Assembly (NCBI GenBank): GCA_046497275.1
Contig: JAWOFX010000137.1
Location: forward strand, 2,642-34,641
Source: Promethearchaeia archaeon
GTDB lineage: Archaea; Asgardarchaeota; Lokiarchaeia; Sigyniarchaeales; SOKP01
Length of the DNA stretch: 32,000 nt
Direction: 5' to 3'
Position 1 is the first letter of the stretch, and each line of letters starts with the position of its first letter. The notes below the pieces were generated by a model. It saw nothing but the letters and a program-made list of their open reading frames with translations, was not told the DNA's origin and searched no databases. The translations under genes were made by a program, and so were the position numbers. Below are positions 1 to 32,000 of the stretch, piece by piece.

Positions 1-605
1 ATATGTCCTTTTTTCCTTATTTTATGGAGTTTTTGATAATCTTGCTTTATAATATCACACAGACTTGAGCGTAATGTAATAATGTTCGTAGTAAATTTTT
101 GATTTCCATAAAATACTGTAGGAACCTTCATTTTATATTTTTCTAAAATATCATAGATCTCAAGGATATTGTCTCCTTCTTGAGGTCTAAAGAAAACCTC
201 ATATAATGAGGAAATCTCGAATTCTTTTATCTCATTTGTGAATAAATTTCTTATATATTTATCATATTCAATAAAAAATAAGAAGATACAGTCATCTATC
301 GCTAATTCGATATTATCATGTGTTGCTTGACTTAAATATTTTTTATACTCTAATCTAATCTTATTTGCTCTAATCATTTCTAAAGCAAAATCCAATAGAT
401 TTTTACCATTAATGAGCTTTTCTCTATAATAATTCAGAATGTTGATTAATATGGGTTTTGTTGGCCCGATGGATTGGTTATTCAAGAATTTCGCAATTTT
501 ATTTGGTATTTTCTGCTTTTCTGATTGTTTATTGATTCTCTCATAATAATCTAATAACCTTTTTCTGTCAATTTGGTATAATTCCTTAAATTCTTGAGAT
601 TCCAT
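1..605 (-). CDS. Hypothetical protein, 3' end truncated by the window edge (at least 201 aa); not in the ORF track
   Basis: Manual translation from ATG at 605: MESQEFKELYQIDRKRLLDYYERINKQSEKQKIPNKIAKFLNNQSIGPTKPILINILNYY...KIRKKGH. No stop codon occurs before position 1. It lies 31 nt downstream of the co-directional 637-1665 gene. No family motif recognised. Confidence 0.85.
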   Translation of the reverse strand, partial: MESQEFKELYQIDRKRLLDYYERINKQSEKQKIPNKIAKFLNNQSIGPTKPILINILNYYREKLINGKNLLDFALEMIRANKIRLEYKKYLSQATHDNIELAIDDCIFLFFIEYDKYIRNLFTNEIKEFEISSLYEVFFRPQEGDNILEIYDILEKYKMKVPTVFYGNQKFTTNIITLRSSLCDIIKQDYQKLHKIRKKGH

Positions 606-636
606 TATCTATTTGATGTGAGTAATTTTAATTATT

Positions 637-1665
637 TTATGAGTCTAATTCTTTTTCGATAAGATCTAATTCTGCTTCAGAATTTGCTCCCCATTTTGTA
701 ATATCAAAGTGAGGATTAATTTTATATAAGAACTTAAAGATATTCTCATTCCCATCAAGTAATAATCTTAATTGTTTTTTATAATATGATAAACTCCTAT
801 TATATTCAGAATCATTTATTTCAGGTATCAAAATAAATCCATAGCTTTTCTTATTACCATTTTCTTTTAAAAATTCTTCAACATACAGTATTTCTTTCGT
901 ATTACTTTTCAAATTAATTTCTCGAATATTTGGATATACATTAGATTTATCAAACAATCTTAACGTTTCATTAATTAGATTTTCATAAAAGTTAGGTATT
1001 ATAATCATTACGTAATATGATGGAATAAATGACAAAATTTTTTTTCGAATCGGATTGCTTTTCTCAAAAGTATATAAGTAAGTGTTTGAATTGTTTTCCG
1101 ATATTATTCTTTCAATTATTCCAATACAATAATAATTTTGTTGTTCTTTCCAATAAATTTTCCTAGATGAACCTAAACCGTGCTGGATTAAATTAATTCC
1201 TCTATTTAATTCGTCTCTTATAAAATCTTTAAATGAAAAATCATCTCCTAAAATACTCTCTTTTATGATTTTACCTTGGATAATGCTTGGATGAATATAT
1301 TTCGTAATTTTGTTATTAATCATATCAATATCTTCTGTATAGGGTGAACCTATTAAGGTGAACAAGTCTGTTATTCCATCGGGCGATGAATAAGTCGAAT
1401 TAAGAGTAAAAAAACTTTGAATAATATTTCGATTCATATTTCTTTCTTGATGTAAAGATAAAGACGCTTCGATAAAATTTATACGCCAATTATCGTCTTT
1501 TTCAGTTGCTGCTGTCAAAAATATAGGACCTAAAAACTTAAATGGAAGCATTTTAAGTTTCTCCTTTTTTTCCTCTGAAATATCCGTTGAGAACCTTATA
1601 TTTTCATAAATCAGATTATTCTCATCGGAAAAAAATAAACCTAAAATTGAACTTATATCTTCCAT
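637..1665 (-). CDS. Hypothetical protein (342 aa), probably in an operon with the 605-to-1 ORF
   Basis: Long stop-free ORF in AT-rich DNA with protein-like composition; no motif recognised. Confidence 0.75.
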   Translation of the reverse strand: MEDISSILGLFFSDENNLIYENIRFSTDISEEKKEKLKMLPFKFLGPIFLTAATEKDDNWRINFIEASLSLHQERNMNRNIIQSFFTLNSTYSSPDGITDLFTLIGSPYTEDIDMINNKITKYIHPSIIQGKIIKESILGDDFSFKDFIRDELNRGINLIQHGLGSSRKIYWKEQQNYYCIGIIERIISENNSNTYLYTFEKSNPIRKKILSFIPSYYVMIIIPNFYENLINETLRLFDKSNVYPNIREINLKSNTKEILYVEEFLKENGNKKSYGFILIPEINDSEYNRSLSYYKKQLRLLLDGNENIFKFLYKINPHFDITKWGANSEAELDLIEKELDS

Positions 1666-1924
1666 TTTTAAAATTCCCTTGAAATCCTAATGATATTGTT
1701 AAGAAAATTCATAAAGCTAAAAAAATTTAATTCTTTTTAAGCACTCCAATCAACGAATTAATGTCTTACAACCAATAGATAAATTTATATAATATCGAGA
1801 TATATTAGAAAAATTTAGAAGGATTTTCTTTTTTTAAGTATAAAGAGAAATTATATAGAAATAATTCAATAATTTAATAAATATATAGAATTTCCTCTAT
1901 CAAAAACGTCAGAAGAATTAAATT

Positions 1925-2740
1925 ATGGTTAGTTTAGGTTTAAATCAAAATACATGTAAAAATAAGGATCTTATAGAATTTATGGATTTTGCCCAAGATT
2001 TCCAAGGAATTGAGTTAATTTTTGAAAATATTGAAAAATATATCATAAATAATAGTAATATAGAAATAAGAGATATATTAGAATATCTAGAGACCTACAA
2101 TCTCGATTTAATTAATATTTTACGGTTAGAGGATTTCTCTCTATGCTCAGACTCCAAATTTAACAATGAAATACTTCCTAAACTGAAACAAATGCTTAAT
2201 TTTTGTTATAAATTAGGTTGTTATTTAATAACAGTTTCTCCAAGTATAGAATCAAGAGATATTCCCCAATGGAGAATTATAAGAAGGACAAAACGAAAGT
2301 TAAAAGAAATTGCTAAAATTGCTTATAAGGAGGATATAAAAGTTGGTTTTGAATTTAATAATTTACCAAATTCCTCAATCTCTACTCTTTCACAAGCTAA
2401 AGATATCTTAAAACCGTTAGTTTCTCAAGAAAATTTAGGCTATATAATTGATACCTTTTATTTATCTGTTGATATGACAAAAATAGAGGAATTAAAGGAA
2501 ATTATTAATCAAATATATCTTTTTCAACTAAGTGATGTAAATCCTTATATTAAATACCAAACTTCAAATCTTAAAGAAGAGTTTAGAACCTTTCCAGGAA
2601 ATGGAAAATTTGATTTTGAGAAATTTTTTAAATTAATAGAAGAATATGGATATAGAGATTATTACTCTATCGAGTTGTATCAAAATGAATGTAATCAAAA
2701 TATGTATTATCGATTTTTTGAATTAAATAAAATTATATAA
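1925..2740 (+). CDS. Sugar phosphate isomerase/epimerase (xylose-isomerase-like / AP endonuclease 2 TIM barrel)
   Basis: Family metal-site pattern: FQGIEL, KVGFEF, YIIDTFY, FQLSD, RTFPGNGKFDF, YSIEL. Confidence 0.8.
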   Translation: MVSLGLNQNTCKNKDLIEFMDFAQDFQGIELIFENIEKYIINNSNIEIRDILEYLETYNLDLINILRLEDFSLCSDSKFNNEILPKLKQMLNFCYKLGCYLITVSPSIESRDIPQWRIIRRTKRKLKEIAKIAYKEDIKVGFEFNNLPNSSISTLSQAKDILKPLVSQENLGYIIDTFYLSVDMTKIEELKEIINQIYLFQLSDVNPYIKYQTSNLKEEFRTFPGNGKFDFEKFFKLIEEYGYRDYYSIELYQNECNQNMYYRFFELNKII

Positions 2741-3148
2741 ACTCCATTTTAATTATAGTATTGTATTGAAAAATTGTATATTTAAATAAAAGAATTTTTA
2801 TCAGATAATAAAGTGTAAAAGGGAATTATTGTCTATTAAAAAATGTGCAAAAACTAAAATAATATAATTAAGATTTTTCATATATCTATTATAAAAGTAA
2901 AATATTACAAAAAAATGGGGAGTTAATTAATAATGCCTAATTTTATTCATCGAAAAGGTTTTCAAAAGAAAAGGGTATATGAAAATTTATATTATATCCC
3001 CGAAAGGAATAATTTAAACTCCCTTTACAACGTTTATTTAAAGAACCGTTTTTTTAATCAACATAATATGTATGAAAAATTGAATCTTTTAAATTTCGGA
3101 ATTTTTCATTTTAAAATGCGAAAGTATAACCCAGAACTTTATAAATAA

Positions 3149-3154
3149 GAGGAG
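3149..3154 (+). promoter_or_regulatory. Shine-Dalgarno-like site for the small GTPase
   Basis: GAGGAG ends 10 nt before the ATG at 3165. Confidence 0.5.
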
Positions 3155-3164
3155 AAATATATAT

Positions 3165-3710
3165 ATGCCAGATTATGATTATACATTCAAGCTTTTACTC
3201 TTAGGTGACGCTTCAGTTGGTAAGACATCATTTACTAAGAGATATTGTTACAATATTTTTAATCCAAGCGAACGTCTCACCATAGGTGTTGATTTTCACG
3301 TTAAAACAATCGAAATAGATTATAAAGGCGAACCTAAAAAAATAAAATTGCAGATTTGGGATATTGGAGGAGAGGAACGTTTTAGGTTCCTTCTCCCAAC
3401 ATATTGTTTGGGAGCGAACGCAGCTTTTCTACTATATGATATAACTCGTCCCTCCACTTTGGAGAATATTCCTGAATGGACTACGATTGTAAGACAAAAA
3501 GGGGGAGCTATTCCAATTATGTTAGTAGGGGCAAAAATCGATTTAGAACCAGACCAGAGAAAAATTGACCGTGATAATGGGATACAAATTGCTGAACGTA
3601 ATAAATTAGCTGGTTTTGTGGAAATCTCCTCAAAGACAGGTGTGAATGTTGATGAAGCCTTCGATCTTTTGGCGGAATTGACTTTAGAGAAAATGGAAAG
3701 TAAAACTTAG
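3165..3710 (+). CDS. Rab-like Ras-superfamily small GTPase (Asgard-type)
   Basis: G1 GDASVGKT; switch I TIGVDF; KLQIWDIGGEERF (G3); LLYDIT; G4 GAKID; G5 EISSK. No C-terminal Cys prenylation motif (ends ...KMESKT). Confidence 0.95.
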   Translation: MPDYDYTFKLLLLGDASVGKTSFTKRYCYNIFNPSERLTIGVDFHVKTIEIDYKGEPKKIKLQIWDIGGEERFRFLLPTYCLGANAAFLLYDITRPSTLENIPEWTTIVRQKGGAIPIMLVGAKIDLEPDQRKIDRDNGIQIAERNKLAGFVEISSKTGVNVDEAFDLLAELTLEKMESKT

Positions 3711-3715
3711 GTGGT

Positions 3716-4684
3716 ATGATGGGAGAAGAGAAATACTTAGCTCTTAACCAGTTATTTGATTCTATTGGGATAATAGAGAAAGGAATAGAGAAAATATACC
3801 ATTATTTATTATTGAATAAACGAATTGATAATTTAAAAAAGGTATGTAATGAATATAATTTAACCCTAAAAAGAGGTTATAAAATTAGTTCTGTTTTATC
3901 AGATTTAGAACTTGTTCAAACTTATGATCGCCCTATGAAAATAATTCTCCAAACTCCTGTAATACCAGTCTGGCAAAAGATTATAAATGACCGAATAGAA
4001 GATTTAAAAAGAGTTTTTGATGAGAAAGTTAATTTTTGCGAGAGATCATTAACTGATTTTATCAAGATATACGATCTAAAACAAGAACAAGTAGAACAAG
4101 AACCCGTTGAATTTATTAATTATTCAATCGATAATATTGAGGATTTATATTATCCGTTCTTAGCTGCTGAAGAATGTAAGATTGCTATGGGTATTAGATA
4201 TGAAAATACTTTAGTAAGTGCTATTAAGGATAAACCTATGGATCTGATAAAAAAGCAATTTCAGCCAAAAATCTTAACGGGAATCGAAAATATCGTAAAT
4301 AATATTAAAACTATTAAGATCAAAGTTGTGTTTAATCAAGATATAATTGATGTTTTATTGAATAGCAGAGAATATATGATTTTAACCAGTTTGTTAGAAT
4401 CTATTAATTTTGAATTCAAGGAGCTACACACTCAAGTCACAGAGGAGGATTTCAGCAATTTTAACCTTGTGGATGATGAATTGATACAACCTAGCTTCGA
4501 TCCTGCAAATAAATTAATGGGGGCATATATTTCGAGAAATAAAAACATATATCAAGTTTTTGAAGATAAATTTGAAGATTTATTCAATAAAAGTATTCCG
4601 ATTAATCAATTTTTAGATAAAAGCGAAAGTCTTAAAAAAAAAGTACTTTCTGATATACAACGTTTTGTTTTATGTTTATTATAA
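3716..4684 (+). CDS. TrmB-like transcriptional regulator (N-terminal wHTH, C-terminal effector-type domain)
   Basis: N-terminus LFDSIGIIEKGIEKIYHYLL...GYKISSVLSDLELVQTYDRP resembles the TrmB HTH. Coiled linker, then a beta-rich C-terminal domain. Starts 5 nt after the GTPase stop. Confidence 0.6.
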   Translation: MMGEEKYLALNQLFDSIGIIEKGIEKIYHYLLLNKRIDNLKKVCNEYNLTLKRGYKISSVLSDLELVQTYDRPMKIILQTPVIPVWQKIINDRIEDLKRVFDEKVNFCERSLTDFIKIYDLKQEQVEQEPVEFINYSIDNIEDLYYPFLAAEECKIAMGIRYENTLVSAIKDKPMDLIKKQFQPKILTGIENIVNNIKTIKIKVVFNQDIIDVLLNSREYMILTSLLESINFEFKELHTQVTEEDFSNFNLVDDELIQPSFDPANKLMGAYISRNKNIYQVFEDKFEDLFNKSIPINQFLDKSESLKKKVLSDIQRFVLCLL

Positions 4685-4864
4685 TCATTATAGGCAAGAA
4701 ACTTGAAAACTCTTTTTAAAACTGCATTACTGATCTTTTTCAAGAATGTTGTTCAGCTAAAATATCTTAAAGATTAAATTAGAGAATTTACATGATAAAA
4801 TCCGATAGTAAAAAAAATAATAATAAAAATATTATAATTGAATATTTATGATTTTAGAGAGCTT

Positions 4865-6430
4865 TTAACATTCTTTGTCTTCTTGCGTTTTTTGTTTCCA
4901 CTTCATTGCCTTTCTATATCGTTTTAACAACTCTCTGGGAGTGACTGGGTGTTCAGAACGTTCAAACCTTGTTGGATTTTTACTTAAACCAAATAAATAC
5001 TTACCTATTTTTTTAAGGTCTCTCATAGGATACCTTCCCATCATTGCGATGGTTTCCATTTGTGGACTTCCTCCACCATGGAGTCCAGCAACTTGTAGAA
5101 TCCCTCCTATATCAGAACATCCTAAAGTTTCAATTCCTTTTATTATTTGTAAGCCTTTTTCTGGATCCATTCTAGGATTTCTCTGCATATATTTTAGGGC
5201 TAATGGACCAATATCCGTATTTGTAAAGGTTTCTAAATAGGGCAAAGTGGCCATTATCCCACCAGTAATGTCAGCTAAAATTTCATACTCTTTATAGATA
5301 TTCTCTCCTGCTAATCTTCTTCCGGCATTTGTTAAAACTTCATCAGGAATTTGGGTTCCTGAAGATGATTTTTCAGAATGCATAGCACTTGATTCTCCTG
5401 CTGCAAAAACCAATTCTGCAGTCCCAACTAAATGAGAAATTTTAGTGGAAACATGCTTTTTATCTTCTATATTATTATATTCTGCAGCTAAAGAACAAGC
5501 GCTGGCTAATATCTCACTAATGGCGGGTTTACATCCTGTATAAGAATGTCTATGATAATGTGCGAACATAAGGGCTAAAAATCCTCCATAAGCAGTTGCA
5601 TTAGGGTTTTCCTTTCCATTGAGAAACACTCTTTCTTTAGGAATAAACACGTCATCAAAGACAATCATTGTTTCAACATCTCCTAATTCGGCAGTAGGGG
5701 TTCTATATTTTTCGGGAAGGTTTTGAATTCCATGTACCCATGCAGGTCTTGCTAAGAGTTTAACACCTTCCCAATCACAAGGAATGGCAAATGAAACCGC
5801 ATAATCCTTATCCTCAGGTCCTAAATATCGACAGGGAACTGATACGATTTCATCAACATAACACGTATTAGTTATACATTGTTTAGCTCCTCGAACTATT
5901 ATCCCATCATCTCTTGTTTCTACTACTCTTACATACGCGTCTGGATTTTCCTGTTCATGAGGTCTTTTTGATCTATCTCCTTTTGCATCGGTTGAAGCGC
6001 ATGAAGCTGATAAATCTTTCTCTTGGAATTTTCTCATGTATTTGTTGAAATTCTCATTATAGTTTGTCCCAAGGGCCTCATCACATTCATAGGTTACCAC
6101 AGAAAGGGCATTTAAAGCATCAATTCCCATACATCTTTGAATACATCCTCCCACTTTATGGGATAAAACTCTCGTCATTCGTTGTTTTTTGAGAAGATCC
6201 TCTTTATTTTGATGAATGTGAGTGAAACGATTGATTTTCTTGCCAGTATAATGGGATATTGCTGTACATAAATCCTCATATTTTGGATCAAACGCACACT
6301 TATATGTCTCTTTTACGATGTTTATTCCTCCTTTAATCCTCCAATCATCTCTTCCTACAATTTCATCCCCAAGATAGATGTTAGGTTTCATCTTATAAAG
6401 ACCTTCTATATATTCCTTGGCAGTTCTCAT
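4865..6430 (-). CDS. 4-hydroxybutyryl-CoA dehydratase / 4-hydroxyphenylacetate 3-hydroxylase family protein (AbfD-like, divergent)
   Basis: MRTAKEYIEGL start; CIQRC (Cys96/Cys100); TDAKGDR; VRGAK; FDDVFIP; HRHSYTGC; LHGGGSP. These retain the AbfD [4Fe-4S] ligand pattern. Confidence 0.9.
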   Translation of the reverse strand: MRTAKEYIEGLYKMKPNIYLGDEIVGRDDWRIKGGINIVKETYKCAFDPKYEDLCTAISHYTGKKINRFTHIHQNKEDLLKKQRMTRVLSHKVGGCIQRCMGIDALNALSVVTYECDEALGTNYNENFNKYMRKFQEKDLSASCASTDAKGDRSKRPHEQENPDAYVRVVETRDDGIIVRGAKQCITNTCYVDEIVSVPCRYLGPEDKDYAVSFAIPCDWEGVKLLARPAWVHGIQNLPEKYRTPTAELGDVETMIVFDDVFIPKERVFLNGKENPNATAYGGFLALMFAHYHRHSYTGCKPAISEILASACSLAAEYNNIEDKKHVSTKISHLVGTAELVFAAGESSAMHSEKSSSGTQIPDEVLTNAGRRLAGENIYKEYEILADITGGIMATLPYLETFTNTDIGPLALKYMQRNPRMDPEKGLQIIKGIETLGCSDIGGILQVAGLHGGGSPQMETIAMMGRYPMRDLKKIGKYLFGLSKNPTRFERSEHPVTPRELLKRYRKAMKWKQKTQEDKEC

Positions 6431-6640
6431 ACTTTTATCATCTAATTTTTTGATTTTATAGTTATTAATTGTATAAAATACTTGAATCCTTTAATATCAA
6501 ATTCTTATCTTGTGAAATAAATTCCTTTAATAGAATTAGATATCATATGTATAATCTTTTGATTTAGGACTATATAACTTTATCTTGGAAAAAATAAAAA
6601 AAAATAGTAAAAGTTAAAGGTTTTTTAGATTTTGAATGGT

Positions 6641-7087
6641 TTAGTGATATCTTTCTGTAGTAAATACTAACCATAAAAAGCCGACTGCCCCAATTACTAA
6701 AACGATAATAGTAATATAGTTAATCCATTCTAACCACCATGCACCACCAGCACCGATAATTCCAATTAAATCAGCAACAGCATTAACCGTCATAATAGCT
6801 AATACTACTAATGCGATACCAAGAGCCCATTCCTCCTCTTTGAACATTCCAATACCTGCTATAATTGCGAAAACTCCCAAAGTGATTGTGACCAATCCTT
6901 GACTTCCAAGTATTGATTGTAGTTCCTGACTTACTGTAGAACCTAAAACCCAAGATGGTAATGTAAGAGGAATGCCCGCCCAGGTTAAAAATTCCATCAC
7001 TGCTAGAAAAATATAGAACGCTCCTAAGAGAATTAAAATTATATTAAGTAATTCATTTGAGTCTTTTACTTTTGTTTCTTCACTCAT
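6641..7087 (-). CDS. Small integral membrane protein (about 4 transmembrane helices), function unknown
   Basis: Four long hydrophobic stretches in 148 aa. Confidence 0.8.
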   Translation of the reverse strand: MSEETKVKDSNELLNIILILLGAFYIFLAVMEFLTWAGIPLTLPSWVLGSTVSQELQSILGSQGLVTITLGVFAIIAGIGMFKEEEWALGIALVVLAIMTVNAVADLIGIIGAGGAWWLEWINYITIIVLVIGAVGFLWLVFTTERYH

Positions 7088-7630
7088 ATTTAGACACTTT
7101 TTTTATTGAATTGTCAAGTGAAAAATTGTTTTCTAAAATATTTAAACTTTATTTATTTATCAAGGCTATTTGCGTTATTAAAAATATCTTCCTTTATGAC
7201 TTTCTCTATCGCTATTTTACTATTATTGTTAGAATATTAATAAATCCAAAAATGAGTACCAAATCTCTTTAAAAATTTATATATTTATTATTCATATTTT
7301 TATCTCTTTAAAAAAATCCAATATCAACCAAAATTTATAAAATAACGCTGAATTATATTAAAAAATGTTCAACCTTTTTCTTCTTTATAGCAATTCTTTT
7401 TAATTTAGCTCTAAATAATTAAATGTTTTATACAAAAATTAATAAGATTAAAAAGGTATTATTATATTATATTTCTGATTAGAGAGAGAAAGATTAATAT
7501 GGTAGTATTAAAATCATCACATTGCCTCTGGATTAGATATTTAATCTAAATAAGAGGTATAATTTCTTTTGATTCTTTAAAATTTTTTATACCTTCTCAT
7601 AATAATTATTTAAAAATATAATGAGTTAAA

Positions 7631-8947
7631 ATGGACAATAGAATAAGAATACTGGATGTGACCAACAGAGATGGTGTGCAAACCAGTAGATTAGGTTTAG
7701 CAAAAATAGAGAAAACAGTGATTAATATACTTTTAAATCAAATGGGGGTATATCAAAGCGAATTTGGATTCCCAACAACATTACATGAAACTAATTATAT
7801 CAACGCAAATCTAGAATTAGCTCAGATCGGAGTACTAGATCCAATCATTTTAGAGGGATGGATACGAGCAATTCCTTCTGACGTCGAGAGAGCAGTTGAA
7901 TTAACCAGAGTGGAACATTTAAACCTCTCGATTTCAACATCGAATCAAATGATTCAAGGAAAATTCCAAGGAAAGTATGACAGAGATGATGTTATCGATA
8001 TAATGACGAATGCCGTCAAACGTGCAAAGGATCTAGGTATAAAAACTATTGGTGTAAATGCGGAAGATGCCAGCAGGACTTCAATGGATTTTCTTATCAA
8101 ATTTGCAAATGCTGCAAGAAAGGCGGGAGCTGACAGGATTCGTTATTGTGATACCCTTGGTTTTGAGCGTGCATTTAGAATTCATTTCCGCTGTAAAGAT
8201 TTAACGAAGGCAGTTGAACTTCCTATTGAATTACATACGCACAACGATTTAGGGATGGCTGTCGCCACAGCAATTGAAGGTGCTAAAGGCGTAATAGAGG
8301 AAGGACAGGATGCTTATATCAATACAACAATCAATGGAATGGGAGAAAGAGCAGGAAATTGCGATTTAGTATCTACCCTTTTGGCATTAAAACATGCAGT
8401 GGATTTTGAAGAGCTTGGCCTCCTCGATCCTAATATAGATTTGAATAAAGCATGGCAAATTTCAAAATATGCTGAACATTGCTTTGGAGTACCAATTCCA
8501 GTCAATCAAGTAGGTGTTGGTGAAAATATGTTTGCACATGAATCTGGAATTCATGCTGATGGGATGCTCAAAGATCATGAGACATATGAACTTTATGATT
8601 TTAATGAATTAGGAAGAGGGGAAAAGATACTTGTAGAAACAGGACGTAAGATAACGACTGGAGAATACTCAGGTATTAGCGCGATGAAGCATGTGTATGG
8701 TAATTTTAATTTAGAGTTCAAAAACGAGGAAGAGGCGAGACAGATTTTAGAACTCTGTCGATTTGCAAATGTTCAAAAACAAAAACCACTAACTAAGGAA
8801 GAATTCATTCTTATAGCACAACATCCTAAGATATGTCAAACCATTCTAAAAATGGAGCCCCCCTCAGTTACTATATTTAAACCATACATTAAGTACAACG
8901 GGAAAAAATCAGAAACAGAAGAGGAATATCTTACGAAGAAGCAATAA
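7631..8947 (+). CDS. DRE-TIM metallolyase (homocitrate/isopropylmalate synthase family), most similar to Dehalococcoides-type Re-citrate synthase
   Basis: DVTNRDGVQT, HTHNDLGMA, GERAGN and AHESGIHADG motifs. No LeuA C-terminal regulatory domain. Segments such as QSEFGFPTT, HLNLSISTS.QMI.GKFQG and GVNAEDASRTS match my recollection of the Dehalococcoides enzyme. Confidence 0.8.
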   Translation: MDNRIRILDVTNRDGVQTSRLGLAKIEKTVINILLNQMGVYQSEFGFPTTLHETNYINANLELAQIGVLDPIILEGWIRAIPSDVERAVELTRVEHLNLSISTSNQMIQGKFQGKYDRDDVIDIMTNAVKRAKDLGIKTIGVNAEDASRTSMDFLIKFANAARKAGADRIRYCDTLGFERAFRIHFRCKDLTKAVELPIELHTHNDLGMAVATAIEGAKGVIEEGQDAYINTTINGMGERAGNCDLVSTLLALKHAVDFEELGLLDPNIDLNKAWQISKYAEHCFGVPIPVNQVGVGENMFAHESGIHADGMLKDHETYELYDFNELGRGEKILVETGRKITTGEYSGISAMKHVYGNFNLEFKNEEEARQILELCRFANVQKQKPLTKEEFILIAQHPKICQTILKMEPPSVTIFKPYIKYNGKKSETEEEYLTKKQ

Positions 8948-9259
8948 TAAATACAACGATATAATTTCTCAATTTTAATTTCTACTTTTGAATAACTCTT
9001 TTGGTAATTTATACATTGATTCAAATTTGAATTATTCATATTCTTTTTCTATTTTAGTTGTATTTGTTGATGATTAGAACTTATAATTTAATATAAAAAT
9101 TATATCTAAGAGTAAAAAACCCTAGCTAAAATAATTATTATATGATGAGTGAATGCTAATAATTATTTGAATAATAATATTTAAATTCATAATAAAATTC
9201 ATTGTTATTTATCAATTTCGAAATATAGTTTTAGAAAAAATATTAAAAAGGAATATTAT

Positions 9260-10987
9260 ATGCAGTCAGAAAAATCTCCATATTTATCAAAAATTTGGTT
9301 AAAAAATTATGATGGTTTTGTTCAAGAAAATTTAGAATTTGAGGTACGATCATTAGCAGATACTCTCAGAGAATCAGTTAAGACTTTTCCTGGAAGTTTG
9401 GTTTATGAATTTATGGGAACAACCTGTACTTATCGTGAGTTTGAGAAAGATGTGATTGCTTTTGCGAATTTTCTTATTGATAATGGGTTGAAAAAGGGGG
9501 ATAAAATCTCAATAAACCTCCCAAATTGTCCACAGTTTATGATTGCTCTTTATGGAGCATTTTATGCTGGAGTGGTAGTTTCTGGGATGAATTTTCTCCT
9601 CCAAACTAACGAAATTATTTACCAGCTTTCAGATTGTGAAGCGAAAGCAATAGTAACAATGGACTCATTTTATGAAGAAAAAGTACGGAAAGCATTAGCG
9701 AGTGGAAAAACTAATGTAAAATTAGTTGTAACTACTAACATCTCTGATATGATGGATATTGGTGGAGCTAAAAAGTTTTTAGGTAAATTATTGAAAAAAA
9801 TTCCAACAGGCAAAATTAAACCAATAGATGGAATGAAATTTTTTAAATTTCCTGAAATTCTTGAGACCTATCCTAATGACAAAGCTCCAGATGTTAAGAT
9901 AAATCCAAAAGAAGATTTAGCTTTCTTACAATATACCGGTGGTACAACTGGACCTCCCAAAGGTGCGATGTTAACTCATTTTAATGAGGTTGCAAACATT
10001 GATCAAGTAATTCACTGGTGGGAAATTGACACCCGTAGAGGAAGAGATATCTTCATTTCAGGTTTTCCTTTCTTCCATCTTGCAGGGTTATTTATGAATC
10101 TTGGTGCTGTTGCTTTTGCATGTATGCAATTATTAATACCAAATCCACGCGATATGGGTCATATTATCGATTTGATTAAAGAATGGCAACCAAACTTAAT
10201 GGTTAATGTACCTACATTGTATTTGATGCTGTTAAATGAACCTAAATTTAGAGAACTAGATTTAAGCAGTATTCGAGTCTATGTTTCTGGAGCAGCTCCA
10301 TTTCCAGCAGAAAGTATTAAAAATTTTGAAAAAATAGTCGGATTACATAAATTACTAGAAGTCTATGGTATGACTGAGGCTTCCCCTATAGCAACAATGA
10401 ATCCTTATCTGGGAGAAAGAAGAATCGGAAAAGTAGGTTTACCTGTATCTAATACATTATTGAAAATAGTTAACGTTGAAAATAAAGAGCAAGAAGTTCC
10501 CCTTGGTGAAGCTGGAGAAATAGCAATAAAAGGACCACAAGTTTTTCAAGGATATTGGAAAAAGCCGGATGAAACCAAAAATGCATTAAAAGATGGTTGG
10601 TTCTACACCGGTGATGTAGGAATAATGGATGAGGACGGCCATCTAAAAATTGTTGATCGAACAAAAGATATGATCATTGTAAGTGGATATAAGGTCTTTA
10701 GTGTTGAAGTAGACAATAAGATGGTGAAACATCCTGCTATTCAGTTAGCATCAACAATCGGTGTGCCTGATCCCGATCGACCAGGATCAGAGATGGTGAA
10801 ACTATATGTTTTATTAGAAGAAGGATATTCTGCAAGCGAGCAACTAAAAGATGAAATTAGACTATTTGCCGAAGAAAATCTTGCAAAATATAAAGTTCCC
10901 AAGATTATTGAAATTGTAGAGGAAATACCGCTTACAACCGTAGGAAAAATAGATAAAAGAGCATTGAGAGCAAAAGAGCAAGAATAA
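9260..10987 (+). CDS. fadD: Long-chain-fatty-acid--CoA ligase
   Basis: AMP-binding motif LQYTGGTTGPPKG; FPFFH; YGMTEAS; GWFYTGD; DRTKDMIIVSG; VGKIDK. Confidence 0.9.
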   Translation: MQSEKSPYLSKIWLKNYDGFVQENLEFEVRSLADTLRESVKTFPGSLVYEFMGTTCTYREFEKDVIAFANFLIDNGLKKGDKISINLPNCPQFMIALYGAFYAGVVVSGMNFLLQTNEIIYQLSDCEAKAIVTMDSFYEEKVRKALASGKTNVKLVVTTNISDMMDIGGAKKFLGKLLKKIPTGKIKPIDGMKFFKFPEILETYPNDKAPDVKINPKEDLAFLQYTGGTTGPPKGAMLTHFNEVANIDQVIHWWEIDTRRGRDIFISGFPFFHLAGLFMNLGAVAFACMQLLIPNPRDMGHIIDLIKEWQPNLMVNVPTLYLMLLNEPKFRELDLSSIRVYVSGAAPFPAESIKNFEKIVGLHKLLEVYGMTEASPIATMNPYLGERRIGKVGLPVSNTLLKIVNVENKEQEVPLGEAGEIAIKGPQVFQGYWKKPDETKNALKDGWFYTGDVGIMDEDGHLKIVDRTKDMIIVSGYKVFSVEVDNKMVKHPAIQLASTIGVPDPDRPGSEMVKLYVLLEEGYSASEQLKDEIRLFAEENLAKYKVPKIIEIVEEIPLTTVGKIDKRALRAKEQE

Positions 10988-11115
10988 TTTTAAATCTTTA
11001 ATTTTCTAACTTTTTTTCTGATTTTAATTTTTGAGGAAGAATAAAATTATTTTAAGAGAACTATTCAATTATTAGATATGATTATTTCAAAATTAAAATT
11101 GAGAGTGATGATTAA

Positions 11116-12396
11116 ATGGTAGGTAAAGATTCTGTACAATGTATCAGCGATGAAATTTTGGAAAAACTTAGCCTAAGAAATCGCTACAATTTTCTTAATA
11201 TAAACTTGATGAGTATTTTAAAACCTGAATATATGAATTTTCTCAGAGAAACCCAGAAATTCTATGTGAAGTTTGAAAAAAAGAATGAAATTACACACGA
11301 TGAGGATTTTTATGAGTGGATTCCCAAGATTGGGAAACAAGGCTTAGTAACTCGTGTAAATAAATTTGAAGACATAGGAATGGATTTAGAACCACATGGT
11401 TTTATGGCAGAATTCATGAGAGTATTAGCTACTGATTTCTTTGACCCACAATTAGCAATGGGAATGGGCGCAACAGTTCTTGCAATAAATCCCTTACTAC
11501 TTCATCATGAAGACGTTGATATTCGTTTACATGCACTTAAGGAAATGGCTACAGGTGAAAAAATTGGATGTATTTGTATTACAGAACCCGAAAGAGGCTC
11601 AGATGCAGTGCATATGGTTACGATGTGTGAAGAAAAAGACGATGGGAGTCTTATAGTGAATGGAGAGAAAATCTATCAAACAAACGGACCGAAGGCAGAT
11701 TGGGCAGTTGTATATGGAGTTACTGAAAAAGATAATGGAAATACTATGGCTCAGTTCTTAGTTGACACAACCTGGGAGGGATGGAAAGCTGAACGTGTGA
11801 ATATTCCATGGACACATAGAATGCATATTGGGAAAGAAACTTTTACTAATTTGAGGGTACCAAAGGAATATATCTTAGGAGGTCCTGGAAAGGGACGGGA
11901 ACATTTATTCGAGGGGTTAAATTTAGAGCGTTTAGGTATAGTTATTCTTAATCTTGCAGAAGCTTGGAATGCTCTCTCCCACGCTGTAATTTATGTAAAT
12001 ATGCGCAAGCAATTTGGTCAAGAAGTCTTAAAATATCAAGGTGTCGGATTTCCACTTAGTGATCAATGGGCTAAAACTATGAATTTGACCTTAGCAACAC
12101 TTCACATATGCCAAATAGTAGATGAAAAGATGGAACAATATAATGGAGTGCTTCCGAAACAATTGAATTTAGCTCTAGGTGCGAATGCCTCTCAACTAAA
12201 ATCTCAGAGTGCTAAATTAGCTGAGAGAGTATGTTATGAATGTGCTAATTTGATGGGGGGTGCAGGGGTGAATGATAATACTTTAATGAGAGATTTGTTA
12301 GGTATTACTAGAATCCAGGAAATTGGTGGTGGTACACGTCAAATTCAGCAATATATAATGAGTTTAGCATTAAGAAAGATCTTTAAAATGATATAA
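11116..12396 (+). CDS. Acyl-CoA dehydrogenase (IVD/LCAD-type catalytic Glu position)
   Basis: CITEPERGSD; NGEKIYQTNG; GLNLERL; RKQFGQ; QEIGGGT. Confidence 0.9.
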   Translation: MVGKDSVQCISDEILEKLSLRNRYNFLNINLMSILKPEYMNFLRETQKFYVKFEKKNEITHDEDFYEWIPKIGKQGLVTRVNKFEDIGMDLEPHGFMAEFMRVLATDFFDPQLAMGMGATVLAINPLLLHHEDVDIRLHALKEMATGEKIGCICITEPERGSDAVHMVTMCEEKDDGSLIVNGEKIYQTNGPKADWAVVYGVTEKDNGNTMAQFLVDTTWEGWKAERVNIPWTHRMHIGKETFTNLRVPKEYILGGPGKGREHLFEGLNLERLGIVILNLAEAWNALSHAVIYVNMRKQFGQEVLKYQGVGFPLSDQWAKTMNLTLATLHICQIVDEKMEQYNGVLPKQLNLALGANASQLKSQSAKLAERVCYECANLMGGAGVNDNTLMRDLLGITRIQEIGGGTRQIQQYIMSLALRKIFKMI

Positions 12397-12399
12397 CAA

Positions 12400-12440
12400 T
12401 TTTTATTTTTCCTCTACTTTTAGTTTTTTTCCTTTTTCTC
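12400..12440 (+). terminator. Oligo-T-rich archaeal-type terminator region after the acyl-CoA dehydrogenase
   Basis: Several T5-T7 runs directly after the stop, between convergent genes. Confidence 0.35.
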
Positions 12441-12443
12441 TAA

Positions 12444-13265
12444 TTATTTTCTGATATTAGAACAAATCAAGATCCCTGATCTCCCAGAGATCCTGAAATA
12501 TCCCTCTCTTTTAATTATTGATTTCAAATCCTCTTCTAATATATTCCATTCTTTACTTTTTTTAGATGACATATCAATTAAATTGAGACTTAAGATATAT
12601 TTTTTCAAAATATTGATGTTCTTAAGAGTAATATCTACAATATTCAAGTATTTTTTAATTATAATGGTATTAAAAAACTCTCCCATGATTTTTGGAGCAT
12701 TTTCTAATGTGAATTTATTCAAAAAATGATTTCTATGGGCTTTAATATGAAAATTATGGCTCTCCAATAATAAATTAAGCTCTTCCATATGGGTTTCAGA
12801 ATTAGTAGAAGCAATAAGTTTTCCGTTTGGTCGCAAAACACGAGTTATCTCCGAAAAGACTTCTCCTAAATCAGGAACATGATAAAACATATGAAATCCC
12901 AAAATTTTATCAAAGGTTTCTTTACGAAAGGGGAGGTGTTGAGCATCAATTTGGAGAATTTTGATGTTTGAGAGTAAGGGAAGTAAATTATTATGTAATA
13001 TTTTAATCATTTTCTTGGAATAATCTGAGACAACGAGAGTGTCTATATAATGAATATAAGAACGATTTTTAAGGCAAAAATCTCCTCTTCCACTACCAAG
13101 TTCTAATAGAGAAATAGCAGAGTCCAATTGGCTATTTTTATAGAGCCATTTCTGAAATTGAATTTGATTATTTCCCAGAATCCATAAATTTTGGCGATCT
13201 AAAAGATTTTTAGAACTTTTTTGATATTGATTTCTACTATGATATGTAATTTTTGATTTATCCAT
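12444..13265 (-). CDS. Class I SAM-dependent methyltransferase
   Basis: Motif I LLELGSGRG; VVSDYS; IDAQHLPF...FDKI; HMFYHVPD; RVLRPNGKL. Confidence 0.88.
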   Translation of the reverse strand: MDKSKITYHSRNQYQKSSKNLLDRQNLWILGNNQIQFQKWLYKNSQLDSAISLLELGSGRGDFCLKNRSYIHYIDTLVVSDYSKKMIKILHNNLLPLLSNIKILQIDAQHLPFRKETFDKILGFHMFYHVPDLGEVFSEITRVLRPNGKLIASTNSETHMEELNLLLESHNFHIKAHRNHFLNKFTLENAPKIMGEFFNTIIIKKYLNIVDITLKNINILKKYILSLNLIDMSSKKSKEWNILEEDLKSIIKREGYFRISGRSGILICSNIRK

Positions 13266-13365
13266 TGATAAAAATACTTTATTTTCTTATTTTATATTTT
13301 ATAGTAAATTTAGATTTATTTAATTTTGATAGCATAGACTTACAAATTATTTCATTTAAATTGAG

Positions 13366-13839
13366 ATGGTTCAAATAATGAGGGAGTTAATCAGAAATTC
13401 GGTAAAGGCAATTATTATAGAAAATAATAAAATTCTTTTCACTAAAAATAAAGATGAGTCGGGAATCTTTTACCTTCTTCCTGGAGGGGGTCAAGAACCA
13501 GGTGAGAACATGAAAGATGCCCTAAGAAGAGAAGTATATGAGGAAACAGGAGCAGAGATATATATCGATGATATCAAATATGTACGTGAATATATCGGAG
13601 TTAATCATGAATTTTCAGAATATGATGAGGATGTACATCAGATTGAATATATGTTTATTTGCCAATTAAAAAATATCAGCGATAATCAAGTTTCTGAACC
13701 TGATTCAATGCAAATAGGAATAGAATGGATGAAAATGGATAATATAGAAACATGTAGAATTTATCCTAAAATATTAAAATCATTATTAATGAAAGATGGT
13801 TTAATTGAGGAAAAAGTATATTTAGGGGATATCAATTAG
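13366..13839 (+). CDS. NUDIX hydrolase
   Basis: Complete Nudix box GGQEPGENMKDALRREVYEETG. Confidence 0.92.
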   Translation: MVQIMRELIRNSVKAIIIENNKILFTKNKDESGIFYLLPGGGQEPGENMKDALRREVYEETGAEIYIDDIKYVREYIGVNHEFSEYDEDVHQIEYMFICQLKNISDNQVSEPDSMQIGIEWMKMDNIETCRIYPKILKSLLMKDGLIEEKVYLGDIN

Positions 13840-13900
13840 ATTTAATCAATTATAATCATTTCAAAAATAAATTTGAATTAAATGTCTTATTAACTATATT

Positions 13901-14245
13901 ATGTTAAAAAAAAATATTAAGGAAGTAGAGGAAGAAATCGTAACTAAAGCGGGCTCCACCAAAACCACAATAAAATGGTTAATTACAGAAAATGACGGTC
14001 CCACACATTTTGCCACAAGACGATTTGAAATCCAACCTGGAGGGAAAGTTGGTCTGCATAAACATCCTGAAGAACATCATGTATATGTTTTAAATGGTGA
14101 AGCTGAGTTTTTTAATGGAGATGGAGTAAAATTTACTGGCAAAAAAGATGAAGTGATTTATATCCCTCCAAATGAATTACATGGCATTAGAAATACGTTC
14201 GAGGAAACTTTTGTGTTTATTTGTGTTATTCCTTATTTAAAATAA
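13901..14245 (+). CDS. Cupin-domain protein, 4-His metal site (TM1459-like)
   Basis: HKHPEEH and PNELHGIRN cupin motifs; C-terminal FICVIP. Confidence 0.88.
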   Translation: MLKKNIKEVEEEIVTKAGSTKTTIKWLITENDGPTHFATRRFEIQPGGKVGLHKHPEEHHVYVLNGEAEFFNGDGVKFTGKKDEVIYIPPNELHGIRNTFEETFVFICVIPYLK

Positions 14246-14345
14246 TTTTTACAACTTAGCTAATCTTATTCTGAAGAAATTATTAAATACATTAAGATCT
14301 AATCACTCATTATATAAAAATAATAAATTAGAATTTCTTAACAAA

Positions 14346-15167
14346 ATGAAAATTTCTGATATTAAAGATATAACTTATGAGAAAGAAGATAATGGAATAT
14401 GCACGATAACATTAAATAAACCAAAACGCAAAAATGCGATGTCCTTTGTAACTTTTCTGGAAATTGAAAGTGTATTAGAGGATATGGAAGCGGATAAAAA
14501 TGCGAGAGTATTAATTATTACTGGAGCCAAAGAAGCGAATGCTTTTTCTTCGGGAGGATATTTTAATATGAATATGTATACTTCTGTTCCCCCTGAAATC
14601 ATGGAAGAATTAGATCTCCAAGATATTGCAGTAAAGCGATTATGTATGAAATTTTGGAACTTTTCTAAACCCGTAATTGCTGCCGTCAATGGTCTTGCTG
14701 TGGGGGCTGGCTTTACTATGCTTTTATCTGGAGCAGATCTCATATATATGTCAGAAGATGCTTATATTGGCTTTTATTTTATTCGACGCGCGGTAATGGC
14801 TGAGTTTGGAGCAGATTTTCTTTTACCTTTTTATGTTGGATTTCAGAAGGCTAAAGAATTACTATATTTTGGAAAAAAAATATCTCCTGAAGAAGCTTTA
14901 GAGTTAGGATTAGTTAATGAGGTTTTACCTCCAGATGAGCTCCTTTCCTATACTAGAGAACAAGCTCTAAAGTTGATTCCTCCAAAAGGGCCAAGTCTTT
15001 CAATTAAACTTATGAAAAATACTATGCATAATTATTTTAAAGATATATTATCAAGAACATTAGACCTTGAAAATGAAGGTTTGCGAGATCTAATGAAAAC
15101 ACATGATTTTCGGGAATCTATGAAGGCATTAATTAAAAAAGGCGAGCCAAAATTTAAAGGAAAATAA
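14346..15167 (+). CDS. Enoyl-CoA hydratase/isomerase (crotonase) family, isomerase-type active site
   Basis: ITLNKPKRKNA; AFSSGG; KPVIAAVNGLAVGAG; EEALELGLVN; C-terminal KGEPKFKGK. Confidence 0.9.
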   Translation: MKISDIKDITYEKEDNGICTITLNKPKRKNAMSFVTFLEIESVLEDMEADKNARVLIITGAKEANAFSSGGYFNMNMYTSVPPEIMEELDLQDIAVKRLCMKFWNFSKPVIAAVNGLAVGAGFTMLLSGADLIYMSEDAYIGFYFIRRAVMAEFGADFLLPFYVGFQKAKELLYFGKKISPEEALELGLVNEVLPPDELLSYTREQALKLIPPKGPSLSIKLMKNTMHNYFKDILSRTLDLENEGLRDLMKTHDFRESMKALIKKGEPKFKGK

Positions 15168-15303
15168 CAAAACATCGTTTAATAATATTAATAAACATAT
15201 TTCTAATAAAATCTGTAGACTTATTTATCACTTATATTGAAGTAAAACTTATTTTGTTCTCAATAATATTATTCTAATAAAGAATTTCAGTTGCGATCGT
15301 TCA

Positions 15304-16152
15304 ATGCTAATTTGGATATTAAATAGTGAGTCAGGTCAAAGGATCTTATATAAATCATTCAACGATGCTGATACTGATGGAGATATTTCTTCTGGTTTTT
15401 TAACTGTTTTTCGTCAATTTTTTATGGTTGAATTTCGAGAAGAGATTGAATCTATTGAATTGGGAGGATTAAGATGGGTGTATATTTTGGAAACAGATTA
15501 TAATCTTCTTTTTATCGCTGCAGATAATAAAAAAAATACCACGGAAATCATGCGAAATCGTCTGGAAGTAATTAAAAATGCTTTTATAAAGGAATTTAAA
15601 CCTATTTATGAAAAAAGAAATAAAAGTTGGGATGGAAATATTAGAGTATTTCACCCTTTCCTTGAAACAATAGAAAATTATTATAATCAATGGGAACAAG
15701 TAGAAACACTTGTACCTCTTGCTTATTTTTTTGATGTTTTAGGCATTTTTCAAAATATTTTTATAACTCTTCGCAACATAATCGAAAAGAGAATGTATTC
15801 GAAAAGTAGAAAAAACATTTTTGATAGAATTGAAGAATCTGTAGATAACGTGAATAAATCTGAAAAATTCCAAAACAAAAAGGATTTAGAAGAGATCTCA
15901 TTTTCAATTGAAGAATGGATCACAATTATTGATTCGAACTTGGTTGAATGTGATAAAGAATTAGTTATTGATTATTTAAAGAATATATTATCAATCATCG
16001 TACGTAGCATTGAAACTGAAAAAGGGGTTACTAGATGTTTAAAATATTTTCGTGAAGAGGGAATTTTAATTTATATATTGAACAATATAGATCTATTAAG
16101 AGATTTAAACTTAGATATGTTCTTATGGAACCTGTTTCTACTAATCAGATAA
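15304..16152 (+). CDS. Longin-like N-terminal domain protein with a helical C-terminal region
   Basis: The first ~125 aa show the beta-beta-alpha-beta-beta-beta-alpha pattern typical of Asgard longin-like domains: LIWILNSESGQRILYK, DISSGFLTVFRQF, IESIELG, LLFIAAD, IKNAFIKEF, WDGNIRVF. Confidence 0.6.
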   Translation: MLIWILNSESGQRILYKSFNDADTDGDISSGFLTVFRQFFMVEFREEIESIELGGLRWVYILETDYNLLFIAADNKKNTTEIMRNRLEVIKNAFIKEFKPIYEKRNKSWDGNIRVFHPFLETIENYYNQWEQVETLVPLAYFFDVLGIFQNIFITLRNIIEKRMYSKSRKNIFDRIEESVDNVNKSEKFQNKKDLEEISFSIEEWITIIDSNLVECDKELVIDYLKNILSIIVRSIETEKGVTRCLKYFREEGILIYILNNIDLLRDLNLDMFLWNLFLLIR

Positions 16153-16376
16153 CAATCTCAAAAAAAAAATATAAAATATTCAAAAAAAATAACTAAACAA
16201 ATTATTGATTAATAAATTTGGATATTTCATATAAATTCAAAAATTCACAATCTCTATAGCTATTTCTCTTAAGAATCAAAAAAATAATTGAATTGTTATT
16301 ATCTGTCTAATGAGATAATTTTTAAATTCTCATATCACTAGTATTCATATTATAATGAATAATAATTTAGAGAAAA

Positions 16377-18059
16377 ATGGAGAATAACGCTAAATTTATA
16401 TTTGTAACTGGCGGTGTGATGAGTGGTATAGGAAAGGGAGTAGTCACAGCGAGCTTAGGAAAGATTCTCCAATTTAGGGGATTTAACATCTCAGTTGTTA
16501 AGATCGATCCGTATTTAAATGTTGATCCTGGAACATTAAATCCTATCGAGCATGGAGAGTGTTTTATTACAGAAGAAGTATGGGATTTTGAACCTGTGCC
16601 AGATTCCGATGAGCGAGTATATAAAATAAGTGAGATAGATCAAGATTTTGGTACATATGAAAGGTTTTTAGGAATCACAATTCATCCCTCTAATAATATT
16701 ACATCTGGACAAATTTACCTCTCAACTATTCTTAGAGAACGAAAAGGCAAATTTTTAGGAAGAACTGTCCAACTGATTCCTCATGTTACAAAAATGATAA
16801 AAGATAGGTTATTCGAAATTGCTGCGAAAGATGATTTAGATGTATTATTAGTAGAATGTGGGGGAACTGTCGGTGACTTAGAATCAAGCATCTTTTTAGA
16901 AAGTTTCCGACAGTTAAGACTTGAATTACCTAAAAATAATACTGCTTTTGTTCACGTAACATTAGTTCCTTATTCTAAGGCTGTTGGGCAACAAAAATCA
17001 AAACCAACCCAACACTCTGTTAAACAATTACAGAGCGCAGGACTTCAACCCGATATAATAATTGGCAGGAGTGAACAACCTCTGGAGGAAGATATAAGAA
17101 ATAAAATCTCCTTATTTTCTAATATACCTAAAAAAGCAGTGGTTTCTAACCCTGATTTAGATAATATTTACGAATTACCTTTATTATTTGAAGAACACCA
17201 ACTAGGAGATTTACTCTGTGAAATTCTTGATTTAAAAGCTAAACTGGTATCCTATAGTGAAATAACCAATTTCTCTGAATGGAAAAAAACTGTAGAAGTA
17301 TTTAGAAAAGCTAATAAGACTATAAAAATCGGAATGCCTGGAAAATATTTTAACATAACAGATTCTTATATCTCAATTAACGACGCATTAGAACACGCAG
17401 CAGCACACCAAGGCTATAAAACAGACCTTAAAATGATTAATATTGATGAAGAAACCGAAGTTAAAGAACAATTAAAAGAATGTGATGGAATTTTACTAAC
17501 TCCTGGATTCGGAGAAAGAGCCGTCGAGGGTATGATAGGGAGCGCTCTCTATGCGATGGAAAATAAAGTTCCATTTTTAGGAATATGTTTTGGCGCGCAA
17601 TTATTTTTTGTAGCATTTTGTAGAAAATATTTGGGATTAACTGGCGCAAATTCTACGGAAATAAATCCTAAAACTCCACATCCCGTAGTTGATTTATTAG
17701 AAAGCCAGAAAGAAGTGACTGAGAAGGGGGGAACAATGAGATTGGGAGGATTAAAAATCTTTATCAAAGAGGATACTAAATTATATAATGCGTATCAAAA
17801 AGAAGAGGTCGTGGAACGATTTCGGCACAGATATCATATTAATTCAAAATATATTAAAAAAGAAGGGAAAGAAAACGGCATTAGAATATCAAGTACAGAT
17901 GAGACAGGTAAAATTATTAATAGTATAGAATTGAGTGATCCAAACCATTGGATGGTAGGCACTCAGTTCCACCCCGAATTTAAATCTGCTCCGTTTAAAC
18001 CTTCACCTGTCTATTCTGCATTCATTAAAGAAGCGATAAAATACAGGAATAATAAATGA
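16377..18059 (+). CDS. pyrG: CTP synthase
   Basis: FVTGGVMSGIGKG; KIDPYLNVDPGT; GGTVGD; KPTQHSV; glutaminase GICFG and QFHPEF intact. Confidence 0.98.
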   Translation: MENNAKFIFVTGGVMSGIGKGVVTASLGKILQFRGFNISVVKIDPYLNVDPGTLNPIEHGECFITEEVWDFEPVPDSDERVYKISEIDQDFGTYERFLGITIHPSNNITSGQIYLSTILRERKGKFLGRTVQLIPHVTKMIKDRLFEIAAKDDLDVLLVECGGTVGDLESSIFLESFRQLRLELPKNNTAFVHVTLVPYSKAVGQQKSKPTQHSVKQLQSAGLQPDIIIGRSEQPLEEDIRNKISLFSNIPKKAVVSNPDLDNIYELPLLFEEHQLGDLLCEILDLKAKLVSYSEITNFSEWKKTVEVFRKANKTIKIGMPGKYFNITDSYISINDALEHAAAHQGYKTDLKMINIDEETEVKEQLKECDGILLTPGFGERAVEGMIGSALYAMENKVPFLGICFGAQLFFVAFCRKYLGLTGANSTEINPKTPHPVVDLLESQKEVTEKGGTMRLGGLKIFIKEDTKLYNAYQKEEVVERFRHRYHINSKYIKKEGKENGIRISSTDETGKIINSIELSDPNHWMVGTQFHPEFKSAPFKPSPVYSAFIKEAIKYRNNK

Positions 18060-18084
18060 TTCCTTTACATTGACTACTTAACCC

Positions 18085-18273
18085 ATGAGGTCGAATATCA
18101 ATTCTTTTTGCTTCTTAGCAAGAAAAGGAATACCATGTATTAAATCTCAAATTGATAAAAAACACTTACCTTATTATGAATGCGAAAAATGTATATGGCA
18201 CATTCATGGGAATAGAGTTCGCGAAATCAATGCTCTTGAACGATTGTTTGAAAAATATAGAAATGAGAGATAA
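18085..18273 (+). CDS. Small Cys/His-containing hypothetical protein (62 aa)
   Basis: Begins 25 nt after pyrG on the same strand; contains CEKC, two more Cys, HIH and an amphipathic C-terminal helix. Could be a chance ORF. Confidence 0.45.
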   Translation: MRSNINSFCFLARKGIPCIKSQIDKKHLPYYECEKCIWHIHGNRVREINALERLFEKYRNER

Positions 18274-18428
18274 TAATAAAAACTTTTTCCTTTCCAACTA
18301 TTTTAATGCAATTATAATTTTTATAATCAAGTCTTATAATTAAATATTTAAAATTGAAATAAATCCCAATAAATTTGAATTTTAATTCGAGGTTAGTAAA
18401 AAAAAAAAAGGAATTTTGGATAGAAGTA

Positions 18429-18608
18429 CTAATTAATTTTCCAATTAGCATTATATTGCGATGCTCCACAATTTGGACAATTTTGATTTTTCCAAGAGTA
18501 AGTACATTTTTCACATAATGGAAATGAAGTTCCACATTTAGAACATACCGCAGTATGATTAACTTGAATACTACTCTGTAACCCACATCTCGCACATTTT
18601 AAGCTCAT
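18429..18608 (-). CDS. 59-aa double zinc-ribbon microprotein (4 x CxxC); not in the ORF track
   Basis: Manual translation MSLKCARCGLQSSIQVNHTAVCSKCGTSFPLCEKCTYSWKNQNCPNCGASQYNANWKIN*. ATG at 18608, TAG at 18431-18429, followed by a long T run on the minus strand. Confidence 0.88.
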   Translation of the reverse strand: MSLKCARCGLQSSIQVNHTAVCSKCGTSFPLCEKCTYSWKNQNCPNCGASQYNANWKIN

Positions 18609-18636
18609 ATTATTATACCTGTATCGTATTATTCTA

Positions 18637-18658
18637 AATAATTATTCGAATAATTATT
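18637..18658. promoter_or_regulatory. Perfect 22-bp palindrome in the divergent zinc-finger/carA1 intergenic region; candidate operator
   Basis: AATAATTATTCGAATAATTATT is its own reverse complement. Confidence 0.4.
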
Positions 18659-18886
18659 CAAATAATGAAAAAAGGAATGATATTTGATTTATAAATTTAC
18701 TTTTCATAAAATAGCATTTAAACTGAAATTCTTTTTACCAATATTATTCCTATTATCTATTATAATTTATAATATAATGAATTATAATGCAAAATCGGGC
18801 ATCTTATCGAGTTAATAAAAAAAATAATAAAAAATTATAGAAATAAATTACTAAAGAATTAAATAGATAAAAATAACACGGCTAAG

Positions 18887-20020
18887 ATGGAATATAAAGA
18901 TGAAAGACCTGCTATTTTAATGTTGAAAGATGGACGTTTTTTTGAAGGAATCGGTTTTGGTGCAACCAAAATTGTCACTGGAGAAATAGTATTTACCACT
19001 ATAACTGGAGCTGGATATAATGAAACCTTAACAGATCCATCTTATCAAGGGCAAATAGTTGTGATGACACATCCTTTAGTCGGTAATTATGGAGTACCCC
19101 CTTGGGAAAAAGATCAAAACGGATTGATTAAATTTTTTGAGTCTGAATCAATTAAGGTTGATGGTTTTGTAGTAAATGAATGTTGTAAACAACCACATCA
19201 TTATGAAAGTATAAAAACTTTAGATGAGTTCTTAAAAGAACAAAATATTCCTGGAATTGAGTGGATTGATACAAGAGCAATCACTAAAATATTAAGAGAA
19301 GAAGGTGTGCAAGTTGGATTGTTAGCGGTATATGATACAGGGGAAATTCCAAATATTGAATATTTGAAAGAAATAGTAAAGGAGTCGAAAGACCCAAACC
19401 TCCGCCATTTAACAAGCGAAGTATCTACTAAACAAGTTCAGAAATATGTTCCATCCAATCCCTCTGGTCGAGTTGTTATTTTAGATCTTGGGGTGAAGTA
19501 TAGTATCATTCGAAATATGCTTCAACGTAATTTCGAAGTTATTTTAGTTCCATATAATTATTCCTACTCCCAAATTATAGAATATGAGCCTGATGGTGTT
19601 TTGATTTCAAATGGACCTGGAGATCCAAAGCTTTATACGAATGCTATAAATGTATGCGAAAAACTTATTGAAAATGAAGTCCCCACTTTTGGAATATGTC
19701 TGGGAAATCAAATAATAGGATTGGCTGCTGGAGGAAACTCTTACAAACTTAAATATGGTCATAGAGGAGGAAATAAAACAGTTATTAATCCAAATAACCA
19801 GAAATGTTATATAACTTCTCAAAATCATGGATTTTGTATTCGAGATTTTAAGAAAGGAGGCTTTATCGAATTTCTTAAAAATATAGATGATAGTTCTAAT
19901 GAAGGAATAATTCATGAAAATAAGCCGATCTTGGGTGTCCAATTCCATCCAGAGGCATCGCCGGGACCCCTTGATTCAACATATCTTTTTGATAAATTTG
20001 TAAAAATTATGGGGTTTTAA
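18887..20020 (+). CDS. carA: Carbamoyl-phosphate synthetase small subunit, copy 1, glutaminase intact
   Basis: LTDPSY; SNGPGDP; GICLGNQ (Cys271); QNHG; QFHPEASPGP (His354). Confidence 0.97.
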   Translation: MEYKDERPAILMLKDGRFFEGIGFGATKIVTGEIVFTTITGAGYNETLTDPSYQGQIVVMTHPLVGNYGVPPWEKDQNGLIKFFESESIKVDGFVVNECCKQPHHYESIKTLDEFLKEQNIPGIEWIDTRAITKILREEGVQVGLLAVYDTGEIPNIEYLKEIVKESKDPNLRHLTSEVSTKQVQKYVPSNPSGRVVILDLGVKYSIIRNMLQRNFEVILVPYNYSYSQIIEYEPDGVLISNGPGDPKLYTNAINVCEKLIENEVPTFGICLGNQIIGLAAGGNSYKLKYGHRGGNKTVINPNNQKCYITSQNHGFCIRDFKKGGFIEFLKNIDDSSNEGIIHENKPILGVQFHPEASPGPLDSTYLFDKFVKIMGF

Positions 20021-20021
20021 C

Positions 20022-23000
20022 ATGCCATTAGATACAACTATTAAGAAAGCACTAATACTAGGTTCGGGTGGAATTCGTATAGGACAAGCTGGAGAATTTG
20101 ATTACTCTGGCTCTCAAGTATTGAAAGCACTTAAAGAAGAGGGTTTGGAAACCATTCTCATAAATCCAAATATCGCCACAATTCAGACGGATCCGGAACT
20201 TTCCGATAAAGTTTATCTTTTGCCTATTAATGTAAAATATGTTGAAGATGTTATAAAGAAGGAGAGACCAGAGGGGATATTATTAGCGTTTGGAGGACAA
20301 ACCGCTCTAAATGTAGGCGTTGAGCTTAAAGAACTAGGAATTTTAGAAAAGTATAATGTTCGTGTATTAGGAACTCCCATAGAAGCCATTCAAAAAACCG
20401 AAGACAGAGATTTATTTGTAAAAGCTATGGAAGAGTCTAAAGCGCCAGTCTGCAGAAGTAAAGCTGTTAGCAGTTATTCTGATGCCCTGAAAGTAGCAAA
20501 AGAATTTGGGTTTCCATTAATGATACGGGTTGCATATACTCTCGGAGGAAGGGGATCTGGAATAGCTAAGAATATGAAAGAATTTGAAAAAATGGCTCGA
20601 CGGGGAATCGCACAATCTCGTATTAATCAAATCTTAATTGAAGAGAGTGTGTGGGGATGGAAAGAAGTAGAATATGAGGTTGTAAGGGATTCTGTTGACA
20701 ATTGTTTTATCAATTGTAATATGGAAAATTTCGATCCCGTAGGTATACATACTGGAGAAAGTATAGTTGTTGCTCCTTCACAAACTCTCACTAATGAAGA
20801 ATATCATATGCTCCGTTCTGCGTCAATTCGTATAATTAGAAATTTAGGAATTATAGGAGAATGTAATATCCAGTATGCTTTAAACCCAAAATCAAAAGAA
20901 TTTCGAGTGATTGAAGTTAATGCAAGATTATCTCGATCTTCAGCATTAGCCTCTAAAGCTACAGGTTATCCTTTAGCATATATTGCTGCAAAACTCGCAA
21001 CTGGATATAATCTCCCCGAATTAAAAAACAAAATTACAGGTATCACAACAGCCTGTTTCGAACCTGCTTTAGATTATGTTGTATTAAAATTTCCTCGCTG
21101 GGATCTCACAAAATTTCAAAGAGTTGATAGACATCTTGGTAGCCAAATGAAAAGTGTGGGTGAAGTCATGGCTATAGGACGAACTTTTGAGGAAGTTCTT
21201 CAAAAGGCAATTAGAATGTTGGATATAGGAATGAAAGGTGTCGTTGCAAATGATTTAGAATCTATTGAGGACATTAATGAATTAAAATATAATCTCCAAA
21301 ACCCAACTGATCTTCGGGTTTTCCGCATAGTTGAAGCCATTAAACGAGGAATCAGTATTGATGAAATTTATCAAATTTCGAGAGTAGATAAATGGTTTCT
21401 ATATAAAATTAATAATATTATTGAAATTGAGACTAGTCTTAAGTCATTAAAACTATTAGAATCAAGTGATAAAGAAAAATGTTATATTCTGAAGCATGCG
21501 AAGAGATTTGGCTTTTCAGATGGACAAATAGGAAAGATTTTGGGAGTAGATTCAATAAAAGTAAGAAATCTACGAAAAAAATATAATATTGAACCATATG
21601 TTAAAAGAATTGATACTTTAGCAGCCGAATGGCCAGCCATTACAAATTACTTATACTTAACTTATGGTGCTTCAGAACATGATATCAATTTTGAAGAGGA
21701 ACAAAAGAAAAATTTAAAGAAAATAATCGTTCTTGGAAGTGGAACCTATCGTATCGGTGCTAGTGTTGAATTCGACTGGGGATCGGTTAATTGTCTTTGG
21801 GGATTGAAGAAACAAGGAATTGATCAAGCAATTATCATTAATTACAATCCAGAAACAGTCTCAACAGATTTTGATATTTCTGATAAACTCTATTTTGAAG
21901 AACTTTCTGGTGAGCGTGTTTTAGATATTGCAGAACTAGAGATGGCCGATGGAGTAGTAGTGTCGGTTGGTGGACAAATTGCTAATAATCTTGCAGCTAA
22001 ATTTTCAAAATACAGTGAATTTTTCAGGAGAACAGGCATTAATATATTAGGAACACATGGATCTCGTATAGACATGGCGGAAGACAGAAGCAAGTTTAGC
22101 ACACTATTGGATCAACTCGATATAAAACAACCTAAATGGAGAGCTTTAACAACCAAAAATGAAGCTTTAACGTTTGCAGATGAAGTTGAATATCCTGTTC
22201 TTGTACGCCCATCTTATGTCTTGAGTGGTGCTGCTATGCGAGTATGCTATGATGAGAAAACTTTAAGAGATACATTAGATCTTGCTGCTTCTGTTTCTAA
22301 GGAATATCCAGTAGTAATTTCAAAATTCTTTACAAATGCTCGAGAAGTGGAATGTGATGGTGTCTGTGATGGAAAAAACGTTTTTATCGGCGCAATTGTA
22401 GAACATATTGAAAATGCTGGGATACATTCTGGTGATGCGACTATGAGTATACCCCCTTTTACTATCCCTCAAAAGGTTATATCAATAATAAAAGACTATA
22501 CAAAACGAATTGCCTTAGCCTTGAAAATAAAAGGACCATTTAATGTACAGTATTTAGTAAAAAATGGAGATGTTTTTGTTATTGAATGTAATCTCCGTTC
22601 AAGTCGAAGCATGCCTTATGTTTCTAAGACACGAGGTATAAATTTAATGCGTTTAGCTGCAGAAGTTATCATGGGAAATGAAATCCCTGAAAGATTACTA
22701 CACTTACCATATGGAAATTATGTATCTATCAAAGCTCCCATGTTTTCCTTTATGCGTTTAGATAAAGCAGATCCTATATTAGGAGTGGAAATGGCGAGTA
22801 CTGGAGAAGTTGCTTGTTTTGGCGATGATTTTTCAGATGCTCTCATAAAAGCATTGGAGGCTACTGATCGGCAAATTCCTATACATGGAGGAAATGTCTT
22901 AATCTCTGTTGCGGGGGAGGAATTAAAAAAAAAAGTTATTCCTATAGCAAAAAAATTAAAAAAAATGGGGTTTACATTATTTGCGACAGAAGATACGGCT

Positions 23001-23333
23001 AAAGCTTTGAATAAAAACGAAATATATTCTGTTCGATTATATAAAATCCATGAATATGGACAAGAACCTAATATTATTGCTTGTTTACAAAATGGTGCCA
23101 TTGATTTAGTAATTAATATACCACTTCCTATACCTCAAGAGGAAAAATTCCGTCAAATCATTGAAGATGAATACACTATTAGAAGAATGGCAGTAGATTA
23201 TAACATACCAGTTATAATTAATATTGAATTAGCTGAAGCTTTAGTTAATGCTATAGAAAAAGTGCGGAGGAGAGATCTTACCATCAAATCTCTAAATGAA
23301 TATCATAAGACTTTAAAAGAAGTATATTGGTAA
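20022..23333 (+). CDS. carB: Carbamoyl-phosphate synthetase large subunit, copy 1
   Basis: IGQAGEFDYSG; HTGESIVVAP; IEVNARLSRSSALASKATG; RPSYVLSG; HSGDA; C-terminal MGS domain. Starts 1 nt after the carA1 stop. Confidence 0.98.
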   Translation: MPLDTTIKKALILGSGGIRIGQAGEFDYSGSQVLKALKEEGLETILINPNIATIQTDPELSDKVYLLPINVKYVEDVIKKERPEGILLAFGGQTALNVGVELKELGILEKYNVRVLGTPIEAIQKTEDRDLFVKAMEESKAPVCRSKAVSSYSDALKVAKEFGFPLMIRVAYTLGGRGSGIAKNMKEFEKMARRGIAQSRINQILIEESVWGWKEVEYEVVRDSVDNCFINCNMENFDPVGIHTGESIVVAPSQTLTNEEYHMLRSASIRIIRNLGIIGECNIQYALNPKSKEFRVIEVNARLSRSSALASKATGYPLAYIAAKLATGYNLPELKNKITGITTACFEPALDYVVLKFPRWDLTKFQRVDRHLGSQMKSVGEVMAIGRTFEEVLQKAIRMLDIGMKGVVANDLESIEDINELKYNLQNPTDLRVFRIVEAIKRGISIDEIYQISRVDKWFLYKINNIIEIETSLKSLKLLESSDKEKCYILKHAKRFGFSDGQIGKILGVDSIKVRNLRKKYNIEPYVKRIDTLAAEWPAITNYLYLTYGASEHDINFEEEQKKNLKKIIVLGSGTYRIGASVEFDWGSVNCLWGLKKQGIDQAIIINYNPETVSTDFDISDKLYFEELSGERVLDIAELEMADGVVVSVGGQIANNLAAKFSKYSEFFRRTGINILGTHGSRIDMAEDRSKFSTLLDQLDIKQPKWRALTTKNEALTFADEVEYPVLVRPSYVLSGAAMRVCYDEKTLRDTLDLAASVSKEYPVVISKFFTNAREVECDGVCDGKNVFIGAIVEHIENAGIHSGDATMSIPPFTIPQKVISIIKDYTKRIALALKIKGPFNVQYLVKNGDVFVIECNLRSSRSMPYVSKTRGINLMRLAAEVIMGNEIPERLLHLPYGNYVSIKAPMFSFMRLDKADPILGVEMASTGEVACFGDDFSDALIKALEATDRQIPIHGGNVLISVAGEELKKKVIPIAKKLKKMGFTLFATEDTAKALNKNEIYSVRLYKIHEYGQEPNIIACLQNGAIDLVINIPLPIPQEEKFRQIIEDEYTIRRMAVDYNIPVIINIELAEALVNAIEKVRRRDLTIKSLNEYHKTLKEVYW

Positions 23334-23384
23334 TTATTCCTATTTTTTGAAAATAATTTTAGAATGAGTAGATAATCTTTGTTA

Positions 23385-24476
23385 TTAATAACCCTCTTCT
23401 AAATCTACAATATTTATATAATCCTTCTTCCCCTCAACCATCCTAGCAATATTTTCAACAAGCTCATTCCATCTCAACAAGTCATTAAAAGGAGAATATC
23501 CTCTATGAGGGGAGAATATTATATTTTTTAAATCATGAAATGGATAATGATAAGGATATTTGTTGTTATTTTTGTCTGCGATGGGATTTTTTTCATACCA
23601 AACATCGACACATGCTCCCAAAATTAATTTATTTTTTAGTGCAAAATAGAGATCCTTTTCATTTATGATTTCACCTCTCGAAACATTCACTATTATTCCT
23701 TTATCTCCTAATGAGGTTAATTCTTTTTTAGTAATCATATTTATTGTTAATTTAGTCACTGGAATTGCGATTATAAGTATTTCACTTTCTTTTAAAAAGT
23801 CTTCAATATTTGGGTATGAAAACTTTTTTACAGGAGTTGGTAATGATTTACTTTTATGAGACCAATCTTTTCGAAAAACGGAAAATTCTATATCAAACCC
23901 AGCAAGAAAATTGTGAACTTTTTGGTTTATAGCTCCATAACCAAGCAGTCCTATGTTTTTGAATCTTAGAGGGATTGAAGCAGCTTCTTTATCTCCAGTT
24001 CTCCACTTCCCTTCTTTCATCCAGAGATGATGTGGAATAATTTTACTCATAAATGTAAGAAGAAGCGAAACGGCATGTTGAGCGACAAAATATGAATTTC
24101 CATGACCATTAGCAAGCAAGACATTCCGATTTTGATTAATTTTTTTAAAATTATCGATAATATGATTGACTCCAGTTCCGGGTACTATAAAAAGTTTTAA
24201 TCTTTTAGCGTTTTCAAGTAATTCCATACTAGGACGCCAACCTACAATGATATCCGCTTCTTTGGAAATCTTTAATATCTCCTCTTCCGTAAAATTATCT
24301 GGAAAAATTAGATTTAATCTCTTGAATCTTTTTAAATTATTTGAAATGTATGATTCGACTTCCTTTGGTAATTTAGAAAGAAATAAAACATTAATTTCAA
24401 AATTAGGATTTGATAATTGATTTTTATGAAGACTCATGATATATTCCAACCTATGAAACTTTAAATAAATATTCAT
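23385..24476 (-). CDS. D-isomer-specific 2-hydroxyacid dehydrogenase (start may be Met14 at 24437)
   Basis: GTGVNHI; GLLGYGAI Rossmann motif; VNVSRG; DVW; SPH. Confidence 0.9.
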   Translation of the reverse strand: MNIYLKFHRLEYIMSLHKNQLSNPNFEINVLFLSKLPKEVESYISNNLKRFKRLNLIFPDNFTEEEILKISKEADIIVGWRPSMELLENAKRLKLFIVPGTGVNHIIDNFKKINQNRNVLLANGHGNSYFVAQHAVSLLLTFMSKIIPHHLWMKEGKWRTGDKEAASIPLRFKNIGLLGYGAINQKVHNFLAGFDIEFSVFRKDWSHKSKSLPTPVKKFSYPNIEDFLKESEILIIAIPVTKLTINMITKKELTSLGDKGIIVNVSRGEIINEKDLYFALKNKLILGACVDVWYEKNPIADKNNNKYPYHYPFHDLKNIIFSPHRGYSPFNDLLRWNELVENIARMVEGKKDYINIVDLEEGY

Positions 24477-24684
24477 TAAAATCTTTGATTTCTATTGGGA
24501 GGTTTTTTATTAGAGGCGATCCCTTTCTTTATTTAGTGGTTTGGATGATAAAAGCATTAAGGGGAACATAAAAATCTTTTTTTAAATTTTTTATTATAAT
24601 CTTATTTAGCCCTTACTAGAATTTGTAAGATAATTTAATTAATTATTTTTGATTATAATTAAGAAAAAAATAAGAGCGTCTTAA

Positions 24685-25818
24685 ATGATTTATAAGACAG
24701 AAAATCCCGCTATTTTAATGTTGGAAGACGGTTCGTATTATGAAGGTATAGGTATAGGAGCTATGAAAAAGATTATTGGTGAATTGACTTTTTCCACTAT
24801 TCCAGGTTCTGGTTATATTGAATCTTTAACAGATTCTGCCTATATGGATGAGATATTACTATTTACTTATCCATCGATCGGAAATTATGGTGTTCCACAA
24901 AAAGAAAGAGACAATTATGGCATTCTTAAACATTTTGAATCTGAATCCATAAAGGTCAAAGGAGTGGTTATGAATGAATATTGTAAAAATCCAAGTCATT
25001 ATGAAAGTATAAGGACCTTAGAAGAGTGGCTTTTAGAAGAAAATATTCCCGCCATCCAATGGATTGACACAAGACTCCTTACTCAAAAACTGGTTGAGGA
25101 AACACAAGCTTTTGCATTATTACAAGTCTTAGATCACCAAAAACAACCTGATTTAAAGAAATTAAGATTAGAACTACAAAATTTTTCAGCTCAAGCAGAT
25201 AAATTCCCTGTGTCTAAGGTGTCAACTGACAATATTCAAAAATACTCACCTACGGATCCAATTGGGAAAGTTGTGATATTAGATCTAGGAACTAAAAATA
25301 ATATAATAAGAACTCTAATATCAAAAGAACTTGAAGTAATAAAAGTCCCATATTTATACAATTTTGATAAGATTATGGAATTAAATCCAGATGGAGTTAT
25401 TCTTCCGAATGGACCAGGGGATCCTAAAATATTAAATGCTCCAATAAACTTAACTAGAGAATTAATAGACCATAATATTCCAACAATGGGTATTGGATTA
25501 GGTAATATGATTGTGGGACTAGCTGCGGATATGGAGGTATATAAAATGTCAGCAGACCATAGAGGGGGAAGAACAACTGTTGAATCATCGACAAATCATT
25601 GCTATATTACTTTTCAAAATCATGGATATTGTCTTAACTACAAAAAGTCCAAAAATTTTAATGAATTATATTTTGATAAAGATGATAAATCGAATGAGGG
25701 GCTGATTCATAAATCTAAACCTATTTTCTCCGTTGCTTTTAACCCAGAAGGAGCTCCTGGAGCACTCGATATCAAGGAAAAAACATTCAATCAATTTATT
25801 AATTTTATGGAGGTTTAG
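24685..25818 (+). CDS. carA: Carbamoyl-phosphate synthetase small subunit, copy 2, glutaminase catalytic residues absent
   Basis: Collinear 377-aa paralog of carA1, but with GIGLGNM in place of GICLGNQ, AFNPE in place of QFHPE, and LTDSAY in place of LTDPSY. Confidence 0.95.
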   Translation: MIYKTENPAILMLEDGSYYEGIGIGAMKKIIGELTFSTIPGSGYIESLTDSAYMDEILLFTYPSIGNYGVPQKERDNYGILKHFESESIKVKGVVMNEYCKNPSHYESIRTLEEWLLEENIPAIQWIDTRLLTQKLVEETQAFALLQVLDHQKQPDLKKLRLELQNFSAQADKFPVSKVSTDNIQKYSPTDPIGKVVILDLGTKNNIIRTLISKELEVIKVPYLYNFDKIMELNPDGVILPNGPGDPKILNAPINLTRELIDHNIPTMGIGLGNMIVGLAADMEVYKMSADHRGGRTTVESSTNHCYITFQNHGYCLNYKKSKNFNELYFDKDDKSNEGLIHKSKPIFSVAFNPEGAPGALDIKEKTFNQFINFMEV

Positions 25819-25820
25819 AA

Positions 25821-28800
25821 ATGCCTTTAGATAGATCTTTAAAGAAAATCTTAATTTTAGGTTCTGGAGCGGTGAGGATTGGGCAAGCTGGAGAATTTGA
25901 TTATAGTGGAAGCCAAGTCCTTAAAGCTCTAAATGAAGAGGATATAGAAACGATTTTAGTTAATCCCAATATTGCTACAATTCAAACAGATCCTCAAATG
26001 AGCTCAAAAGTATATTTACTGCCCATAAATATTAAATATGTTACAGAAATTATTAAAAAAGAAAGACCAGACGGCATATGTCTTTCATTTGGAGGGCAAA
26101 CTGGTCTAAATGTTGGAGTAGAACTTTATGAGGCAAGGATTCTTGATAAATATGGTGTTAGAGTGTTAGGGACCCCTATAGAAGCTATTCAAGATACGGA
26201 AGATCGCGATCTTTTTGTAAAAGCAATGAGTCGCGCAAATTGTCCGGTATGCAGAAATAGGGCTGTAAATTCATATGCTGAAGCAAAAAAGGTCGCGGAA
26301 GAGTTTGGTTTTCCTTTAATGTTAAGAGTTGCATATGTTTTAGGAGGTAAAGGATCGGGAATTATTCACGATTGGGATCAATTTGAAAGGATGGCAAAAA
26401 GAGGACTAGCGCAATCAAGAATTAATCAAATCTTAATTGAAGAAAGTGTGTGGGGGTGGAAAGAAATCGAATTTGAAATTCTAAGAGATGCAGAAGACAA
26501 TTGTTTTATAAATTGCAGTATGGAAAATGTAGATCCCTGTGGAATTCATACGGGAGACTCGATTGTGGTCGCTCCTGCTCAAACCTTAACTGATGAAGAA
26601 CTGCAATTACTGCGAAGCGCTTCGATCAGAGCAACTAAAGAAGTAGGTGTCTGTGGAGAGTGTAATATTCAATGGGCATTGGATCCTTTTTCAAAAAAAT
26701 TTAGAGCGATTGAAATAAATGCCCGGTTATCAAGATCGTCTGCTCTCGCATCGAAAGCAACTGGATATCCTCTGGCTTATATAGCAGCTAAGATTGCTAT
26801 AGGATATACACTACCTGAATTAAAAAATCAAATAACTCTCAAAACTACAGCAAATTTCGAACCTGCTACAGATTATATGGTTATGAAATATCCACGATGG
26901 GATTTAACTAAATTTGAGAAAGTTGACAGAAGAATTGGCCCTCAAATGAAAGGGGTCGGGGAATGCATGAGTATTGGGAGAGGTTTTGAAGAGGTTTGTC
27001 AAAAGGCGCTTAGAATGCTTGATATCGGTTTAAAAGGCTTTGTAGCAAATGATTTAGATCCTATTGAAGATATTAATGAATTAAAGTATGAATTAAGAAA
27101 TCCTACAGATCTTAGATTTTTAAGAATTGCCGATGCGATGAAAAGAGGGATATCTATCGATGAAATTTATGATAGATCTCGTATTGATAAATGGTTTTTA
27201 TATAAATTAAAGAACATAATCGAAATTGAAAATGAACTAAAAAACTTGGATTTTCTGGAATCTTCTAATGAACAAAAGGAATATTATCTAACAAAAGCAA
27301 AAAGATATGGTTTTTCTGACGGTCAGATTGCTAAGATAGTTGGGGTAAACACTCCAATGATACGCAGGTTAAGGAAAAAATATAATATAATTCCATATGT
27401 AAAACAAATTGATACCTTAGCAGGGCAATGCATCCCAAAACGCCATTATCTTTATCTAACCTATTGGGGAAATAAGCACGATATCGATTTTGAAGAAGAA
27501 GAAAAAGAAGAAATAAAAAAGGTAATCGTTTTAGGAAGTGGAACTTACCGAATTGGGGCAAGTGTAGAATTTGACTGGGGATCTGTTAACTGCCTTTGGG
27601 GATTACAGAATCTGGGAGTAGATAAAGCAATTATTATTAATTATAATCCTGAAACAGTAAGTACTGATTATGATATTTCTGATCGCTTATATTTTGAAGA
27701 AATTTCTGGAGAGAGAGTATTAGATATTTGTGAATTTGAAAGTCCCTATGGCATTGTGCTTAATGCAGGTGGACAAATTGCTCAAAATCTTGCAGCAAAA
27801 TTTGCTAAATATTCAGAATTCTTCCGAAAAACAGGAATAAATATTTTAGGTACCCATGGCTCTCGCATTGATATGGCAGAAGATAGAGCAAAATTTAGTG
27901 CCTTACTAGATCATTTAAATATAAAACAACCGAAATGGAGAGCTCTAACTATTAAAAGCGAAGCTCTAAAATTTGCAGATGAGGTGGGTTATCCCGTGTT
28001 GGTAAGACCTTCTTATGTTCTCAGTGGAGCAGCCATGCGAGTATCTTATGATGAGAAGACATTAAGAGATACATTAGATTTAGCGGCTTCTGTCTCTCAA
28101 GAATATCCCGTCGTAATGACAAAATTTTTCACAAATTCTCGAGAAGTAGAATGTGATGGTGTTTGTGATGGAAAAAATGTTTTAATAGGAGCAATAGTAG
28201 AACATATCGAAAATGCTGGTGTTCATAGCGGAGATGCTACGATGACAATTCCACCTCAGACAGTTTCTAAAGAAATAAGAAAGCAAATTGAAGAATATAC
28301 TAGAAAAATTGCTCTTGCCCTCAAAATTATAGGTCCATTCAATGTGCAATTCTTAGTAAAAAATGGAGATGTTTTTGTAATTGAATGTAATCTTCGTTCA
28401 AGTCGAAGCATGCCTTATGTTTCAAAAACAAAAGGAATTAATCTGATGAAGCTGGCTGCTGAGGTGATTATGGGAAATAGTATACCTAAACGATTATTAA
28501 ATTTACCATGTGGTAATTTTGTGGCTGTTAAAGCTCCTATGTTCTCATTTATGCGTTTAGATAAAGCTGATCCTATTCTTGGCGTGGAAATGGCGAGTAC
28601 AGGGGAGGTTGCTGTTTTTGGAGAGGATCTACCTGATGCTCTACTAAAAGCATTGGAAGCAGCCGAACAGAGTATTCCTATTCATGGAGGAAATGTTCTA
28701 ATCTCAGTTGCAGGAGAAGAATTGAAAAGAAAAATGATTCCTATCGCAAAAAAGTTAAAAAAAATGGGATTTACGTTGTTTGCTACTGAAGATACAGCTG

Positions 28801-29132
28801 AAGCACTTAGAAATAACGAAATATATTCTGTTCGATTATATAAAGTCCATGAATATGGAAAAGAACCCAACATTGTTGCATGTCTTCAGAATGGTGCCAT
28901 TGATATGGTAATTAATATACCACTTCCTACTTCTCAAGAAGAGAAATTTCGTCAGATAATTGAAGATGATTATACCATCCGAAGAATGGCGATTGATTAT
29001 AATATACCAGTCATAATTAATTTACAGCTCGCCGAGGCAATTGTGGATGCCATAGAAAAAGTGAGAACAAAGGAACTCTCTCTTAAATCTTTAAATGAAT
29101 ATCATCAATCCCTAGATGAGGTATATTGGTAA
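25821..29132 (+). CDS. carB: Carbamoyl-phosphate synthetase large subunit, copy 2
   Basis: 1103 aa, collinear with carB1; both ATP-grasp motif sets and the MGS domain are present. Starts 2 nt after the carA2 stop. Confidence 0.98.
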   Translation: MPLDRSLKKILILGSGAVRIGQAGEFDYSGSQVLKALNEEDIETILVNPNIATIQTDPQMSSKVYLLPINIKYVTEIIKKERPDGICLSFGGQTGLNVGVELYEARILDKYGVRVLGTPIEAIQDTEDRDLFVKAMSRANCPVCRNRAVNSYAEAKKVAEEFGFPLMLRVAYVLGGKGSGIIHDWDQFERMAKRGLAQSRINQILIEESVWGWKEIEFEILRDAEDNCFINCSMENVDPCGIHTGDSIVVAPAQTLTDEELQLLRSASIRATKEVGVCGECNIQWALDPFSKKFRAIEINARLSRSSALASKATGYPLAYIAAKIAIGYTLPELKNQITLKTTANFEPATDYMVMKYPRWDLTKFEKVDRRIGPQMKGVGECMSIGRGFEEVCQKALRMLDIGLKGFVANDLDPIEDINELKYELRNPTDLRFLRIADAMKRGISIDEIYDRSRIDKWFLYKLKNIIEIENELKNLDFLESSNEQKEYYLTKAKRYGFSDGQIAKIVGVNTPMIRRLRKKYNIIPYVKQIDTLAGQCIPKRHYLYLTYWGNKHDIDFEEEEKEEIKKVIVLGSGTYRIGASVEFDWGSVNCLWGLQNLGVDKAIIINYNPETVSTDYDISDRLYFEEISGERVLDICEFESPYGIVLNAGGQIAQNLAAKFAKYSEFFRKTGINILGTHGSRIDMAEDRAKFSALLDHLNIKQPKWRALTIKSEALKFADEVGYPVLVRPSYVLSGAAMRVSYDEKTLRDTLDLAASVSQEYPVVMTKFFTNSREVECDGVCDGKNVLIGAIVEHIENAGVHSGDATMTIPPQTVSKEIRKQIEEYTRKIALALKIIGPFNVQFLVKNGDVFVIECNLRSSRSMPYVSKTKGINLMKLAAEVIMGNSIPKRLLNLPCGNFVAVKAPMFSFMRLDKADPILGVEMASTGEVAVFGEDLPDALLKALEAAEQSIPIHGGNVLISVAGEELKRKMIPIAKKLKKMGFTLFATEDTAEALRNNEIYSVRLYKVHEYGKEPNIVACLQNGAIDMVINIPLPTSQEEKFRQIIEDDYTIRRMAIDYNIPVIINLQLAEAIVDAIEKVRTKELSLKSLNEYHQSLDEVYW

Positions 29133-29262
29133 TTTTAAAAGATAGTTGGATTATTCTTTTTAAGTCATAATTGCATATACTTAAGAGACTTTTCTGATAT
29201 ATAATTAGAATTTTGTTTTTTAGATTTATTATGATATTTCGTGTTCTATTCTTTTAAGAATT

Positions 29263-30918
29263 TTAGAATTTGATCCTTTTTAATACAGGATATCTTCTCC
29301 CAATACCAAAAGCACTTGGGCTTACTTTAATAGTCTGTACTAATTGTCTTCGTTTAAATTCTGAATTTAAATACAATTTCCTGACTTTGAGAATTGTCTT
29401 TGGATCAATACCTTTGACCTCAAGATGTTTTAATTCGGCACCTATACCATATTCTATAATTTCTCTTAAAACGGTATCCAAAATCTCATAGGGAGGCAAT
29501 GAATCACTATCTTTCTGATTTTCTCGTAATTCAGCTGTTGGAGGTCTTGTGATAATTTTTTTGGGGATTATTTCTTCTTTTCTATTAATCCAAGCGCAAA
29601 TTTCGTATATCTGTGTTTTTAAAAGGTCTCCAGGCACATTTTTTCCACCATTTGTATCACCATAAAGAGTACAATAACCAACTCCAATCTCTGATTTATT
29701 TCCCGTTGAGACTAATAACCAATTGAATTTATTAGAATAATACATAAGAATGGTAGCTCTTATTCTAGCTTGAAGATTCTCATCCGCAATGTCAAAAGGG
29801 AGATCCCCTAAATTATTTTCAAGGGAAGTTTCATATGTTTCAAATAGATCGTCAATAGGATGGATAAAATAATTCATTCCTAAATTATCACATAAATTTT
29901 TTGCATTATCTAAACTTAATCTAGAAGTGTATTTTGTTGGCATCATAATACAATTAACATTTTCGGATCCTAATGCATTTGCACAAATATATGCTGTAAA
30001 TGCCGAATCAATACCACCACTTAGTCCTAATACAACTCCATCAAAAATATTACTTTTATGATAATAATCATATAAATTAAGTTTTAAAGCCTCTATAACT
30101 TCTTTTTTCCAATTTAATAGAGGAATTTTTTCATTAAATTGATCTTTTTCGAAGTTTAATTTGAATTTTGCTATTTGTTCTTCAAATGCTTTTGCTTTAA
30201 AAATCAATTGTCCTACTTTATCAGTTATAAAACTTTGTCCATCATATACAATCTCATCTAATCCTCCTACCATGTTTACGTATATAATTGGAACTTCTAA
30301 TTTTTTTGATTTTTCGACTAGTAATTTTTCTCTCGCATTAAATTTGTTAATATAATAGGGAGAGGCATTTATTACAATAAGTATTTCTGCCCCATTTTTA
30401 ACTAATTTTTGAGCAACTTTATCATCATAAGTGTCATCCCAAATATCTTCACAAATTAGTATTCCAATTTTATATTCTTTTATCACAACGGGATAGTATT
30501 TATTATCGAAAGAAAAATAACGTCTCTCGTCAAAAACATCATAATTAGGAAGTAAACGTTTATTTTCGATATAAATTACTTCTTTATTTTGCATAACTAA
30601 TGCTGAGTTATAAAAACATTGTATTTTCTCTTTTAAATCATCTGGTTCTGTGAATGTCCCGAGAATAATAGTGGAATCATCTGTTTTATTTTTTATCTCC
30701 TCTATTGCCTTTCTATTCCTTTCTCTGATTATTGGATCTAAAATATGATCCATTAGAGGATATCCTACTAAAGCCATTTCTGGAAATACAATGATATCTG
30801 CATCTTTATTATTTTCTATAATTGTAATTATTTTTTTTTTGTTATATTTAATATCCCCTACAATTGGATTTACTTGGGAGAGTACTATTTTTAAGCTATT
30901 TTTCCTTACCATTTTCAA
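29263..30918 (-). CDS. nadE: Glutamine-dependent NAD+ synthetase (nitrilase-type glutaminase fused to synthetase)
   Basis: Nitrilase triad FPEM, KRLLPNYDVFDE, ICEDIW; synthetase GLSGGIDS, NLQARIR, TGNKSE, PPTAEL. Confidence 0.96.
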   Translation of the reverse strand: MKMVRKNSLKIVLSQVNPIVGDIKYNKKKIITIIENNKDADIIVFPEMALVGYPLMDHILDPIIRERNRKAIEEIKNKTDDSTIILGTFTEPDDLKEKIQCFYNSALVMQNKEVIYIENKRLLPNYDVFDERRYFSFDNKYYPVVIKEYKIGILICEDIWDDTYDDKVAQKLVKNGAEILIVINASPYYINKFNAREKLLVEKSKKLEVPIIYVNMVGGLDEIVYDGQSFITDKVGQLIFKAKAFEEQIAKFKLNFEKDQFNEKIPLLNWKKEVIEALKLNLYDYYHKSNIFDGVVLGLSGGIDSAFTAYICANALGSENVNCIMMPTKYTSRLSLDNAKNLCDNLGMNYFIHPIDDLFETYETSLENNLGDLPFDIADENLQARIRATILMYYSNKFNWLLVSTGNKSEIGVGYCTLYGDTNGGKNVPGDLLKTQIYEICAWINRKEEIIPKKIITRPPTAELRENQKDSDSLPPYEILDTVLREIIEYGIGAELKHLEVKGIDPKTILKVRKLYLNSEFKRRQLVQTIKVSPSAFGIGRRYPVLKRIKF

Positions 30919-31259
30919 TTTCGATCTAATTAATTTTTTTAAAAGATTTATTCAATATTTAGAAGTATTATTATGAGTTTATTTTTTTGATTCTTTTTTT
31001 TAATAACACCTTATTCTTATTTTATTAGGTCATGCCTTAATCTCATTTTTAGATTTAGATATATCACTTCCATTAAAATAAAAAAAAATGTTTCAAGTAG
31101 AAAGATTGGAAAAAAAATGCATATCTTTTTTTATAAATTGTAAGTATTTTCCTCGAAAATTGATAAATTAATGGAGAGACTTTTATTATCTATAATCCTC
31201 ATTCACAAATTGATATTAATAATTTTAATAAAAATTCATGAACAATTGTAAAAACAAAG

Positions 31260-31484
31260 GTGTTTAAAATAGAGAAAAATTCTGTTAAAAATGTTAGAAA
31301 AAGATTAGAACAAAATGAGATTGAACCATATAATATAGATTTCGATGAGGTAGAGTATAGTATTGAACATAGAACATCCATAGAGGATAAAGATTGGGAT
31401 AAAAAAATTCATGAACAAGAATTATATGGTTATAATGAAGAGAATTGGCATGAAGGCGATTATGAAAGGAAATTAAAAAAATAA
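31260..31484 (+). CDS. Small acidic hypothetical protein (GTG start)
   Basis: 74-aa ORF with protein-like charged composition; start uncertain. Confidence 0.5.
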   Translation: MFKIEKNSVKNVRKRLEQNEIEPYNIDFDEVEYSIEHRTSIEDKDWDKKIHEQELYGYNEENWHEGDYERKLKK

Positions 31485-31617
31485 TTCTATTTATAAGAAT
31501 AAATCTTTCATAATTTCTATTAATCCAGATGAATTAATATCATAATTAGAAGTCTTTCACCAAGTAAGAAGAAATTATATAAATATATAATTAATATTTA
31601 AAATAGAACTTATTTAT

Positions 31618-31914
31618 GTGATTTCTAACGTGTCGAATTTAGAGAAAATGCTAAAAAAAGTGCATAATGCAATATTCTCTAATAAAAAAACTGTAGAACT
31701 TGAAGGAGAAAAATATCCCCTTAAAAAAACTTCTAAAAAGGGTTTGAGATGTGTGTATCATGATGAATACTTTTTTGTCGAACAAAATCCTGAAACTGAT
31801 TCTCACTGGGCAGATAAGGCAAAAAAAGGAGATCAAATTACTTGGGCAATCAAAGACAATAATTATGTCGCAAATATCCATAATGGAAAATTTAGAAGAT
31901 TTAAAAAAGATTGA
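31618..31914 (+). CDS. Small hypothetical protein (GTG start)
   Basis: 98 aa with a structured-looking core FVEQNP..DSHWA..AKKG..ITWAI....Y...I..G; function unknown. Confidence 0.7.
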   Translation: MISNVSNLEKMLKKVHNAIFSNKKTVELEGEKYPLKKTSKKGLRCVYHDEYFFVEQNPETDSHWADKAKKGDQITWAIKDNNYVANIHNGKFRRFKKD

Positions 31915-32000
31915 TAAAAACAATATGATTTAAATTAAACAAAAAGCTAAACTATAGATTTTAGGATAATAGATCTATAAAATGGAATTTTATAATGGAA

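Follow-up and report, generated by a model that had tools for sequence, protein, structure and literature searches.

A duplicated carAB operon in Lokiarchaeia encodes a candidate ammonia-dependent carbamoyl-phosphate synthetase with a dead glutaminase subunit

Reviews associate the ammonia-specific ATP-grasp carbamoyl-phosphate synthetase (CPS), CPS I, with ureotelic animals and describe bacterial CPS as glutamine-using type II enzymes (PMC6022934, PMC4655335). Human CPS I uses free ammonia (PMC4655335). The E. coli enzyme does so only at very high concentrations, and its Cys269 and His353 are essential to hydrolyse glutamine (PMC6245113). In that enzyme the C269S substitution (1C30) and the tunnel block G359F (1M6V) are reported to abolish the use of glutamine, but not that of ammonia (works cited in PMC4655335 and PMC6245113). 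More than one CPS per genome is also known: fungi carry arginine- and pyrimidine-specific isozymes in one genome (PMC6022934).

The window, a stretch of 32,000 nucleotides from a Promethearchaeia archaeon, holds two carAB pairs on its + strand. The first comprises carA1 (18887-20020, +), which encodes a canonical glutamine-hydrolysing small subunit with Cys271, His354 and Glu356 (TIGR01368, 422 bits), and carB1 (20022-23333, +), the large subunit of that canonical enzyme. Upstream of carA1 lies pyrG (16377-18059, +), encoding CTP synthase, which likewise neighbours carA1 in two further genomes (G141 and G180). The second pair comprises carA2 (24685-25818, +), encoding a full-length small subunit whose class-I glutaminase site is dead (a pseudo-glutaminase), and carB2 (25821-29132, +), encoding its cognate large subunit (TIGR01369, 1389 bits). 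Only 2 nt separate the carA2 stop from the carB2 start, and a GGAGG sits within the 3' end of carA2. A D-2-hydroxyacid dehydrogenase-family gene on the - strand (23385-24476) lies between both operons; because the car operons of other genomes are directly in tandem, its presence there is lineage-specific. As the gene upstream is divergent, the AT-rich intergenic region at 24477-24684 (+) must contain the putative promoter of carA2B2 itself. The two small subunits, each of 377 aa, are collinear at 50% identity; the two large subunits, each of 1103 aa, align at 77% identity with zero gaps.

The sequence-only reading had described CarA2 as complete and collinear with CarA1 but stripped of its catalytic residues, and both points are borne out. 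Within an intact frame of 377 codons, direct reading of the codons places Gly271 (GGA, 25495-25497, +) where CarA1 has the nucleophile Cys271, and Asn353 (AAC, 25741-25743, +) where CarA1 has the triad His354. Four residues beyond the nucleophile position, the Gln of CarA1 is Met275 (ATG, 25507-25509, +), and the Ser of the TDPSY motif is Ala52 (24838-24840, +), so that CarA2 reads TDSAY. Alignment with E. coli K-12 CarA equates these positions with Cys269, His353, Gln273 and Ser47, as had been proposed. That reading had further stated that losing the Cys ends glutamine use while ammonia use persists, and that CPS I carries Ser in its place; the reported behaviour of the E. coli mutants agrees with the former (works cited in PMC4655335 and PMC6245113), and human CPS1 indeed has Ser294 (PMC4655335).

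The idea of four targeted losses, on the other hand, stands for two of them. Gly at the Cys269 position and Asn at the His353 position are each fixed in 114 of 114 CarA2-type sequences, against Cys in all 37 CarA1-type sequences at the former. The other two positions vary: Gln273 is replaced by Met (37 sequences), Asn (28), Val (16), Ile (14) or Phe (7), a variability within the clade that indicates relaxed constraint, and the Ser47 position holds Thr in 91, Ala in 11 and Ser in 6. The third triad position is kept as Glu (99) or Asp (15). Where EC 6.3.5.5 has a Cys-His-Glu triad, window CarA2 thus has Gly271, Asn353 and a retained Glu355. The remainder of the protein still reads as a CPS small subunit, with a CPSase_sm_chain domain (PF00988, 6.1e-35) followed by a class-I GATase domain (PF00117, 2.6e-29) in Pfam, and a score of 320.7 bits against the TIGR01368 cut-off of 307.35. 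The AlphaFold model (pLDDT 90.9) superimposes with a TM score of 0.90 on both E. coli CarA (1a9x_B) and human CPS1 (5dot), and by this prediction the CarA2 fold is preserved.

Several invariant pocket residues could mean that CarA2B2 still takes glutamine, or another amide, by way of non-canonical catalytic residues. Gly241, Pro242, Gly243, Asn311 and His312 are invariant, as is an acidic residue, Glu or Asp, at position 355, and the NCBIfam 'glutamine-hydrolyzing' model still passes. We nevertheless find this hardly credible. Class-I amidotransferases require Cys (PMC6245113, PMC4655335), whereas no conserved nucleophile lies at or near the site, and among the 114 sequences of the CarA2 clade a search for a replacement found neither a Cys nor a Ser that is invariant; moreover, at the glutamine contacts Ser47, Gln273 and Gln351 the clade has other or varying residues.

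The second pair is not a peculiarity of one assembly. Gly and Asn at the two triad positions are common to the 114 CarA sequences, drawn from Lokiarchaeia (Promethearchaeota) genomes and metagenomes, and of 69 genomes sampled from the family to which the window belongs, 10 have carA2 followed by its own carB2 (the two are adjacent in 10 of 10). The CarA2 sequences group together with support 100, as do the CarB2 sequences, and both clades are nested within this Lokiarchaeial family. The nesting argues for an old duplication of the whole carAB operon, in line with the duplication origin first suggested, and the similar branching of CarA2 and CarB2 points to vertical descent with losses. It also places the dead-glutaminase clade inside a single archaeal family, and so upholds the proposal of an origin independent of vertebrate CPS I.

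A duplicate without a catalytic site might simply be decaying, and CarA2 has evolved faster than CarA1: the stem branch has a length of 0.32 for CarA2 and 0.06 for CarA1, and pairwise identity averages 65% among CarA2 sequences, as opposed to 78% for CarA1. Across seven genome pairs, however, dN/dS for carA2 is 0.10-0.16, far from neutral, compared with 0.06-0.09 for carA1 and 0.04-0.11 for carB2. All 114 sequences have an intact carA2 reading frame, 48 alignment columns never vary, and the gene has been retained since before several genera diverged. The low dN/dS and the intact frames speak against random decay, the conclusion that the sequence-only reading had drawn from active-site losses without a frameshift, and we regard the chance that carA2 is a decaying or non-functional copy as next to negligible.

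The large subunit has changed in a different manner. CarB2 keeps both ATP-grasp active sites, as expected from the initial inspection: all 13 catalytic residues checked are retained in 10 of 10 CarB2 sequences, namely (in E. coli numbering) Arg129, Arg169, Glu215, Gln285, Glu299, Asn301, Arg303, Arg715, Glu761, Gln829, Glu841, Asn843 and Arg845. The ammonia-gate triad of Cys232, Ala251 and Ala314 is kept in the same 10 of 10. Of 32 fixed differences between CarB1 and CarB2, 26 fall in the N-terminal half (residues 1-552), among them Tyr261 to Leu, Cys345 to Asn and changes that rewrite a DTLAAEWPA.TN motif. The allosteric domain contains none. In a tree of the C-terminal half, the window CarB1 pairs with the window CarB2 and one other CarB2 (G156) falls among CarB1 sequences; an AU test does not reject CarB2 monophyly (p = 0.10). 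The C-terminal halves of CarB1 and CarB2 thus look partly homogenised. Gene conversion is not favoured as the cause of the N-terminal excess: with the three suspect CarB2 sequences left out, 26 of 32 differences still lie in that half. Older conversion may nonetheless have contributed. Taken together, an allosteric domain without fixed differences and partly homogenised C-terminal halves suggest that both enzymes make the same product under the same regulation.

Genomes that carry carA2B2 alone bear on what the enzyme makes. It is the sole CPS found in G273, G153 and G168 (93, 92 and 99% complete), all of which keep pyrB, encoding aspartate carbamoyltransferase (TIGR00670 above cut-off in G168). 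Species of one genus (g2) carry one CPS or the other, which suggests that the two enzymes are interchangeable. The argument that a sole CPS must supply carbamoyl phosphate is weakened by a carbamate kinase gene beside that for ornithine carbamoyltransferase in all five genomes checked; citrulline breakdown or carbamate kinase could furnish it, so CarA2B2 need not. The same survey ruled out a loss of glutamine synthetase from the carA2B2-only genomes: glnA is present in five of five, and glutamine is thus available in the genomes checked.

Alternatively, CarA2B2 might not synthesize carbamoyl phosphate at all and instead serve another ATP-grasp or regulatory role, of which the 26 fixed N-terminal changes of CarB2, with the Leu and Asn substitutions and the rewritten motif, could be read as the mark. 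We judge this very improbable, given that the checked catalytic residues of both ATP sites are all retained, that the allosteric domain is free of fixed change and the C-terminal half appears exchangeable with that of CarB1, and that this is the only CPS found in the three pyrB-keeping genomes.

CarA2 has acquired residues as well as lost them. Gln134, Asp331, Arg296, Asn353 and Gly271 are invariant gains of the clade rather than simple losses. The small subunit, first suggested to be kept as a structural partner, is thus probably more than a passive one. The tunnel residues Gly293, Pro358, Gly359, Asn311 and His312 are kept in CarA2, as is the gate in CarB, in contrast to CPS I; Gly293 is found in 110 of 114 sequences, and Pro358 and Gly359 are invariant. 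There are also changes nearby: 100 of 114 CarA2-type sequences have Phe instead of a small residue at the position of E. coli Ala309, and an invariant Arg follows the HRGG motif. We take Pro360, Ala309 and Tyr261 to be tunnel-wall residues. Either the Phe or the Arg could narrow, not open, the old tunnel.

The invariant gains would also suit a second enzyme that releases ammonia and, docked on the remodelled pocket, feeds CarA2 in place of ammonia from solution. In the three carA2B2-only genomes, carA2 is indeed immediately preceded by a same-strand ORF of 345-356 aa. Yet these three are all g2 genomes, in which the ORF may merely reflect shared gene order, and comparison of 10 genomes found variable flanks and no conserved partner gene beside carA2B2. 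A docked source of ammonia thus seems unlikely.

We favour, with a probability of roughly 65%, the reading that carA2-carB2 encodes a heterodimeric CPS which depends on ammonia, has a pseudo-glutaminase as its small subunit and evolved independently of vertebrate CPS I. Weighing against it are the E. coli precedent, where ammonia serves only at very high concentrations (PMC6245113), and the presence of glnA in the five genomes checked. Free ammonia is probably the nitrogen substrate, because the catalytic residues have been lost yet selection has kept the subunit in more than 100 relatives. The enzyme would convert bicarbonate, two ATP and free ammonia to carbamoyl phosphate, with CarA2 unable to form the thioester. 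In the history we envisage, a tandem duplication of the entire carAB operon took place in a single Lokiarchaeial family. CarA2 would then have altered fast and been conserved thereafter; CarB2 would have retained its chemistry, and most of its changes would lie in the half that both touches the small subunit and takes in ammonia. Ammonia may enter through the emptied glutamine pocket into the retained tunnel, and the presumed benefit would be to save the ATP of glutamine synthetase in an energy-limited, ammonia-producing fermenter. On a wider proposal our judgement is evenly balanced: that part of the Lokiarchaeia possesses a natural two-subunit NH3-dependent CPS independent of CPS I, that it has wholly displaced the glutamine enzyme in some species, whose pyrimidine synthesis therefore bypasses glutamine, and that the remodelled pocket (invariant Gly271, Asn353, Asp331, Gln134 and Arg296) forms an ammonia intake into the preserved tunnel.

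A full-text literature search found no publication that describes an inactive small subunit in a CPS of Asgard archaea or other prokaryotes. If the favoured reading is true, a conserved prokaryotic dead-glutaminase CPS would alter the reviews' division between CPS I and type II enzymes, and would correct a systematic annotation error, as these genes are automatically named 'glutamine-hydrolyzing'. The locus also offers a natural matched pair, a glutamine-type enzyme beside a dead-site one, suited to finding the residues that set nitrogen-donor choice and the route of ammonia entry, and it is relevant to how Asgard archaea manage energy and nitrogen.

Among known systems, vertebrate mitochondrial CPS I (human CPS1, 5DOT/5DOU, EC 6.3.4.16) resembles CarA2B2 as an ATP-grasp CPS with a folded, inactive, Cys-less glutaminase-like domain, and it is the best PDB match for both CarA2 (221 bits) and CarB2 (1067 bits). 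CarA1, too, obtains a higher score with CPS1 than with E. coli, which marks the likeness as ancestral, not convergent; among the solved structures compared, the Lokiarchaeial enzymes appear to be the most eukaryote-like of prokaryotic CPS. CPS1 differs in being one fused polypeptide of ~1500 residues of vertebrate descent, not two genes of a Lokiarchaeial clade, and in requiring N-acetylglutamate. It has Ser at the Cys position and keeps the His, whereas CarA2 has Gly and has lost the His too; its old tunnel is blocked by Gln318 in place of E. coli Gly293, the residue that most CarA2 sequences retain. E. coli CarAB (1JDB, 1A9X) shares with CarA2B2 its subunit architecture, fold, carA-carB operon, catalytic residues and gate triad, but is naturally glutamine-dependent; in CarA2 the loss is natural and fixed, and is accompanied by clade-specific changes in both subunits. 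Bacillus and Lactobacillus have arginine- and pyrimidine-specific pairs, two complete CPS per genome, and in these, as in the fungal pairs, both enzymes use glutamine and it is the regulation that differs. In the Lokiarchaeial pair, by contrast, the nitrogen-donor site differs, and the allosteric domain shows no fixed difference.

The two CPS operons lie in tandem on the plus strand. After pyrG (16377-18059, +) come carA1 (18887-20020) and carB1 (20022-23333), then a 2-hydroxyacid dehydrogenase-family gene on the opposite strand (23385-24476), carA2 (24685-25818) and carB2 (25821-29132), and downstream a convergent gene for a glutamine-type NAD synthetase. The carA2 stop and the carB2 start are 2 nt apart, with GGAGG inside the carA2 3' end. 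CarA1 and CarA2 (377 aa each) share 50% identity; CarB1 and CarB2 (1103 aa each) align gap-free at 77%. Codons read directly give Gly271 (GGA, 25495-25497), Met275 (ATG, 25507-25509) and Asn353 (AAC, 25741-25743) in CarA2, which align with Cys269, Gln273 and His353 of E. coli K-12 CarA, while Ala52 aligns with Ser47. The exchanges proposed by the sequence-only reading (nucleophile Cys to Gly, triad His to Asn, Gln to Met, Ser to Ala) are thus all present, and its claim of intact ATP-grasp sites in CarB2 also holds, with all 13 residues checked retained. Also retained are Cys232, Ala251 and Ala314, described as forming a gate (PMC8674909). Glutamine hydrolysis requires both Cys269 and His353 (PMC6245113). 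The best-supported reading, to which we give a probability of about 0.65, is that CarA2B2 would be a two-subunit, ammonia-dependent CPS with a pseudo-glutaminase subunit. CarA2 scores 320.7 bits with NCBIfam TIGR01368 ('glutamine-hydrolyzing ... small subunit'), above the cut-off of 307.35, and public records therefore call dead-site proteins glutamine-hydrolysing.

CarA2 is not confined to this assembly. Among 5.8 billion proteins searched, more than 100 cluster representatives match CarA2 (52-98% identity) more closely than CarA1 does. In a joint alignment, all 114 sequences with Gly at the Cys position carry Asn at the His position; Cys, His and Glu are retained in 37/37 Cys-type sequences. 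A survey of 301 genomes from the phylum located CarA2-type genes in the window's family alone; there 10 of 69 genomes have one, seven of these together with carA1B1. A further 47 have the Cys-type only (20 verified by motif, the remainder assigned by identity), and 12 gave no match. A carB2 orthologue follows carA2 in 10/10 genomes, and five of the seven two-operon genomes, counting that of the window (98.9% complete), have the operons in tandem on a single contig. Depositors label close homologues Promethearchaeota or Lokiarchaeota. A Ras-family small GTPase, of a kind typical of Asgard archaea, is encoded at 3165-3710 (Pfam Ras, 1.3e-42).

A dN/dS check of carA2, proposed from sequence alone, gave 0.10-0.16 (NG86; seven genome pairs with usable dS), which is not neutral; values were 0.06-0.09 for carA1, 0.04-0.11 for carB2 and 0.04-0.075 for carB1. 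One near-identical pair, with seven amino-acid differences, gave 0.30 for carA2. The stem branch is fivefold greater for CarA2 than for CarA1 (0.32 versus 0.06) and mean identity within the clade is lower (65% versus 78%), yet 48 columns are invariant despite the diversity of the CarA2 clade. Constraint is relaxed at Gln273, Gly313 and Lys289. At other positions, residues were replaced and the new residue then conserved: besides the nucleophile and the triad His (each 114/114), these are Lys134 to Gln and Asn331 to Asp (both 114/114), Arg137 to Val (109/114), Val35 to Thr (107/114), Asp246 to Asn (107/114; Asp retained in the window's CarA2), Gly291 to Glu (102/114; Asp in the window's CarA2), Tyr290 to Ala (92/114), Pro360 to Ala (86/114) and Gln351 to Ala (83/114). 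HRGG is followed by Arg-Thr in 114/114 CarA2-type sequences and by Asn in every Cys-type sequence, placement of a one-residue gap in this region being ambiguous. Residues that we take to line the E. coli ammonia tunnel are retained: Gly293 in 110/114, Asn311 in 113/114, and His312, Pro358 and Gly359 in 114/114. At the E. coli Ala309 position, 100/114 have Phe instead of a small residue. The high-confidence AlphaFold model of CarA2 (pLDDT 90.9) matches E. coli CarA with a TM of 0.90, and likewise the N-terminal moiety of CPS1.

Fixed CarB1/CarB2 differences in the family number 32, of which 20 fall in the carboxyphosphate domain, six in the oligomerisation domain (including a rewritten DTLAAEWPA.TN segment), six in the carbamoyl-phosphate domain and none in the allosteric domain. 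This N-terminal excess (binomial test, p = 0.0003) occurs although the two CarB halves are equally variable within the clade (280 versus 309 variable columns), and it persists without suspect, possibly converted, sequences. The carboxyphosphate and oligomerisation domains make the small-subunit contacts (PMC6245113). The CarA2 and CarB2 clades (SH-aLRT support 100 each) are nested inside the family, after the split of genus g4, and branch broadly in parallel, which fits one tandem operon duplication followed by many losses. As a caveat to the N-terminal excess, CarB1 and CarB2 of the window cluster together in a tree of their C-terminal halves (support 90/99), and nucleotide identity, ~0.70 over codons 1-700, reaches 0.80-0.82 within parts of codons 700-1100 (the stretch of codons ~700-1103 being 22100-23333 and 27900-29132). 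In a second genome, G156, the CarB2 C-terminal half is placed among CarB1 sequences. These patterns suggest that the tandem carB paralogues underwent partial gene conversion long ago, with something similar in G156, even though an AU test leaves CarB2 monophyly standing (p = 0.10). Conversion or not, the C-terminal half behaves as if interchangeable between the enzymes, which argues that product and regulation are common to both. In the N-terminal half and in carA the two stay distinct. Against 21700-26020, a related JGI contig (L054, 3300022699) shows uneven dS: 0.17 at the carB1 C-terminus, 0.26 in the 2-hydroxyacid dehydrogenase gene, 0.51 in carA2 and 0.60 at the carB2 N-terminus. Such a jump points to recombination or mosaicism at the locus, or to chimeric assembly of the metagenome contig.

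One genus includes three genomes (93, 92 and 99% complete) in which carA2B2 is the only CPS found; other species of that genus have carA1B1 only. The three retain aspartate carbamoyltransferase and so require a source of carbamoyl phosphate; no other observation argues as strongly for CarA2B2 being a working CPS. It is not conclusive, because carbamate kinase occurs there too, next to an ornithine carbamoyltransferase. Glutamine synthetase is present as well, which rules out glutamine shortage as a forced cause of the change. In all three, carA2 is immediately preceded, on its own strand, by an ORF of 345-356 aa (L032, 958-2028, +; L034, 10918-11976, -; L037, 10813-11850, -) with no match in Pfam or NCBIfam. 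Outside the window, locus L048 of genome G000 (G000:C13:1828-5244) clusters ornithine carbamoyltransferase, carbamate kinase and an FAD-dependent oxidase that is ThiO/sarcosine oxidase-like, below family cut-offs. A third transcarbamylase occurs in G000 and its congener G183 and is absent from the carA2B2-only genomes.

A 2018 review gives bacteria glutamine-using CPS II only (PMC6022934), and our literature search found no publication on a CPS of the dead-glutaminase CarA kind. Both Lokiarchaeial copies (18887-29132) are closer to human CPS1 than to E. coli CPS (293 versus 225 bits for CarA1, 1067 versus 867 for CarB2); the likeness to CPS1 is therefore ancestral, and how Asgard and eukaryotic CPS are related may be worth a dedicated phylogenetic study. 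On the best-supported reading, CarA2B2 would be CPS I-like in its working and yet stand outside the CPS I group, because it consists of two separate subunits whereas CPS1 is fused, its substitutions differ from those of CPS I, its tunnel lacks the block that Gln318 forms in CPS1 (PMC4655335), and, unlike CPS I, it originated within Lokiarchaeia.
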